Part shown: positions 1 to 64,000 of the stretch, piece after piece | Numbering within the stretch: the stretch's first letter is position 1 | Layout: the number at the start of each line of letters is the position of its first letter | Assembly: GCF_000143415.4 (NCBI RefSeq) | Contig: NW_003314382.1 | Location: 150,210-214,209 of the forward strand | DNA: 64,000 nt | Direction of reading: 5' to 3' | Source of the DNA: Selaginella moellendorffii | Lineage: Eukaryota; Plantae; Lycopodiophyta | Translations under genes and position numbers: made by a program | Notes under the pieces: model-generated | Database searches by the model: none | Seen by the model: the letters and a program-made list of their open reading frames with translations, nothing else | Told to the model about the DNA's origin: nothing

Positions 1-699
1 AAACACTTCATACAAAGGGATTAGGAATAATTGACATGACCTTTAAATTCACTGATGTTTCCTCCTGATGTTCTTCCAAATCCCAACCCATCCACGAGAG
101 AACCCTGACAATCTTCCATCATTTTGAGAAGAGGGATGATGTGAGGTCTAAATGTATAGCTATGATTGTAGCGTACATGGTTTTTACCCTTCATCCTATG
201 GTGATTTACCATAGGATAACCATGAAGTGAAACTTAAACCCTCTATGTGCCACGTGTTATATGCCACATGCTTAAAGAACAGTGGTGTAGAATCCGAATT
301 TCAGAGCTTTGGGCCACTAAATGAAAGAATGGAGTCAAACTCCTAAGTATAGAGCCAAGGAGCAAAGGAACTGGAGTACAGAGTGACTCTTAAGCATTCA
401 ACCCAAGGAACGACTTGAAACAGTTCTAGAACATCCAGCATCCCAATGCTAGAACCAACATGCAAAATGAAGCCAAACAGAGTCTGGCGCTATTTCAGCA
501 TACCGGTGGCCTAATGTGAAGATATAGATACTCCACTAACTAGCATAGTATAGAACTTGGGCTTAGACCCAAGCCAAACGCAAAACAAGGATAGGCACGC
601 AAGCAGGAGTTAGAATATGCCTCAAGTTGGTCGGCCATACCCAACTTACCCATTATCCCTACCATACATTTGGAACCCCTCTAGGAAATAAAAGATGGT

Positions 700-1600
700 T
701 GATTAAAGTTTAAATATAAAGTGAAAAAAAGCCTATGGAAAAAAGTGCACCCCTTTTTTTATTAGTTAAATATCTTAGAATATTTAGAGTTAAACATCTT
801 TTGGTTTAAATAATACTAAGTTGGATGATCTTCTAGGAATTCCAAATTTGGGAGTTTACATTTTATATCAAAACAAATCTCAAGTCATATTTTGTTTAAT
901 TGAACACTTGGTTGCTTTAGCTAGGTTAAATCTAAAGGGTAAGTGTAAGCTTCTGAATTTGGACTTCCCGGAAGGTCACCCCCAATACTATTCAAACCCA
1001 AGGATGCTTAACCCCAATTATCCCAAAACTTTTAACCGATTGAAAAAAGGGGTATACTCTTGTTTGTGGGCCCTTTCCCTTTATATTTAAACCCTATAGA
1101 TCATCTCTCAAGTCGTTCTTTTTGGTTGCTTACAGTAGGGTGTCAAGAGAGTAAGAGTCTTAACTTCCCCAAATTTTCAGATTTTAAAGAAACAAAACTA
1201 TACTTTGTTTTTCAATTGAAAAATTTAAGAGATTATTGTAAGTTCTTAGATTTGAACTTTCAAATAAATCATCCAGCCCAGTACTATTCAAACCTATGGA
1301 TGTAATGTTAAATATTTCAAGAAGTTTAACTAATTAAAAAAAGAGGTGCACTTTTGTTCATAGGCCCTTTCCCTCTATATTTAAACTTTAATAAATTGTT
1401 TCTCAAGTTATTCTCTTTAGTAATTTATAATTTATTATGTTTTTTTGCATTATGAATAGAAGTTGAGTGCCGTAACTCTTCTACTAAATATTAATCTCAA
1501 CATGTAGTGTGATGCCCTTAGCTAACCAATAGAGTTAGACTTGAGAACTTTATGATACCAAATGTAAGCTCTTGGATTTAGACTTTCTGGAAAATCATCT
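700..1600. repeat. Degenerate AT-rich direct/inverted repeat (foldback/MITE-like relic)
   Basis: 704-760 (taaagtttaaatataaagtg...aagtgcaccctttt) is the reverse complement of ~1336-1391. ~940-1110 and ~1235-1410 are direct copies (tactattcaaacc, cccttt[t]ccctytatatttaaac). ~820-900 is inverted relative to ~1525-1600. Confidence 0.5.
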
Positions 1601-4499
1601 AGCATAATAATCATACATACTAATAACTTAATACAACTAATATATAAGGCATGACAGCGACGGTGTTTGGTAAACATAATAATGGGGGTATTTAGTGGAC
1701 ATGTTAAATTCTTATATAGAAATATTGAATGAGTAGTGCTCAATACACAAAATAGAGAAAAAGAGAACTAAAAGCCTAAGCTAAGTATGCTCAACTAGAA
1801 ATATATAAGAGTTCCTATCTTATTTTTATCTGGCTAAGTATAGATATTAAGCCAAATTTAATACACTTAAACAAGAGAAACCAACAAAAGGAATCAACAA
1901 TATTAATCTTCTACTATTGTGGTAGTAAAGAGAGAATGTTTGAAAAGATTCACTAATATGTAACTTTTGATATTTGTAGTTATATTCATGCCAAAAAAAG
2001 AGTAAAAAACATTCTTTTGTTTAAGACACATTTATATTTTTCTTTTTATTTTCTTGTGCAATTTAAGAAAATGAAAAACTCTACTAACAATCTCTAAAGC
2101 AATGAAATTCCTTGTTAATGTCAAATACCCACTCAAGTTTATATATATTGTTTTCCCAAAAACTCAATCCTTAAACATTCTTCAAGAACTAGATTGCATC
2201 ATCCATATCTCTTTAATTGATATCACAATTATACTCCACTAGTGGGAGATATTAGAACACCAAAAATAGAAGATATTATATAATCATGTTTCATGGAAGT
2301 TAGTACTAAGGATGGATGTAACATCAACATACATAATCATGCCCCATAGCATTAAAAACCCAATTCAACAAAGCAATATCAATAACCTGAATTGATTGAT
2401 TACAATGTGGCATGGTGGAAAAAGAGAATGTAGTAAAGATTGAAAAAGCAAAATAAATCTAATAGCTACAATCTTAGATTTGGTGAAAAACTAATATAAA
2501 TTTAAATAATCCCAAACATTAAATAAAGCATTATTAAAAAGCTATACTGTTCAAGGACAAATTGCAATGTCCTCACCTCTACCAATGTGATATATGAATG
2601 GGTATATTAATTGAGGTCTAAACCCTTACTTATATATATATAAACTCAATCCCAAATGGAAGTAGGGTTATATATATAACATGATAGTGGGGAGGCCTGC
2701 CGGCCGTCAGATCTAAGGCCTGGGCTAGGCTCGGTATCCATGGTTGTGGGAAAAATCACATTAATGTTTGGATGGCCAATCAATAATGGGCACATTGGCT
2801 GGAAGAGAAGAAACTCATTGGGTGTTGTGAGTGAAAGCTATGAATTAAAGAAGACACATGTTAGTCCAGAAATCACATTGCACCCAAGACAGAAGAAATC
2901 TGCCTATTGCCTTGCATCCATTCCCAATAACATGTACTCTTATCATTGTTGAGTGGTGATGAAGGATGATTATGCCGAGAATTGGTGTTGGGCTCATGCC
3001 ACATAAAGTTTAGGGTTGCCCATAATCATTTGGAATCAACACTTCTATGGCTGTTACATCACAGCCCAATGCTTCTACTTCTGGAATTGACTAACACTAG
3101 AATTACTCCAAAGCTTCTAGGATTGATCAAGACCAAGAAAGTAAGTCAGGTGTTGATATTGAACACAATTTTCTTTTTTTCTTGCAATTTCAATGTGACA
3201 ATCAGGAGGAAGAAATTTTGTGCCAGTCATAGGTGTTATGTCTTGATGGGTTAGCCACACAATCAATAATGGTGGCCACTAATTTGGCCCTAAACCACAG
3301 CAATCTAGCCTTTTGTGTATTGTGGACATTTGAGACGTGTTCGTTTGGGTTTGTGGATGCTATCAAGCAGTAAAGCTGGAGCTAGAGCCAGAGATCATGG
3401 CGGCCGCAGTTGCGGATGAAAAAGGAGGTGCACCCGAGCAGGCGGAAGCAGAGTGAGATACTCTAAGATATAATCACTAATAATTATTAACGTGGCCAGA
3501 ACTATCAAAGAGTTTGCAATCCCTATTTTTCTATATATATAAAGTGATAGTGGGGAGGCCCACTAGCTGTTGGATCCCAAGCCCAAGGAAAAATCATGTT
3601 GCCATTTTGGTTATGGCAATGTGTTATCGGGGTGCTAATGGCAGAGGTACAATTTTCATCCAATTGCTTCCCAAAGTGCAGCTCTCATTACAATATAATG
3701 GTTTCCAGCTCATCCCAAAAGGAACCTCTCTAGTGGGTTGTGGAGCAACTTGCAACACTTGGGCCAAAGATGGATTTGGAAGCATTCTTTTGCCTCTTTG
3801 CGTTCAAAATGGAGGAATGCAACTCAACACTGATCTAATCTAGCTTATGCAATGTTTATGGGTAGAGTTTGTAAATTCCAGTATAGGAAATCTGGATTTG
3901 AGGAGTTTAAACAACAACCAAGTATAGTAAATGCATTATTATTTAATGATTACAGCTATAATGCAAGAGCCGACCAATAACCACAGCCACCACAGCTTAG
4001 TTTTTTTGAAATGTCCAGACACACTAAGTTATAGTTAAGACATTCATGTTCGGTCAAGAGAATATCTTTCAGTTGTGGAGTTAATCAAACAGAAAATATA
4101 GTTAAACTCAGCAAACCTTTTGAAATGGCATGAAATTTGCCAACCACCCAGCATTTCTTGAGCAGTTGCTAGCATATATATGGATTTCAAGTTTTTTATA
4201 AATTTGTTATTCAGATATGTTTTATAAAATGGATAAAATAACATAAAGTTGTTCTAAATTTAAATATCATAAATAACCTCTTTTACTTAAGAAAATAAAA
4301 AAATTGTATCCTTTGAAAAGGTGAGCGGTTCGAATCATGGCTATTTGTGGCATCAAAAGTGGGCAAAGAAAGGGCTCATGGCGAAGGCACGGCAAGCCGT
4401 GCTTGTGGTCGCTTAGGTCAGATCAACGCGAGGGGAAAGGTAGAGAGGGATACCGCAGGGATTTGCGGGCGCCGGGGGCGCGCCAGAGAGGAAGCGAAG

Positions 4500-5346
4500 A
4501 TGCTCGATGTTTCTCGTGTGCAGAAGGAGCTTGTGGAGATCGAGCGCGATAAGAAGCTGTCAGGCGTGAGCATCCAGGTATTTGACGATGGCCTGAGTAG
4601 AATGCGGGGGACAATCACTGGTCCTATCGGCACTCCCTACGAGGGCGGTATCTTCACTGTCGACATTCAGTTACCCTGTAAGTGTAAATTTTTCCTTTCT
4701 TCTCAAACTCTTACTTTTTATTTTGTTCTTCTCTAGCTGCGTATCCTTTCGAGCCCCCCAAAATGCAGTTCATCACCAAAGTCTGGTGAGTGAGAGCTCG
4801 AGAAAAGAGGAACAAAAAATCTAGTTTTTTTTTTCCTTTGATGCTGATCTTGTCTCCTTTTACTTCGCCCAGGCATCCCAATATCAGCAGCCAAAATGGA
4901 GCCATTTGCCTAGACATTCTCAAAGACCAGTGGAGCCCGGCTCTCACCCTCAAGACGGCTCTACTTTCTCTCCAAGCGCTCCTCTCCACGCCCGAGCCGG
5001 GTGATCCTCAAGACGCAGTGGTCGCAAAACAGGTAAAGAGCGAAAAAAACGTTTCGTGCTAAAAGTTTTTGCCAACTTGCTTTGTTTGCTTGATCCAGTA
5101 CTTGCGTGAGTATCCAGTCTTCGAGAGCACTGCGAGATACTGGACTGAATCGTTTGCGAAAAGATCTTCGCTTGGCATGGAAGAAAAGGTACTTGTATAC
5201 AGTGATGTTTAGCGTAAATTCATAGCTCTCGGTTCTCACAGGTAGCAAAGCTGGTAGAAATGGGCTTCACGGATGAAGTTGCGACTGCTGCCCTCGAGTG
5301 CTGCGGTGGAGACGAGAACGCCGCTCTGGAGAAGCTCCTGAGCTGA
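4500..5346 (+). CDS. UBC27: Ubiquitin-conjugating enzyme E2 with C-terminal UBA domain (UBC27/Ubc1/E2-25K type), 5 exons
   Basis: Spliced translation contains [46 protein letters not shown] (catalytic Cys) and a UBA tail LVEMGF...[10 protein letters not shown]. Introns are GT-AG. Confidence 0.93.
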
Positions 5347-5557
5347 TAAAAAATGAAATTCGTGATTGTTGATAATTTCAACTCCCAAAGCTAACACGAG
5401 GAATGATTTATGTTCTAGCATAATCTTTGTTGTCAACAAGCAAGTTTAATATGGTTCTATCCGAATGAAATTCATAGCGTTCCAGCCATGAGAGCAAAAC
5501 TTTGGGAGATCTCATCCCTCAAGTGTAGCACAACTTACCGAAGCTTGGGACCTTTTG

Positions 5558-7572
5558 CTATAACCCAAAAATCTGGACAGGCATTGGAAACGCGGCTCCA
5601 CTTTCAGCCGCCACCGCCGCCGTCTCCAGGGAGATATCAATGCTGCGGTGCTTGAAGCTTCTCGCGATGCTGATCCTTCCCTTCAGCAACGCTGCCGGGT
5701 TCTCCTTCGTGCCAGGCTCTCCGGGTCCTGCGCTTGCGTCGCGGCTTAGAAGGATCGGATTTCTAAACGTCAGGATCGTCTGTGACCAGTGCGTGCTTGG
5801 AGAGAACGGAGATGTCGTCATTGTAACCGGAGAAACCTTGCAACACCTCTCGGTAAAGCCGACGTCGAACCAAAGTACCACTCCGTAGCACCAGACTGGA
5901 GAGGCGGTCCTGGGCTTGAGCTCAAAGTGTGCATGGAAGTCGACGTCGTCGGGCTTCATCGTGAGGATATCGAATTTCTGGCAGGAGGAAGAACAAAGTT
6001 AAAAAGTCCTGGAATGCGTCTGCGTGACAATACCTGGATCGAGAAAGAGTCTGTGACGATGTCTTCCTTGTTCACGACGTCTACCACGGGTGCGTTCGCT
6101 GCGTGCTCAAGAACTTCGTTCCCGATGCGCTTCATGTTGAAGCCATAGACGTCCTCCCAAAACGGGAGGCTTGTAGCGCCTTTGCCAAATCCTGCTACGA
6201 ACTGCAAAACCAAGCACACAAAACGCATGAGCGAAGATAAGTTTTGCTGGTTTCAAGCTTTACCATCTCCGCTGTGTCTGGCAAGATTGATCCCCCGGGT
6301 TTCAACCATCTGTCCCGTGCATGCAACACCGAGCCAAGCATCGACTCATACAAGAGACCGTAACCCATCCATTCGCTGATGATCACGTCGACGCTGTGAG
6401 GACTGATGGATAACTTTCCATCGAGATCTTCGATCATTCCTCCAACAACTTCTATGGTATTACCAGAAGAGCCATCGCTAATAAATCCATTGTCTCTAGC
6501 CACCTGAACGAAACAAATCACTATCAGAAAGGCAGAAAAACGAGAGAAAGAATAGCGTTACCTCTCGAGCAACCATAGCCATCTTCTCGCTTCCATCAAC
6601 AGCTATCACCTTCGACGCGCCGGCCTTCGCCGCAAAGAGACTGCAATGCAAAACAAGCTGTTGCTCTAGACCAAATCACCAGCCAGTTTGTACCTTAAGA
6701 TCCCGGTTCCACAGCCAATGTCCATCACTAGAGCATTCTCCAGCAAAGGAGGATTGTGTAAAATAGCCTTTTGATAAGCCTCGGTTCTCACCTAGAGTCA
6801 CAGGCCATCAAGATAAACATTTTAAGAACGAGGAAGCTTACCTTGTCGCCAAGCATCTCCCTGTGAATCCCATACTCGCCATAAGAACTGAAGTACTTGC
6901 TGTTAACGCGCAGGATCTCTTCTTTGACAACGTTGTCAAAGCTAACTCTTTTCTTCTTCTCGGCAAGCTTTCCATCACTCGTTGGCAAAGAGCTAGTTGC
7001 AAGCTCTCTTATAGCTTCGTCAATGGATCCTTCTCCCGGATCCAAGTTTGCTAGCTCGCTGATGATCTCGTCTCGATCAATGGTACCGTTACCATCCTCT
7101 TCGATATCGTCCAAGTCGAAGTTGTAAAGCAACGCATCGTCCTTGAGGAAAGGAGCCAAGTAGAAGTCGTCCTTCCAACGATCAGACCCGGGCAGCGAGC
7201 AATGCCGCGTGGAATCGACGTGATCCTGGAATGCCCTCTCGTCCTGGAACTCAGCACCACAGTTCCAACATCTCTCTGCCGCTACCTAAGAAAGACAAAA
7301 AGATTTGGAAGAGAATCTAAGCGAGAACCGCAACACCATACCTCAGAGCGTATGAAATTTAGCAGCCGCAAGGCCTGGTAGAAATCCAGACGAGAATGGA
7401 GCCGCAGAGCGCCAAAATCGAGGCCGTGTTGCTGCGAGCAGTGACGGAATGCTTGATCGGCGGAGGAGAAGGAAGAGGAGCAAAGCAGACACTTCACGAT
7501 CGATCCAGCGTCGTCGGCATTCTCTGCCCAGTCCTCCCATCCAGCGCCGTCCTCGTCCTCGCTAGAGCTCAT
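5558..7572 (-). CDS. PRMT3: Protein arginine N-methyltransferase 3-like (N-terminal C2H2 zinc finger plus type I PRMT core), multi-exon
   Basis: Acidic N-terminus, CLLC...HCSQQH zinc finger, YFSSYGEYGIHREMLGDK, VMDIGCGTGILS, VDVIISEWMGYGLLYESML and the THW loop (SPSTHWSQT). Confidence 0.9.
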
Positions 7573-7634
7573 CACGCCAAAACCCTAAAACCAGGGGTTT
7601 GGCTTATCTCTCCAAGAGCCCTAAAAACCAGTCG
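7573..7634. promoter_or_regulatory. Candidate bidirectional promoter/leader region with telo-box
   Basis: Only 62 bp separate the divergent ATGs of PRMT3 and the J-protein. AAACCCTAA is present at ~7580-7588. Confidence 0.5.
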
Positions 7635-8862
7635 ATGGTTTTGGGGAAGAATGCAGCGCCATCGCCATCGCTTCGCTGTGATTTCGGCGCTGCACAGGTC
7701 TTTTCGCGGTTCAATCGCTCGTCGCGCCTCACCGGGAAGCGGGCGCTGTGGATCCCAAGAGCTATCAGCGGCGGGAAGAAGAATCACTACGAGATTCTTG
7801 GGCTGCACTACAATGCGAGCCCGCTGGAGATCAAGAAAGCGTTCCGGCAGCTTGCGCACAAGGTGAGAGTGCATTGTTTCTTCGTGGTTTCTTTTTTCTT
7901 CGTTCTTTCATCTGTTCCTTGGTTCTTGTTTGTTTTTTTTCTGTTCCTCCATTGTTGTAACTGAGCGTTAGTATTGACAATGGCAGGCTGCTGTGTGCAG
8001 TACCATCCGGATGTGAACAAGGCCGCGGACGCGGAAGAGATTTTCAAGTCTGTCCGAGTAGCGTATGAGGTGAAGTTCTTTGTGTTTTTTTTTTCCTTCG
8101 TGGCCATAGATCCTTCCTTTCTTCCAGGTTTTGTCCAACGAGACTAGCAGAAGAGAATACAATCAAACACTTCATCACCAAAGAACCAGGACAACCAGTT
8201 CTCCAGAGGGGACGGACTACAATTCTTTCAGATATGCACGCTCTCAAAGCTATAGATACTATGAACGCGTAAGTGCTTCGTTCGGACTCGCGATACGATG
8301 AAAATCACCTTGCTCCTTTTTTCAGGTGGATTTCGATACCAGTGACTACGAGAGAAGGTCCGGACGCTCGTCTCGTAGGAGACGAAAGTTTGAGCCGACT
8401 TGGGTGAGGAGGCACAGGACCGGGGCCAGGGACGACGAATTCGATAGCTCAAACATGGCCGAGGAATCACAGGATGACGGAGAAGACTGGCTGGCGGAGT
8501 GGCAAAGCTCCCGAAACATGATCTTTCTAGCAACTTGGACGCTGGCAGTGATCTTCTACAGGTTTGGAATCCGGGCAGCTCTGGCAGCTCTTGGCGTCGC
8601 GATGTCTTTCCGGACCAAGCTCTCGACGTGGTACAAACTGGCACTCGCAGTAGCATGGCTGATTGGAGGTGGCAGAGGCATGCTCGTGGCTTACTTGGTG
8701 ATGCAAGCGAGCTCGCTGTGGGGAGGAGCTTGCGACGTTGCCGTCTTCACGCTCGTCTTTGGGATTTGGCTGCGAGGAAGCTTTCTCTCGGGCTACGTCT
8801 TTCTGCCACCGCCAGTTCTTTTGCTCGTGGCGATGAAGCTCGTAAGAAGCTCGGGCTTTTGA
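7635..8862 (+). CDS. J-domain (DnaJ type III) protein with putative plastid transit peptide and hydrophobic C-terminal region, multi-exon
   Basis: NHYEILGL...EIKKAFRQLAHK|YHPDVN (HPD motif)...AYE|VLS. The last exon (8326-8862 frame) is rich in TM-like segments. Confidence 0.85.
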
Positions 8863-8947
8863 TCGTCACGGGCTTCCTGTGTTTCGATCCTCTGCATGGT
8901 TTTTGGATCGAGCTCGTTTTCTTTACGTTATCAGCAATCCGTGACAG

Positions 8948-10153
8948 ATGGTCTTGATCTCTTCTTTAGCCGAGCGAGTGAAGAGTTGCAGGGATTTATC
9001 TCAGGCTCGGGATCTATGTAGTTGCTTGAGACAAGGCAACTATCTCAACATTGTCTATCTCGCCAACCTTGTGGTGGAAATGTATGGCAAGTGTGGCAGC
9101 GTCGAAGATGCCAAGTACGTGTTTGATCACATTCGAAGACCAAATCTCTTTTCTTGGACCGTAGTGATCGCAGCATATGCCCGTAATGGGCATCCATTAC
9201 AGGCACGGGAACTGTTTGATCAAATGCCGATGCGAGACCTGGCGTCTTGGAATGCCATGATTCTTGTTTGCGCAGACGCAGCGAATCTTGACGAAGCCAT
9301 AGCTCTGTTTGAATCTATGCAGGAAAGAGACATTGTTTCATGGAGCACTCTGATCACTGCTTATGCCCGGTTTGGCTATATGGACCAGGCCAAAGCTTTG
9401 TTCGATCAAATGCCTCAGAGAAACGTTGTGGCCTGGACTGCCATGGTTGCTGCGTATGCCCAAAACGGGCATCCATACGAAGCGCGGAGAGTTTTCGATG
9501 AAATGCCAGAAACCAACTTGGTTTCGTGGAACATAGTTCTGGATGCGTTTGCGGAGAATGGGGAATCGAGCGAAGCAGCTGACATTTTCAGAGCTATGCC
9601 CCAGCGAGATGTTGTCTCGTGGAACACTTTGATCGCGGCTTGCGTGAGGAGAGGCCAACTTTTGGAGGCCAAGCGTTTGTTTGATCGAGTTCCGGAGAAG
9701 TCAGTGGCGTCCTGGAACTCCATCTTTCAAGCCTGTGCAGTGTTCCAAAACGATAGCGCTGTCGAGCTCTTGAGCTCAATGAGGATGGAAGACGTGCCAC
9801 CGGACGGCACCACTTTCACTTGGATCCTCAGCTCGTGCAACTCGAGGGGAGATCTGGGGCGAGGATTGAAGCTTTTCTCCTCGATGATCGAGGATCACGG
9901 TCTCTCGCCATGCTTGGATCACTACAATTGCGCTTTAAATGCGCTGGGACGAGCTGGTTTGCTGCGACAAGTGCGTCAAGCCGTGGAGGAGATGCCGCTT
10001 GGTCCAGATTGTGTCACCTGGAAGACATTGTTACTGGCTGCCTCGAAGCTAGACTATAACATTGGAACTTGGGCTGCAACAAGAGCTCTGGAGTTGAATC
10101 CAATGGATGACGCACCCTATGTTTCACTCTCTCAAGACTTCATTAGCTTCTAA
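8948..10153 (+). CDS. PLS-class PPR protein (SS-type 31-aa repeats, E domain, no DYW)
   Basis: Intronless 401-aa ORF with LANLVVEMYGKCGS cap, repeats F..MP.R..VSW, and an E-like end HYNC...LGRAG...TWKTLL...PYV.LS. Confidence 0.9.
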   Translation: MVLISSLAERVKSCRDLSQARDLCSCLRQGNYLNIVYLANLVVEMYGKCGSVEDAKYVFDHIRRPNLFSWTVVIAAYARNGHPLQARELFDQMPMRDLASWNAMILVCADAANLDEAIALFESMQERDIVSWSTLITAYARFGYMDQAKALFDQMPQRNVVAWTAMVAAYAQNGHPYEARRVFDEMPETNLVSWNIVLDAFAENGESSEAADIFRAMPQRDVVSWNTLIAACVRRGQLLEAKRLFDRVPEKSVASWNSIFQACAVFQNDSAVELLSSMRMEDVPPDGTTFTWILSSCNSRGDLGRGLKLFSSMIEDHGLSPCLDHYNCALNALGRAGLLRQVRQAVEEMPLGPDCVTWKTLLLAASKLDYNIGTWAATRALELNPMDDAPYVSLSQDFISF

Positions 10154-10390
10154 CAAGCGACTAGGCTCCAGGACCTCGACAAGAGGATGTCCAGCATGGA
10201 AATGCTACGCTTGGAACAATTCCGTAAAGATTTTTTTATTGTTAATATTCTTAACCACCATAAAATACAGTTCCTTTTTCAAATATTCTAAATAGAATAT
10301 TTGAAAAGGTGTTTTAATTTAGGAACCGTATTTTACAAAGTATGTAAACAGTGGAGACCTAAAGGAAGACACATTTCCTTTACGAGAGTT

Positions 10391-11176
10391 ATGGCGTCGT
10401 GGTTGCAAGCTTTGTTGAACGTGACGGACTTCTTCACAGTGTGTGAACTCCATGCCAACTGCACATCCGGGAAACGCAAGAAGAGCTTCTTCTGCAAGCA
10501 GTGTTTAGTGTCCCTGTGTCAAGAATGCAAAAAGGATCACCGGACTTGCGACTCCCGAAACGCTTTGCAGATCGTAATCTCAGGCCGCCTTACTGCACTC
10601 AAGGCGTGTGAGGCGGAGCGCCTCATCGATACGTCGGGGCTGGAGACGTTTACCATCAACGGAGGCCCAATCTTTTATCTCCACGCCAGGCCCCGAGGAA
10701 TAGAGGTGCAAAACTCGGTACTATGCCGCCACTGCAAGAGGGTGCTGCACGGAGCTCTCTACTGCTCGCTCTACTGCAAGCTCCAGTGTCAAGGGTTCGT
10801 CGCGCATCAGCAAGCCCAAGTCGATCAGGGTCAGGAAAAGAACATTCCGTCACCTTTTGGCGAGGTCGCCCCAGATGGTGATGCGCAACCGAGAAGTGAG
10901 CTCAACGATCATCAAGCCCGGGTCGTTAAGGTCAAGCCAATGGATCGACCTAGGGCTCCCAAGGCGAAAAAGGCTCCATCCGACAGGAAACGAAAGCAGC
11001 CAGAGCAAAGCTCCATTGAGCAAGTTTGTGCGAGGAGGAGAATGGACGAGGCAGTACATGTGTTTAGTGCCCCTTGTAATACTGTCGAGCATGACAAGCG
11101 TCAAGGAGCTCCTGCTCTTCAAGGATTTAGAAAGCGGGCAAGGAAAGGTATCCCAATAAGATCACCCATGTTTTGA
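10391..11176 (+). CDS. PLATZ zinc-binding transcription factor (intronless, divergent)
   Basis: WLQALL..FF..C..H, FC..C..LC..C..H, LIDTSGLETFTING, C..C.R.L...YCSLYCK and the C-terminal KRARKGIPIRSP signature. Confidence 0.85.
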   Translation: MASWLQALLNVTDFFTVCELHANCTSGKRKKSFFCKQCLVSLCQECKKDHRTCDSRNALQIVISGRLTALKACEAERLIDTSGLETFTINGGPIFYLHARPRGIEVQNSVLCRHCKRVLHGALYCSLYCKLQCQGFVAHQQAQVDQGQEKNIPSPFGEVAPDGDAQPRSELNDHQARVVKVKPMDRPRAPKAKKAPSDRKRKQPEQSSIEQVCARRRMDEAVHVFSAPCNTVEHDKRQGAPALQGFRKRARKGIPIRSPMF

Positions 11177-11377
11177 AATGTTAACTAATTGTATGTGATC
11201 TTCATGTCTGCTTTAATTTTTATTTAGATTTGAATCTAATGAAATGGAACTAAGAAATTTCAAGATAAACTTTGTCGACTAAAGGTTATTGCACTTAAAA
11301 AAGCTGATGCCCGGTCAACTTTTTGATTGAAAGGCCAAAAGAGTTAGTGAAAACAGGGGAGAGGCAGGCATTTGACC

Positions 11378-12983
11378 TCAACCAGTTGAGTGGAGCGACG
11401 TGGTATCGCTAGCACTCGGTGCACTGCTTGCCTTGAGCTGCTTGATCTCGGCAGCCGAGAGAGCCCGGTTATAAATCCTCAAGCCCGAGAGAGATCCAGT
11501 GAAGAAGTCAACGTTGTCCCGGCAGTCACACCCAAGGTAAACCGGGAGATTGGACACCAAGTTCTTCGCTTCGCCGCTGGCCGATCCGGAGAGCTCTCCA
11601 TCCACGTAGAGAAGACCCTGGTTTCCCTGCCTCACCGCCACGACATGGTGCCACCGATCGTCATTGACGGACGCCGAGGCCGAGAAACGGAATTGGTCGG
11701 CGAAGTCGCCGTACACCCAGAAGCTCGGCTTGCCACCCTCAACGTAGAGCTGATACTCGCCATTATAGCCATCGGTTGTCACCTTGCCGCTCCAGCTCCC
11801 GGGGCCTCGCTGTTGCATGATCACGCCTTTGGATCTGAAAGACGCGGCGATCTTCACCCATGCAACGAGTGTGAATGGCGTCTTGCCGCACAGCGATGCC
11901 CCGCCACCGCAGAAAACTCTCCCCGAGCCCCTGAAAGTGAGGCCGCTACTCGAGCTCCACGACGCGCCGGAGATGGCTCCCGCGGCGTTGCTGGACGAGG
12001 AATCCTTGGCGACGCTGCCGCTTCTCTCGTTCATTTCCCACCAGCCGACGAGGCCGTCGGGAGAGCCGGTGGTGGAGGGAGCTTTGGTCGGGTAGTAGAC
12101 GAACGAGTTAATCGCGCATCGCCCATAGGGGAGACCGTGGTTGCCGCGCTGGATCCTCATGTAGCCATTCTCGCCCCACGAAGTCCCCCAGGAGTTCTTG
12201 ATGATCCAGTAGTCCTCGCCCTTTTCCGAGCCATAGCCGACGATGAGGACCGCCAGCCGGGGCTTGTCCTCCGAGCAAGGTCCCTTGAAAATGCCCTGCA
12301 AGAACGAAGAACAAGTTCTCGACTCACACTCTTTGGATGAATGGAAAGTAGGAACTTACACTCTTGTACTTCTTGAAAGCGTCAGCGTCTCCGTCCACTA
12401 GAGCTGTCACTGGCTGCTTGGCTACGCGCTCGACCATCTCGGCGTCGCTGCTGGAACCCCAGACGTTGTCAAAGCTGTCGATAGTGACCACGAGACCATC
12501 CTACAAAATAAGATACCATCATCGAGATCATGGATAGCTTTCGATCGAGGCTAACCTTCTTCTTGCAAGAGCCAGAGCTTCCAGTGAAAGGATAGTCCGC
12601 CTCCTTGTGCAAGCCGGCACCCTCCTCGAGATAGGGGAAGCTGTTCTGGGGGAAGCCTTTGCTACAACCCGAGTTCCCATAGGCCGTGTCACAGTCGAGG
12701 AGCTGCTGGGCCGAGAGGTCCACGAGCTGTCCAGTCGCAATGTAGTGGACTCCTTCCACGGCAGCAGCAGTTGCAAATGCCCAGCTCCCATCTGGAACTC
12801 GATCCATGAATCAAACCCATGAGAAACTCTTGTAAGAAGCTCACCTGAGCAGTTGTTTCCAAGGGATTTCACTGGCGTCACAGCACCCCTGGCTCGCCAG
12901 TCGATGGACGCTGGAGCAGCAGCGAAAGCTTTCGCCGCAGCAGCGATGAGTACAAGGAGAAGGACTCCACAGGACGATTCCAT
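11378..12983 (-). CDS. Secreted papain-like (C1A) pseudo-protease without prodomain, fused to a LamG/concanavalin A-like domain; exons 12983-12845, 12791-12556, 12500-12360, 12295-11378
   Basis: Signal peptide runs directly into [16 protein letters not shown], then [31 protein letters not shown] and [17 protein letters not shown]. The same exon continues into [13 protein letters not shown]...WHHVVAV...LYVDG...[26 protein letters not shown] lies 36 nt upstream (13019-13024). Confidence 0.85.
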
Positions 12984-13304
12984 GCCTGCAATGGATGATC
13001 CAAGATATCCACACTGGATTTATACTAGAGCTTCGTATGCCCACGCGAGAAATGTGACCTCTGTCTCCCTTACACAAACAGAGGGAAGAAAAACAAAGCT
13101 TTATCTTCCCACGAGAGTCACGAGCTCGGACATTCATGCCTTCGAGAACGATTTGTATCTCCTCACGACTAAAGTTGAAAGTGAAATCTCATTAAAATCC
13201 ACCTCCCATGATCTTCAGCATGGAAGAGATATGGACGTATAGAAAATTACAACCTTTTTATGTCACAACTATCTGTCAAAACTTTGGAGAGTTGGGGACT
13301 TGCT

Positions 13305-14996
13305 CTAGCTGAGATTGGTGACGCGAAGAAGTGCCTTGACAGGCCTGTGATCGGAACTCCGCAAAGAATCGATTGACTGATAGTTGTCAACATCCAGGCT
13401 GATAGAGCTTTCATCTCTAATCTTGATAAGAATTCTATCTGTCCAGGATGGAACCCTTTCCTGATCGTAAACATCACAAGAAATTGTGAGCTGCAAATAT
13501 CCATAGCAGAAATATTCACAAACCTTGCCACTCGTATCATAGTCGTCCGTTCCAACATCGTACTTGTAAGTTGGCTTAAACTCGAGAGGTCCTTCCACGA
13601 ATCCATTAAAGACCTCGCCTTTGTCCACTGCGTTGAAGAGCTGATCGCGTTTCCATAGCAGCTGTGATCCACAGGGAAGAAACCATGAAAACCAGAGAGG
13701 AAAGATTCTGTATCGTACCTTCTCAAGGTTTTGTTTCACGAACGATTTGACGAGACCTCTGCTGCCTTCGATTCTATAGTTTAGATCTCCGAGCCAGACC
13801 ACAACGTCGGACTCGTCCATGAAGTTGCTGCCGGGCTGTTCTTGTGAGGTGCTCGGCGGCGAAAAGATCTTCTGCCGGGTTCGCGAGTACTGAACGTGCC
13901 TCTCGTTCACCTTCTTCTCGTGAGCTGTGTTTTCGTGTTTAGAAACAGTTTTTGGAAGCAAATTCTTCTTTCTTACCGGCAAAGTGGGACGCAATGAAGA
14001 GGAAGGATGAATTGCCGATACAAAAGGACGCGGCTACAGCGCCTTTCTGCCTTCCTACAACTCCACCAAAGCCCTTGAATCGAACTTTATCAACTTTCTT
14101 GGCTGTTTGGCCGTGGGAAGCAAGAAAAACAAACAAACTCTCCAGTGAGTTCAGGAAAAAAGAATGAAAAAAAATATTCATTAGCGGAAAAAGTCAGCCA
14201 AGCTTACCGGATATGTGATGTTGCAGCCAACATTTCCCGAACACGTAGAGCTGCAGCGAGCCCATCACTGACTTTGCCACAAAGCTGTGCGGAAAAGAGC
14301 CACCAAGTCAAAATCCCATCTCTCGAGAAATCAGTTGACATTTGTGTCACTGGAGGAACACACAAATCTAAAGAACCGAAAACATTGCTACGCTATGGCT
14401 AGAAATGGGAAAGATCACACTCCCTACGAAAGAAAGAAGCATACCTGTACTGTTTGCCGAGAATGGGATGGAGAACACGCCTCAGCGAAGAAACTGGCGA
14501 TTCTTGGATCCCAATCACGTATAAGTCGTAGTCACCTCTCCCGTTTTCTAGAAGCTTGGGAAGAGAGTCGTGTGGGATCTGGGAGTCACAGTGTAAGAAC
14601 AAAAAGGAACATTGAGAGATTCGATGTTCATACCTTGCCATTCATGTTCCAAGTCACGGCATAGATCCGGAGATTGAAGGATGCTGTTGAATCTTCTACT
14701 GCCGCGACTGCCGCTGGATGATCATGAATCGGGAGGTGATCGCTCGAGGAGATGGAAGTCTTGCACGAGTGGAAACTATCCAAGGAATTGTCCTCCAGAG
14801 GTTGACCCGATACCGCGTCGTTCTCCTCCATGTCTCCAAGCTCCTGGGATTGGACGAGGATCATCCTCGCGTTGTTCCTCGTTGAGGACGAGGCCAGCCT
14901 GAGAAGACCACTGTCCCTGAACGAGCCAACGATGTGGTCCTTTCTCGACGATCTCAAGAGCAGTCTCTTGACCAGCCCCTTGAAACGCCTGCGCAT
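13305..14996 (-). CDS. Inositol polyphosphate 5-phosphatase (5PTase11-like), multi-exon; start codon uncertain
   Basis: YAVTWNMNGK, DLYVIGIQE, FIASHF, WLGDLNYRI, PTYKY, VPSWTDRIL and SSDHRPV motifs occur across GT-AG-bounded exons. Confidence 0.88.
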
Positions 14997-15925
14997 GACC
15001 AGGCTGGATCGGCGGATCGCGGAACTGGGCTGCTGGGAAACGATGATGGGCTCCCGAATTCCTCCAAAGGGTCGCTGGATCGGCCTCCAAGATCGCAAGA
15101 GGAAAGGGATCTCCCTTTGCGAGGTGTCGAGAAGGGAAGATGTGAAGTGATCTCGAAGAACTTTTATCTGCTTGTGTTGTGTGTCACCAGGACAAAGGAA
15201 AGATCGATCGCAACGAAAAAGAATAGAAAACGAGCAAGCGCTACGAAACGAGAAACAAGCTTGTGACCAGCTATGGTGTGCGGCCGCAGGAGTTTACAGT
15301 GTTTGTGTGGTTCACAAAAAGAAGAAAAACGCGTCGTACATATGGCGCCGTACCGAAAAATTGTCTTTTTTCTTGTTCTGCGAGGCGACTGGATATCCTA
15401 CTCGGTTGTTTCGTCAGCCCGCGCATCACCAGTTTTGCGTCGTTTCAAAGTTTGGAATGGTCGTGCCTCCTGACTGGACGAGTGTCTTAAAAGAATCAAG
15501 CGAATCTTTGGTTTCCTCTACTCTATTCTTACCCGTAAAGTTTCCCGAAAGAGATTGCCTGCTGCTCTGGTTGTCTGTGGGATGGATTGCGTCCATCTTC
15601 TTCTTGCATCACTAGGACCCTACAAAGATCTGGAAAGAAAAGGTCAGTCCTCGTGTGCTCTTTGGTGTTCTTCTCGAAAGTCATGAGTCACTTTGGACAT
15701 CGGCCGACCCTGTGCAGCTGTGATAAAAGTACCCAGACGTCGATGAAGTGGTCATCACCATCAAAACGTCCCAATCGTTGCCTTTGTCGTCCAAATCTGC
15801 GAGAGCACTGATCATTTCGACACCCAAATGGAAAAGAAAGGAAGTGAAAACACTCACCTCTTCAAAACTGGCGGCCTGAAGTCGGCGGCCTCACGCGCAT
15901 CCAAGAAGGAAGAAGGAACCGCGCC

Positions 15926-17641
15926 TTAACTGGAAGAAAACTTGAGAACGTTTGCGAGAAGCGAGTATCCAGACGAGCAGCCGGGACTGGACTGGATCAC
16001 ACGCAGCGCAGCTCTAGCTCCACGCCTGGCATCGGCTTGGATCTTACAAGAGCTCAGCAAGCTCTGCCATCCCGCTAGGTGTGGAGCCAGGGAAGGCAAG
16101 CTGTTTAGCACCTCCTCAGCCTCCTCCAGCCTTCCTGCTCGTCCCAAGATATCCACAATGCAGTTGTAGTGCTCCTGTTCCACTGCCACTCCACGCTCCA
16201 CCATGACACTAAAGAAGTAGAGTGCCTCGTCCACGAGCCCCGTGTGGGAGCAAGCGTGGAGGATCCGGCAGAACATCACGCTGTCAAGCTTGATCCCTTC
16301 CAGATCGACCCTGTAAAACTCCTCGAGAGCCTCCCTTCCAGCTCCGATGAACGAGTAAGCCACCACCACGAAGCTCCAGGAGAGGCTCTCCTGCCGAGGA
16401 ACCGTCTGGAACAATCTCCTCGCCTCGGATATGTGTCCCTTCTCGGCGTAGGCCACCACCATGATCATCCACGAAACCATGTTTTGGAGCGGCATTGCCT
16501 CGAAAGCTTGCATCGCCCTCTTGATATGCCCGAGCTGCGCATAGGCCATGATCGCGCCAACCCACGAAAGAGCGTTGCGTTGCGGCATGGTCTCGAAAAC
16601 TTCCATGGCCTCGTCGAGTTTTCCAGCCGAGGAGAATCCTTGCAGAAAAACGTTCCAGGAAACGATGCTCCAAGCTGGGATTTTCTCAAACACCACCTTT
16701 GCCAGATCCATATACCCGAACTGGGCATACGCTCCAGAGACGGTGTTCCAGGACACCACATTCCTCTGCGTCATTCCATCGAAGAAGATCTTCGCTTCCT
16801 CCAGGTTCCCACTCTGGGCATAGACGTCCAGCATCGCGCTCTCGATCACCACGCTCTTCGCAGGAATGCGATCAAAGAGGCCTCGCGCCTCCTCGATTCG
16901 TTTCGTCTGCGCGAAGGCCCCGATCAATAGCGAGCACGAAAACTCGCAGTGCTGTGGCATGCGATCGAAAGTCGCGAGCACCGCCCTCCAGTATCGATCG
17001 TAAGCATACGCCGAGAGGAGCGTGTCCCAGGAGATAGCGTCCTTCTCAGGCATAGCTATAAAGAAGCTCCTCGCTTCTCTGGAATGCCCAGTCTGGGCAT
17101 ATGCTGCAAGCATCGCATTCGTGGATGATCTCGTCCACTCCGGCATCCTCTCGAAGATCTCTTCGGATTTACTAGCGTCACGCAGCTCCGAGTATGCCGC
17201 AAGCATGATCGTCCAGGACACGGCATCCCTCCTCTCCATCAGATCAAACAGCCGCCGCGCATCGCCCAGATTCCCGTCAAGAACATGCGCCTGGACGATC
17301 GCGTTCCACGCCACCACATCCCTCTGCGGCATCTCCCGGAAAATCTCTCGCGCTGCCTCCACGAATCCGTTCTGGGCGTAGGCATTCAAGATGATCGTCC
17401 AGGAGAAGAGATTCGGCTGCACGATTGCGTCGAAGACGCCGCGCGCTTCTTCCACCATGCCAAGTTTGCCATACATCTCCACCACCAGATTCGCGAGATA
17501 CCTGTTCTTGATCTGGCCGCTCTGGAGAATCCGACGATGCAGCCATTGCGCCTGGAGGAAATCCCTAACATCGCCACACAGCCGCACCGCCCTCGCGAAG
17601 AAATCCACATTCTCAAGAACCCTAAAACATGGGCGCCACAT
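15926..17641 (-). CDS. PLS-class PPR protein (E, no DYW)
   Basis: 571-aa intronless ORF with a YLANLVVEMYGK cap, tandem 31-aa PPR repeats and HYNCIVDILGRAG...YSLLAN end. Confidence 0.9.
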   Translation of the reverse strand: MWRPCFRVLENVDFFARAVRLCGDVRDFLQAQWLHRRILQSGQIKNRYLANLVVEMYGKLGMVEEARGVFDAIVQPNLFSWTIILNAYAQNGFVEAAREIFREMPQRDVVAWNAIVQAHVLDGNLGDARRLFDLMERRDAVSWTIMLAAYSELRDASKSEEIFERMPEWTRSSTNAMLAAYAQTGHSREARSFFIAMPEKDAISWDTLLSAYAYDRYWRAVLATFDRMPQHCEFSCSLLIGAFAQTKRIEEARGLFDRIPAKSVVIESAMLDVYAQSGNLEEAKIFFDGMTQRNVVSWNTVSGAYAQFGYMDLAKVVFEKIPAWSIVSWNVFLQGFSSAGKLDEAMEVFETMPQRNALSWVGAIMAYAQLGHIKRAMQAFEAMPLQNMVSWMIMVVAYAEKGHISEARRLFQTVPRQESLSWSFVVVAYSFIGAGREALEEFYRVDLEGIKLDSVMFCRILHACSHTGLVDEALYFFSVMVERGVAVEQEHYNCIVDILGRAGRLEEAEEVLNSLPSLAPHLAGWQSLLSSCKIQADARRGARAALRVIQSSPGCSSGYSLLANVLKFSSS

Positions 17642-17768
17642 TGGCGCCCAATTAGCATTCCATGTGGCAAACTTCCTTGATCCACGTCACTAAACTGGAA
17701 TTCCACGTCAACTCAGTTTTACAAGTACGCGCCACATCAGACAACACTTTGCCCTAAACCATGCTCCA

Positions 17769-19349
17769 ATGGCGGTGGGCGTGCGAATGCCTCCCGGGAA
17801 CTACAACCTCGAGTTCACGGGCGTCACAGACCCCTTGGATCTCACAGATCTCGCGCTCTACGCTCGGATCATCCGATCGTGTGGGGCTTCCAGGGATTTG
17901 GCAGCGGCCCGGCGAGCCCACGACAAGATCCTCGCGACCAAGCACAAGAGCAGCCTCTACCTCAACAATCTCCTCATCGAGATGTATGGCAAGTGTGGCA
18001 GCATCGAATCCGCGCGCCGCGTCTTCGACGCCATCGAATCCCCGAACGAGTTCTCCTGGGGGATCATCCTCAACGCGAGCGTCCAAAACGGGCATTTGCA
18101 AGCGGCCAAGGCCCTGTTCGCTCGGATGCCCGAGCACTCGGTTGTGACTTGCAACACCGTGATCACGGCTCTCGCGGAGAATGGATACCTGGAAAACGCG
18201 AGAGATCTCTTCGAGACAATGCCCGACCGAGACATTGTCACCTGGAACTCGATGATCCAGGCGTTTGCTCTTGGTGGGCGATTGGCCGATGCGAAGGAGG
18301 TGTTCGATCGGATGCCCCAGCGCGATCTAATCTCGTGGGCGACGATGATCACCGCTTATGCCAACCTTGGGGAGCTCCATGATGCCGTGACGATGTTTGA
18401 GAAGGCGCCAGAGGCGAGCGTTATAACCTCAACCTCCATTGTCCAAGCATATGCCCAAGCCGGGCATCTCTCACGGGCTAGAGATGCTTTCGACGCGATG
18501 CCGTTCAAAAACATCGTGACGTGGACGACTATGATCGTGTCGTACGCAGAGTACGGGCAGCTAGAGGAATGTAAACGCCTGTTTGAGAAGATGCCAGAGA
18601 GAGACATAGTGGCATGGACGGCACTAATGTCATCTTATGCCCAGAATGGGCATATTGAAGAAGCGAAGAAGTTCTTCAATGGAATGCCAGAGAAGAGTCT
18701 GGTGGCGTTTAACACAATGATCACTGGATTTGTGTTCTGTGGCGAGCTTGATCAGGCGAGAGAAGTCTTTGACGCAATGCCTGATCGAAACATCGTTTCC
18801 TGGACAGCGGTTGTTGCAGCATATGCTCAGACTGGTCATTTGTGGATTGGGCAGAGGCTCTTCGATGAAATGCCAGAACGCAATATCGTGACTTGGAACA
18901 CCATGATCTACGCCTACGCCGAGAATCGAAAGTCAAGAATCTCGCTGGAGCTCTTCCGAAAGATTGACCAAGAGGGACTAGAGCCCAATCCCACGACAAT
19001 GCTTGGCGTACTCACGGCGTGCTGCCATATGGGGCTGCTGGACGAGAGCCAAAGCCAGTTTCTATCGATGAAGCCGGACAGATCGATCGAGCCGGGGTCC
19101 GAGCACTATTGCTGCATGATCACGCTGCTAGGGACGTCGGGCAAAATCCGGGATGCTGAGGAGCTCGTGGATACAATGCCATTCCAGCCGGATGTGACAA
19201 TGTGGACGTCGCTGCTTGGCTGCTCCAAGATCCACGGCGATGCGACGCCTGGGGAGAGAGCTGCGAGACAAGCGTCTGGGTTGATCCCAAGAAACTCTTC
19301 TCCGTACTTGCTGTTGTCTAGCATGATACAAACCAAGACAGGGTCTTGA
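17769..19349 (+). CDS. PLS-class PPR protein (E, no DYW)
   Basis: 526-aa intronless ORF with YLNNLLIEMYGKCGS, SS-like repeats and HYCCMITLLG...PYLLLS end. Confidence 0.9.
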   Translation: MAVGVRMPPGNYNLEFTGVTDPLDLTDLALYARIIRSCGASRDLAAARRAHDKILATKHKSSLYLNNLLIEMYGKCGSIESARRVFDAIESPNEFSWGIILNASVQNGHLQAAKALFARMPEHSVVTCNTVITALAENGYLENARDLFETMPDRDIVTWNSMIQAFALGGRLADAKEVFDRMPQRDLISWATMITAYANLGELHDAVTMFEKAPEASVITSTSIVQAYAQAGHLSRARDAFDAMPFKNIVTWTTMIVSYAEYGQLEECKRLFEKMPERDIVAWTALMSSYAQNGHIEEAKKFFNGMPEKSLVAFNTMITGFVFCGELDQAREVFDAMPDRNIVSWTAVVAAYAQTGHLWIGQRLFDEMPERNIVTWNTMIYAYAENRKSRISLELFRKIDQEGLEPNPTTMLGVLTACCHMGLLDESQSQFLSMKPDRSIEPGSEHYCCMITLLGTSGKIRDAEELVDTMPFQPDVTMWTSLLGCSKIHGDATPGERAARQASGLIPRNSSPYLLLSSMIQTKTGS

Positions 19350-19417
19350 CTGACGTTGACCAGTCGTGAGTTGACCAGACTTTGCTAACAATCCAATCTC
19401 CAAAAACTCCCTACTTG

Positions 19418-21360
19418 CACAAGGGACACCATTGTAGTTGCAGTGGAACTCAAGGAAGGAGTGACCAGCATCACTTCCAATATCTCTTCTAGCCTCTTAG
19501 CAACGTCGCTCATAGTTGGCCTAGGTACACTCCAAACTAAGTTTCACTGCATCGTATAAAGGCTCCAGCTGTGAGGCACTGTCATATCTCTCGAAGAATC
19601 GGCTTCTTGCGGGAGAGTAACTCTAGAAGAACCACTCCAAAGCTGTAAACATCGCTCTTGGCTGTGAGGCGGAGAGAGGAACCATACTCGGGATCCAAGT
19701 AACCGGGTGTGCCAGCGATTGTGCTGGTTGTTCCACTGGCTTCAGTTTCTTCGAGTGAGCGAAGGCCAAAGTTCGAGTCATGTCGAGAAGGATGTTTGAT
19801 GATTTCACGTCCCTGTGAATGATGCTTGGTGATGCATACCTGTGAAGATCGAGCTGCCTGTTCAGCGGTTCTTATCAGTCCAATGGTGGCGTTTTGGTTT
19901 ATATATTTTGAGAAAGAGTTTCTTTGGGCATGAACTCAAAGCTGTCCACCTCACAGTATCCAATCCAGTTCACCAGGCATGAGTGGTGAGCTCTCGCGAG
20001 GATCTGCAGTTCATTCTTAAACATTTTCTCTGACCTGATAAATTGGTTTCATCAGGGAGAGATCAACATTGAGTTTAATCAAGTACCTGTTAGACAGCTT
20101 CGCTTGCTTGATAGCAACCTCCTGACCATTCTGGAGCATTCCAGCACCCTTGCTTAAAAGCATTTCATCGCTGTAGTTGTTAGTTGCTAGTTGCCTCTCT
20201 CAGCTCTGCTGAGGAGATATACAGTATGTCGTTCCTACGTTCTCAATGTTAGCAAGCATTTCTAGCTTCCTCTTTTTCATGTATGTAAAACAAAAAGTAG
20301 CCATGACCATGAGCCCAAACGCAACATTATTAACGTGATGATCACACACAATAGCATAAGGGATAGTTTTCTCTGGTTCTTAACCTTGATGAGAAGCCAA
20401 AGATGGCTTCCCACACCCACGATCAGTTTCGATCCCACACGGAACAAGCTCAATATCATCACCAGTACACACTGAACACTCCAAGCACACCCCATCTGTT
20501 AGCGATGGACACCCATACTTAGAAGTCTGGTATTGATCCTTGCGACACCGACTTAACTTCCCAATACTTGCTTGTATCCTCCCAAGAACTCCTAAACGCC
20601 CATCCCGCGTCAACCACAGGTATAATAGTCGCCCAGCTGAAATGGCTGCAAAGGAGACATTTTTTGGAGCTTTGAGCTGATAAACATTGTTTTGTCCACT
20701 CCACCTGGTGACTATCCGCTCGTATGCCACACATATGGTAGCATCCTCCAGATACGCTCGAGAATCTAAGAACAGATGGAGCGTAAGTGTACGAAGCATC
20801 TATTCCCCAGCAAAGTATATATCTTGTGGAACTTGTTATCCCACATATGGAGTAGCCTCCCGCGAACAGAGATACGAAGGCTCCATTGTCACGATCTGGT
20901 TGTGGTATAGGAGACAGATGGCCTCAACAAGTTATCTTCCCATCTTGGGTCAGGCCACAGGAACAATCTATTCCCGATGAGACTGACTCGAATGGCTGGT
21001 CACTCATAGGTCAACAGCCCCCAGCAGTTGATTTACTGTCGTCGCTCGGGGTCTCACAACAGTGGCTCTTGCAACAATTCAAGCTTGTAGAGCTCCCGTT
21101 TTCTAGAGTAGGTGGTTATTCCGTTTTATTGGAATCTATAAACCACAGAGCAGCCCACATATAAATCCAGATCTTCCGGAGGTAACCAAGAGCTTCTTGT
21201 CCGGAGGTATTGCCATTAGTGGTATATATTTTCCTAAGCAGATTGGCTGTAAGGACTTGGCTTGTGAAACACATATGAAACTGATTGTGGCCATAGATCC
21301 AAAACCTATCACAGGAGAAAAATGGAGCAAAGTTACTAATGAAACAAATGAAATCTTAGT
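19418..21360 (-). pseudogene. Degenerate copy of the CRINKLY4-like receptor kinase at 22206-24405
   Basis: Long near-identical blocks shared with the intact copy (e.g. CRKDQYQTSKYGCPSLTD.VCLECSVCTGDDIELVPCG; [24 protein letters not shown] at DNA level), broken by many deletions and frameshifts. Confidence 0.88.
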
Positions 21361-21599
21361 TAGAGACGCATACACCAAATGGCAGTTCTTGTGAAATTGG
21401 CTGAAAAACCTTTAACAGACCCAATACTTTTATTCTAATAAATATGTGAAGAAAACGTTAAAAAGGTTAAAAATTACCGCCATGCCGCCAGCGCTTCCTC
21501 TGGCCGGGGTGACGTTTTTTCTGGGCCATTCCTCTAGGAGCGCTCTGGCCAGCGGCTGCCAGCTATGGTTGAGATCGCCGCATCAACGGATAAATCAAT

Positions 21600-22085
21600 G
21601 CTAGATCACGCTTCTCGCGCACTAGTGTCATCTTGTGAAGAAGCGAGGTAAGTTTCTCAATGACGCGTGGTTTATATTTGGTGGCGACCTTGAGAAGTGT
21701 TCAACGCTCTTCTGAACAGCTATTGTTATGCTCAGACAGGCCATCTGTGGATTGGCCGGAGACTCTTCGATGAAATGCCGGAACGCAATATCGTGAGATG
21801 AAACACCATGAGAACATCAAGAATCTGGCTGAAGTCTTCCGATGAGGAGTGATTGGAGGCCAATTCTACGACAATGCTGGGCGTGGTCAAGTATGGGGCT
21901 ACTGGACGAGAGCCAGGGCCAGTTTCAATCGGTGAAGCCGGACAGATCAATTGAACACTATTGCTGCATGATCACGCTGGGGACGTCCTCGTGCCGTGTG
22001 ACAATGTGCTGGGCTTCCAAGATCCACGGGGACGCGACGCCAGCTGCGAGATAAGTGTCAACCATACTTGCTGTTGTCTAGCGTG
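21600..22085 (+). pseudogene. Deleted/frameshifted copy of the 3' part of PPR 17769-19349
   Basis: Shares ctcttcgatgaaatgcc.gaacgcaatatcgtga, ggacgagagcca...gaagccggacagatc and cactattgctgcatgatcacgct with the intact PPR. No long ORF. Confidence 0.85.
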
Positions 22086-22205
22086 GTATTACTTGCGTTG
22101 ACTAGTCGACGAATGAGTTGACTTCGTGTCAGTTGACCAGACCGGGAAAACCAGTGCTGGTGAAAAATCTCTCGGTAGACAAAGATACCATATGATTACC
22201 ATTTG

Positions 22206-24405
22206 TTAAACGAGAGACACCGTTGTATTTGCAATGGAACTCAAGGAAGAAGGTACTAGAATCATTTCCAATATTTCTTCTAGCCTCTGAGCAACCTCAC
22301 TCATAGTTGGCCTATCCTTGCCTCTGACCTTGGTACACTCCAAACTAAGTTTCACTGCATTGTATAAAGGCTCCGGCTGTGGAGGCAGTGCCAACTTTTG
22401 ATCTAGCACGGAGTTCCACTCGCCACGTCCGACGAGATCAAGCACCCAAGCTGCCAAGTCCTGGATATTTCTCGAAGAATCAATCGGCTTCTCACCGGAG
22501 AGTAACTCTAGAAGAACCACTCCAAAGCTGTAAACATCGCTCTTGGCTGTGAGGCGGAGAGAGGAACCATACTCGGGATCCAAGTAACCGGGTGTTGTGA
22601 TGGTTGTTCCACTGGCTTGAGTTTCTTCAAGCGAGCAAAGGCCAAAATTCGAGACGTGAGCATTCCAGTTGTAGTCGAGAAGGATGTTCGATGATTTCAC
22701 GTCCCTGTGAATGATGCTTGGTGATGCATACCTGTGAAGATATTCAAGGCCTCGGGCAGCCTGTTCAGTGATTCTTATCCGGCTTACCCAGTCCAATGGT
22801 GGCGTGTTGGTATATATATTTTGAGAAAGAGTTCCTCTGGGCATGAACTCAAAGACCAAAAGCTTGTCCACCTCACAGTATCCAATCAAATTCACCAGGC
22901 ATGAGTGGTGAGCTCTCCCGAGAAGATGCAGTTCCTTCTCAAACATTTTCTCCGACCTGTTTTCATCAGTGAGAGGCATACACGGAGTTTAGAAGTTTCA
23001 ACTACCTGTTAAACAGCTTGGCTTGCTTGATAGCAACCTCCTGACCATTTTGGAGCAGTCCTTTGTAAACATTTCCAGAAGCACTCTTGCTCAAAACCAT
23101 TTCATCGCTATAGTTGTTGGTCGCCTCTCTCAGCTCTGCCGAGGAGAAATAAAGTATGTCGCTCCTGGAAAAGCTCACAATGTTAGCAAGTGTTTCTAGC
23201 TTCCTCTTCTTCATATAAGTAAAATACGAAAACGTAGCCATGACAATGAGCCCAAAAGACAACGTGATGATCAAATACAACAGCACAAGGAAGAGTTTCC
23301 TCTGGTTCTTAATATCCCCTTGATGAGAAGCCAAAGATGGCTTCCCACACACACGATCAGTGTTGATCCCACACGGAACAAGCTCAATATCATCACCAGT
23401 ACACACTGAACACTCCAAGCACACCCGATCTGTTAGCGATGGACACCCATACTTAGAAGTCTGGTATTGATCCTTGCGACACCGGCTTGAGCATATTGCC
23501 TGACTAACATGAATGCCAGTGATGTTAACTTCCCAATACTCTTCCTTGTATCCTCCCCAGCAAAGAAGTTCTACACGCCCATCCCGCGTCAAACCACAAG
23601 TATAAAAGTCGCCAGCTGAAATGGCTGTGAATGAGACATTCTTTGGAGCTCTAAGCTGATAAACATTGTTTTGTCCCCAGCACACCACTTGGTGATTATC
23701 CGCTCTAATGCCACACATATGATAGCGTCCTCCGGTTACGCTAGAGAATTGAAAAACAGATGGAGCATAAGTGTAAGAAGCATCTTCCCCCCAGCAAAGT
23801 ATATCCCTTGTGGAGCTCTCTATCCCACATATGGAGTAACCTCCCGCGAATAGAGATACAAAGGTTCCATTGCCTCGATCTGGTTGTGGTATAGCATCAG
23901 AGAGATGACCCCAACAAGTAATATTTCCATCTTGGGTCAGGCCACAGGAAAAATCTATTCCCGATGAGACTGACACGAATGGCTGGTCTGGAGATTTGTA
24001 GATGAATATACCCCAGCAGTTGATTTTACTGTCGTCACTCTGGATCGCACAACAGTGGCTCCTGCCACAATTCAAGCTTGTAAAGCTTATGTTTTCTAGA
24101 GACTGTGGCAATTCTATGTCACCCCAGCATATTGGAAACTGTGAACCATAAAGCAGCCCACATACAAACCCAGATCCTCCTGAAATAGCCAAGAGCTTCT
24201 TGTCTTTAGGTACTCCTACTGGCGATCTAAATTTTCCCAAGTATATTGGTTGTAAGGAATTTGCTTGTAAAACACAAATGGCATAATCACCTACATCTAT
24301 GTAAGGAAAGCCAGTCCACATAGAACTGATTGTGGCCATAGATCCAAAACCTATCACAGGAGAAAACTGTAGTACAATCACTATTGAAGCAAATGAAAAT
24401 CCCAT
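22206..24405 (-). CDS. CRINKLY4/ACR4-family receptor-like kinase (crinkly/RCC1-like repeats, TNFR-like Cys region, TM, kinase); one 49-nt intron at 22957-23005
   Basis: Signal peptide, repeats ..SGG..FVCGL...CWG, Cys-rich TNFR-like segment and TM helix, then [12 protein letters not shown] and GYLDPEY. The intron gtag...acag joins the two ORFs in frame (FNR|SEK). Confidence 0.88.
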
Positions 24406-24689
24406 AGAGAAATATACAAGCAGGAATTAAGAGATACATATTTGCTCAAATCATGCCATTGCGTAATAAGCTAAGTATTGACTGAAAAACCTAAATCCAG
24501 CTCATTGTAATCTGTCAATTTTAAAAAATAATTGTCGTATTTTTCTTTAGCTTTTGATATATATCACGAATGAATTAAAGTATAAACCAATTACCATATA
24601 ATATTATTTTCAGAATAACGAGAAAACATAATTACTATGTAGTCATTAAACCGTGAGCACTGTAAACTACAATTATAAATAATAGGGTT

Positions 24690-25405
24690 TTGTTAGCCCT
24701 CAGATTAAATTACAAGTTTTTAATTTTTAAAAACTATTTATGCTACTTTAATGAATCTCATATTAGACATACTAACTCTAACTTTCAAAAACTATATTCT
24801 TATGATTGAAATGTCTAGAATATTCTTGGATATTTTAGGATATTCTACCATATTTGTAATTATAATTTATAAAGATTTTTATAATTCATAAAATTTATAG
24901 TTTTTTCGTGTTAATCGTTATAAATTATAAATATGTTTATAATAATATATTCTGATTGATCACTTGAATTAATAAATAATACTAAACATGAATAACACTA
25001 CAATTAAACAAAACAAGCAATAACAAATATCTTAAATTAATTAAAATAGTTCTAGTATTCTAAATTTTTTTAATATTGATAAATGTTTGACTTTTAGTTT
25101 GCTTAAGCAAACCTGTAAGATGGTAATGGATATACCTAGAATATTCTTGGATATTCTAGGATATTCTACCATCTAACGGTTGTTATTCATTTAGATTAAT
25201 CTTGTATTTATAATTTATAATATATTCTTTTTTATTCTATCATCTAGTGGTTGATATGCAATAAGATTAATCTTGTGTTTATAAATTATAAACATGCTTA
25301 TAATTATAACCCTTTTTTGATCAATTGGATTAATAAGTAAGAATAACATTACTATTAAGCAAACCAAATATTGCTACATGCAATGCATCACAATTTATTT
25401 TAGAT
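24690..25405. repeat. AT-rich dispersed repeat (non-autonomous element, possibly Helitron-like), internally duplicated
   Basis: tagaatattcttggatatt(t/c)taggatattctaccat occurs at ~24815 and ~25137. Related blocks occur at ~49570-49770 and ~52520-52700. Confidence 0.45.
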
Positions 25406-26186
25406 ATTGTATGATTTTTTTAACAAAATAATCATATTTAACTTCATCATCCATTCTATTGAATGAATTTCTTACAGCTTGTTATTATTTTTGTTTTTGG
25501 TGTAGTGGCTTTGAATGAAGTATGTTGTTATATATGTATAAATTACTTATGGTTTTTATAGTTTTGAGGCAAGTTGTGACAGGTATTCTAAAGCTGTGAA
25601 AGGCATTACTTTAATAGTAAAATGCTATTCAGCTTAAAGTGCTTTCGAGACAAAGTAATATTCATTCATTCATTCATATACTATATACTGTTTACAAAGT
25701 CTTATAGAACCCCCAAAACCAATGGGTTCAAATATGGTGACAATCATGGCCCTTCATCATCCAATCTCGGGCTTCATCCCTTGCCCTTCATGCTTCAGTT
25801 GGTGTTGCCATGTATTAATGGAGGAACATTTACTTGTTAACAATGTCTATGATCTTTTGTCAAAAGTAAGCAGGAAAGATTACATTACTGGTATATATAA
25901 TTTTTGATTTAGACAATTATTAGAAGAGCTACCTACCAATTACAATTGATCCCAAAACACTATCTTCTTATTCGTGTAATTTCTACTCTTCTTGCTCGAT
26001 GGTGCAACTTTATCATGGTTTTCTCCTCTCCTAGAGAAGAGCATGAAAGGGGTCGTGGTTCCAGCACCCCAACTCCCTTGGCCTATACTCCAAGCCTCCA
26101 GCCGAGACTTCATCTTGCCTGCTTGTCAAAGATCACGTCCCTGCATTTGTCAAATGCTCCAATGTTGTTCTTTTACTACTTTTTGA

Positions 26187-27977
26187 TTGATGTTTAGAGA
26201 GCTTCTGGGCAGAGCGTTTAGACAGCAATCCAGGAAAAGGAAGACGGGCTCGCAAGCTCTCGAGGGCAGTGTCGCCTTCTACGCATTGTTGCTTCGATCA
26301 TGCGGAGATTCGCACAACTTGGAGCGTGGGAAGCAAGCGCACGCCTGGATTCAAGACAGCATCTACAAGAGAAACCTGTATCTCGCGAACCTGGTGATTG
26401 AGATGTATGGAAAATGTGGAAGTGTGGAGGACGCAAGAGTGGAGTTTGATCGCCTGAGCAATCCCAATGTCTTCTCGTGGACGATGATTGTATCAGCCTA
26501 TGCCCAAAACGGGTATATCGACGAAGCTCGGAAACTGTTTGAGCTGATGCCAGACAAGGATCTTGTATCGTGGAATATGATGCTGGGCGCTTACGTTTTG
26601 AGGCTCGACGTTGATGCATCTAAGGAAATGTTTGATCGGATTCCAAATCCAAACATGGTGTCTTGGAACGCAATGGTGACAGTGTATGCCCAAACCGGGC
26701 ATCTCTCAGAATCCAAGCGCGTGTTTGACGAAATGCCCGGGCAAGATCTCGTGTCGTGGAACACGATGCTTCAGGCATACGCTGATCACGCCAAGCTAGA
26801 AGAATTTCTGCTCATGTTTGCAAAGATCCCACACACAGACGCAGTCTCATGGACAGCGATGATCATCGTTCACGCGAGCTGCGTTTCAGTGGATGCTGCA
26901 AGGCGTGTTTTTGATCGAATTCCTGAGCGCGACGTAGTTGCCTGGACCGTCATGCTCCAGGTCTACAGTGACAATGCCCAGCCCCGCGAGGCCGAGAGCC
27001 TGTTTGTGAGCATGCCCGGCAAAGACGCTGTGGCGTGGAACGCCATGGTCACGGCTTATGCTAATGGCGGGGATTTGCTCAAAGTGAGAGCTCTGTTTGA
27101 TTCCATGCCAGCGAGAAATCTCACGTCCTGGAACGCTATCATTGCGGCTTTTTCCCAAGTTGGCGCTGCAGAGGACGCGATTGAAACCTTCACCAAGATG
27201 CCAAGACGAAACTCGCTATCATGGAACGCGACGATTCAAGCATTTGTCGCAAGTGGAAATTTGCAGCAGTCAGTAGTAGCGTTTCAAAAGATGCCCCAGC
27301 ATGACATCTTTTCGTGGACATGCATGGTCACTGCCTACGTCCATAGCGGGAATATGCGGGAAGCAAGACATTTGTTTCAAGTGATGCCGCTGCAAAACGT
27401 TGTGTCCTGGAACGTAATGATCGCTGGGTATGCCCGGGCTGGGGATCTTCATGAAGCTCGAGCGCTCTTTGACGAGCTCGCACCGCACAGCCGGAGCTCC
27501 TTGTCTTGGACAGCCATGGTCCACGCTTACGCCAACACAGGCCATGGCGAGCTCGCGATCCATCACTACAGACTTATGGAGCTCCAAGGCTTTGCTCCCG
27601 ACGCTGTGACAACTCTGGGGATTCTCACTGCTTGCAGCCGCGCGGGTCTCGTGGATCAAGCCAGAGACCACTTTGGAATGCTGGGGAATCCCTTGCCGGA
27701 GCACTACTACTGCATGATCGACGTGCTGGCACGAGGAGCGCACCTGGAGCAAGCGGAGGAACTCATGAACACAATGCCATTCGTCCCGGATTTGTCCGCT
27801 TGGACAACTCTGCTGGGTTCTTCCAAGACTCAGGGAGACGTTGGAAAGGGCGCCACGGCCGCCGCCCAAGCGCTCCTGCTGGATCCGGCCTCCCAGGCTC
27901 CATACTTCCTGCTGTCGAATCTGTACATAGAGCAAAACCAGTCGTTGACCAAGTCAGTGGTTGTCAACAGATGCTGA
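26187..27977 (+). CDS. PLS-class PPR protein (E, no DYW)
   Basis: 596-aa intronless ORF with YLANLVIEMYGKCGS, a long SS-like array and HYYCMIDVLARG...PYFLLSNLY end. Confidence 0.9.
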   Translation: MMFRELLGRAFRQQSRKRKTGSQALEGSVAFYALLLRSCGDSHNLERGKQAHAWIQDSIYKRNLYLANLVIEMYGKCGSVEDARVEFDRLSNPNVFSWTMIVSAYAQNGYIDEARKLFELMPDKDLVSWNMMLGAYVLRLDVDASKEMFDRIPNPNMVSWNAMVTVYAQTGHLSESKRVFDEMPGQDLVSWNTMLQAYADHAKLEEFLLMFAKIPHTDAVSWTAMIIVHASCVSVDAARRVFDRIPERDVVAWTVMLQVYSDNAQPREAESLFVSMPGKDAVAWNAMVTAYANGGDLLKVRALFDSMPARNLTSWNAIIAAFSQVGAAEDAIETFTKMPRRNSLSWNATIQAFVASGNLQQSVVAFQKMPQHDIFSWTCMVTAYVHSGNMREARHLFQVMPLQNVVSWNVMIAGYARAGDLHEARALFDELAPHSRSSLSWTAMVHAYANTGHGELAIHHYRLMELQGFAPDAVTTLGILTACSRAGLVDQARDHFGMLGNPLPEHYYCMIDVLARGAHLEQAEELMNTMPFVPDLSAWTTLLGSSKTQGDVGKGATAAAQALLLDPASQAPYFLLSNLYIEQNQSLTKSVVVNRC

Positions 27978-28639
27978 CTCTTCTAGACTAGTCAAAGCAA
28001 TCAGCACTACTTGCGGCTACACTCCAGTGTCGCTGTCAATCTTGTCGTGGTTGACAGGACTTTAGCCAGGACGGAAAAAGGACGCAATTCGATCGGATAT
28101 GGTGCCTGCCTGGATGAGAATTTGTGTGTTCTATGGTTTTTGTGCTTAAGATCATCCCTTCTTTGTAGGGCTTGTTCCTCTTTTTTCTCTTGATTTCTCT
28201 TCCTCTCGTTTGCTGCGAATCATTCAAAGTTGGCATCCGTATGCACAGGAACCTTTTTAAAAAGAAGAGTACATCTACACTCCAGCCAGCAAAATCATAC
28301 AGTCATTTTTGTTGTTGTAAGGATGGTGGCGGTGGTGGCAGTAGTGAGTGAAGCTAGCTAGCTATCAAAGTTTGTAACCTTTTGATCGATCAATTCCATA
28401 GCCGAGAAAAAAATCGATGCATTATTTCAGTCTGTGACAAGAAAAATCACCTCGGGTGGAGCCCGACGAATAAAAATACGTGGCAGATCGTGACTGGTTC
28501 TTGGGACTGGGGATCTCGTGGCCCCAAGACAGCGACTATAACTTGTTAGAGAGGGCTCTAGGCCGGAAGCCATAGCCGAGCTCGTAGTGAGTGTCTGATT
28601 TGGAAGCGCAAGAAGTTCAATCCTCCCTATCGATCGAAA

Positions 28640-29220
28640 ATGTCTTGCGGATCATGCAACTGCTGCCCGAAGTGTGGCTGCAAGGCCAGCTGCTCGTAAG
28701 TGATTGACGTCTCATTCTTGTCAAACTTCTTCCTCGATTGAGAGGAACCTTTTGTTTTCTAGCTCTTGTTTCTCTCGCTCTCTCGGATCACATCCTTGTT
28801 ACTCCTGTTCCATTCCAGGACTTCTAGTCACAATCACAAACAGAGTTTCTTAAAAGGGCAATCGAATTAACTCGAGCTGTGACTTGCAGATGCGGCAAGA
28901 GGATCGCTGATGCTGCGTTCCTGAGCACCGCCGGAGACTTCAGGTGAAACTCTCGCGAATCTCTCCATGCATCCCTCACTGAAAAGGTGATTTGCTCTCG
29001 CAGCGGTGCGAACTTTGCCGCCCCGGTTGGAGTGGCAACCTGTGACAAGTGCGCCCAAACCGGGGTTTGCACCTGCGGGAAGAACCGCGTGGAGGGCGTG
29101 GACACTTGCGACAAGTGCGCTCAAACCGGGGTTTGCACTTGCGGCAAGAACCGCACCGTGGGTACCGATACCTGCGACAAGTGCGCACAGACGGGCGTGT
29201 GCACTTGCGGCAAGAACTAA
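28640..29220 (+). CDS. Atypical metallothionein (108 aa, 20 Cys); exons 28640-28695, 28890-28943, 29004-29220
   Basis: Spliced: MSCGSCNCCPKCGCKASCSCGKRIADAAFLSTAGDFSGANFAAPVGVA-(TCDKCAQTGVCTCGKN+6-aa linker)x3. Two phase-2 GT-AG introns keep the frame. Confidence 0.8.
29038..29217 (+). repeat. 66-bp coding tandem repeat x3 within the metallothionein
   Basis: Units start at 29038, 29104 and 29170. Differences in the core are synonymous. Confidence 0.9.
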
Positions 29221-29698
29221 GGAGAAGATCGCTCATGGAATTGAAAGATTACTATGGCTATATGGAGGCGTGTGTTTGCTTGGCGTGTAGATCCTCACGC
29301 CGGCGCTAAAGCACAGGTCTTCCTCTCCTATGGTTGTAACACTTGATAATAACTTTGGTGGAAAATTTGTAGCTGTTACATGGATGGGTGATCGCTTGGC
29401 TTTGCTTGGATTTTAAGTGAGTGTCCGGTTTGCTCGTTCTTGGATAAATGCGCTATCATGGATCTTTGCTCACACTGGTTATCACTTGAGCTTCGCTCAC
29501 ACTGACGTAAAAGCTTGACTTTTAAGAAAAAGAGTGAGCGTGCACGCTCGCCATCATCTATGCTGTAGGTGGAGACGCAAGGTTAAAAAATCTAGCGTTT
29601 CTTATTAGAACTCTCCAGAAGGAAGAAAAAATTGTTTTGAGAATGTAACTTTCGTACAACCAGAAAACACCCAAACTTGATTAGTACAAACAAATCGC

Positions 29699-30250
29699 TT
29701 ACCAGTAGATGAGCTTGATCTTGAACAGGACGATGAAAGTGTCCCCATCGATCGAGTGCGTCGTGATCGTGGCGATGCCGCGAGCCATCTCAAAGTCGCC
29801 CGTCCCGCCCACGACGCTGATATCCCGCGATGGCGCCAAGATTACGTCCGCGCCCATGAAGTTGATCGTCCCGTTGTACTCGCCCGTCTCGATGAGCGCC
29901 GAGAAGAGGAGCAGAGCGTTGAACGCCACCCCGGCCTGGGTGTGGTCGTAAATGTAGACGCCCTGACCCTTTCCCACGATCTTGGAGCTCGCCAGCGACG
30001 GCCCATCCGTGAGTGAATCGTTGAAGACGATGATCTTGCCAAAGCCGAGGCCCGTGAGGTTGTGGTGTGGTCCGGCCACCTCCACCGCCGTGTCCGTCCA
30101 TGGATGGGTCTTGTTCTGGAGCGTGTCGTGCATGTAGAAGCTCACGGACGATGGGCGCTTGGGCTCCTGCGAGGCCGAGCTCACCATCACCACCACTGCC
30201 AAGACGATGAAAGGAGCAGCAAATGCCCGACGAGAATTCGATCTCTCCAT
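29699..30250 (-). CDS. Dirigent protein (DIR-a-like), intronless, secreted
   Basis: Hydrophobic signal, FYMHD, FGKIIVFNDSLT, VGKGQGVY, GTINFMGAD and RDISVVGGTGDFEMARG. Confidence 0.9.
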   Translation of the reverse strand: MERSNSRRAFAAPFIVLAVVVMVSSASQEPKRPSSVSFYMHDTLQNKTHPWTDTAVEVAGPHHNLTGLGFGKIIVFNDSLTDGPSLASSKIVGKGQGVYIYDHTQAGVAFNALLLFSALIETGEYNGTINFMGADVILAPSRDISVVGGTGDFEMARGIATITTHSIDGDTFIVLFKIKLIYW

Positions 30251-30589
30251 TTGAAGATCACGAAAGAACACAATTGGAGTAAATTAAGAACAGAAGTAGA
30301 GAGAGTTGAATCGATCACGAAAGAACAGTAGAGATATAGTCCAATCTTTCTTCCCCTTCTTCCGTTATCTATAGATCCAGCAGGCTCAAGCTTCAGGATT
30401 TTAAATCCGGGGGTGATAATGTGCGTTGGGCGGCAACACAACAGCCCTGCTGTGCAAACAAAGTCAACATGATTGCCCTGACCCTCGCTGACCAAGTCAA
30501 TCAAGGTCCCGTGCCACGCCTGCCCTAGTCAACTTTCATGGACTTGATCAGCCTTCAGCTATATCCTGAATATGCGGCCTAGGCACCCC

Positions 30590-30619
30590 GCCACGTGGCG
30601 TTCATTGGCGCGTCTTATC
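30590..30619. promoter_or_regulatory. G-box plus I-box light-responsive module upstream of rbcS
   Basis: Palindromic GCCACGTGGC at 30590-30599 and CTTATC (reverse GATAAG) at 30614-30619, about 200 bp upstream of the rbcS ATG. Confidence 0.6.
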
Positions 30620-30817
30620 GTCCTCTTGCGGTGGGCGCGCCAGCCTTCTCTCCTCTCCCTCCACTTTCTATCTGGCCCTGGAGAGGATTCCCGTGTGTGG
30701 TTCGCGGCATCCCTCTCTCCAAGTATTTATCTATACCCATCTCCCAAGAGCCCTACATTGCTCTTGGCTTTGCTCTCTCCCCCTCCCTATCTCGAGCTCC
30801 CAATCCTCTAATCCACC

Positions 30818-31543
30818 ATGGTGACGGGGGCAGCATCGTCCGCCGTGATCCCAATGGCCGCGCTCTCCACCCCGGTGGCTCCCAAGGTCCCCGGATTCAC
30901 AGGTCTCAAGGCCACCACGGCTCTCACTGCCAACAAGGGAGGACTCCAATGGAGCCAGAAGACCGTCGCCAATGGGAGCCGTGTGAGCTGCATGCTGGTG
31001 AGTAGCCTCTCTCGCGCGCGATCAATCGCTCCACATTCCCAAGCAAGAGAGAGAACTGATCTCCTCCTCCTTGATCCCCTCCCCAGACATGGACGCCTTA
31101 CAACAATCCCAGGTTTGAGACGCTGTCGTACCTCCCGGATCTCTCAGCCGACCAGATCGCCAAGGAGATCGACTACATGTTGAGGAAGGGATGGTTCCCC
31201 TGCCTGGAATTCTCCGACGTAAGCTCCTCTCGCCATCAAACTCCATTGATTTTTGGCAAGAACAAGCACTGAAATCGCGAGGATTCGGTCGAATCTCTGT
31301 CTCTCTTTCTCTTTGCAGAAAGGATACGTGTACCGCGAATGCCACAAGAGCCCGGGATGCTACGATGGCCGCTACTGGACCATGTACAAGCTCCCCATGT
31401 TTGGCTGCCAAGATTCCGCCCAGGTGTTGAGGGAGATCCAGGAGTGCAGGAGGGAGTTCCCCACTAGCTACATTCGAGTGCTGGGATTCGACAGGGTCAG
31501 GCAAGTGCAATGCGCGGGATTCATCGTCTACAAGCCAACCTAG
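30818..31543 (+). CDS. rbcS: Rubisco small subunit precursor, 3 exons
   Basis: Transit peptide (FTGLK...NGSRVSCM), [31 protein letters not shown] and YIRVLGFD. Confidence 0.97.
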
Positions 31544-32483
31544 AGCTCTAGAAGCTCCAGCTCCAGCTCCAGCGCGCGAGCCGAGCAAGCTTAATGGATC
31601 GATCGACGTCGTCTTTGTGCACACACACATGAATCTCTCCCTCCTCCCCTCCACCTCTCTAAGATAATGTTTTTGTTTCTCCTCTCCCGGGATGCAAGCA
31701 ATTACCACCACCCTGTGCAAGACGACGGGTTTCTCGAGCATTAAGAATCATATATTTGATGACAGTACTTCATCTTTCTATGCTTCTTTACGTGAGGTTT
31801 GAAATTCGAGAGTGTTCCAGACGTGGATGGATTGGGCCTGAGTGGACGAAAGAGCAGGCAGGAAATAATATATAGTTTGGCCGCTGTTTCGTTGCTAATC
31901 TGGGCTCTGGATGATTGATAACGATCGAGTGCTTTCTCTGGAATGAAAACAACTCCGGCTACAGCGCTCGTTGAATCGATTCTTGCAAGATAATGTAAAC
32001 GTTTAGATCGTTGTCGAGCTCGTTACATGGTTGACAAGCACGAGCTCTCAAAGGACGATGTTTCTGGAGCTTCTGGCAAGCCAAAACCTGTAGTAGCAAA
32101 GGTTAGATCTTTTTCCAAAAGGAAAAGAACGCTGTGGCTGTGGAGCCTGACAAGAAGGAAAAAAAGAAAAGAGACCTGGAGAGTCTTTCGGTGCGTCCAG
32201 CGGCTTTTAAACCACACCATAGGCTCGACAATCCGGCAATGTACATCGTCACTGGACCATATCCTTAGCAGGGAGTAAATCCCAGACGACCGACCTGAAA
32301 GTGTTAGCGTTAGTACTCTTGTCTCCGATGAACAAACAAAATTCGGTCTACCGGTAAGCTTTGGTGGTACAAACAAGCTAGACAAACTCGCAGGGCTCTT
32401 GAGTCGAGAGTTATCCTAGAGCAAATGCTCGCAAGAAATGAGAGAAAGAGAAAGAAAAGCTCGTACCTGTGTCAAAAATGATA

Positions 32484-34181
32484 TCATCTCCTCGGACTGC
32501 TTCTTCTGGAGATCCTGGAGCTCATCTTCTCATCCTTGAAACCGGCCCCGGACATCGATGCGTATGCCGCAAGAGCCTCCTCCACATGTCCGGCATGAAG
32601 AAATCCCTCCACGATAATGGCATACGAGGCTCTGTTCGGACAGACTCCCTGAGCCGTGAGTCTGTGCAGCAAGTTAGCAGCATCGTTCACCATCCCGGCC
32701 TTGGCATACGCGTCAATCATTGTGTTTAGAAGATGGACGTCGGCTCGGCATCCATACGCTTCCATCTGTGAGAAGTGCTTGCGTGACTCCTCGAGCAAGC
32801 CTTTGTGGAGATGCGCGGAGATTAGCGACGTGTAGGTGACGATATTCGGCCTGTGTCCTTCCAGCTGAAGCCTGTGGAATATCAGGAGAGCGTCCGCCAC
32901 AAGACCAGCTTTGCCGTAGACACTGACGAGCAGGCTGTAGACGAAGAAATCCGGCTGGCACTTGTTCACCACCATCTCCTCGAACATTTCGATCGCTTCC
33001 TTGTGCATGGAGCTCCGGCTAAACATCTGTATCAGCGTGGTGTAAGTCACGATGTCCGGAAGAACACCCGCGGCTTTCATGTTGCTGAAAACCTGTAGTC
33101 CCCTCTCCGGCTTCCTGGACATGGCGTATGCGGCGATCAAGGCGTTGAACGAGAACAAATCCGGCCGGAGCTCTTGCCGTATCATCTCGCGAATCACTTC
33201 CTCCACCTTGTCAATGCTTCCTTCCTTCGTGAACGCGCAGATCACGACGTTGTATGATCGTAACGTGAGCGCCACCCCTCTAGACTTGATCTCCAAGAAG
33301 AGCCTGTCGATCGGATAGCCATTCTTTCCACTTCCACTTACAAGAATGTCGTAAGTAACTTCGTCTGGATCGATGCCTTCCGCGAGCATTTGGTGGTAAA
33401 CATCCCAGGCGTCCTTGGGCCTCTTTGCCTGGTAGTATGCTGCTATCATCGCATTGTATGGACGTAGCTTATCCCAGTCCTGGAGCTTGATCCACTGGAA
33501 GAGCTCCTCGGCGTCCTCTATCAATCTAGCCCGGCTCAAAATGCCCAGCACCATGTTGCAAAGGTGTGCCTTTGGAACCAGCCTTCCTTTGCATCTTTGC
33601 ATCCAGTAGAACACCTCGAGCAGCAGTGCGTGCTTGCCTTGAGCGTCCAGATCCTTGATAACGTTGGCGAGGTCCACTCTGGAAACTTTTCCCAGCCATC
33701 CATCGAGGATGGTCGCCACTGGAAGCCCGCCCCCCTCTAGCTGATCGTTGGCGAGGAGCTCGTTTAGAATCTCCGTTTGCTTCTCTCGGCACTGTGCTTC
33801 CGTCCATGGCGGAAGTGGAGGGTGTTTGCGAGGTCTGATCGGACCAGTCCACTCCTTCTTCTTTCTTCTTTCGGGAGTTTTTTCTTCGATCACCTGAGTG
33901 GAACCATTTGAGCTCGTGGAAGCTATCTCGGCCTCCACGGGAGCTTCCCCGAGCCTAGGCACTTCCAGGCCTTCCAGTGACGATTCCAGTGCTACAAACG
34001 TGTTCTCCAGCGAAATCTGGTCCTCGGTGACCAGCAATTCGGCTCCTTTTCTAAATGCCGGAGAGAAAATCCTGAGCCTGCGAGAATGTTGCTGCGAAGA
34101 GACGACTACATCCACCCCTCCTCCTCCTCCTCCGGACTGCCATTGGTATGGCCAGCCAAACGCCATTGCGCTCGCCATCAA
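32484..34181 (-). CDS. P-class PPR protein (organelle-targeted; ends uncertain)
   Basis: 35-aa repeats PD.VTY..LI..., PDLFSFNALI and PNIVTYTSLI after an N-terminal low-complexity region. Confidence 0.85.
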   Translation of the reverse strand: MMASAMAFGWPYQWQSGGGGGGVDVVVSSQQHSRRLRIFSPAFRKGAELLVTEDQISLENTFVALESSLEGLEVPRLGEAPVEAEIASTSSNGSTQVIEEKTPERRKKKEWTGPIRPRKHPPLPPWTEAQCREKQTEILNELLANDQLEGGGLPVATILDGWLGKVSRVDLANVIKDLDAQGKHALLLEVFYWMQRCKGRLVPKAHLCNMVLGILSRARLIEDAEELFQWIKLQDWDKLRPYNAMIAAYYQAKRPKDAWDVYHQMLAEGIDPDEVTYDILVSGSGKNGYPIDRLFLEIKSRGVALTLRSYNVVICAFTKEGSIDKVEEVIREMIRQELRPDLFSFNALIAAYAMSRKPERGLQVFSNMKAAGVLPDIVTYTTLIQMFSRSSMHKEAIEMFEEMVVNKCQPDFFVYSLLVSVYGKAGLVADALLIFHRLQLEGHRPNIVTYTSLISAHLHKGLLEESRKHFSQMEAYGCRADVHLLNTMIDAYAKAGMVNDAANLLHRLTAQGVCPNRASYAIIVEGFLHAGHVEEALAAYASMSGAGFKDEKMSSRISRRSSPRR

Positions 34182-34506
34182 AATCTCGCAATGCCGCGAA
34201 TCAGCTTACCGCAGTGCCAGCGCGATCCGAGACAAGAGGCCATTCGCGATGAGTTGTCGAGTCCTGGAATTCGAGCCAATGCGCGCCGGCAAAGAGCGAC
34301 CGCGAGGATCTATTTGTGAACCCCTCATTTTTTTGTGATAAGACGAGCTAGGGTTTATGGACGAAGAACCCTAAACATGCGTTAATACAACACTTCCACG
34401 TGGCTCATATGATCTTCCCTAAATATCTGGAAGATCTTCGCTAGGTTTCTCTCCGGTGTAAGCACTCTAGCTCGCTGATCGATCCCTCTGGCGGTGAAAA
34501 TTTGAG

Positions 34507-35596
34507 ATGGATCTCGATGAGAAGGCGCGCGCGAGGATGTATCACCTGGCGTGCCATCTCGAGGACGGGTTGCGGCTCCAATCGGGCCCTTTGATCGTTA
34601 GATCGGTGAGTGTTTAGGCTGAATTGGATGTGGAAATTGGAATTGGGAATTTCTTCGCAGGAGTGTTCCTCCACCCCCGCATTTTCGGGAAATCGTCGCG
34701 ATAGCATGCTCATGTTTGCGAGGCAAGGGGCCGAAGCAAGAGGACAATTCATGCGACCTGCCGAGTTAAAACAGGCACGTAGAAAAAAATGCGATGTTCT
34801 TCCTTTGTTTCCATTTCCGTTCTATGATTCCGTGAATTTCTTTCTTCAGGTGATACCGGATGGCGAGAGCCGAGCGAGTCTTTCCAAGAACACTAGCAAA
34901 ATCAGTGGCGACTGTGCCAAAAAAGAAGACGAGGAGTTCTCCAACAGCAAAGTAGTGAAGTCTCGTGAAGATGAAACTCCACTCTTTGCGAGGCCGGCGT
35001 CCAAGCATGCGGCACAAATCAAGAGCTCTCGTCCTGTTACCGAGGCTTCAGGTACTTCCATCTGGTTCTTCTCGATCCATAAGTTGCAATGGTCTCTTCC
35101 TCCTTTTTTGCACGAAGAAGAAAAACGCGAGACTTCCATCCGAGGCTTTGAGTGGTCTCCTCGCATGGATGTCACGGAGTCTGACTCCGAGCACATTGTG
35201 ACGGTGGAGCTACCAGGTGTAAACGCCGAAGGAATTCGAGTGGAGATCGACCGTGGAAGGTGATGCTCTTCTCTAAGTTTCTTCTTTCTCATTTCATCGT
35301 TTTTCCAAACGCTGGATGGACAGGCTTGTAGTGACTGGATTTCGCTCCAGGGAGTGGTGGTCGAGCTCCCAGTCTTTCACTCAGAGTTCCGAGAGCGACT
35401 GCAGGGTTTATCACCGGCGAGATATTTCCTACGGCCCCTACCGCTCGGTGTGGAGTGTGCCCAAGAATGCCAACTTGAATGGAGCCACTGCCGAGTTTAT
35501 GTAAGAAAGTTTTGGCTCAATTCCTCTCTGATCTAAATGCTCTCTCGTGTGCTTTGCAGCGACGGGTTTTTGCGTGTGATCATTCCGAAGTCTTAA
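34507..35596 (+). CDS. Alpha-crystallin/HSP20-domain protein, multi-exon
   Basis: WSPRMDVTESDSEHIVTVELPGV...IRVEI, LVVTG.R, GPYRSVWSVPKNAN...AEF|DGFLRVIIPK*. Confidence 0.82.
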
Positions 35597-36462
35597 GAGC
35601 TTGAGCTCAAGGTTGCTCGCTATAGCTAAGTATCTGTAAATTTGGAGCTAGCTATGCATATAAATAAATAAATAAATAAATAATTAGTGCACTTTGAATG
35701 TTTAAATGATTAAATCTTAAGTATATTCTACATACTATATTATTAATCATTCGACAAATAAGTTAATAACCTTTACATAATTCATTCTAGAGTTTCTAAT
35801 GAAATACGAAGTGGCATTCATGGACAAAGCTTGTCGATTTTGATTTTCAGTTCATGCTTTCTACGAATCACACATCGTTGTTAGTTGAAAGTTGGGTTTG
35901 TAGTTTGTAACATCTATGTTCAAACCATGATCACGATTGGCATATGATTGGCGTGATTTTGTAAGCTTTGGCCCTTGCAGGGATCGACAAGCCGTTTATC
36001 TTAATCGATCAACCTCAACTTCAGCCGAGTGGAAAAATTAGAGAGTGGGTGTCGAATTGTCACGAGATTCTCGACTAAGATATCTAGCACAAGTAGATTC
36101 TGTCCGCTAAGTCCATTGGATCCGTAGATTCCCTCGCGCATGATTGGTACGGGAAGTCAAATGATACAGTCCTGTTTAGTCTTAACCTCGCGGCTAATAA
36201 CGACCGTGCCACGCAAGCTCCACGCACGTGCCACATCAGCGTCCAGCTAAGCTTTCATGGCATTGTCTACTTAATTTGCGACAAAGCAGCGCTTGAAACG
36301 GGCTGGAAGGCTTTCCCCGTGATCTCGTACTTGCGCGCCACACATGAATCCGGCGCTTGGCGCGCTCGAGAAGCTCACGATCTTGTGATCGATCAATAGT
36401 GTCGATCCTCCAAAGAGGGGAATTTGTGATCCTGGAGCTCCGGCGATTGGAATGTATCGCCC

Positions 36463-39400
36463 ATGGACGAGGACGAACCGAGGCTCGAGCGGGAGGGGTA
36501 CGAGGGCAATGGGAGCAATCGATCGCGAGTGTCGCGATACATCAGGGAATGGCAAGCCAGCAGCTCGGCGCTTAAAGCCCTAAGGCTCCATGTCATTCTT
36601 CCCGAGTCGCGGTAAGAGCGTTTTCTTGGAAATATTTCTTCCACTCCCGATCGATCGACACCGATCGGTGGAAGGATCACTCACTGAGTGGGCGCGACTC
36701 GCAGATGGCATCACTGGTGGACGACCTTCATCCTGGTGTCGGCGGCGTATTCCTCCTTCTTCACGCCCATGGAATTCGGCTTCTTTCGCGGCCTGCCCTG
36801 GCGCGTCGGGGTCTTCGACATGGTCGTCCAGGTGATCTTCCTGGCCGACATTGTCATCAATTTCTTCGTGGCCTACAAGGATTCCCACACCTACAAGACG
36901 ATCACGGACCACAAGAAGATCGCTTTGAGGTAAAAAGATATTTCCTTCCAGTGTTCTTGGATGGTGAATTGCTTGGCAGGTATGGAAAGACGGATCTCAT
37001 CCCAGATTTCTTGGCGTGCCTGCCCTGGGATGCACTGTACAAGGTAACCAATGGCTCACTCCACACACCACACCAGGAATTTCTTCGCGAAGATCACTCA
37101 AAACTTTTTTCTTTGTTTTCTCGTTTTTTTCTTCGTTTTTTTCTCAGGCTTGTGGAAGACACGAGGAGATCCGATACATGCTGTGGATCCGGCTGTATAG
37201 AGTTCGCAAAGTGGAGCGTTTCTTCAAGAGGCTGGAGAAGGACATTCGCGTCCACTACTTTGTGGCGAGGATTGCGAAACTGCTAACGGTGGAGCTCTAC
37301 TGCACGCACACGGCTGCTTGCATCTTCTACTACCTTGCAACAACCATGGCGCACTCGCAGGAATCCTACACCTGGATCGGCAGCCTCACGCTTGGCGATT
37401 TTTCCTACCACAACTTCCACGAGATTGATCTTTTGAAGCGTTACGTGACCGCGCTCTACTGGGCGATTCTCACCATGGCGACTGTTGGTACGTGGATTCT
37501 TTTCCTTGATCGTCGCAAAGTTTCGTGATTAATTATTCGTTGTTTCGCAAGGCTATGGAGATATTCATGCCGTGAACGTCAGGGAGATGGTTTTCGTTAT
37601 GATCTTTGTTTCGTTTGACATGATCCTGGGAGCATATCTTATTGGAAACATGACGGGATTGATAGTGAGAGGGTCGAGCACCGAGAAGTTTCGGGACCGG
37701 ATGGCGGGGATTATCAAGTTTATGAACATGCACAGCCTTCCAAGGGACCTGAGGCAGCAAATGAAAGCTCACGTCCGGCTCGAGTTTGAAGGGCAGCTTG
37801 CAGAACGGACAGTGATGAAGGAATTCCCTGCTTCTATTCGTGCCAAGGTAGTCAAAACAAAACCAACTTGTTTGATACTAAAAAGAATCTGTGAGCTTCC
37901 AGGTCTCTCAGGCCCTGTACCTTGATACGGTTGCGGATGTTCCACTTTTTAAAAGCTGCTCAAACGAGTTTATCAACCAGATTGTAAGTTTGTTTCGCTT
38001 CTGACTCTTGGATTCTGATAGGATTTTGTTCGTTCACCACTGACGCAGGTGAGCAACGTACACAAGGAATACTTTTTGCCAGGAGAAATAATAATGGAGC
38101 AAGGGAGTGCTGCAGATAGGCTCTACATTGTGTCGCATGGACTGCTGGCAAGTGGTTTTGGATTTCTGGCCTGTGCTTTTTGACTAAACAAGTTTTTCTC
38201 GTTTTAAAAACTTCCTTCTCAGGAAGTTGTTTCTGTTGCAGAAGATGCCTCTGAGGAAGTCTTTACAGTCGAGGACCATAACATTTTCGGGGAAGTTGCT
38301 GTGCTTTGCAACATCCCTCAGCCGTATACTGTCCGTGTGTCGGAGCTGAGCGCGCTACTAAGGCTGGACAAGCATGTGCTTACAAACATAATGCAAATCT
38401 ATGCCGTCGACAGTCGCCAAGTTCTCAACAATCTGCTCAAGGTACGAAAACCCCAAGCATGTTCCTCAGGTGTTTTCCTTTATCTGTTTCTTAGCAACAA
38501 ACGGGAGACTTTCGAATAAGTCAGCTCACTGACGAGATTCAATCGCAACTGGGGCACCAGCAGTCAGAGCTGACGTTGAGAATGAACAACGCTGCTTTTC
38601 AAGGCGACTTGTATTATCTGCGCAGCCTGATACGAACGGGAGCAGATCCTGTGAAGTCCGACTACATTGGGAAAACGCCTCTCGTAAGAAATCATTTACG
38701 CTGATTCTTTGTTGTGTGCTCATCAGGATCAAGTTTTGCAGCACCTTGCAGCTTCTAAAGGCTACGACGACATCGTCTCGTTGCTGTTGAGAGAAGGAGC
38801 AGACGTAAACGCTCTTGGTATTTTTCTTCTCAGTCCAGCGTACTTCCAATCTAAACCATCATTTGGGTGCGCAGATAATATAGGCAACAGCCCGTTGCTC
38901 GAAGCCATCAAAGGTGGACACGACTACACAGCAAGCATCCTTGTGGAGAGGGGAGCCAGGCTCAACTTAACTTACCCCGGAAACATGCTCATCCGCGCGG
39001 TGGTAAAGAACAACTTAGAACTCCTCAAGCGTCTAATAAACCATGGAGTGGATCCAAATGCGGCAGATTATTACTCAAGGACCGCATTGCATGTCGCTGC
39101 GGCCGAAGGCTTGAATTCGTTTGTCAAGTTCCTTATCAATGCTGGGGCCAACATCTTCTACAAGGACAGGTACTTTCGAACGTCCGCTCTTCTGGCAGGC
39201 AATCGATCACTCACGCTTCTACTGACAGATGGGGCCGTACTCCTTACGATGAAGCCAAGCGCTGTGGAAGCGTGCTCGTCATCTCTGCTTTCGAGGCAGC
39301 GGCTGAGCAGCAAACAAAGACAAGAACTGCGCCGTCACAGTGCAGTCCAAACATTGTGGAAGTTTCTGAGAGCCAGCAAGAGTCCCCGCGATCCAGCCTG

Positions 39401-39610
39401 AGGCATAGGAACTTGAGCTCGAGAGAAGTGGCGCTCCTCTCGTCGTCTTCGAGAAATCTCCTCCGGACAAAGAACCAGCAGCAGCAGCAGGATCTCCTCA
39501 GCCAGTCGTCACCGGATCATTTGGAGCTGGAAGTGCACAGCTCCCAGCCCATCGAGACTTCCACCGTCTTTCTTCACGATCATCCATCGACAAGCTCTTC
39601 ACACCTCTAG
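36463..39610 (+). CDS. Outward-rectifying Shaker-like K+ channel (SKOR/GORK clade) with CNBD and ankyrin repeats, multi-exon
   Basis: YSSFFTPMEFGFFRGLP, S4 IRLYRVRKV, pore TMATVG|YGDIHAVN, S6 SFDMILGAYLIGNMT, CNBD FGEVAVLCNIPQPYTVRV and ankyrin repeats (RTALHVAAAEG). Confidence 0.93.
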
Positions 39611-39693
39611 AGAAGAGAGCTTGAAGAAGGTATATAGTGTACCATTTGTACCATGTATCCATTATTTATTAACAAGAAGTGATCGATCAATTT

Positions 39694-40935
39694 TTACAGA
39701 GAGAAGTTCTCACCATCTTCCAGGGAATAGACGCCGGTAAGCATCACATAAGGAGCAGCGTTCTCGGGGTCACACTCCAGTGCTCGTCTAGCAATGCGTT
39801 CTCCACGATCACTCTCGCCATTTAAGTTGCAAGCTCCAACTAGCGATCTGGACATCGCCATCTCCACTGCGGGCATGGAAGCAGCGAATTCTTCCGCCTC
39901 GCGGAGCCTCCCGGATCGACCAAGGAGCTCGATCATGCAGCAAAAGTGCTGGTGACTGGGGACGAGGTGGTGGTCTTGGATCATCGAGAGGAAGTACCAG
40001 CGGCCAATCTCGACGAGGCCGATGTGATTGCAAGCGGCGAGGAGGGTGAGAAAGGTGACGGAGTTTGGGGCGATTCCCTCCATCGCCATGAAGCTAAAGA
40101 GCTCGAGCGTGGTCTTGGCCTGCCCGTTTTGGGCATATGCTTGGATGAGAGCGTTCCACTCCACAAGAGACTTTTCCGGAAGCATAGAGAAGATTCTTCT
40201 GGCCATGCAAAGATCGCCATTGTGAGCATAAGCGAGGAAAAGAATTGTCCAAGCCACAGCGTTGTGTAGCGGCATCTTGTGAAATAGCTGGAGCAACAAA
40301 GCAAAATTGCCTACTTGGGCATTTGCTGCTAAGATTGTAGTCCAAGATGCTGTGTCTTTTTCCAACAGACTAAAAAACATCTCTCGAACTCTTCCAAAAT
40401 CTTGGCTTTGTAAGCAAGCATCCATCATCGCGTTGCATGACACGGAATCCCGCCGCGGCATTCGGTCAAACATGTCTTTCGCAAGCTCAAAATTCCCTTC
40501 TTGGGCAAGTGCTGCAAGAACAGTCGTCCACGACACAACATTACGATTGCCCATGATATCAAACATCTCTTTGGCTTTTCCCAAACAGCCGCTTCGAGCG
40601 TAAGCTTGTATCATCGCATTCCATGCGACTCGATCCTTCTCAGGCATCCTACCAAAAATCTCCCTCGATTTCTGTAAATCCCCTCTTTGGGCATACACTG
40701 CAAGCATGTTTGTCCAGGAGAAAAGATTCGGCTCCTGGATCCCATCAAACACAGCTCTGGATTCCTCCACGCTGCCGCACTTGCCATACATTTCAACCAG
40801 GAGATTCGCAAGAAATCGCTCGTGGATGAGCCCACTCTCGAGGATTTGCGCGTGGACGCATTTGCCCTGCAAGAGATCCCTGGCATTACGGCACTTCCTC
40901 ACGAGCTGGGCAAACAAATAAAGCTCATGTCTCAT
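39694..40935 (-). CDS. PLS-class PPR protein (E, no DYW)
   Basis: 413-aa intronless ORF with FLANLLVEMYGKCGS and HFCCMIELLGRSG...PYVML end. A telo-box lies just upstream (40940-40947). Confidence 0.9.
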   Translation of the reverse strand: MRHELYLFAQLVRKCRNARDLLQGKCVHAQILESGLIHERFLANLLVEMYGKCGSVEESRAVFDGIQEPNLFSWTNMLAVYAQRGDLQKSREIFGRMPEKDRVAWNAMIQAYARSGCLGKAKEMFDIMGNRNVVSWTTVLAALAQEGNFELAKDMFDRMPRRDSVSCNAMMDACLQSQDFGRVREMFFSLLEKDTASWTTILAANAQVGNFALLLQLFHKMPLHNAVAWTILFLAYAHNGDLCMARRIFSMLPEKSLVEWNALIQAYAQNGQAKTTLELFSFMAMEGIAPNSVTFLTLLAACNHIGLVEIGRWYFLSMIQDHHLVPSHQHFCCMIELLGRSGRLREAEEFAASMPAVEMAMSRSLVGACNLNGESDRGERIARRALECDPENAAPYVMLTGVYSLEDGENFSL

Positions 40936-41006
40936 AGATTAGGGTTTATGGAGGAAAGAGGAGCTATCCCAGACAGAGAAGATGCCCTGTGGCAGAGGCT
41001 TCGCTG

Positions 41007-42497
41007 TTAGTCTCCCATCGTCATCGTCTTCACTGCTCGCGCAAACGCTGCCAGATTCTCGTGGGAGTTCCCGCCTGGATTGGCAGTAGCGCGGGCCACA
41101 TTCTTGAGATCTTTCGCTCTCGCCCATATCTCCTCCTTGTCCATTCCACTCATGAATTCAGTGATCCGCTGCTCCACGACACCCCGGGTCACCGTGCCGC
41201 CGTCGCCTCGCCGCCACAGTCTCTTCCCCACTCGCCAGTCCTCTTCCACCAGCTTGGCGTTGGTCCTTTGCTCCGAGTGGCACGGCCATCCCAGCAGTGG
41301 CACGCCATAGCAGATGCTCTCCAGCGTCGAGTTCCAGCCGCAGTGCGAGAGAAATCCTCCGATGGAGGAGTGCGCTAGCACTCGGACTTGCGGCGCCCAC
41401 GACACGACCATTCCTTGCTCGCGCGTCCTCTCCAGAAACCCCGCGTAGAACTCGTCGTGAGTGGCGCTCCTCTTCACCAGATCCTCGCGATTCACCCAGA
41501 GAAACGCCTGCTCGCTAGCCTCCAGCCCCGCGGCGATCTCCTGGAACGTATCCTCCGAGAGAACGCTGATGCTCCCGAACGAGACGTAGAGCACGGAGCT
41601 CTCGGCGCGCGTGTCGAGCCACTTGAGGCAGCCATCCTCCTCGTCTCGGAGGCTCACTCCCTTGAGCGCTGCTGGCGATTCGTGGTGGGAGACTGGGAAG
41701 AGTGGCCCGATCGCCGCGAACTTGCTGGCTGGCAGCGCCGCTTGCATCGCGTGGAACGTCTCGGGCTCCAGCTCCGCCATGCTGTTGACGAGGATCCACT
41801 CGCAGTGCTTCATGCGATCCTGGTCGTAGTCGAAGAGAAGCCGGCGACTGGGGGTCCCGAGCTTTCGCTTGAAGTACTCCGGAAGATCACCGTACTCCAG
41901 ACCGGGAACTCCAGGGATGTACGTGATGATCCTGTCCTCCTCCCTCTCTCCTGCATGGATTTCACAAACTTGGTTGACTACTACTGACAAGAACTTTGGC
42001 TTGCCTTGGCAGAAGAGATCGCCGTGGGCCTCGAGCAGCTTCATATGGTGGTGGAGTGAGCTCCATGCTGCGTTTCCAGGCCAGTAGATTGCGCAACCGG
42101 TGCCTAACGTCCTGGCCAGCTCGAGGGGCCAGCCAAGGAAGAAGTCGGCAATGATGCAACAAGGAGTTGGCGTGAGCTCACGTACGAGCTCCTCCACCGG
42201 AGCTTTGAGGCTGTCAACTGCGTCGAAGAGAGCTTCCGGGTTCTCGAGGCACGACGCGTCCACCCCGGCCGGGAGCTTGAGGCCGCACTCGACTTGCTCC
42301 AGCCGGATGTCCGATCCCGGTGGGCAGCTCCATTGCTTGAGGAGCATCTTGTGGACGCTGTCCACGTTAACCAGCGTGACGATGATCTCGTTGGCAGCTA
42401 GCTTTCGGGCGAGATGGATCATCGGTGGAATGTGACCCTGAGCCGGGTATGGGACGAGAACAACGTGTGCGGTTTGATCTTGTGGTGTAGCACCCAT
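41007..42497 (-). CDS. Family 1 UDP-glycosyltransferase; probable in-frame 54-nt GC-AG intron at 41951-42004
   Basis: HVVLVPYPAQGHIPPM and PSPG box WAPQVRVLAHSSIGGFLSHCGWNSTLESICYGVPLLGWPCHSEQ. Confidence 0.93.
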   Translation of the reverse strand: MGATPQDQTAHVVLVPYPAQGHIPPMIHLARKLAANEIIVTLVNVDSVHKMLLKQWSCPPGSDIRLEQVECGLKLPAGVDASCLENPEALFDAVDSLKAPVEELVRELTPTPCCIIADFFLGWPLELARTLGTGCAIYWPGNAAWSSLHHHMKLLEAHGDLFCQGKPKFLSVVVNQVCEIHAGEREEDRIITYIPGVPGLEYGDLPEYFKRKLGTPSRRLLFDYDQDRMKHCEWILVNSMAELEPETFHAMQAALPASKFAAIGPLFPVSHHESPAALKGVSLRDEEDGCLKWLDTRAESSVLYVSFGSISVLSEDTFQEIAAGLEASEQAFLWVNREDLVKRSATHDEFYAGFLERTREQGMVVSWAPQVRVLAHSSIGGFLSHCGWNSTLESICYGVPLLGWPCHSEQRTNAKLVEEDWRVGKRLWRRGDGGTVTRGVVEQRITEFMSGMDKEEIWARAKDLKNVARATANPGGNSHENLAAFARAVKTMTMGD

Positions 42498-42924
42498 GGC
42501 TGGAAGAAGAGTTCGTCAAACTCTGGGAGGGGAAGAAGCTTGCGTACCTTTGGCGCTGGATGTTTAGAACTTTAGCTACGACTGTGATTCATGCTGCAAT
42601 CCCACACAAGAGGTAAGCCTCAAGCTTCTCTGTGGTGACCGTGCAAACAAGCTGGCTGCTAGTTTGCAACAAAGCACCATCACATATCAATGGCAGGAAA
42701 TTTTGAGGGGACCACAGCAACTAGGAAATTTTGTTTCGACGTGACTAACTGGCTGAAATGGATTTCCTGGTTCTCTGGATTGGGTACAAGTCTGGTAATG
42801 ACGAGGTTAATAAACTGAAATGCTGATTTGGGAGTGTGGCTAACATGTTGCCACTTGGAAGTGCAGAGTTATCTCGTAAAGGTGGAGGTGGAGCTCCAGC
42901 TCCAGCCTCGAAGCTCGTGTGGCT

Positions 42925-44137
42925 ATGGCTGCCACCGCTTGCAGTAGATTGACGTACTTTGCTAGTCCGCACGAGGCTACGCAGCTCATCAGGCCGTGCC
43001 GCTGCACGCTACTCAGATTCAAGCTGCGGCATTCGAAGGGCTTTGGTTTGCCAGAAAGAAAGGAGGCGAGGAGCATACAATCGCTGCGTGCGAGCGTAGC
43101 GGACGGGCCATCCACTTCCACTTCCACTTCCACATGTAAGTCTAGAACTTCGCGAGGAAATTTTGGTCCATCATACAGCTGATGCCAGTGCGTGCGTGCG
43201 ATGGAAGACACGTACAGTGGTGACACAGGATATAATCTTTTCTTGGAAGGGCCAAGCTTCCGAGGTGCTGCTCACCGGCGACTTCCTCGAGTGGCAAAAG
43301 CAAGTCCCTCTTGAGAAGAGCCCGGATGGTACATTTCAGATCAAGCAAGTAAGTTCTACTTCGAAGTTCTTGCAATTAGACTGTCATGGGTGTTGTTTCC
43401 AGAAGCTAGCTCCGGGATCATACAAGTACAAGTTCATCGTGGATGGCCAGTGGATGCACTCGCCGGACTCTCCGACGGCATCCGATGGTACCGGTGGCTT
43501 CAACAACGAGCTCATCGTAGCGGAGTCTGCCGCAGGTTTGATACAAGTTCTTCCATGTCTCGTGCTAGTTCATCCGTTTTTATTCGTGTGCTCGCAAAAC
43601 ACAGGCAAGGAAGCTCCTCCTCCTCCTCCGGCAAAGGAAAAGCCGGAAAAGCCCGCAACAAAGCCAAAGCCAAAGAAGCCCGCAGCCAAGACTTATCCAG
43701 CTCTCATGGTAGAAGACGTCGCTCCGCGTCTCCAAGCAAAACTGGCGAAGGAAGAGAACCTTGCTGACGTAGAAGTTTGCTTCGAGAACGACCAGGTTCG
43801 TCTCCACTCGACATCGCGATATCTTTGCCAATCACCACTTTGCAATTGCAGTTAAGGGGCTCTTTCTCGAAGCTCGGCGTTCCATACACATTCTGGGCCT
43901 ACTTCCCAGACGCGAGCTTGGAAGGTACGTGCATGGATTTTGCCATTTTGCACTCAAAATCGACACTCAAAGCTTTTGGAACAAAAAGGTGCTAGAGGAT
44001 TTTCGGTGTCTGCCTATGGATCACCTCCCAGCACCGTGGAGCCATTCTTGATCGACGAGAAGAAACTCACGGCGGATTTGATCGTGTATTGGGTGCACAA
44101 GCGCCTTTTTGCGCAAAACCTCTTGGAGTTAAACTAG
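42925..44137 (+). CDS. Plastid-targeted CBM48 (AMPK-beta/PTST-like glycan-binding) plus NdhV/DUF2996-like fusion protein, 6 exons
   Basis: Transit-like N-terminus; FSWKGQASEVLLTGDFLEW...LAPGSYKYKFIVDGQWMHSPD...GGFNNEL (CBM48); Pro/Lys linker; LMVEDVAPRL...FENDQLRGSF...YTFWAYFPD...GARGFSVSAYGS..STVEPFLIDEKKLT...VYWVHKRL (DUF2996-like). Confidence 0.82.
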
Positions 44138-44224
44138 CAAATTAAAATTTTATGTGTAACACTATAATGGTTAAAGTTAATTAACCACGTTACTAAAACA
44201 AACCGAACAGCCACGTGGCTTTGG

Positions 44225-45705
44225 CTACGTGGCGTCGTTCTTATGGCTGCCACATGGGCGGCTCTTGCCATGCCAAGTGGCGCCAGCTATGGCGGACACA
44301 TTGACCGCGTCAGCGAATCTCTTGAGGTTTTCGTGAGAGGTTCCCCCTTGGTCGGTCGTGGAGCGTACCGTGCTCCTGAGCGCCGCCATTCTGGCCCGGA
44401 TCTCGCCCATGCCCTGCCCTTCCAAGAAATCCCGGATTACCTCCTCCACTCGCCCGCGCGCCACGTCCTGATCATCCGAGAGCCGCCGCCCGATCTTCCA
44501 GTCCTCCACGAGCTTGCAATTCATGCTCTGCTCGGTGTGGCACGGCCAGCCCAGCAGTGGCACGCCATAGAAGATGCTCTCCAGGACCGAGTTCCAGCCG
44601 CAGTGGGAGAGGAATCCGGCGATGGAGTGGTGTGCCAGGACCTGGAGCTGCGGCGCCCAAGAGACCACCATCCCCCTCGGCCTCGATCGCTCGGCGAAGC
44701 CCCGGAGAGCTTCGCTGCTGGCGAACTCGTGCCGGACGTCCGCCCAGAGGAATGGCTGCTTGCTCGCCTCCAGCCCGGCCGCGAGCTCCACGATCTGGCG
44801 CTCGGGAAACAGGCACAAGCTCCCGAACGAGATGTAGAGCACAGAGGTTGTGGCCTGGGTGTGGAGCCATTCCAGGCACTCGCTCTTCTCGTCGCGGAGG
44901 CTCACCCGCGGGCTGGTGTGGCATGGGAAGAGCGGACCCACAGACACGAAGTTCTTGTTGGCCAGAGCTCCCTGCATCGCGTCGAAGGCGTGGGTCTCCA
45001 GCTCCGAGATGGAGTTCACCAGGATCCAGTCGGCGTCCTTCATGCGGTCTGCCGAGACACTGAAAAATTCGAGGATGAATCCTACCAGCTTCCTCCGGAA
45101 GTAGCTCGGGAGGTGGCGGCACCTGAAAGCGTCGAGACCTGGGACGTAGCGAATGAGCTTGTTCTCGTCGAGGCCTAGATTGCTCGATCAAAATCATGCA
45201 AGAAAAAAGAATTCTGACCTTGGAACGCGTCACCGCTGGAGACGAGCAATTGAGTGTGGTGGTGGATGGAGCTCCAGGCAGCATTTCCAGGCCAAAACGT
45301 GACGACTTTGAGGCCAAGTTTCTTTGTGATTCCCACCGCCCAACGCATGAAATAGTCGGAGATGATGCAGCATGGAGGTGGTTGCATCTCCCTCACTAGC
45401 TCCTCTACTGGGATTTGCAACCTTTCCAAAGACTCGAGTAGCCCGTCCGTGTCTTTCAATGCTTTGGCATCGATGCCACAAGGAATGAAGACATCACAAT
45501 GCACTTGCTCCAGTCTGATATCCATCCCATCCGGGCACCTCCACTGCCGGGAGAGGTTTTCATGGATGCTGTCCACGTTGAGCAGTGTGACGATGATCCC
45601 TGTTGTAGCCAGTTTTGTTGCAAGATGGATCAAGGGAAGAAGATGGCCCAGTGCAGGATATGGAAGCACCACCATATGAACTTCATTCCTACTATCCACC
45701 GACAT
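44225..45705 (-). CDS. Family 1 UDP-glycosyltransferase; one 44-nt intron at 45175-45218
   Basis: HMVVLPYPALGHLLPL and PSPG WAPQLQVLAHHSIAGFLSHCGWNSVLES...HTEQ. A phase-1 GT-AG intron joins the two ORFs (FQ|GLDENKL). Paralog of 41007-42497. Confidence 0.9.
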
Positions 45706-46003
45706 AGCAAAGAGCTAGTGGATTAAACACGAACCACCCCAAGATCTAGCTTTCTTTTTTATTCTAAATTTCTCTGTTTCTGTTATTGCATTTTCTTCTT
45801 TTATAGTGAACTTTTATGAAATGTCGGTTTTCATCCTTGCTATATCATTAGTGTATCCAAAACTTCCTTTCAACCAATGCCATTCTTCTGACCCCTGCAA
45901 AGTTGCCATTCCTATGCCAAAACCTTTTCACAACCCCAAAAGGCAAAAGGTCCACTTTGCCAATTTCCTTGTTGCCACCTTCGTCCCACGGTCACCACTG
46001 TGA

Positions 46004-48073
46004 ATGCTAATAACAATTTGTACCTCCAGAGATGAAGCTCTAGTTACCCAGCTGGCTCGGTCGATCCGTGATGCTAGAACTCTGGCACAGGGACAATGGA
46101 TCCACAAGCTCGTCGACCAGAGTGTGCAGAGCCACAATCGCTACCTGAGAAACCTGCTGGTGGAGATGTATGGCAAGTGCCATGACTTGGAACTGGCAGT
46201 GGCAGTGTTTGAGTCCATCCGTGAGCCCAACGTTTTCTCCTGGAACATCCTGCTCGAGGTGTATGCCCGAAACGGGCATATTGAGGATGCTCGGGGCGTG
46301 TTTGATCGGATGCCACAGCGCACGGAGGTGTCGTGGACGTCGATGATTGCGGCCTACGCGAGGTTGGAGATGATCCAGGAGGCGGAGTCGCTGCTGGCTC
46401 GGATGCCATACAAGGCGGTGATTGCCGGGACCGTGATCGTGGAAGCGCTCGCGAAATCCGGGCATTTGGAGGCGAGCCGGCGGATGTTTGATCGGATGCC
46501 ACAGCGGGATGTCGTGACCTGGAACACGATGTTAGAGGCTTACGCGCGGATTGGAGATCTGGATCGAGCGAGCTTACTGTTTGACGCGATGCCGGAGAAG
46601 GATCAGGTGTCCTGGAACATCTTGGCGCAGGCGTATGCCGAGGAGGGAAATCTGGCGATAGTGAGAGATCTCTTCAAGAGAATGCCGAGGAGAGATGTGG
46701 TTTCATGGACCGCGATGCTCGTCGCGCACGCCAGCAGCTGGGAGATCGACGAGGCGATGTTCTTGTTCGAGATTATGCCCGGGAAGGATGCGATCGCCTG
46801 GAATATCATGATCGCCGCCACTGCCAGATCGGGAAATCTCCACACTGCCAAGAACCTCTTCGACAGCTCTCCAACGCGGGACCTGGTTTCTTGGAACACG
46901 GCGATCGAGGCCTTTGCCGAGCATGGCCAGCTCCAAGAAGCGAAATCCCTGTTCGACGCCATGCCCTGCCGCGATCTCTTCTCCTGGAACGCAATGCTCC
47001 AAGCGTACCTTCGATCCGACCGGCTGGAGGAGGGAATGCGCTTCTTCGATCGGATCCCGGAGCTGGACGTCGTGGCGTGGAACAGCGCGATGCAAGCGCA
47101 CGCCGAGCGAGGCCTGGTGGACGAAACCCTGCGATTGTTCCACGCAATGCCGGCGTGGAGCGTCGTCTCCTGGACGATCCTCGTCTCGGCGCTAGGGCGT
47201 GGCGGGCATTTAAAAGAGGCCAGGGAAGTATTTGACGGGGCCAGGGATCGAAACGTGATCACCTGGAACGCCATGCTTGCGTGCTATGGCGGGAAAAGGG
47301 GCAATTTAGACAGAGCGCGCGAAATATTCGATTCCATGGGCGAGAGAAATGGAATGTCGTGGGCTTTGATGATAGAAGCGTGTCTTATAAACAATAGCGT
47401 GGAGGAAGCGCAAACACTTCTCAAAACCTCGCCATCAGAGAAACCACTGGCCTGGAACTTTGTTCTGGCAGCAAATGCCCAAAATGGGCAGCTTGAGGAG
47501 ACTTTACAGACATTCCACGCGATCCCTGTCAAGGACGTAGTATCCTGGACCGCCATAGCTGCAGCATTTTCGCAGTTTGGGCACCTTGATCGATCACGCA
47601 AGATCTTTGAGACAATGCCGGAGAGGAACACTGTTTCCTGGAACGCGATGCTTCATGGCTATGCCAAGAACGCCCATGCCGTAGAGACCTTGGATCTTTA
47701 CAAGAGGATGGCGTGTGAAGGAGTTGAACCCGATACCACCACTCTCATCGCCACCTTGATCGCCTGTAACCACATTGGCTTGCTCGCTCTGGCAATCCAC
47801 CACTTCTCCTCCATGAGCTTCGATCACTCCATTGCTGAGACAATTGATCACTACTGCTGTATGATCGACATCCTTGGCCGGGCCGGCAAGATACCAGAGG
47901 CCCAAGAGCTGCTCCACACGATGCCATTCCAAGCCAACCACGTTGCATACACTGCTCTTTTAAATTCCTCCAGAAATGCTCCTCTAGCTTCTTCAGTGAG
48001 GTCGTTCCCTGTGGATACCATGTATGTTCTACTGTCCAACTTAGCAGCTCAAAATGCTACTTTTCACAATTAA
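46004..48073 (+). CDS. PLS-class PPR protein (long SS array, truncated E region)
   Basis: 689-aa intronless ORF with YLRNLLVEMYGKC and HYCCMIDILGRAG...MYVLLSNL. Confidence 0.88.
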   Translation: MLITICTSRDEALVTQLARSIRDARTLAQGQWIHKLVDQSVQSHNRYLRNLLVEMYGKCHDLELAVAVFESIREPNVFSWNILLEVYARNGHIEDARGVFDRMPQRTEVSWTSMIAAYARLEMIQEAESLLARMPYKAVIAGTVIVEALAKSGHLEASRRMFDRMPQRDVVTWNTMLEAYARIGDLDRASLLFDAMPEKDQVSWNILAQAYAEEGNLAIVRDLFKRMPRRDVVSWTAMLVAHASSWEIDEAMFLFEIMPGKDAIAWNIMIAATARSGNLHTAKNLFDSSPTRDLVSWNTAIEAFAEHGQLQEAKSLFDAMPCRDLFSWNAMLQAYLRSDRLEEGMRFFDRIPELDVVAWNSAMQAHAERGLVDETLRLFHAMPAWSVVSWTILVSALGRGGHLKEAREVFDGARDRNVITWNAMLACYGGKRGNLDRAREIFDSMGERNGMSWALMIEACLINNSVEEAQTLLKTSPSEKPLAWNFVLAANAQNGQLEETLQTFHAIPVKDVVSWTAIAAAFSQFGHLDRSRKIFETMPERNTVSWNAMLHGYAKNAHAVETLDLYKRMACEGVEPDTTTLIATLIACNHIGLLALAIHHFSSMSFDHSIAETIDHYCCMIDILGRAGKIPEAQELLHTMPFQANHVAYTALLNSSRNAPLASSVRSFPVDTMYVLLSNLAAQNATFHN

Positions 48074-48114
48074 CTATTGATAATAGGACAACTATTGTTA
48101 TTTACCCCATTCAG

Positions 48115-48400
48115 CTAAGAGAATACCTTGAAGGGATGCCTTCTCTGAAGGCATCCTTATTTCTGGCCTATAAGGACCCTTAATTTTGCTTGTAAAAGGA
48201 GGTTGGACAGCTTAGTTCTGTTTCTGGTTATAGGTAGGTTCTGGCCTGGTTTGAAAAAACTAACTTCTCTCAATAGCCAGAATAGCCGTGAAGCATAGCG
48301 TTCCAGGAAACAGTGTTCCTCCTAAATACTGCAGCTATGGGCTCTCCTTGACAGGAAGATTTGTAAAATCTCCTCAAGTTGCAGGCTAATGGTTCTCAGG
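48115..48400 (-). pseudogene. Relic of the 3' exon of the Hsp33-like gene (also at ~51040-51360 and ~55335-55660)
   Basis: Shares gaataccttgaa, gcatccttatttctgg, cttgtaaa and ggttc..gcctggtttgaa with 57683-57910. Confidence 0.6.
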
Positions 48401-48750
48401 TTCTGAGAGACTTTTTATGCCTCCTCCAAAAGCCTATGACAATCGAATTTTCATGCATTCTTTCCATGTAGTTTTGTTTCTTCGACGTCCTGTAGCTTCA
48501 TCTCATATTGAACTCTGGTACTTCCTTGACTGGGCTACCAAGAACACCGAGTACACGAAAATCAGGATAAGCCCACAAAATAAGACGGAGTCATCACTTA
48601 CCTTTCATCGATGCACTTTCCGTGTACGGCAAGCTAAACCCGGAGCTCATAGATACAAACACGTCACTAGAGAAGCACAGGCCAGCAGAAAATCCAGCTG
48701 AGTATAAAATCCCCGCGAAAGCAGGCATTCAAGCATCGTCGTCGTCCACA

Positions 48751-49091
48751 ATGAGGTCTCACCTATTTTCGCTCTGCTTACTGCTCGCAGCTCTGCTGGT
48801 GATGCTGGGAAAAATAGAAGCTCAAAGTAAGGAAGCAAAATGTTCTTTGTTCATTTGAGTCGTTCTCCATTTCACTAAACGTAAATGTATTTCTCTGCAG
48901 TTTGCACGCAGGAATGCCTTCCCAACTCTACCCTTCTATGCGGCGATGTAGTATCCCTGGAACACTGTCAGAATTGCTGCACCATCAGGCGGTACAATGG
49001 TGGTGGATGCGCTCTAATTCGTAATGGAGAAATCATCTGCGTGGGGGACAATTATTCACCTCCTTTTGGAACAACCCCGCCTAGACCTTGA
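48751..49091 (+). CDS. Single-domain potato type II (Pin-II, MEROPS I20-like) protease inhibitor, copy 1; exons 48751-48826, 48901-49091
   Basis: Signal peptide, phase-1 intron, then C-TQE-C-x7-C-x8-C-QN-CC-x9-C-x9-C-VG (8 Cys, Pin-II spacing). TATAAAA at ~48703. Confidence 0.8.
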
Positions 49092-49869
49092 ACGGTGCAA
49101 CAAGATGTTTTATAAGATTGCATAAATAAAGAGAATGCTCAAAGTTTCCACACTACCGAGTGGACTTTGAGGAGGTTGGTCTTACTACGTACTTTAGGCA
49201 ATCAATTTGTAACAGGTAGCCTAGTTTACTTTATTAGTGATGTGACTACAAATATTTTATGAATGTAAATTTGAATATAAAATTTAAAATCAACTAGTTG
49301 TAATATAAAACTTTTACCTGTAGGATCTGTCACAAGTTGAGCACAAAAATGTATCAATATCCTTATTAGATGTCCGTTTTCTGATTAATAATTTAACTTC
49401 CTCAGGCATCAATTGCTGACTTTCTTCTTCTGCTAGTGAAATAGCTTGTAATGCAGTAGCCAAGCCAAAATAAAATTTATTTTGACTTTTTTTACTTGTG
49501 GTTTGTTTCTATTTCTTCCTAATACATCAAAAGTTTAGACTACACATGTATTTGTTTCACCTATAACAGGTATATACCTTAGTTGTATGTTTAGTTTTAC
49601 AATTTAGTGGATATATCTAGAATATATTTGAATATTTTAAAATATTCTACAATCTAGATTACTATTTTATTTATAATTATAAACATGTTTATAATTGGTT
49701 TCTAGTATTTTTGGTACTATTAAGCAAACAAGTGTTGCTGCGTGCAACACACAGCAAGTTTCTTACATTTTGGGAGTAAACTTCCAGTTGATTGGATTAA
49801 TAATAATAGTATTTGACTATAAAAAGTAATTAGTGGTCAATTTTTAGGCCGAAAGATTTTCTACCAAAA

Positions 49870-51030
49870 CCTGGAAGCACCACTGGCACTTGGAAGTCGG
49901 AACTTCAGTCGAGGTCTTGCCTACCTGCACAAAGAACCTGGAAAACAGACTTAAAGATCAAGCCACAACGAGAAATTTGGCATGGAGATCTCCACGATGC
50001 CAAGAACCTCTTCGACAGCGCTCCAACGCGGTGGTTTCTTGGAACATGGCGGTCGAGGCCTACGCCGAACACGGCTAGCTCCAAGAAGCGAATTCCCTGT
50101 TCGACGCCATTCCTTGCTGCAATATCTTCTCCTGGAACGCAATGCTCCAAGCGTACCTTCGGTCCGACCGCCTGGTGCCCGGATCTGGACGTCCAAGCGC
50201 ACGCCGAGCGAGGCCTGGCGTGGAACCTCTTCTCCTGGACGATCCTCGTCTCGGGGATAGGGCGTGGCGGGCATTTCAGAGGCCAGGGAAGTATTTGACG
50301 GGGTCAGGGATCGAAACGTGGTCACCTGGAACGCCATGTATGGCAGCGCGTGAAATATTCGATTCCATGGGCGAGAGAAATGGAATGTCTTGGGCTTTGA
50401 TGATATATAAACGATAGCTTGGAGGAAGCACAAAATCTTCTCGAAACCTTGCCCTCAGAAAAACCACTGGCCTGGAACTTGTTCTTGTAGCACATGCCCA
50501 AGATGGGGAAATTGAGGAGCGATCCCTCTCAAGGCCATAGCAGCAGCATTTTCGCAGTTTGGACGTCTTGATCGATCACACAAGATCTTTGAGACAATGC
50601 CGGAGAGGAACACTGTTTCCTGGAACGCAATGCTTCATGGCTATGCCAAGAACGCCCACGCTGTAGAAACCTTGGATCTTTACAAGAGGATGGCGTGTGA
50701 AGGAGTAGATCCCGATGCCACCACTCTCATCGCCACCTTGATCGCCTGTAACCACATTGGCTTGCTCGCTCTGGCAATCCACCACTTCTCCTCCATGAGC
50801 TTCGATCACTCCATCGCCGAGACAATTGATCACTACTGCTGTATGATCGACATCCTTGGCCGGGCCGGCAAGATACCAGAGGCCCAAGAGCTGCTCCACA
50901 CGATGCCATTCCAAGCCAACCAAGTTGCATACACTGCTCTTTTAAATTCCTCTAGAAATGCTGTTCTAGAGGTTGTTCCCTGTGGATACCATGTATGTTC
51001 TGCTGTCCAACTTAGCGGCAGCTATTGTTA
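49870..51030 (+). pseudogene. PPR pseudogene, duplicate of the 3' half of 46004-48073
   Basis: Near-identical 3' block (MPERNTVSWNAMLHGYAKNAHAVETLDLY...) preceded by frameshifted and deleted repeats. Confidence 0.88.
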
Positions 51031-51660
51031 ATACCCATTCAGCTAAGAGAATACCTTGAAAGGATGCCTTCTCGTGACTTTGATGGCATGTACCCGCGCA
51101 GCATCCTTATTTCTGGTCTATAATGACCCTTGGCAGTTGTTCCAATCTTGCTTGTAAATGCTCCATTGGTTACAGATTAGTTCTGTTTCTTGTTATAGTA
51201 GGTGGTTTGAAAAATATAACTTGTCTCAATAACAATGAGTAGCCAGAATAGCCGTGAAGCATAGCGTTCCAGGAAACAGTGCTCCTAAATGCTGCAGCTA
51301 TGGGGGTCGAGGATACTACGTCCTTGACAGGAAAATTTGTAAAATCTCCTCAAGTTGCAGGTTTTGAGAGACTTTTTATGCCTCCTCCAAAAGCCTAACC
51401 ATCGAACTTTCTTGCGTTCTTTCCCGTGTTTCTTTGACGTCCTGTAGCTTCATGTCATATTGAACTCTACGTAGTCATCGCTCACCTTTCGTCGATGCGC
51501 TTTCCGTGTACGGCAAGCTAAACCCGGAGCGCAAATATACAAACACGTCACTAGAGAAGCACCGGCCAGGGACTTTCTATCCAGCAGAAAATCCAGCTGA
51601 CTATAAAATCCCCACGAAAGCAAGCATTCAAGCATCGCTTGTTACTCCTCGTCGTCCACA

Positions 51661-51997
51661 ATGAGGTCTCAGTTATTTTCGCTCTGCTTACTGCTCGCAG
51701 CTCTGCTGGTGCTGCTGGGAAAAACAGAAGCTCAAAATCCAGCGATCTTTATTCATCTGAGTCGAGTCTCCATTTCATGGGGGTTCGCTAAACGTGTTTC
51801 CTGCAGCTTGCACGGGGGAATGCCTTCCCGACTCTATCCTCCGATGCGGCGATGTAATATTCCCGGAACACTGTCAGAATTGCTGCACCATCAGGCGGTA
51901 CAGTGGGGGTAGATGCGCTCTCATTCGTAATGGAGAAATCATCTGCGTGGGGGACAATTATTTACCTCCTTTTGGAACATCCCCGCCTAGACCTTGA
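51661..51997 (+). CDS. Pin-II-like protease inhibitor, copy 2 (canonical splice donor deleted; may be a pseudogene)
   Basis: Same signal exon and an intact 8-Cys exon (CTGEC...), but the ggtaagg donor present in copy 3 is missing. Confidence 0.6.
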
Positions 51998-52699
51998 ACG
52001 GTGCAACAAGATGTTTTATAAGATTACATAAATAAAGAGAATGCTGAAAGTTTCCACACTGCCGAGTGGACTTTGAGGTTGGTCTTGCTACGTACTTTAT
52101 GCAATCAATTTGTAGCAGGCAGTCTAAGTGATTTTCTATCCAACCATCATTCAGGGTTCAAAATTGAATTTCTTTTTGACTGCCAAGTTTTTTTTATTAG
52201 TCATGTGACTACAAAGATTTTATGAATGTATTGCATACAAAATCTTATATCAACTAGTTGTAATATAAATTTTTTCCCTGTATTGTCTCTAACCCAAAGA
52301 TATATCAATCCTATTGAATCTCCATTTTTTGATTAGCAACTTAACTTCTTCAGGAATTGATTGTTGGCTTTCTTTTTCTAATGCATTAACTAAGCCCCAA
52401 TATAACTCTATTTTACTTGTAGTTCATTTCTATTTCTTCTTAATAGGTCAAAATTTTAACTTGAGTATATGTAGTGAAATGGGACATACCTTGGAGCATT
52501 AGAAGTAGTTGTAACTGCTTCATCTATAACAGATTTTACCATCTAACAGTTATTATTCATTTAGATTAATTTTGTATTTATAATTTATAAACTTTCTTAA
52601 ACACTTCCTAGTACATTCTTTTTTATTCTACCATTGGTTAATATGCAATAAAATTAATCTTGATTTATAAATTATAAACATGTTTATCATTATTAATCA

Positions 52700-52800
<101 letters not shown>

Positions 52801-53544
52801 CACCATGCCTAGGTAATATGCTAATTATAGTACTCTATAACATATAGAATATCCATTCAGGACTTAATTTGGTCCATTCATAAAGAGGGGTCTAAACCCT
52901 AATTATATTCACAGTGTTTATAAATTATAAATATGTTTGTAATTATAAAATTTTAATAATTAATAATAATAAACATTATTCTTATAGAAAAAAAACAGTG
53001 GTCAATTTTTAACCCTTTTCCTTTGGTGCTGTTTTAATAAAATGCCAGGTTTCATGTGCTGCCTTTCTCAAGTTCCAATTTCTAAACCATCCCATGGAAT
53101 GAGTTGCTAGAGCTCGCCATTGCATGCAGTGTTGCTGCAAGTACAGTCCTTATAATCAGGCTCTTTGTTGTTCTGGGCTCTTATGCAAAAACAAAAGATG
53201 CAGAAACGAGCTGTACACGGCCCTCTAAGAATACTGCAGTTAGAAGGTTTTCTCAGTAGTCGGGGAGACGCAGTTTTTAGCCAAAGTTCATGCATTTTGT
53301 GTGGTTTCTGCGTTCCATTTTACAAGTTTCAAGTTACTGCTTTATGAGTTCCTGCCCAAAGGTTTGCTGGACTAATGGATTTTAAAAGCCATAACCTGGA
53401 AGCACTCCACTGGCACTTGGAAGTCGGAACTTCGGTCTTGCCTACCTGCACAAAGAACCTGGAAACCAAAACGAGAAATTTGGCATGGCAGTAAAATAGA
53501 TAGGTGACGGGAGACCAAAAAGGAGACAGTTGTAGTAGTTATAT

Positions 53545-55290
53545 TGTGTCGTGGACGTTGATGATCGCGGCCTGCGTGGAAGCGGAGTCGCTGCTGGCTC
53601 GGATGCCATACAAGGTCGTGATTGCCGAGACCGTGATCGTGGAATCGCTAGCGAGATCCGGATGTGCGATCGGATGCCACAGCGGAATGTTGTGGCCTAG
53701 AACACAGCTTACACGCGAAGTGGAGACGAGAGTGGAGACCTTGATCGAGCGAGCTTACTGTGTGACGCAATGCCGGAGAAGGATCAAGTGTCCTGGAACA
53801 TCTTGGCGCAGAGGTATGCCTCGGAGTGAAATCTGGCCATGGTGAGGCATTTCTTCAAAGAGAATGCCGAGGAGAGATGTGGTTTCTTGGACCGCGATGC
53901 TCGTCACGCACGCGAGCAGCTGGGAAATCGACAAGGAAATGTTCTTGTTTGAGATTATGCCCGGAAAGGATGTGATCGCCTGGAATATCATGATCGCCGC
54001 CATGCCAGATCGGGAAATCTCCACACTGCCAAGAACCTCTTCGACAGCTCTCCAACGCGGGGCCTGGTTTCTTGGAACATGGCAGTCGAGGCCTACGCCG
54101 AGCACAGCTAGCTCCAAGAAGCGAACTCCCTGTTCGACGCGGAACGCAATTCTCCAAGCGTACTTTCGAGCTCTTCTTCGATCGAATACCGGAACTCGTT
54201 GTAGCGTGGAACAGCGCCATGCAACCGCACGCCGAGCGAGGCCTGCGATTGTTCCACGCAATGCCGGCGTGTCGTCTCCTGGGTGATCCTCGTCTCGCGG
54301 CGGGCACTTAAAAGAAGGGATGTAGTTGACGGGGCCAGGGATTGGAAAGTGGTCACCTGGAACGCCATGCTTGCGTGCTATGGCAGCGCGTGAAATATTC
54401 GATTCCATGGGCGACTCAAGACCTTGCCCTCAGAGAAACCACTTGGAACTTGTTCATGCCGCACATGCCCAATGTTAGGATCCTATCCCTTACACCCTAA
54501 GCCAACTGGCTAAAGGGGTGATCACTTGATTGCAGGGCCCTTTCCTTATCCTATTATCCTGACCTGGTGCCTAACAATCTTCCCTCGTCAGAGAATGATC
54601 GTCCGCGATCATACTTAGGCCACCATCTGGTCACCATGGTCCTTCTCTTAGGGTCTCCCAAACCTTGGTTCTCCCTCTAGATTCACCATGTTAAATATTC
54701 TTTCAGAATATTCTTGCCCCACTCATCAGCCACGAGAATCAAACTAGGCTCCAATACCATTGTTAGGATTCTATCCCTTACACCCTAACCCAACTGGCTA
54801 AAGGGGTGATCACTTGATTGCAGGGCCCTTTCCTTATCCTATTATCCTGACCTGGTGCCTAACACCCAAGATTGGCAAATTGAGGAGCGCGATCCCTGTC
54901 AAGGCCATGGCAGCAGCATGTTTGCAGTTTGGGCGTCTCGAACACAAGATCTTTGAGACAATGCCGGAGAGGAACAGTGTTTCCTGGAACGCAATGCTTC
55001 ATGGCCATGCCAAAAACGCTCATGCTGTAGAAGCCTTGGATCTTTACAAGAGGATGGCGTGTGCCCGATGCCAATTCTCATCGCCAGGCTTGCTCGCTCC
55101 ATCCTTGGTCGCCCCGGCAAGATCCCAGAGACCCAAGAGCTGCTCCACAGCCAACCATGTTGCCTACACTGCTCTTTTAAACTCCTCCAGAAACGCTGCT
55201 CTAGCTTCTTCACTGAGGTCTTCCCCTGTGGATACCATGTATGTTCTGCTGTCCAACTTAGCTGCCCAAAATGCTACTTTTCACATTATT
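53545..55290 (+). pseudogene. PPR pseudogene, third copy of 46004-48073, interrupted by a TRIM
   Basis: Collinear fragments (AESLLARMPYK, MPRRDVVSWTAMLV.HASSWEID, PVDTMYVLLSNLAAQNATFH) with frameshifts. Confidence 0.88.
54473..54864 (-). mobile_element. TRIM (miniature non-autonomous LTR retrotransposon), 392 bp
   Basis: 104-bp LTRs at 54473-54576 and 54761-54864 (TGTTAGG...CCTAACA, 2 mismatches). 5-bp TSD CCCAA on both sides. On the minus strand, tRNA-iMet-like PBS TGGTATTGGAGC and PPT GACGAGGGAAGAT. Confidence 0.92.
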
Positions 55291-56128
55291 GGCTTTACAT
55301 ACCATGCTTCAGCTATAAGTTTTACTTCTGTTTTACGAGAATACCTTGAAGAATTGGCCTCTCATGACTTTGATGAAGGCATGTGTACCTGCGCAGTATC
55401 CTTATTTCTCTTTGCTTATAAATGCTGCATTGAGGTTGGACGGATGCTGAGTGGTAGTTCTGTTTCTTGTTATAATAGGTTCTGGTCTGGTTTGATCAAA
55501 AAACTTCTCTCAACAACGGGAATCGTTCCAGGATGCAGTGTTCATTTCCTCAAAGATCTTGCGTGATTGATCAAGATGCGGGAAAATGCTGCAGCTATGG
55601 TGGTCCAGAATATTACGTCCTTGACAGGAAAGTTTGTAAAGTCTCCTCAAAGTTGCCCACTTTAGGCATGTGCTTTCAATACATGCTTTTGGGGTCTTAT
55701 GCTTTTGAAGCATAAGACCACTAAGAAGAAGAAGGATCGTCTCTACCTCCTACTCTCTCTCTCTCTACACTCTCTTGTGCTTGAGCCGCCCGAATCTCCT
55801 GGTAGATGGCCAAGTAGTGCGAATTTCCAGTCGGGTTTTGAGAAGGCCTTCCACAAGCCTATGACAATCGAAGTTTCACCCGTTCTTTTCAGTAGTTTCG
55901 TAGTTGCATCCCATATTGAACTCTGGTACTTTCTTGACTGGGATGCCAATCGCCTGTAATACCGAGCACACGAAAGTCAAGTAGAGCCCACAATAGGAGA
56001 CACCTTACAGTCATCGCTCACCTTTCGTACAGGCACGTTTCTCCAGGACCAGCTGACTATAAAATACCCACAAAAGCGGGCGAAGGCAAGCATTCTGCTC
56101 ATTCAAGCATCGCTTGTTATCGTCCACA

Positions 56129-56485
56129 ATGAGGTCTCACTTATTTTCGCTCTGCTTACTGCTCGCAGCTCTGCTGGTGCTGCTGGGAAAAACAGAAGCT
56201 CAAGGTAAGGAAGTAAAATGCTGAATCCAGCGATCTTTATTCATCTGAGTCGAGTCTCCATTTCATGGGGGTTCGCTAAACGTGTTTCCTGCAGCTTGCA
56301 CGAAGGAATGCCTTGCCGGCTCTATCCTCCGATGCGGTGATGTATTATTCCCGGAACACTGTCAGAATTGCTGCACCATCAGGCAGCAGTACCGTGGTGG
56401 TAGATGCGCTCTCATTCGTAATGGTAAAATCATCTGCGTGGGGGACAATTATTTACCTCCTAAAGGGACCCCGTCTAGACCTTGA
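56129..56485 (+). CDS. Pin-II-like protease inhibitor, copy 3; exons 56129-56204, 56295-56485
   Basis: Signal peptide, phase-1 GT-AG intron, then ACTKECLAGSILRCGDVLFPEHCQNCCTIRQQYRGGRCALIRNGKIICVGD. TATAAAA at ~56058. Confidence 0.8.
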
Positions 56486-57673
56486 ACGGTGCAACAAGAT
56501 GTTCCACATAAGATTACATAAATAATGCTCTTGAGGCCTGGAATGCTCTCTTTTTTTTCCCATGCTGCCTTTCCCAAGTTCCAATTTCCAAACCATCCCA
56601 TGGAATGAGTTCCTAGCTTGCCATTGCATGCAGTGTTGCTGCAACTACAGCCCTTATAATCTGCTCTTTGTTGTTCTGGGCTCTTATTCAAAAACAAAGA
56701 TGCAGAAACGAGATGCGCAGGGCCCTCCACAAAGAGTCAGAATACTGCAATTAGACGTCGGGGAGACGCAGTTTTAGCCAAAGTTCAAGCATTTTGTGCG
56801 TTTCATTTTACAAGTTGCAAGTTATGATTTTAAAAGCCAACACTCCATTTCCAGGTGGAGTGCAATTTGTAAACCCCCTTTTCCATGGTGAAAAAGTCAC
56901 GCGGTTTACAAATTGCATACACTGGCACTCGGAAGTCGAAACTTCAGTCGAGGTCTTACCTACCTGCACGGAAAACAGACTTAAAAGATCAAGCCACAAA
57001 GCTGTATATCCCATACTCTAAATTCATACTAAAGGTTATAAACTAAAATATTATTAACTACTACAATTGTCTCCCGTCAATTTTCCTGCGTTTAACAGTG
57101 TTACAAGCAACACAAGAACACTGGGGTGAGAAAGATGCCATTGGAAATTGCTGTATCAAGGATGAATCGCCCATCCAATACCACCGTGGCGAGTGGCAAC
57201 TTTATCCCCTTGAGCAGCAATGACTCGCCTCCCACAATTGACATCCAAAGCTTTGACGAGATGGCACCTCTGACGTTCTTCTATGATCTATGTTGACCTG
57301 GTTTTCACAGGACCCGCATTCTCGAGCCTTACGTTGCTCCTTCCAACAACAGCCACAACATTCCATACTCGAATCCTTTGAGTGTGAGGAACCACACATA
57401 TGATTTCGTGGTCGTCCCACTGGTGAAGCCCATGGACAGCCGTGTCGTCCACTCCCTGGCTGATACCATCCAGCAGTACCCGTTTCGTTCACCACCTCGC
57501 TCCACCAAAAGTAAAAGCTTATACGAATGAATGAAAAATCACCTTTTCCTTTGTTCGAAACCATTCTCCGTCATTTCCTGCTCATTGATCCCACCATGTC
57601 GCTGCACGACGCAAAGATAGCTTAGCAATTTTACATGACAACAGCGCCATTCGTTTTTCCCCTGTCAACTAGT

Positions 57674-59157
57674 TCAGAAAGTGAATACCTTGAAAGAACG
57701 CTCACGGGAAGGTGTGTGTACCATGCGCGGCATCCTTATTTCTGGTCTGCGAGGTCCCCTCCGAGTCGTTCCAATCTTGCTTGTAAACGCGCCATTGGCA
57801 AGCTTATAGAGGTCGGACGGATGCTGAGGTGGGAGCTTTGTTTCTTCGAAGTCCTGCGATGTAGGATTGTTAATCATTTTCTCATAGGTTCTTGCCTGGT
57901 TTGAAGAAAACAACTTTTCTCGCTGCCACAGAAACCTCTGCCGCTCCTCTTCACCAACAGGTTGGAATTTGAGATCACGCTGTGAAAAACTGCCAGGTTC
58001 AATCCCATGCAGAAGCTTCTCAATAATGTCTCTTGCGTCCGTATCGTCCAGATCAGCAAGTGAAGGAGAGTTTTCAATGTTCTCGCGTAGCTGATGGCAG
58101 GCTAATTTTTCAGACAGAGGATACACCTGCGGTCAAACACAAGAGTTTATCTATACCAAAACATGGAAAATAATCAAGTTACCTGAATAATGAAACCTCG
58201 GGCAGTCTTTACAATGTTGTGTTCGTCAAATTTCATAGCTAAGCTAGCTGCTGTATCCATCTGCAAGGATGAAAGACAATGTGTGAAGAAAACAGAGCGA
58301 CCAATCAATATTACCTTCTGGTTTTTCCAAAGAAAATATGCTAAGCTCTCTGCAACTTCACGAGATGGTCCCATCGGGGACCTACAACATGAGAAAGAAC
58401 AGAAGGATAGAAACGAAAATCACTTGCTAGATGGAGCGTACTTACACAAAGGTTCTGTGAGACTTCGATAGGCTTATAGACAGGCGCATGTCACACTCTC
58501 TGACTACCGTGGCCATGATCATCTGAAGATATGACAAATTAAGTTCCATAGTTTTATCAAAGCGGGGACTTACGTTTCCATGAGAACTGTGGCTTAGATT
58601 GTGGACGTGACCCGTCGTGAAACCATCAAATGTAGTGGCCGCATGAACAAATCCAAGACGTCCATCGCATACTGTTGATATCTGACGAAAAACATCATCA
58701 ACTCACCTGCAAACAATGATAGAGAAAGGCAAAACGCATCGCACCGTGATAGCATTCGCGTCGGGAAAAATCGAGCTCAAAAGAACCGATCCCATCATCG
58801 CGTTACCAAGAACGATCGACGACTAAAGGAGAAAAAACAATAACCAATCCAAGAAATGAGCAGGCTCCACATACCATTCGAGAAGTTTGAAGCGTTCTCT
58901 GAGCTTCCCGAACGAGAGCATCGGCTTTGACACTATGAATCTCGATCTAAAATCCTCGTTAGTGTGTTCTTCATTCAATCAATGGTACTGCATACCTCTT
59001 CACTCGAGCTGACGCAGCTAAGAATGTAATCACCACTACCGCTGGAGGAGCAAAAGCCTGCACACAACGTTTGATCCAATCGTCAAGAGTAAAAGCGCTC
59101 GAAGACAAGGAAGCACTCACCCCTTCTCAACGCGAGTAGAGAACGCAACCTGCGCAT
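57674..59157 (-). CDS. Hsp33 (HslO)-like chaperone lacking the C-terminal Zn-binding Cys motif, ~9 exons; may continue by splicing toward ~57200
   Basis: Spliced: MRRLRSLLALRRAVVDYILSCVSSSEEIEIHSVKADALVREAQRTLQTSRMSSIVLGNAMMGSVLLSS...ISTVCDGRLGFVHAATTFDGFTTGHVHN...SREVAESLAYFLWKNQKMDTAASLAM...VKTARGFIIQVYP...LRENIENSP...IIEKLLHG...LKFQ. This is collinear with remembered Hsp33 motifs (DYLV, LV.EAQR, LGR, GEIAEDL.YY, AGGFIIQ.P). Confidence 0.72.
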
Positions 59158-59189
59158 CGCAATATCAAATGGAGACCTAAAACGTGAAT

Positions 59190-59710
59190 ATGCGAGAAGA
59201 AGGTATTTGTGCTCCAATCGATCTTCTCGAGCAGCAAGGCTACCATGCCGATCTCCAGCTCTGCCTCCAGCTCGTCAAATCTTGCGGTCACTCCAGGGAT
59301 CTCTCCCAAGCAAAGAAGCTCCACTCCCAGATCCTTGCAACCAAGCACTCGCGCAATCGGCACCTGGAGAACCTCCTCATCGAGATGTATGGAAAATGCG
59401 GGAGTCTGGAGCGCGCGCGCGCGCTGTTCTTGACGATCTGGAGGAGCCAAACCCCTTCTCCTGGCAGAGCGGGCATCTGGAACAAGCCAAAGAGATCTTC
59501 CAGCGAGATGGCACGGCACAACACCGTCTCCTGGACTGCACTGCTCACCGCGCATTCCCAGAGCGGGACTTTTCAAGAATCCTGGAGCCTGTTCCAATCG
59601 ATGCCCCGGAACAACACCATCGCCTGAAACGCGATGATCGCGATAATCCCTAGCGCGATTGCTCTTCGTCCTGGAATGCGATGCTAACGGCATATTCCAA
59701 GAACGGGCTG
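59190..59710 (+). pseudogene. PPR pseudogene (5' fragment)
   Basis: HLENLLIEMYGKCGS cap followed by a frameshift and early stop. Confidence 0.75.
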
Positions 59711-59719
59711 CATCCTTTT

Positions 59720-61700
59720 GCTACTAACCATGCCTTTTAGTGTTCGATCTCGTTTGACTCCTTGTATTTGAGGTTGTGGATCCACTTACACTTTATAATC
59801 GATGTGCCTGTAGGTATAGACTCCCTAAGAACAAGGCTCCATGCATCATTCTCAAGCTGAGCGTTATACTCGCTTTGCATAGCAGCCTTTCAGTGAAATC
59901 TTTGTGGTCCTCCAAGTACTTCCTGTAAAGTTAGAGGTTCTTGGATAACTTGAGCAACCTAAGCATGATATTGTAGAATATTTCTTGTTGGCTTCTAGGT
60001 TCTGGTTGAGTGATGCTAGGAATCCATTCTCGTTCAAGCTCTATTTGAATAGTTTGTTCAACGTCTTGTTCTTCTATAGAACTTTCAACATAAGAGTACC
60101 TATAGTTAAATCACTATAAGTTGAGGGAAATCTGCTGGCAGTTGTTTTTATCAGTGGAGGTGGTTATGGAGGGAGTGACATCGTTGTTCCTCAAGCTGCC
60201 AAGACACAGTTAGATTGAAGTCTGATAAATACCTAAGTATTAGAACTTCCAATTGAAGTAGAAGTTGAGTATGTAGGGATCATTTCTCTAAAGAGACGAG
60301 TCCTCCAAACTAGGAATTTCTTCTGGCTAAAAACCACACTTGATATCCTTCTTTTGTGGTCTTGCTATAGCCTAGCATCATGTATATAATAGTCCTATCT
60401 TCCCACTTGTTTTGTCTTTGTTCATCAAAGGTATGGGAGTATCCTATACAGCAAAAAGCACGTAAGTAAAAGATGGTTTCATACCTGTCCATAATTCAGA
60501 AGGGGTAGTACATTCTGAATATACTGCAGTATTGACTGCCTCTGCTTATATGAAACATATGCTTTGTGAGAAACATCCAAAATAGTGAGCATCTCTCTCT
60601 ACAACTCCATTTTATTTGTGATCGTATATTTGGAGAGAAACACCTTGAGATGCAAGGATGGTTTGGACCTTTGTAAAAAGTAGTTTTTGGCCTCCATCAA
60701 TATGAAGAATTCAGAGACTATTTGAATGGAATTGTAAAATTTGAGAGGAGTTTATTTTAGGAAGTAAACAAAAGTGTGATGACTGAAGTCATCCACAATT
60801 AGTAAGAAATATTTAGTCTCATTTAAAATCAGATAGACCCTAGATATCTATATGAACTAGTGCTAATAAAAAAGTACCTTGAGTCTTACCTTTTTGGGTT
60901 ATGGCTTCTTCATTTTTGCTTGAAAATATGCATTGCAATCTTCTAGACTTGGTCTTTCCAGTTATGGTATACCATTTAACAGTGCTAGTGTTTGTAACAC
61001 GACAAAAACTTGCATATGTTAATCCATAGTGCCATAATTATAATACAGAATCATTAAATATTGAAATAGTATGAGCTGCCAAAGTATCTAAAGAAACATA
61101 ATAAAGTCCATTTATATATGTAGCCTAAGTTATTTGAGTTTTATTGAAATTGAAATTTGCTCTTGTCCTATGGAAAACCATATAGATTCCTTGTTTTAAA
61201 AGCTTAGAGATATATAAAAGATGACAAATAAGCTTAGGGATATACAAAACATTAGTAATCTTAAGATTTAAAATGGGAAAATAGCTTGTACCAAAAGCAA
61301 TTAATCATAAATCCTCACCACTTTTAGTATTTGTAGACATTGAAAACTTCTTATATTTGCTTTGATAAAAGAGAGTTTTGTCCAATGTTATATGGTGTGT
61401 AGCTTCATATAATTCAAAAACATCTAAGAATTTGGTGGAGCAGTCTCATATGAAATATGTTGTAATGAATGTTATAGGTTTGGATATGTTACAGCCAATT
61501 TTCTAAATTCACAAAGCAATTATAAATGTAAAGGATTAGTTGTCACTTTTATAATAATACACTATAATGAACATGATGATTTTTTGGAAAGTACTTTAAA
61601 CTTTGAGGATTTATCTAGTTTTCATATAGATTATGCTGAGATTGAGAAGTGTCAAAATCTAAGTTGGCTTCTAGATATTATTGGAGAAGTGCTCTGACAT
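59720..61700 (-). mobile_element. Highly degenerate Ty1/Copia retrotransposon relic (protease to integrase region)
   Basis: Minus-strand fragments KYFLLIVDDFSHHTFVYFLK (integrase), LRAFCCIGYSH...KWEDR...MLGYS...GYQVW (integrase C-terminal region) and VLYIPKL (protease region), with many stops. Confidence 0.75.
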
Positions 61701-62579
61701 TCTCGCAACTAAAGCCATATCTCTCTTTCTTTTATTAGTCATTATTATCTTTATGTTTATTTTTAACTTCAAAAATACCACTTAAGCTTGCATAATGATA
61801 AATGTTGGCAATGACTTGGTCAAAACTTGGTCATGTTTGAGTTTCTTGAAGCTTCAACTTGGCCATTTAAAACTTTTCACTCAATAAAAAAATTAATAAA
61901 ACTCTAATAACACTTGAAAAACCCAATTTTATACTTTAAAGTTTATTACTGCGAAGAGTCATTTCTCAATATAATCTTAAACTTTCTCTTGATATTTTTA
62001 CTTACAATTCACCATTTGTAAAAAAAATAGTTATATCTATCATTTATTATTATTTGTAATAAAATTGTTGAAGAGTGTTTTACTTCTAATGAATTAAGAT
62101 ATTTCTTCACCTTGAGAATATTTTTTTAGTGCACTCTCTAAATGAGAATTAATTTTGCAACAATATTCTTTTACTCAAAATCTTTATATTATTTTTGATG
62201 CAATTGTTTTTGCATTTTTACTACATCCTTTAAAGATATCACTGCTAGTGATTGATCTCTTCTAGAAACAATCTTAAAAAATATATTTTTGTTGAGTTTT
62301 ACCTCCATAATTAAAAGCCATTTAAATACATTATTATGCTATAACAAAATCTTAAAGTTTATTATCCTCAAAGCTCAACCATTTTCCCATTCTAATCATT
62401 CTAATATTTACTTGTGTTTGATTTATCTACTTACCTCTATCTTTTTTTGATAGGTAATGACTCATTTGTTAAGCTAATATAAATAATTAAAAAGAATAAC
62501 TCCCTCTTTTTCAATCAATTAAAGTTTATATTTAGTGTCAAAGGGGTCTTTAGTAAGAAAAATCATGTTATATGTTAAG

Positions 62580-62790
62580 ATTGACATTTGGCTAGGGAAA
62601 TCTTATTATATATTGAAATTGACATTTAACAATTCAATCAAAAGAGCGAACCTTTCGGGTCCGACTTTGTTGGTTGGTTAGGGGAATCACATTATATATT
62701 AAATTTGACATTTGGCAATTTAATTAAAAGGTCTCGGGCCCAATTCTGTTGATTGGCTAGGGGAATCATATCACATATTGAGTTTGATAT
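62580..62790. repeat. Degenerate ~85-90-bp tandem repeat
   Basis: Recurring ttggytagggraatc...tatattraaattgacattt units at ~62588, ~62675 and ~62753. Confidence 0.55.
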
Positions 62791-64000
62791 TAAGGGGTGT
62801 AATTAAAAAAATCAAGCTCTCAAGAAAGTTATAGCATCCTTTAGGTTTATTTAAATAATACTAATATTTGGCCCCTCTTTTACCCACTTTACACTTGCAT
62901 TTCATCCCATCTCCGGCAATGAAGGAATTCAAGCAGTGGCAGCAATACAATGAGAAGGGATCCATCCAATTTTCAAAAAGTTCAACGAAGACTGTTTCTG
63001 AGCTGAGCTAAGAAAAGAAATTAAAAAAAATGAGAGAGAAGAGAGGAGTTCAAAAACCCTAGACCAAGTAAGAAATTTGATATAGCTATGGAAATGTTGT
63101 GCCATGAGCTGCAGGAAATCCAAGCCATGGTGCTGGATCGAATGCACTTTGAGACTGCAAGCTCTAAACTTAGTACATGTGGCAAGCTTTGGTTAGACGA
63201 TGCTGATGTAAGTCTCATTAAGCTAGTTCACAACTTGTTGGGCTAACACCTCGCTTGGGCAAAGATGGGCTTGCCCTACCCATGACCCAATCTTCTGCCA
63301 CTTGTTTTCATGATCTTGCTTCTCATGCCAAAGGAAACCCTAAAACAAAAAGAACATTCATTCCTCTCGTACAAGATTTGTATTACACCTTCAAAGTCTC
63401 ACATCTTGATATACATAAGGGGTTCCTAGAATCATGCCACCATGCTCTAGTAACATAGTGATCTGTTCTGACAGCTAGATCCAGGCACCATACTGCCTAC
63501 TGTTTCTAAAAGGACAACAGCCTTCTTTAAGCCTGGTTGAAATGTCACTTCCTTGTCTACTGTATTTTAAGATCCATGCTGCCAGACAAAGTCAGAAAAT
63601 ATCCCTGCATGACAAAGTCAAGATACGGGCTTTCACCATCACTGTTGCAACATCTAGATCATCATCAATCTCCAGCAGTGACTTGAATGCTAGCTGCCCA
63701 ACACCGGTAAAACTGAGACGAAAGTTGAAAGAGGCTGAAAACTTTGTGAAGATGCTATATAGAGCGTTCCAGTTTACCATGTCTTCTCTGGACGTAGAGT
63801 CAAAGACCAACCCCCAGTTCTGGACATGACTCGTGTTTTAGTTACCTATCCCATTGCCAAAGTGGTAAAATCTCCAGGAAGAATATGATCCAAGCCTGGA
63901 ACTCTTTTATTTTTATCGATGATGCTCGAGTCTATATTGTCAACGGTGACAATAAACTCTAAAATACAATTAGCACAAACATCTTATTCACTTCGTTTAG

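What the first reader, a model, noticed from the sequence alone, without database searches (positions are those of the whole stretch)
11378..12983. Secreted dead papain with no propeptide, fused to a LamG/ConA-like jelly-roll domain
Seen in the sequence: the signal peptide leads directly into the mature C1A domain within exon 1, with a TATA box 36 nt upstream, so there is no I29 prodomain. The catalytic Cys position reads S (NNCSDGSWAF vs the family QGxCGSCWAF), the oxyanion Gln position reads L, and the catalytic His position reads L (PRLAVLIVG vs LDHAV). The Asn (NSWG) and structural Cys are kept and the ORF is intact. The last exon runs without an intron into a ~210-aa domain with LamG_3-type motifs ([42 protein letters not shown]) that I associate mostly with bacterial proteins. 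Established: plant C1A proteases normally have a prodomain, and their known C-terminal extension is granulin, not LamG. Inference: an apoplastic pseudo-enzyme that could act as a decoy or trap for pathogen protease inhibitors, or as a glycan-anchored binding protein. The LamG part may be horizontally acquired.
Basis: partly seen in the sequence, partly recalled or inferred. Interest (0 to 1): 0.88.

Follow-up and report, generated by a model that had tools for sequence, protein, structure and literature searches.

The report
Dead papain fused to bacterial-type LamG
A spikemoss (Selaginella moellendorffii) gene encodes a secreted papain-like protein that has lost its catalytic residues and prodomain and carries a LamG binding domain of bacterial ancestry, so it is very probably a binding protein rather than a protease; what it binds is unknown.

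Summary
On the minus strand, 12983-11378, lies a 4-exon gene. My gene model is letter-for-letter RefSeq XP_002991605.2, 'cysteine proteinase 7' of Selaginella moellendorffii (477 aa).

- **Protein:** a signal peptide runs straight into a mature C1A domain with no I29 prodomain. Gln19 is Leu, Cys25 is Ser and His159 is Leu. Asn175 and all six structural Cys are kept.
- **Fusion:** the last exon continues without a break into a Laminin_G_3 domain (Pfam 5e-29; AF2 pLDDT 90).
- **C1 half:** it belongs to a Selaginella clade of already-dead papains that share a one-residue insertion at the active site and identical intron positions.
- **LamG half:** its nearest characterised relatives are an intronless M12-Big_9-2xLamG family in the same genome. 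That family is collinear with, and 47-50% identical to, Verrucomicrobiales proteins.
- **Constraint:** the two alleles differ with dN/dS 0.20.

The gene is therefore a maintained chimera of a native pseudo-protease and a domain of horizontally acquired ancestry. No other eukaryotic C1+LamG_3 protein turned up. The decoy idea is untested, and the remodelled cleft argues mildly against it. The scan had already found and followed up the other allele with the same conclusion. I could not test transcription.

The parts
13019..13024 (-). TATAAA motif, 36 nt upstream of the ATG
   Evidence: Read directly from the sequence. This is a motif match only; function was not tested.
12845..12983 (-). Exon 1. 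Start codon, signal peptide (about residues 1-21, [21 protein letters not shown]), then directly the mature C1A N-terminus (PASIDWR...). Includes L41, the Gln19 position, at 12863-12861.
   Evidence: Gene model equals RefSeq P0270. The ficin alignment starts at residue 24.
12792..12844 (-). Intron 1 (53 nt, GT-AG), splitting codon 47 just before GSWAF
   Evidence: The position is the same in the dead paralogs P0003, P0004 and P0414.
12556..12791 (-). Exon 2, the C1A L-subdomain. S49, the Cys25 position, is at 12786-12784.
   Evidence: Pfam Peptidase_C1 7e-22; alignments.
12501..12555 (-). Intron 2 (55 nt, GT-AG)
12360..12500 (-). Exon 3, the middle of the C1A domain
   Evidence: Covered by the ficin alignment.
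12296..12359 (-). Intron 3 (64 nt, GT-AG), just before GIFKGPC
12083..12295 (-). Exon 4, first part: C-terminal third of the C1A domain (residues 173-243). L186, the His159 position, is at 12256-12254; N206, the Asn175 position, is at 12196-12194.
   Evidence: Pfam Peptidase_C1 2e-21 on residues 1-70 of exon 4.
12053..12082 (-). Ser/Thr/Pro linker ([10 protein letters not shown]), in the place where paralogs carry a Pro-rich/Cys-rich tail
   Evidence: pLDDT is low for the first residues of the LamG model.
11402..12052 (-). Exon 4, second part: Laminin_G_3 / ConA-like jelly-roll domain (residues about 254-470)
   Evidence: Pfam 5e-29. AF2 model pLDDT 89.8, pTM 0.88. Foldseek TM 0.6-0.67 to neurotoxin HcN and trans-sialidase lectin-like domains. 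Trees.
11378..11401 (-). Short Ser/Thr-rich C-terminal tail and stop codon (11380-11378)

Best explanation
This is a real, selectively maintained Selaginella moellendorffii gene for a secreted, non-catalytic two-domain protein.

N-terminal half: a papain-fold (C1A) domain from a lineage-specific clade of PLCPs. That clade had already lost Cys25, His159 and Gln19, and later the I29 prodomain.

C-terminal half: a LamG_3 jelly-roll appended inside the last exon, where paralogs carry a proline-rich/granulin-like tail.

Source of the LamG: most probably an intronless M12 metallopeptidase-Big_9-2xLamG gene family in the same genome. That family descends from a Verrucomicrobiales-type bacterial gene.

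Mechanism (inferred, not shown): the protein enters the secretory pathway and is probably secreted, where it acts purely by binding. The LamG supplies affinity for a glycan or protein ligand, possibly the one recognised by the M12-LamG proteases. The remodelled former substrate cleft supplies a second, peptide- or protein-binding surface. The result would be an adaptor or anchoring protein, not a protease.
For: Shown:
- The gene model is identical to RefSeq, and both alleles are intact.
- Catalytic positions read L/S/L in place of Q/C/H.
- There is no prodomain and no room for one upstream.
- The six structural Cys and Asn175 are kept.
- LamG_3 scores 5e-29 and gives a confident jelly-roll model.
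- Purifying selection between alleles: 15 synonymous against 10 non-synonymous differences. dN/dS is 0.20 overall, 0.10 for C1 and 0.27 for LamG; binomial p = 1e-4.
- All dead Selaginella PLCPs form one clade (SH-aLRT 95). They share a one-residue insertion between Cys22 and position 25, a GFPQ motif and the same three intron positions.
- The LamG sits in a clade with support 98/96 together with the Selaginella M12-LamG domains, Luteolibacter P0163, liverwort proteins and two uncharacterised sequences. The Selaginella LamGs group together at 92/78.
- P0121 is collinear with Luteolibacter P0163 (421 bits) and 50% identical at its N-terminal part to a Haloferula MAG protein on a typical bacterial contig. 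Its first 866 residues lie in one intronless exon.
- Seventy-seven bacterial loci match the M12 N-terminal part, and the best are all Verrucomicrobiales.
- GC3 of the LamG part (0.74) matches the C1 part (0.70), so the fusion is old.
Against: - No ligand, localisation or expression data were obtainable here.
- Monophyly of the Selaginella LamGs has only moderate support. A sister relation of this LamG to the unidentified Logan protein P0002 is not rejected (AU p = 0.23).
- LamG_3 domains often have no demonstrated carbohydrate ligand. The closest solved folds, BoNT HcN and the trans-sialidase C-terminal domain, are themselves poorly defined as lectins.
- Former cleft positions vary among the dead subfamilies (position 19 L/R/V; position 177 W/A/R). 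That could mean relaxed constraint rather than a new binding site.
- C1A proteases normally need the prodomain to fold, so folding of this domain is assumed, not shown.
- The full-length AF2 run gave no usable C1 model because the alignment was shallow.
Confidence: 0.72

Rival explanations
1. Immune decoy or sponge. The dead papain domain mimics active apoplastic PLCPs and soaks up pathogen-secreted PLCP inhibitors (cystatin-like, EPIC/Avr2/Pit2-type). The LamG tethers it to the wall or to a receptor.
For: The protein is secretory-type and non-catalytic, with the papain scaffold, disulfides, Asn175 and Trp177 kept. It is under purifying selection. The dead clade has expanded in this genome. 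PLCPs are known effector targets, and Rcr3 acts as a decoy (PMC7382257, PMC11371160).
Against: The cleft is not a faithful copy of an active PLCP. It has a one-residue insertion next to position 25, Gln19 to Leu, Gly65 to Lys, Asp158 to Arg and GG(L/Y)MD to KGFPQ. No pathogen system or inhibitor is known for Selaginella. Nothing here tests binding.
Confidence: 0.15
2. A functionless or decaying chimera: a fortuitous 3' fusion that happens still to be intact.
For: The original JGI models covered only 220 aa. The catalytic centre is lost.
Against: Both alleles have intact 477-codon ORFs with canonical splice sites. dN/dS is 0.20, with p = 1e-4 against neutrality. The fusion is old: the LamG is only about 50% identical to its nearest relatives and its composition matches the host part. 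An ORF that old would not stay open without selection.
Confidence: 0.07
3. Still an enzyme: Ser49 acts as a nucleophile with some other base (silicatein-like or serine-hydrolase-like chemistry), with the LamG as a substrate-targeting module.
For: Cys to Ser is the substitution seen in silicatein (6zq3 is among the PDB hits). Asn175 is kept. A new conserved His sits in the 'RGNHGLP' loop of the prodomain-less subclade.
Against: His159 is Leu and the oxyanion Gln19 is Leu, so there is no general base and no oxyanion hole. Sister dead paralogs have Gly or Asn at position 25. Silicatein keeps its His.
Confidence: 0.04
4. The whole C1+LamG gene was acquired from bacteria, where the same domain pair exists.
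For: An ESM-Atlas cluster from Bacteroidota (76 members, about 723 aa) carries LamG_3 in 89% and Peptidase_C1 in 49% of its members (score 0.82, a lead only).
Against: The C1 half nests inside plant PLCPs, within a Selaginella-specific clade. It shares three intron positions and an active-site insertion with paralogs that lack LamG. Its best matches outside Selaginella are plant RD21/XBCP3-type enzymes.
Confidence: 0.02

Closest known systems
Plant RD21/XBCP3-type papain-like cysteine proteases (C1A with a granulin tail)
   Same: Same fold and family. They are 47-49% identical over the mature domain and are the best matches outside Selaginella. They also carry a C-terminal extension after the 'YPTK' end of the protease domain.
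   Different: Those enzymes have an I29 prodomain, the Gln/Cys/His/Asn catalytic set and a granulin domain. This protein has none of the first three catalytic residues, no prodomain, and a LamG_3 domain in place of granulin.
Selaginella prodomain-less dead PLCPs ('zingipain-1/-2' RefSeq names; P0003 cluster), with P0414 and P0461
   Same: Nearest relatives of the C1 half (62% identity). They share Cys25 to Ser and His159 to Leu, the one-residue insertion, the GFPQ motif and the intron positions. The P0003 group also lacks the prodomain.
   Different: They end in a Pro-rich/Cys-rich tail or nothing, never in LamG. P0414 and P0461 still have I29. The P0003 group has Trp177 to Ala, whereas this protein keeps Trp.
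Selaginella M12-Big_9-2xLamG family (P0121 and others) and its Verrucomicrobiales homologues (Haloferula, Luteolibacter, Rubritalea)
   Same: Nearest characterised relatives of the LamG half (about 50% identity). They share the subfamily signature VIIQQR...NG.YQL...GKP.FWVYG...WHH..AVRD...IY.DG...G.D.RD..FF.GSL.
   Different: Those are zinc metallopeptidases with an intact HExxHxxGxxH motif and tandem LamGs. Here a single LamG is attached to a dead cysteine-protease scaffold.
Non-catalytic C1A homologues: soybean P34 / SPE31 (PDB 2b1m), silicatein alpha (6zq3), animal TINAG/TINAGL1
   Same: All are secretory-pathway papain-fold proteins with the nucleophile Cys replaced (Gly in P34/SPE31, Ser in silicatein and TINAG) that work by binding or by other chemistry. 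SPE31 and silicatein appear among the PDB sequence hits. TINAG combines a dead cathepsin-like domain with adhesive modules (my own knowledge, not tested here).
   Different: They keep a prodomain or other N-terminal modules. Silicatein keeps His. None has a LamG_3 domain. They arose independently in other C1A branches.
Rcr3/Pip1-type immune PLCPs (guarded decoy)
   Same: Secreted PLCP scaffolds used as bait for pathogen inhibitors (PMC7382257, PMC11371160).
   Different: Rcr3 is catalytically competent, is made as a proenzyme and has an unaltered cleft. No guard, effector or infection link is known for this protein.
Marasmius oreades agglutinin (MOA) chimerolectin
   Same: A lectin module and a papain-like fold in one polypeptide (PMC4764322, PMC8244254).
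   Different: MOA is fungal, carries a ricin-B lectin, has a different papain-like family domain that is not C1A, and is an active protease.

Membership tests
Peptidase family C1A (papain-like), as a fold/homology family | Significant match to the Peptidase_C1 profile over the whole mature domain | tested here: met
   PF00112 scores 7e-22 (exon 2) and 2e-21 (exon 4). phmmer to ficin gives 8e-58 over residues 24-244, matching residues 2-219 of the mature chain.
Peptidase family C1A (papain-like), as a fold/homology family | Three conserved disulfides (Cys22-63, 56-95, 153-200) | tested here: met
   C45, C80, C89, C122, C179 and C232 align with the six positions. Actual bonding was not tested.
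Active C1A peptidase | Catalytic Cys25 and His159, oxyanion Gln19, Asn175 | tested here: not met
   The positions read S49, L186 and L41. Only N206 is kept. This is a non-peptidase homologue.
Active C1A peptidase | I29 (ERFNIN-type) inhibitory prodomain between the signal peptide and the mature domain | tested here: not met
   There is no PF08246 hit. The mature domain begins at residue 24, straight after the signal peptide. Only about 320 nt lie between the ATG and the upstream gene.
RD21-like (granulin-containing) PLCP subfamily | C-terminal Pro-rich linker plus granulin domain | tested here: not met
   There is no PF00396 hit; LamG_3 occupies that position. The paralog P0003 keeps a Pro-rich/Cys-rich remnant.
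Laminin_G_3 (PF13385) / ConA-like lectin-glucanase superfamily | Profile match above the gathering score | tested here: met
   101.8 bits against a cut-off of 27.6, E = 5e-29, profile positions 12-151 of 151.
Laminin_G_3 (PF13385) / ConA-like lectin-glucanase superfamily | Two-sheet jelly-roll fold | tested here: met
   The AF2 model has pLDDT 89.8 and pTM 0.88, with 13 strands. Foldseek gives probability 1.00 and TM 0.6-0.67 to clostridial neurotoxin HcN and trans-sialidase lectin-like domains.
Lectin (carbohydrate-binding protein) | Demonstrated or residue-level predicted sugar-binding site | not testable with these tools
   Only fold-class similarity is available. No ligand-site mapping was possible.
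Horizontally acquired sequence (LamG half) | Nests among bacterial sequences, with a patchy distribution in eukaryotes | tested here: met
   The clade with support 98/96 mixes Selaginella and Calypogeia with Luteolibacter and a protein of bacterial-type architecture, and lies inside otherwise bacterial diversity. Among plants only Selaginella and one liverwort appear. The linked M12 part is 47-50% identical to Verrucomicrobiales proteins.
Horizontally acquired sequence (LamG half) | Direct transfer into this gene, rather than transfer via a resident family | tested here: inconclusive
   The Selaginella LamGs group together at 92/78. The alternative grouping with P0002 is not rejected (AU p = 0.23).
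Guarded decoy / inhibitor sponge (Rcr3-like) | Binds pathogen PLCP inhibitors; cleft mimics that of active targets | not testable with these tools
   Binding cannot be tested here. The sequence shows a remodelled cleft, which argues mildly against mimicry.

The most novel reading that the evidence does not exclude
The LamG-tagged dead papain is one arm of a lineage-specific extracellular system built on bacterial spare parts. Selaginella domesticated a Verrucomicrobiales surface metalloprotease (M12-Big_9-2xLamG). It then re-used that protein's targeting domain on a pseudo-protease from an expanded dead-PLCP clade. This produced a non-cleaving competitor, adaptor or bait that recognises the same glycan or protein target as the M12 enzymes. 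Possible roles are a regulator of wall-protein processing or a microbe-sensing bait.
Probability: 0.12. Interest if true: 0.8.

Novelty: new variant of a known kind. Interest (0 to 1): 0.58.

Why it matters
Pseudo-proteases are known, and so are single horizontally acquired genes in plants. This locus joins the two. A module from a bacterially derived gene family has been spliced onto a native enzyme scaffold that was already inactive, and the product has been kept under selection.

It gives a concrete, clonable case for three questions:
- How do plants recycle foreign domains?
- What can a papain fold do without its catalytic residues and its folding prodomain?
- What do the widespread but functionally obscure LamG_3 domains bind?

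It also shows that the RefSeq name 'cysteine proteinase 7' is misleading for this gene, and that the 'zingipain' names are misleading for its dead paralogs.

Tried and rejected
1. Mixed alignment for a full-length model. A combined C1 and LamG alignment (A1) mis-aligned the C-terminal third of active PLCPs onto the LamG, so I discarded it.

2. Full-length AF2 model. The run on a cleaned but shallow alignment (A5) gave pLDDT of about 25 for the C1 half. That reflects only 9 C1 rows in the alignment. It says nothing about folding and I did not use it.

3. Transcript evidence. Exact-protein look-ups for both alleles returned only the genome scaffolds, so transcription stays untested here.

4. Unidentified Logan protein. 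No DNA is available for the contig encoding P0002 (SRR7121812), and the run accession appears in no paper. Its organism stays unknown.

5. Literature. Searches by gene, locus and accession identifiers, and by topic, found nothing on this gene or on the M12-LamG family.

6. Whole-gene bacterial origin. Rejected on shared introns and the C1 phylogeny.

7. Long-branch artefact for the dead clade. Rejected because its members share a one-residue insertion, the GFPQ motif and the intron positions.

8. PDB by sequence. The search found no solved relative of the LamG half.

Full report
**What is there.** The window is nuclear DNA of the lycophyte Selaginella moellendorffii (scaffold GL377686.1). On the minus strand between 12983 and 11378 I built a four-exon model: exons 12983-12845, 12791-12556, 12500-12360 and 12295-11378. 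The introns are 53, 55 and 64 nt, all GT-AG. Its 477-aa product is identical to RefSeq XP_002991605.2, 'cysteine proteinase 7' (P0270). The second haplotype of the assembly carries a syntenic allele of the same 1606-nt length (P0001, locus L001). In both, a 5-phosphatase gene lies upstream and a PLATZ gene downstream. The original JGI models covered only 220 aa.

- Pfam finds Peptidase_C1 in exons 2 and 4, and Laminin_G_3 (5e-29) later in the same exon 4.
- Against solved structures the C1 half matches mature ficins, actinidin and papain over their whole length. For ficin, E = 8e-58, with query residues 24-244 on residues 2-219. The hydrophobic signal peptide is therefore followed at once by the mature N-terminus, and there is no I29 prodomain.
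- Only about 320 nt separate the ATG from the upstream gene, so no prodomain exon can hide there.
- The same alignment, and a 175-sequence alignment of C1 domains, place Leu41 at Gln19, Ser49 at Cys25 and Leu186 at His159. Asn175 (N206), Trp177 and the six disulfide cysteines are kept.
- A TATAAA motif lies 36 nt before the ATG (13024-13019). I could not test whether it is used.

**Origin of the papain half.** The nearest relatives are other Selaginella proteins. The first is a cluster of nine 'zingipain-1/-2' models (P0003 and others) at 62% identity. These also read Ser/Leu at the catalytic positions and also lack a prodomain. P0414 (53% identity) is dead (Gly/Thr) but still has I29. P0461 is dead (Ser/Thr), has I29, and is named granulin-containing by UniRef.

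In a maximum-likelihood tree all of these form one clade inside plant PLCPs (SH-aLRT 95). The order is P0461, then P0414, then the prodomain-less group, which splits into the P0003 cluster and the window gene. P0461 and P0414 are long branches, so I looked for characters that do not depend on the tree. Every member has a one-residue insertion between Cys22 and position 25. The window gene, the P0003 group and P0414 share 'GFPQ' where active enzymes have 'GG(L/Y)MD'. The window gene, P0003, P0004 and P0414 have their three introns at exactly homologous positions. Activity was therefore lost first, the prodomain second (an internal loss within exon 1), and the LamG was added last, inside the last exon, where the paralogs carry a Pro-rich/Cys-rich tail or nothing.

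**Origin of the LamG half.** I ran an exhaustive HMMER search of 1.84 billion representatives and three word-seeded searches. Only the two alleles of this gene carry both domains.

By per-domain score, the best LamG matches are:
- an unidentified Logan protein (P0002, 54% identity);
- a Selaginella family of 853-959-aa proteins (P0121 and others, about 50%);
- Verrucomicrobial proteins (Luteolibacter P0163; Rubritalea);
- proteins of the liverwort Calypogeia fissa (48-54%).

A careful tree places the window LamG in a clade with support 98/96. That clade also holds the Selaginella family, Calypogeia, P0002, Luteolibacter P0163 and a protein of bacterial-type architecture, and it is nested in otherwise bacterial diversity. 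The Selaginella LamGs group together with moderate support (92/78). A window-plus-P0002 pairing is not rejected (AU p = 0.23).

The Selaginella family has the architecture M12 (HEAGHNWGSSH) - Big_9 - LamG - LamG. It is collinear with Luteolibacter P0163 over more than 900 residues. Its N-terminal part is 50% identical to P0266, a Haloferula MAG protein that sits among RuvX, GatC, GatA and ribosomal protein L9 genes. Residues 1-866 are encoded in one intronless exon on a 400-kb plant scaffold. A scan of 185,579 prokaryotic species genomes with the M12 part returned 77 loci, and the top ones are all Verrucomicrobiales.

The most economical reading has three steps. First, a Verrucomicrobiales-type gene entered the Selaginella lineage. 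Second, it multiplied. Third, one of its LamG units was copied onto the 3' exon of a dead PLCP gene. The event is old. The LamG is only about 50% identical to its nearest relatives, and its GC3 (0.74) equals that of the C1 half (0.70), against 0.91 in the Haloferula homologue.

**Is it maintained?** The two alleles differ at 25 coding sites, 15 synonymous and 10 non-synonymous, and at 6 of 172 intron sites. dS is 0.046, dN is 0.0092 and dN/dS is 0.20 (0.10 for C1, 0.27 for LamG). The deficit of non-synonymous changes has binomial p = 1e-4. Together with an ORF that has stayed open since an old fusion, this argues for function. I could not test transcription. An earlier follow-up on the other allele states that the gene is transcribed; I treat that as unchecked.

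**Structure.** The LamG half, modelled with a 50-row alignment, gives a confident jelly-roll (pLDDT 89.8, pTM 0.88). Its best structural matches are the HcN subdomain of clostridial neurotoxins and the C-terminal lectin-like domain of trypanosomal trans-sialidases (TM 0.6-0.67). This confirms the fold class but names no ligand. The full-length run failed for the C1 half because that half of the alignment was too shallow.

**How it most likely works.**
- *Shown:* it cannot use papain chemistry, because the nucleophile, the general base and the oxyanion Gln are all absent.
- *Shown:* it has a secretory signal, and it combines two intact-looking domains.
- *Inferred:* it acts by binding. The LamG provides targeting, possibly to the same ligand as the M12-LamG proteases. 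The remodelled cleft provides a second interaction surface.

However, the cleft differs from active PLCPs at several contact positions: the insertion at 23/24, Gln19 to Leu, Gly65 to Lys, Asp158 to Arg, and GFPQ. These positions also differ among the dead subfamilies. That fits poorly with mimicry of active enzymes, though it does not exclude diversification under an arms race.

**Comparison with what is known.** By homology the protein is a C1A member but a non-peptidase homologue. In that respect it resembles soybean P34/SPE31, silicatein and animal TINAG, each of independent origin. It fails the tests for an active PLCP and for the RD21/granulin subfamily. Its LamG passes the PF13385 test.

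The domain pair may exist independently in Bacteroidota (ESM-Atlas cluster, a lead only). The plant gene's introns and C1 phylogeny exclude a whole-gene transfer. No paper mentions the gene or the M12-LamG family.

**Verdict.** This is a real and unusual gene: a new variant (a new domain architecture with chimeric ancestry) of a known kind (a secreted pseudo-protease). Its function is unknown. The scan had already reported and followed up the other allele (s1-334481) and the M12-LamG family (s1-337366), and my independent tests agree with both.

Noticed in passing
L002:6001-8586 (S. moellendorffii scaffold GL377695.1); related models P0273-P0276 on two further scaffolds: An intronless M12 metallopeptidase-Big_9-2xLamG gene family in Selaginella with an intact HExxHxxGxxH motif. 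It is 47-50% identical, and collinear, with Haloferula, Luteolibacter and Verrucomicrobiaceae proteins, which makes it a strong bacteria-to-plant transfer candidate. The annotated C-terminal about 90 residues of P0121 look like spurious spliced read-through.
   Followed up: partly
L006:6066-11172 (scaffold GL377565.1): Two prodomain-less dead papain genes (P0004, P0003) lie in tandem. Between them, on the opposite strand and head-to-head with P0003, is a 413-aa gene with no Pfam match. An earlier scan note proposes partner modules for dead papains; I did not examine this.
   Followed up: no
Proteins P0234, P0277, P0278 (Calypogeia fissa, 14-15 Mb contigs): A liverwort carries the same LamG subfamily (48-54% identity), single or doubled, behind an unrelated about 320-aa N-terminal region with no Pfam match. 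This looks like a second, independent recruitment of this bacterial-type LamG in land plants.
   Followed up: partly
Protein P0002 (Logan assembly of SRR7121812, 3425-nt contig; no DNA available): This is the best single LamG match (54% identity). It is preceded by a 'WFWRVD' module that also precedes the LamG in Luteolibacter P0163 (48% identity over 284 aa). Its first 30 residues look like a translated AT-rich intron, and a 659-aa ORF ends 25 nt upstream. It may be an M12-LamG orthologue in another plant. The organism is unknown.
   Followed up: partly
ESM Atlas cluster, rank 37: A Bacteroidota cluster (76 members, about 723 aa) in which 89% of members carry LamG_3 and 49% carry Peptidase_C1. 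The domain pair seems to exist independently in bacteria.
   Followed up: no
Proteins P0003, P0004, P0284-P0288 (Selaginella): In the prodomain-less dead paralogs, the Ser that replaces the catalytic Cys completes an N-G-S glycosylation sequon (GCQNGSWAF), and Trp177 is replaced by Ala. The window gene has neither change.
   Followed up: no
window 13247-13994 (-) and 10301-11176 (+): The flanking genes are an inositol-polyphosphate-5-phosphatase-like gene (Exo_endo_phos2) about 320 nt upstream and a PLATZ zinc-finger gene converging about 200 nt downstream. Both are syntenic on the other haplotype, and there is no transposon at the fusion gene.
   Followed up: partly

Follow-up and report, generated by a model that had tools for sequence, protein, structure and literature searches.

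The locus LOC9631897 of Selaginella moellendorffii raises the question of why a carbohydrate-binding module of the CBM48 type should precede a domain resembling NdhV, and whether the protein that carries both is an unusual fusion to an NdhV-like protein, as the original prediction framed it, or NdhV itself. The locus lies in the 64,000-nucleotide stretch of DNA that was analyzed as a whole and is referred to as the window (64 kb). Our splice model comprises six exons with GT..AG borders at all introns (Table 1), and the spliced product of 295 aa is identical to the NCBI entry "uncharacterized protein LOC9631897 isoform X2". All four predicted parts, namely a transit-peptide-like N-terminus, a CBM48, a Pro/Lys linker, and a DUF2996 domain, were recovered from this one gene at 42925-44137 (+). 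Exon 1 ends in an (ST)n run that is encoded by an ACTTCC microsatellite, and exons 2 and 3 together form a cassette of 264 nt with phase 1-1 borders. The same assembly contains a second copy, LOC9639981, which differs from LOC9631897 by few substitutions and two 6-nt repeat-length changes; both 295-aa frames are intact with all key residues kept, and LOC9639981 is probably the other haplotype.

Table 1. Features of the LOC9631897 locus; positions are those of the window.
Feature	Position	Strand	Description
5' UTR	42854..42924	+	RNA-derived contigs start at 42854/42865; no ATG upstream of 42925 in that stretch
Exon 1	42925..43135	+	aa 1-70 plus 1 nt; transit-peptide-like N-terminus; ends in phase 1
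Intron 1, productive model	43136..43217	+	82 nt
Intron 1, alternative AG acceptor	ends 43178	+	43-nt intron, in frame
Intron 1, alternative AG acceptor	ends 43188	+	53-nt intron, frame-breaking; sole intron-1 joint among the RNA contig joints listed
Exon 2	43218..43348	+	131 nt, aa 71-114; N-terminal half of CBM48; W96 at 43292-43294
Intron 2	43349..43402	+	54 nt, without stops, in frame; RNA contigs
Exon 3	43403..43535	+	133 nt, aa 115-158 plus 1 nt; C-terminal half of CBM48
CBM48 residues in exon 3	K124 43430-43432; W131 43451-43453; N148/N149 43502-43507	+	
Intron 3	43536..43604	+	69 nt, without stops, in frame; RNA contigs
Exon 4	43605..43795	+	aa 159-222; Pro/Lys/Ala linker, then first helix and strand of the DUF2996/NdhV domain
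Intron 4	43796..43851	+	56 nt; RNA contigs
Exon 5	43852..43924	+	73 nt, aa 223-246 plus 1 nt; central strands of the NdhV domain
Intron 5	43925..43988	+	64 nt; RNA contigs
Exon 6	43989..44137	+	aa 247-295 plus stop; C-terminal part of the NdhV domain; K271-K272 at 44060-44065
3' UTR	44138 to at least 44206	+	RNA contig of run X5 extends to 44206

The fusion had been predicted to be independent of splicing on the grounds that it falls within one uninterrupted reading frame (43163-43855). This frame is present and the conclusion stands; the argument itself needs correction in that the frame runs through introns 2 and 3 and is open because these introns (54 and 69 nt) are stop-free multiples of three. 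The fusion was therefore examined at the RNA level in contigs from four public runs of four studies: As these contigs carry GT..AG-spliced forms, they are RNA-derived. Their joints at 43348/43403, 43535/43605, 43795/43852, and 43924/43989 match introns 2-5 of the model exactly, the second one being given as 43532/43602 owing to an ambiguity of 3-4 nt. Single contigs cover exons 1-2-3, exons 3-4, and exons 4-5-6, and the junction between exons 3 and 4 is crossed by spliced contigs in four runs. Consequently, the CBM and the DUF2996 parts reside on one transcript. Among the outcomes that had been named as speaking against the fusion, two separate transcripts and skipping of the CBM exons were not seen: The CBM and NdhV exons are joined in single contigs, and the joints listed in the Selaginella RNA contigs of the four runs include none that skips the CBM exons. 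Such skipping would, by computation, stay in frame and produce a protein of 207 aa. In Diphasiastrum, the gene O6H91_04G031500 has annotated isoforms of 238 and 212 aa next to one of 320 aa, from which exactly the CBM is omitted; skipping of the CBM cassette is hence at least predicted in a lycophyte.

The acceptor of intron 1 deserves closer consideration. The only intron-1 joint listed, which is seen in all four runs, connects 43135 with 43189 and thereby removes 53 nt; relative to the ATG at 42925, the sole upstream one, this joint shifts the frame and leads to a stop after 81 aa. In run X5 this joint explains all assembled depth at the junction, and in runs X1 and X4 its depth is much below that of exon 2. 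Contigs lose rarer variants, and isoform shares are not measurable from them. Support for 43217|43218 as the probable productive acceptor comes from the NCBI model, from orthologues that read ..TST-L-V.. across the junction, and from the 131-nt exon 2 in Riccia, Sphagnum, and Adiantum. Additionally, the start of one RNA contig coincides with 43218, as it should if another path joined there in the assembly graph; this lends the acceptor weaker and indirect support. A model with the 43-nt intron (308 aa, in frame) as the main form was rejected: With Selaginella counted, exon 2 measures 131 nt in four distant species, and the ..TST-L-V.. reading of the orthologues likewise argues against it.

Turning to the encoded protein, both Pfam domains that the prediction called for score well above their curated cut-offs. 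The family AMPK1_CBM (PF16561, CBM48) matches aa 76-156 with 87.6 bits (cutoff 26.8), and DUF2996 (PF11210) matches aa 187-292 with 57.3 bits (cutoff 27), covering profile positions 5-119 of 120. In the full-length AF2 model, the CBM forms a confident β-sandwich (aa 72-155), which Foldseek superimposes on isolated CBM structures of AMPK beta1/beta2 with a TM of 0.85-0.94 and an rmsd of 1.0-1.5 Å. The sugar site of rat AMPK beta1 comprises two Trp, a Lys, and an Asn, which we take to be W100/K126/W133/N150. W96, K124, W131, and N148 of the Selaginella protein align with the corresponding residues of AMPK beta2, and these four residues together with N149 show no variation among 23 fused proteins that range from Chlorokybus to ferns. 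Such an invariance is predicted by selection for glucan binding, and we consider it likely that this CBM48 binds glucan. CBM48 modules can also act as protein-protein interfaces, as in AMPK, where the beta-subunit module also packs against the kinase domain. The CBM is followed by a disordered Pro/Lys/Ala-rich linker (approximately aa 158-182 in the AF2 model); among species this flexible, basic segment between the CBM and the NdhV domain varies from 25 to ~140 residues. The 70-residue N-terminus is rich in Ser, Thr, and Arg, contains few acidic residues, and is disordered in the AF2 model. It is compatible with a plastid transit peptide, and plastid targeting would follow from its composition and from the family.

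The C-terminal part was confirmed as DUF2996/NdhV-like by sequence and fold. Its best sequence match in the PDB (phmmer) is Tlr0472, chain V of the NDH-1L structures 6KHI/6L7O (E 1.6e-14), and exon 6 alone scores 40.7 bits for DUF2996. Within the full-length AF2 model, aa 188-292 adopt a helix-sheet-helix domain; with this model, NdhV was not among the top 50 Foldseek matches, which are dominated by the CBM. A model of the domain only (pLDDT 87.5) has 6khi_V and 6l7o_V as its only significant Foldseek matches in the PDB (TM 0.74-0.81, rmsd 2.2-2.3 Å). Cyanobacterial NdhV is a transient subunit that is held by NdhS beside NdhI and enlarges the positive ferredoxin-binding surface; its addition causes a dose-dependent rise in ferredoxin-dependent plastoquinone reduction, and R122/K123 of the T. 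elongatus protein contact ferredoxin (PMC7021789). K271/K272 of the Selaginella protein align with this pair, which reads [KR][KR] in 34 of the 39 aligned family members; altered pairs occur in Riccia (NK), Klebsormidium (RP), Chlorokybus (RV), and one further fused protein, P0018 (RA). Sequence and modeled fold together support homology of the C-terminal domain with NdhV.

A comparison with characterized systems narrows the assignment. Chloroplast NdhV is a stromal subunit, loosely attached to the photosynthetic complex I-like NDH, which assists the docking of ferredoxin. Arabidopsis NdhV is At2g04039 (Fan et al. 2015, as cited in PMC12170339). In the sampled sequences, the DUF2996 domain of angiosperm NdhV is 45-51% identical to that of Selaginella, is likewise preceded by a Lys/Pro/Ala-rich segment, and shares the QE-x-x-TST motif at the end of exon 1 as well as intron positions and phases; unlike the Selaginella protein, angiosperm NdhV has only ~200 aa and lacks the 88-residue CBM48 encoded by exons 2-3. 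The cyanobacterial proteins (Tlr0472 of Thermosynechococcus elongatus, Sll0272 of Synechocystis) resemble it in fold, sequence, the basic pair for ferredoxin contact, and a Pro/Lys-rich N-terminal extension, but have neither a transit peptide nor a CBM. Moreover, they are the only family members for which NDH-1L binding and stimulation of ferredoxin-dependent plastoquinone reduction have been shown experimentally. On the other side of the fusion, PTST1-3, SEX4, LSF1, and the AMPK/SnRK1 beta CBM share the CBM48/AMPK1_CBM fold and the sugar-site residues; LSF1 is the best CBM match by sequence (E 5.7e-13), and SEX4 also matches. Their architectures in Pfam and in the AF2 model nevertheless rule out each of these identities: SEX4 and LSF1 contain a phosphatase domain and AMPK beta a beta C-terminal domain, both absent from the Selaginella fusion, in which the partner is an NDH subunit; PTST combines a coiled coil with a C-terminal CBM, while the Selaginella CBM is N-terminal to its partner domain and no long helix exists outside the NdhV domain. 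By all criteria tested on sequence and model, the Selaginella protein belongs to the NdhV/DUF2996 family and additionally carries a bona fide CBM48.

How widespread is this architecture? When 1.84 billion representatives were searched exhaustively with HMMER, using the DUF2996 domain as the query, only 104 proteins were recovered, which we screened locally for the CBM; 30 of these representatives were assigned to organisms by cluster look-up, and our statements on lineages cover those. CBM-bearing members among them belong to Chlorokybus, Klebsormidium, Netrium, Closterium, Spirogloea, Mesotaenium, Sphagnum, Adiantum, and Pteridium. A word-indexed protein search provided the combination PF16561+PF11210 in Diphasiastrum, Riccia, Calypogeia, Marchantia paleacea, and Closterium; with the DUF2996 domain alone it gave 2 matches, too few to describe a distribution. 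The proposed search of seed-free plants and algae turned up the fused architecture all the way from Chlorokybus to ferns: It spans Chlorokybus, Klebsormidium, Zygnematophyceae, Sphagnum, liverworts, lycophytes, and ferns, and the more than 20 proteins that show it come from independent genomes and transcriptomes. The expectation that angiosperm and cyanobacterial NdhV have no CBM was likewise borne out: Angiosperm NdhV gave 355 matches at E <= 0.001, and all 120 listed carry PF11210 only; among the HMMER representatives, the CBM is absent from the cyanobacterial homologues, from one Ginkgo model, and from the prasinophytes Pyramimonas and Nephroselmis. The green-lineage members among the named matches are streptophytes and these two prasinophytes. 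Pyramimonas and Nephroselmis retain plastid ndh genes, and S. moellendorffii and the listed algae have plastid ndh genes as well. For no named bryophyte, lycophyte, or fern did we find a CBM-less homologue, except for the Diphasiastrum splice isoforms of the fused gene, and the 64-kb window holds no second DUF2996 copy. No Physcomitrium sequence was found, which is not evidence of its absence.

This distribution leaves two histories to be told apart, namely a fused family separate from seed-plant NdhV or a single family from which the CBM was lost. In a maximum likelihood tree of the DUF2996 domain, the labelled green-lineage sequences form one clade (support 100/99) that roughly follows the species tree. 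Within the CBM-bearing set, seed plants (99/90) group next to ferns (82/70), with Selaginella (89/84) following. A tree constrained to keep the CBM-bearers as a separate clade is worse by 41 log-likelihood units and is rejected by the AU test (p = 0.012). The Zostera member of the angiosperm clade was named NdhV by its submitter; this name, together with papers that call NdhV a DUF2996 protein, constitutes the link from the angiosperm clade to At2g04039.

The strongest argument for orthology is provided by the exon structures, for which exact proteins were mapped to loci in five species (Riccia, Sphagnum, Selaginella, Adiantum, and Nelumbo). The first four have six coding exons in common: Exon 1 ends in phase 1 right after ..TST, exon 2 has 131 nt, exon 3 has 121 or 133 nt, exon 4 ends with ..DNQ/DNE in phase 0, exon 5 has 73 nt, and exon 6 has 149 or 155 nt. 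Nelumbo NdhV consists of four exons (178, 188, 73, and 155 nt) with the same boundaries and phases, so that the 73-nt exon is found in all five species mapped, and exactly exons 2 and 3 are missing; a 177-nt intron stands in place of the CBM exons. Furthermore, the QE-x-x-TST motif that lies ahead of the CBM in liverworts, Sphagnum, and some ferns is kept at the corresponding position in Ginkgo and angiosperm NdhV. Since Nelumbo NdhV has the same intron positions and phases minus the two CBM exons, and since seed-plant sequences nest among the CBM-bearers in the tree, the fused form is very probably the ancestral streptophyte NdhV. The framing as an unusual fusion accordingly has to be given up: Tree, AU test, and exon structure make it very probable that this Selaginella gene is orthologous to NdhV and preserves the ancestral streptophyte form. 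From the same comparisons we conclude that the CBM48 was probably gained as a symmetric phase 1-1 cassette of two exons at or near the base of the streptophytes and that this cassette was apparently deleted in the seed-plant lineage. The gymnosperm part of the latter conclusion corresponds to one Ginkgo model, and this CBM-less model could be a cassette-skipping isoform.

What could a CBM48 contribute to NdhV? Our best explanation as a whole, towards which we lean with some reserve, is that of an ancestral-form NdhV whose CBM48 sits on a tether, thereby linking NDH to glucan, and that this link was lost in seed plants. The C-terminal domain would dock on NdhS/NdhI and promote ferredoxin binding as in cyanobacteria, while the N-terminal CBM48 on its disordered tether would bind plastidial α-glucan, that is, the surface of a starch granule or soluble malto-oligosaccharide. 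NdhV would then either partition between starch and the NDH complex or tether both, and the plastid glucan state would set how much NdhV is free to activate NDH-dependent cyclic electron flow, or where NDH is positioned relative to starch. Angiosperms, and by the one Ginkgo model seed plants as a whole, would have lost the link by deletion of the two-exon CBM cassette. A link between starch and thylakoid, or a starch-dependent sequestration of an NDH activator, as originally suggested, is plausible in the light of these sequences; the regulatory partition in particular is a tentative proposal about which we are rather doubtful.

The main rival to this explanation assigns the CBM48 another ligand: Without binding glucan, the module might serve in non-seed plants to anchor NdhV through protein-protein contacts, be it to NDH, PSI, or a different thylakoid partner, and have become dispensable once seed plants gained other NDH subunits. 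Such a role has its precedent in the packing of the AMPK beta CBM48 on the kinase domain, and AMPK holo-structures are among the Foldseek matches. The CBM was also lost in the very lineage where, as the introduction of PMC11629750 describes, NDH acquired additional subunits. Against it stand the invariance of the sugar-site residues (two Trp, one Lys, and one Asn) in 23 fused proteins across streptophytes and the linker, which is long, disordered, and variable in length and suits a tether better than a fixed interface; we therefore regard a pure protein anchor as improbable. Another reading keeps the glucan and gives up NDH: The fused protein would be a paralogue with a role in starch, for instance by bringing a ferredoxin-binding module to the granule, and the true Selaginella NdhV would be a stand-alone gene elsewhere in the genome. 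In its favor, the absence of a second DUF2996 copy covers the 64-kb window only, and the moss PSI-NDH study found no NdhV, its text stating that there was no NdhV record in the protein database used. A paralogue is, however, hard to reconcile with a single green-lineage clade in which seed-plant NdhV is nested among CBM-bearers, with the rejection of a separate CBM clade, with intron positions and phases identical to those of angiosperm NdhV save the CBM cassette, and with the lack of CBM-less homologues in the named bryophytes, lycophytes, and ferns other than the Diphasiastrum isoforms, so that we consider it very improbable.

Two further possibilities concern the gene and not the function of its product. 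The Selaginella gene might be mostly unproductive by way of the 53-nt intron 1, yielding little or no CBM-NdhV protein, be it through splicing-coupled mRNA decay or at a locus that is being lost. The recurrence of the frame-breaking joint in all four runs as the only one listed for this intron, its share of the X5 depth, and the early stop all fit this possibility, as does the length of 53 nt, which is close to that of the other four introns (54-69 nt). The intact 295-aa frames of both assembly copies, with their key residues and few substitutions, argue against it, as do the loss of rarer variants from contigs, the low depth of the joint relative to exon 2 in X1 and X4, and the contig that starts precisely at the productive exon 2; predominantly unproductive splicing is accordingly quite improbable in our estimate. 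That two neighboring genes were merged by an annotation or assembly artefact has nothing in its favor beyond the general risk of automated gene models; it is refuted by the contigs across exons 3 and 4 in four runs and by more than 20 proteins in which this architecture and exon structure recur, and its probability is practically nil.

NdhV as a glucan-linked subunit in its ancestral form remains our preferred reading. In the searchable literature we found no paper linking NdhV with CBM48, starch, or carbohydrate binding, and one supplement of the Physcomitrium PSI-NDH paper contains none of the terms glycogen, AMPK, carbohydrate, DUF2996, or starch. The fused sequences are already available in public databases together with their precomputed Pfam architecture; what this analysis adds is that the fusion is ancestral and was cleanly lost in seed plants, along with the functional hypothesis that the fusion raises. 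For the Physcomitrium PSI-NDH proteomics study, the fused protein is a concrete candidate for the missing NdhV, Sphagnum having the fused gene. The locus also represents a clean example of domain loss through deletion of a symmetric exon cassette. NdhV binds transiently to photosynthetic complex I, at the site of electron input, and has a regulatory role there; that a glucan-binding-type module has been attached to it since early streptophyte algae (Chlorokybus) and was cleanly removed in seed plants points to a connection between carbon storage and cyclic electron flow that has so far gone unrecognised. In its most general form, which we think unlikely, all non-seed streptophytes would couple NDH-dependent cyclic electron flow to the plastid glucan state via NdhV: The CBM48 would hold the ferredoxin-docking activator on starch, release it, or place NDH beside starch, splicing might tune the coupling in lycophytes (by cassette skipping in Diphasiastrum and by the frame-breaking acceptor in Selaginella), and the coupling would have been dropped at the origin of seed plants. 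If true, this would be an ancient input of carbon status into cyclic electron flow.

Intron 1 of the Selaginella NdhV gene contains three AG acceptors inside 40 nt. Among the RNA-derived contigs from four public sequencing runs, the only intron-1 joint listed is the one using the middle acceptor (43135->43189), which breaks the reading frame, and some NdhV contigs of runs X1 and X4 retain the intron altogether. This pattern may correspond to regulated unproductive splicing.

Isoform differences are also annotated in a second lycophyte: For Diphasiastrum complanatum O6H91_04G031500 (P0003/P0238/P0140), isoforms of 320, 238, and 212 aa are given, and the two shorter ones lack exactly the CBM48 relative to the 320-aa form. 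These annotated isoforms suggest that skipping of the cassette could yield a seed-plant-like NdhV in this species. The CBM-less homologue P0144 (203 aa), which stems from a Logan assembly, is placed next to Closterium within the Zygnematophyceae group in the maximum-likelihood tree of the DUF2996 domain; either the cassette is skipped in this isoform, or a desmid relative has lost the CBM independently. Two further gene models that contain the NdhV domain are much longer than usual, namely the 670-aa P0145 from Closterium sp. NIES-53 and the 676-aa P0255 from Prunus armeniaca, which is named as a protein kinase. Both are probably merged from adjacent genes and not true architectures.

Within the low-complexity coding sequence, two length differences were observed: The ACTTCC repeat of the window copy exceeds that of the second Selaginella copy P0002 (LOC9639981) by 6 nt, and a CAAAGC insertion occurs in one contig of run X4 as well as in P0002. 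Both look like haplotype length polymorphisms. The NdhV gene itself lies between two UDP-glycosyltransferase (UDPGT) open frames on the opposite strand, which probably belong to a tandem UGT cluster; two long pentatricopeptide-repeat (PPR) frames without introns are also found close to it.

Features of the NdhV gene and its neighborhood
Feature	Window position	Strand	Remark
UDPGT open frame	41007-42497	-	
UDPGT open frame	44225-45043	-	
PPR open frame	39694-40935	-	intron-free, 413 aa
PPR open frame	46004-48073	+	intron-free, 689 aa
ACTTCC microsatellite	about 43108-43131	+	end of exon 1; codes for (ST)n run
Intron 1	43136-43217	+	AG acceptors ending at 43178, 43188, 43217
CAAAGC 6-nt insertion	after 43658	+	one additional Lys-Pro in the linker

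Finally, the DUF2996 protein P0173 is annotated in a metagenome-assembled genome assigned to Candidatus Caenarcaniphilales, a lineage not known to be photosynthetic. P0173 shares about 40% identity with the plant NdhV domain and clusters with Leptolyngbya in the DUF2996 tree; it could be a product of bin contamination or a genuine DUF2996 protein outside oxygenic cyanobacteria. If the latter were true, P0173 would be relevant to the origin of NdhV, a topic discussed in PMC12038448.

What the first reader, a model, noticed from the sequence alone, without database searches (positions are those of the whole stretch)
57674..59157. Hidden multi-exon Hsp33-like gene that has lost the whole redox zinc switch
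The gene is barely visible in the ORF track. About nine small exons splice in frame through GT-AG sites into a protein collinear with the Hsp33 N-terminal and linker domains. Where bacterial Hsp33 has F-x-C-x-C...C-x-x-C, this protein reads LKFQPVGEEERQRF, followed by a Cys-free basic tail. The short Arg/Leu-rich N-terminus resembles a mitochondrial presequence. Established: Hsp33 is switched on by oxidation of its four Zn-binding cysteines, and it is mainly bacterial with a patchy eukaryotic distribution. Inference: a constitutive or differently regulated organellar holdase, or a repurposed Hsp33 fold.
Basis: partly seen in the sequence, partly recalled or inferred. Interest (0 to 1): 0.72.

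Follow-up and report, generated by a model that had tools for sequence, protein, structure and literature searches.

The report
Spikemoss Hsp33-like chaperone without zinc switch
A real, spliced and transcribed Selaginella moellendorffii gene encodes a very divergent Hsp33-type chaperone that keeps the core and linker, but a cysteine-free, probably floppy tail replaces the zinc/cysteine redox switch, so oxidation cannot turn it on as in bacteria.

Summary
On the minus strand at 59157-57539 lies a 10-exon gene (359 codons). All nine GT-AG introns (49-87 nt) appear as spliced joints in assembled RNA contigs of four runs from four studies.

A ninth intron (57688-57602) is removed and a tenth exon adds 20 residues.

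The gene is not hidden. It is RefSeq LOC9631900, "uncharacterized protein", of Selaginella moellendorffii, already tagged PF01430.

Pfam HSP33 matches residues 22-248 to profile positions 1-229 of 273 (E=5e-25). The last 44 profile positions, which hold CxC...CxxC, are unmatched. Where E. coli reads FKCTCSRER, this protein reads FQPVGEEER.

The 111-residue tail has no Cys, is strongly hydrophilic, and has no relatives outside Selaginella. A Cys-rich extension in the RefSeq model of the other haplotype is not supported. Contigs run unspliced through the stop, and the haplotypes differ there by 1-nt and 8-nt indels.

pN/pS between haplotypes is 0.29.

Constitutive holdase activity and mitochondrial targeting are inferences. 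Both structure predictions failed.

The scan had already found the other haplotype's copy (s1-334519), with the same verdict.

The parts
59121..59157 (-). Exon 1, ATG at 59157; first 12 codons plus 1 base (MRRLRSLLALRR)
   Evidence: junction 59121>59057 seen in 4 runs; first ATG after the in-frame stop at 59262-59260
58996..59057 (-). Exon 2 (residues 13-33); the Hsp33 domain starts at residue 22 (DYIL)
58875..58946 (-). Exon 3 (residues 34-57)
58745..58822 (-). Exon 4 (residues 58-83); donor GTGCGA
58574..58681 (-). Exon 5 (residues 84-119)
58446..58522 (-). Exon 6 (residues 120-144 plus 2 bases)
58315..58381 (-). Exon 7 (residues 145-167)
58183..58260 (-). Exon 8 (residues 168-193, ends ..ARGFIIQ)
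   Evidence: the ORF that contains it gave a weak Pfam HSP33 hit on its own
57689..58126 (-). Exon 9 (residues 194-339): linker, relic of the CxC strand, and most of the Cys-free tail
   Evidence: contigs run continuously through it in 4 runs
57602..57688 (-).
   Evidence: joint 57601/57689 in all 4 runs
57539..57601 (-). Exon 10 coding part: 20 Cys-free residues (RHGG...EQRKR) plus stop TGA at 57541-57539
57071..57538 (-). 3'UTR. Contigs of 4 runs run colinear and end at 57071-57076. It differs from the other haplotype by 11 substitutions, a 1-nt indel and an 8-nt indel
57460..57542 (-). Putative 83-nt intron used only by RefSeq models X1/X2 and LOC9639977. It would remove the stop and add a haplotype-specific tail. 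No joint was seen here
   Evidence: models; no joint, contigs continuous; frameshifting indels downstream
57941..57967 (-). Residues 247-255, FQPVGEEER: relic of the Hsp33 F-x-C-x-C-S-x-E-R strand with Cys>Pro and Cys>Gly
   Evidence: alignments; the Pfam match ends at residue 248
57962..59031 (-). Span (with introns) that encodes residues 22-248 = Pfam HSP33 profile positions 1-229 (core domain plus linker)
   Evidence: PDB alignments
59032..59157 (-). Span (with intron 1) that encodes residues 1-21, the candidate organellar presequence
   Evidence: 5 Arg, 0 Asp/Glu, 5 Ser; the domain starts at residue 22; targeting itself was not tested

Best explanation
SHOWN. This is an expressed nuclear gene of Selaginella moellendorffii (RefSeq LOC9631900): 10 exons, 359 codons. 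It encodes a highly divergent member of the Hsp33 (HslO) chaperone family. The N-terminal core and the linker are retained collinearly. The C-terminal zinc-binding redox-switch domain is absent. A short relic of its first strand remains (FQPVGEEER where E. coli has FKCTCSRER). After that come about 110 residues that are Cys-free, very hydrophilic, one-third charged, and without relatives outside Selaginella.

INFERRED. The protein is imported into an organelle by a 21-residue Arg/Leu/Ser-rich presequence, with mitochondria favoured. There it acts as an ATP-independent holdase whose activity cannot be gated by Zn release or disulfide formation. In bacterial Hsp33 the folded Zn domain keeps the linker docked over the client-binding surface. 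Activation is the unfolding of the Zn domain and linker. A copy whose C-terminal part is permanently unfolded should therefore sit in, or close to, the 'on' state. Alternatively it may be gated only by heat or unfolding of the linker.
For: Gene structure and expression: nine canonical junctions in contigs of 4 runs from 4 studies, and 20 listed runs from 11 studies hold part of the stretch. Contigs carrying the other haplotype's indels show the same splicing, so both alleles are transcribed. Family: Pfam HSP33 88.9 bits against a cutoff of 21.4, E=5e-25, residues 22-248 = profile 1-229/273; PDB Hsp33 1vq0 at 1.7e-11 and 1vzy at 6.5e-07. Loss of the switch: no Cys after residue 203; the profile's last 44 positions are unmatched. 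Tail: GRAVY -1.41, 33% charged; exhaustive phmmer of exon 9 against 1.84 billion representatives finds only Selaginella proteins plus one spurious repeat protein. Constraint: between haplotypes the CDS has 14 substitutions and no indel, 7 synonymous and 7 non-synonymous, pN/pS 0.29, p=0.02. Introns and the 3'UTR carry indels and have about 1.7 times the substitution rate. Mechanistic precedent: a single mutation that destabilises the linker makes Hsp33 constitutively active (PMC10598452). Algal Hsp33 has lost one Cys and Zn binding and is activated more easily (PMC7423844). A mitochondrion-targeted Hsp33 is predicted in diplonemids (PMC12699882).
Against: No activity, localisation or structure was tested. 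Both AlphaFold runs failed (mean pLDDT 31 and 32), so neither tail disorder nor core integrity is shown structurally. The score is far below the NCBIfam HslO equivalog cutoff (82.8 against 244 bits), so functional equivalence is not implied. No orthologue outside S. moellendorffii was found to show that the Cys-less form is conserved. The pN/pS estimate rests on only 14 differences. Contigs cannot exclude a minor isoform that uses the RefSeq 3' intron.
Confidence: 0.6

Rival explanations
1. The protein is still a thiol-redox-regulated chaperone, but through a different switch built from the remaining cysteines (Cys27, Cys88, Cys129 in the core, Cys203 in the linker) rather than a Zn centre.
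For: Four Cys remain in the mature part, one of them in the linker, and all are unchanged between the two haplotypes.
Against: None of them lies in a CxC or CxxC motif or aligns with a conserved Hsp33 cysteine. The two haplotypes are 98% identical, so conservation between them says little. No orthologues are available to test conservation.
Confidence: 0.15
2. The gene is a decaying or repurposed relic: an Hsp33 fold that no longer works as a chaperone (neutral drift or a new, unrelated role), transcribed but not functionally an Hsp33.
For: Divergence is extreme. No protein among 5.8 billion clusters shares enough 5-residue words to score even at E<=10 except the species' own copies. E. coli Hsp33 is not detectable by pairwise or low-diversity profile comparison. 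The score is well below the HslO equivalog cutoff. The other haplotype carries a partial duplicate of the 3' part.
Against: The 10-exon ORF is intact in both haplotypes, with no CDS indel while the flanks have them. pN/pS is 0.29. The match to the Pfam profile is near gap-free, 227 residues to 229 positions. All splice sites are kept and used.
Confidence: 0.15
3. A minor splice isoform skips the stop codon (intron 57542-57460) and adds a C-terminal extension. In the other haplotype's RefSeq model this extension contains CCGCC-x10-CGSC, which could bind metal and restore a switch.
For: RefSeq models P0007, P0006 and P0005 use this GT..AG intron. The P0005 tail is Cys-rich.
Against: No joint appears there in any of 4 runs. 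Contigs of both alleles run straight through the stop. Downstream the haplotypes differ by a 1-nt and an 8-nt indel, so the two predicted tails are unrelated in sequence, and the window's own tail has one Cys and no motif. Neither tail matches the HSP33 profile or any other Pfam family. The CxC-to-CxxC spacing of about 10 differs from the roughly 30 residues of the E. coli sequence.
Confidence: 0.05

Closest known systems
Bacterial Hsp33 / HslO (E. coli; T. maritima PDB 1vq0; B. subtilis PDB 1vzy)
   Same: Same family by Pfam PF01430 (E=5e-25). The N-terminal core and linker are collinear up to the Phe that precedes CxC. The Tyr aligned with E. coli Tyr10 and the GFIIQ strand are kept.
   Different: The Zn-binding CxC...CxxC domain is absent and replaced by an unrelated hydrophilic tail. 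Identity to E. coli is only about 18-21%. The protein has a eukaryotic presequence and its gene has 9 introns. It scores below the HslO equivalog cutoff.
Chlamydomonas reinhardtii chloroplast HSP33 (Segal and Shapira 2015, as summarised in PMC7423844)
   Same: A eukaryotic, photosynthetic-lineage, organelle-type Hsp33 with a weakened Zn switch. That protein has lost one conserved Cys and Zn binding, and is activated by mild heat or oxidation.
   Different: The alga keeps the C-terminal domain and three of the four Cys. Selaginella has lost all four and the domain itself. Sequence relatedness between the two could not be tested here.
TrypOx, the Hsp33 homologue of Trypanosoma brucei (PMC7423844)
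   Same: A divergent eukaryotic Hsp33 homologue with low sequence similarity to bacterial Hsp33.
   Different: TrypOx retains a modular C-terminal redox-switch domain that can replace the E. coli domain. The Selaginella protein has none.
Engineered or proteolytic Hsp33 variants with a destabilised linker or no C-terminal domain
   Same: They are functionally analogous in architecture: core plus linker without a folded Zn domain. A linker-destabilising point mutant is constitutively active (PMC10598452). From my own knowledge, not checked here, C-terminally truncated E. coli fragments were reported as constitutively active (Kim et al. 2001).
   Different: Those are laboratory constructs. This is a natural gene kept in both haplotypes, and it carries an added 110-residue tail of its own.
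Predicted mitochondrial Hsp33 of diplonemids (PMC12699882)
   Same: It is a precedent for a mitochondrion-targeted Hsp33 in a eukaryote.
   Different: It belongs to an unrelated lineage, and the state of its Cys motif was not examined here.

Membership tests
Hsp33 family (Pfam PF01430) | Profile match above Pfam's gathering score | tested here: met
   88.9 bits against a cutoff of 21.4, E=5e-25, for P0002:1-260; 88.4, 82.4 and 86.4 bits for P0002, P0001 and P0005
Hsp33 family (Pfam PF01430) | Collinear N-terminal core domain plus linker | tested here: met
   Residues 22-248 map to profile 1-229 in one stretch. The PDB alignments to 1vq0 and 1vzy run from the first strand to the Phe before CxC.
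Canonical redox-regulated Hsp33 (HslO) | C-terminal Zn centre Cys-x-Cys...Cys-x-x-Cys | tested here: not met
   No Cys after residue 203. Profile positions 230-273 are unmatched. FQPVGEEER aligns with FKCTCSRER. RNA contigs exclude a dominant downstream coding exon.
Canonical redox-regulated Hsp33 (HslO) | NCBIfam equivalog NF001033 score at or above its cutoff | tested here: not met
   82.8 bits against a cutoff of 244
Canonical redox-regulated Hsp33 (HslO) | Oxidation-activated, ATP-independent holdase activity | not testable with these tools
   Needs a biochemical assay
Hsp33 fold | Predicted or solved 3D structure superposes on Hsp33 | tested here: inconclusive
   Two AlphaFold2 runs gave mean pLDDT 31.3 and 32.4. 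The alignments were too shallow (3 rows) or too uniform (Enterobacteriaceae only), so no fold search was run.
Mitochondrial matrix protein (N-terminal presequence) | Positively charged, acid-free presequence with an MPP-type cleavage motif, and import shown | tested here: inconclusive
   Residues 1-21 have 5 Arg, 0 Asp/Glu and 5 Ser. The maximal helical hydrophobic moment is modest, 0.56. RGF|CSS resembles the plant -3R motif (my own knowledge). No predictor or localisation data were available.

The most novel reading that the evidence does not exclude
A vascular plant keeps a mitochondrial Hsp33 that evolution has locked in the 'unfolded = active' state. The Zn redox switch was exchanged for a permanently disordered, lineage-specific tail. 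That would be a natural constitutive, or purely heat- or unfolding-gated, version of a chaperone whose defining property is redox activation. It would also be a land-plant Hsp33 in a group that the Hsp33 literature treats as largely lacking the family.
Probability: 0.3. Interest if true: 0.6.

Novelty: new variant of a known kind. Interest (0 to 1): 0.45.

Why it matters
Hsp33 is the textbook redox-switched chaperone. In a survey of 1579 homologues the four-Cys motif was the most conserved feature outside the N-domain, and fewer than 10 sequences lacked even one of the cysteines (PMC7423844).

A natural, expressed, selectively maintained copy with the whole switch domain gone offers two direct tests. 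One is whether the core plus linker is a constitutive holdase in vivo. The other is what a disordered tail contributes to client binding.

It also documents an intron-rich, clearly nuclear Hsp33 gene in a vascular plant. This is not a bacterial contaminant, which the few 'higher plant' hits in the literature (Oryza, Ricinus) could be.

The practical gain is modest. The gene is already in the databases as an uncharacterised PF01430 protein, and nothing about its function was measured here.

Tried and rejected
1. Exon-by-exon Pfam and PDB searches by reference were blank, apart from one weak HSP33 hit (E=0.027) on the ORF around exon 8. The pieces are too short for HMMER's filters.
2. tblastn of E. 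coli Hsp33 against the region gave only noise.
3. hhalign of the Selaginella alignment against 20 Enterobacteriaceae Hsp33 gave the expected register but no significance (probability 0.2%, Neff about 1).
4. ESM Atlas with exon 9 gave no usable hit. With the whole protein the nearest clusters are bacterial Hsp33 families whose representatives are only 231-259 aa. The score of 0.85 makes this a lead only.
5. Two word-index searches (regions 1-260 and 22-248, the second at E<=10) returned only the species' own three clusters.
6. The genome-contig scan with Selaginella as first row found nothing. With E. coli first it returned only Enterobacteriaceae at 88-100% identity, useless for depth or phylogeny. 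The metagenome scan found nothing.
7. AlphaFold2 was run twice and gave unusable models.
8. The literature search found no paper that mentions both Hsp33 and Selaginella. A broad plant-term search was uninformative.
9. The weak Vma12 hit in the tail (E 0.06-0.18) is rejected as chance.
10. The idea that the Cys-rich frame at 57202-57564 is a lost Zn domain is rejected. It lies in the 3'UTR, behind the stop, in a frame reached only in the other haplotype, and has no profile match.
11. The JGI upstream exon (P0008, P0001), the RefSeq X2 skip of exon 4 and the X3 intron inside exon 9 are rejected, because none of those joints appears in the four runs.

Full report
WHAT IS THERE. My protein hits name Selaginella moellendorffii.

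On the minus strand I read ten exons from the sequence: E1 59157-59121, E2 59057-58996, E3 58946-58875, E4 58822-58745, E5 58681-58574, E6 58522-58446, E7 58381-58315, E8 58260-58183, E9 58126-57689, and E10 57601-57542 with the stop at 57541-57539. All nine introns are 49-87 nt and GT..AG. The CDS is 1077 nt plus the stop, giving 359 codons.

TRANSCRIPT EVIDENCE. One run search listed 20 runs from 11 studies that hold part of the stretch. I laid the contigs of four runs from four different studies on 56900-59800. All nine junctions appear in all four runs, at exactly the predicted borders, as CT..AC on the plus strand.

The runs are only guessed to be RNA, but intron-less contigs with nine canonical joints are what RNA gives. 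The contigs continue unspliced from 57601 down to 57071-57076, which is the 3'UTR.

Some contigs (X5, X6) carry the other haplotype's 1-nt insertion, and the X5 contig also its 8-nt insertion. They have the same splicing, so both alleles are transcribed.

Exon 10 adds 20 residues without Cys.

THE RULE ON SPLICED MODELS. Exon-by-exon searches by reference were nearly blank.

It returned only four proteins: three S. moellendorffii gene models, and one unrelated 1598-aa repeat protein at E=9e-06 over 35 residues.

These models, and the cluster members found through them, gave me references for the joined product. RefSeq isoform X1 (P0007) is, over residues 1-358, identical to the ordered exon translations. 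P0002 residues 1-260 are identical as well.

In one search a script walked codons across exon borders by coordinate, only to class substitutions. No joined sequence was printed, stored or searched.

FAMILY. P0002:1-260 hits Pfam HSP33 at 88.9 bits (cutoff 21.4), E=5e-25, in a single stretch: residues 22-248 to profile positions 1-229 of 273. The other haplotype's models give 82-86 bits with the same end point.

NCBIfam's HslO equivalog model matches the same span at 82.8 bits, far below its 244-bit cutoff. PDB sequences of Hsp33 from T. maritima (1vq0, E=1.7e-11) and B. subtilis (1vzy, E=6.5e-07) align from the first strand to the Phe before CxC.

E. coli Hsp33 is too distant for pairwise detection. 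Even so, MAFFT and hhalign put DLKFQPVGEEER against DVEFKCTCSRER. The first strand of the Zn domain therefore survives as a relic, with Cys>Pro and Cys>Gly.

THE SWITCH IS GONE. Cysteines occur only at residues 15 (presequence), 27, 88, 129 and 203. Residues 249-359 have none.

That tail has GRAVY -1.41, is 33% charged and has 9 Pro in 110 residues. It matches no Pfam family and, by the exhaustive search, nothing outside Selaginella.

THE REFSEQ EXTENSION. RefSeq models splice out 57542-57460, which removes the stop, and then read on.

In this haplotype the added tail (P0007) has one Cys and no motif. In the other haplotype (P0005) a different frame yields a Cys-rich string, CCGCC-x10-CGSC.

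Three observations argue that this is untranslated. First, no joint exists there in four runs, and contigs of both alleles run through the stop. Second, aligning the window with the allelic locus L002 shows 0 indels in the 1080-nt CDS, but a 1-nt and an 8-nt indel in this extension, so the two predicted tails are unrelated proteins. Third, neither tail has a profile match.

A minor isoform cannot be excluded from contigs alone.

CONSTRAINT. Between haplotypes the substitution rate is 0.013 in the CDS, 0.022 in introns and 0.024 in the 3'UTR. Of the 14 CDS differences, 7 are synonymous and 7 are not. That gives pN/pS 0.29, one-sided p=0.02. The numbers are small, but the direction is purifying.

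RELATIVES. Two word-index searches over 5.8 billion clusters returned only this species' three clusters, even at E<=10. Scans of prokaryotic genomes and JGI metagenomes found nothing close.

So the protein is an isolated, very divergent branch. Whether other lycophytes share it could not be tested, and the same holds for a canonical Hsp33 elsewhere in Selaginella.

The Atlas feature search pointed to bacterial Hsp33 clusters with short representatives (231-259 aa) at a score of 0.85. This hints that Zn-domain-less Hsp33 proteins may also exist in bacteria, but it is only a lead.

STRUCTURE. Two AlphaFold2 runs gave mean pLDDT 31 and 32. One used 3 Selaginella rows. The other added 20 Enterobacteriaceae Hsp33 sequences. 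No fold search was justified. Statements on the fold rest on the profile match, and statements on tail disorder rest on composition.

MECHANISM (INFERENCE). In bacterial Hsp33, oxidation of the four Cys releases Zn. The switch domain then unfolds, the adjacent linker unravels, and the client-binding surfaces are exposed (PMC7423844). One mutation that destabilises the linker makes the protein constitutively active (PMC10598452). Algal Hsp33 that has lost one Cys and Zn binding is activated by mild heat or oxidation.

A protein with core and linker, but a tail that never folds around Zn, should therefore be constitutively or easily active, and not gated by thiol oxidation.

The Tyr aligned with E. 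coli Tyr10 is kept. From my own memory, this is the 'Y12' of the constitutive-mutant literature. The linker may therefore still dock, leaving heat or unfolding as a possible gate.

The 21 residues before the domain have 5 Arg, no acidic residue and an RGF|CSS motif. They look more like a short mitochondrial presequence than a plastid one. This rests on general knowledge and was not tested. A mitochondrial Hsp33 is predicted in diplonemids (PMC12699882).

COMPARISON AND VERDICT. By Pfam the protein is a member of the Hsp33 family. It fails the defining Zn-centre feature of the canonical redox-regulated HslO, and it fails the equivalog cutoff. I file it as a new variant of a known kind.

The gene is annotated but uncharacterised. 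I found no paper that mentions Hsp33 together with Selaginella.

The scan had already reported the allelic copy on another scaffold with the same conclusion (s1-334519). My tests agree with it. They add the exon-10 correction, the resolution of the Cys-rich RefSeq tail, and the haplotype constraint estimate.

Noticed in passing
window 59184-59650 (+), 53864-54283 (+), 54814-55563 (+): Fragmentary, frame-broken PPR-repeat ORFs flank the gene on the plus strand (PPR E=1.1e-10). The upstream one starts about 30 bp from the Hsp33-like ATG, head to head. A 2917-nt contig in run X1 spans both, so their transcripts probably overlap.
   Followed up: partly
L002:8592-9266 (other haplotype, GL377582.1): A 96%-identical partial duplicate of the gene's 3' part (it matches window 57912-57222) lies 1.9 kb downstream of the allelic gene. 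It gave rise to the gene model P0003. It is absent from this window.
   Followed up: partly
window 57071-59880, models P0001, P0002, P0006, P0007, P0008: The public gene models disagree with each other and with the RNA contigs. Two JGI models use an upstream exon instead of exon 1, RefSeq X2 skips exon 4, X3 places an intron inside exon 9, and X1/X2 splice out the stop codon. None of these joints appears in the four runs laid.
   Followed up: yes
window 59342-59667: Non-canonical joints in contigs (59342>59622 with AA..TC ends in 3 runs; 59641>59667 in 1 run), with long loose ends. They are probably contigs of PPR paralogues rather than splicing.
   Followed up: no
ESM Atlas (no window coordinates): The nearest feature-space clusters are bacterial Hsp33-family clusters whose representatives are only 231-259 aa (Myxococcota, Pseudomonadota), too short for a Zn domain. 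This is a possible bacterial counterpart of switch-less Hsp33, at a score of 0.85 only.
   Followed up: no
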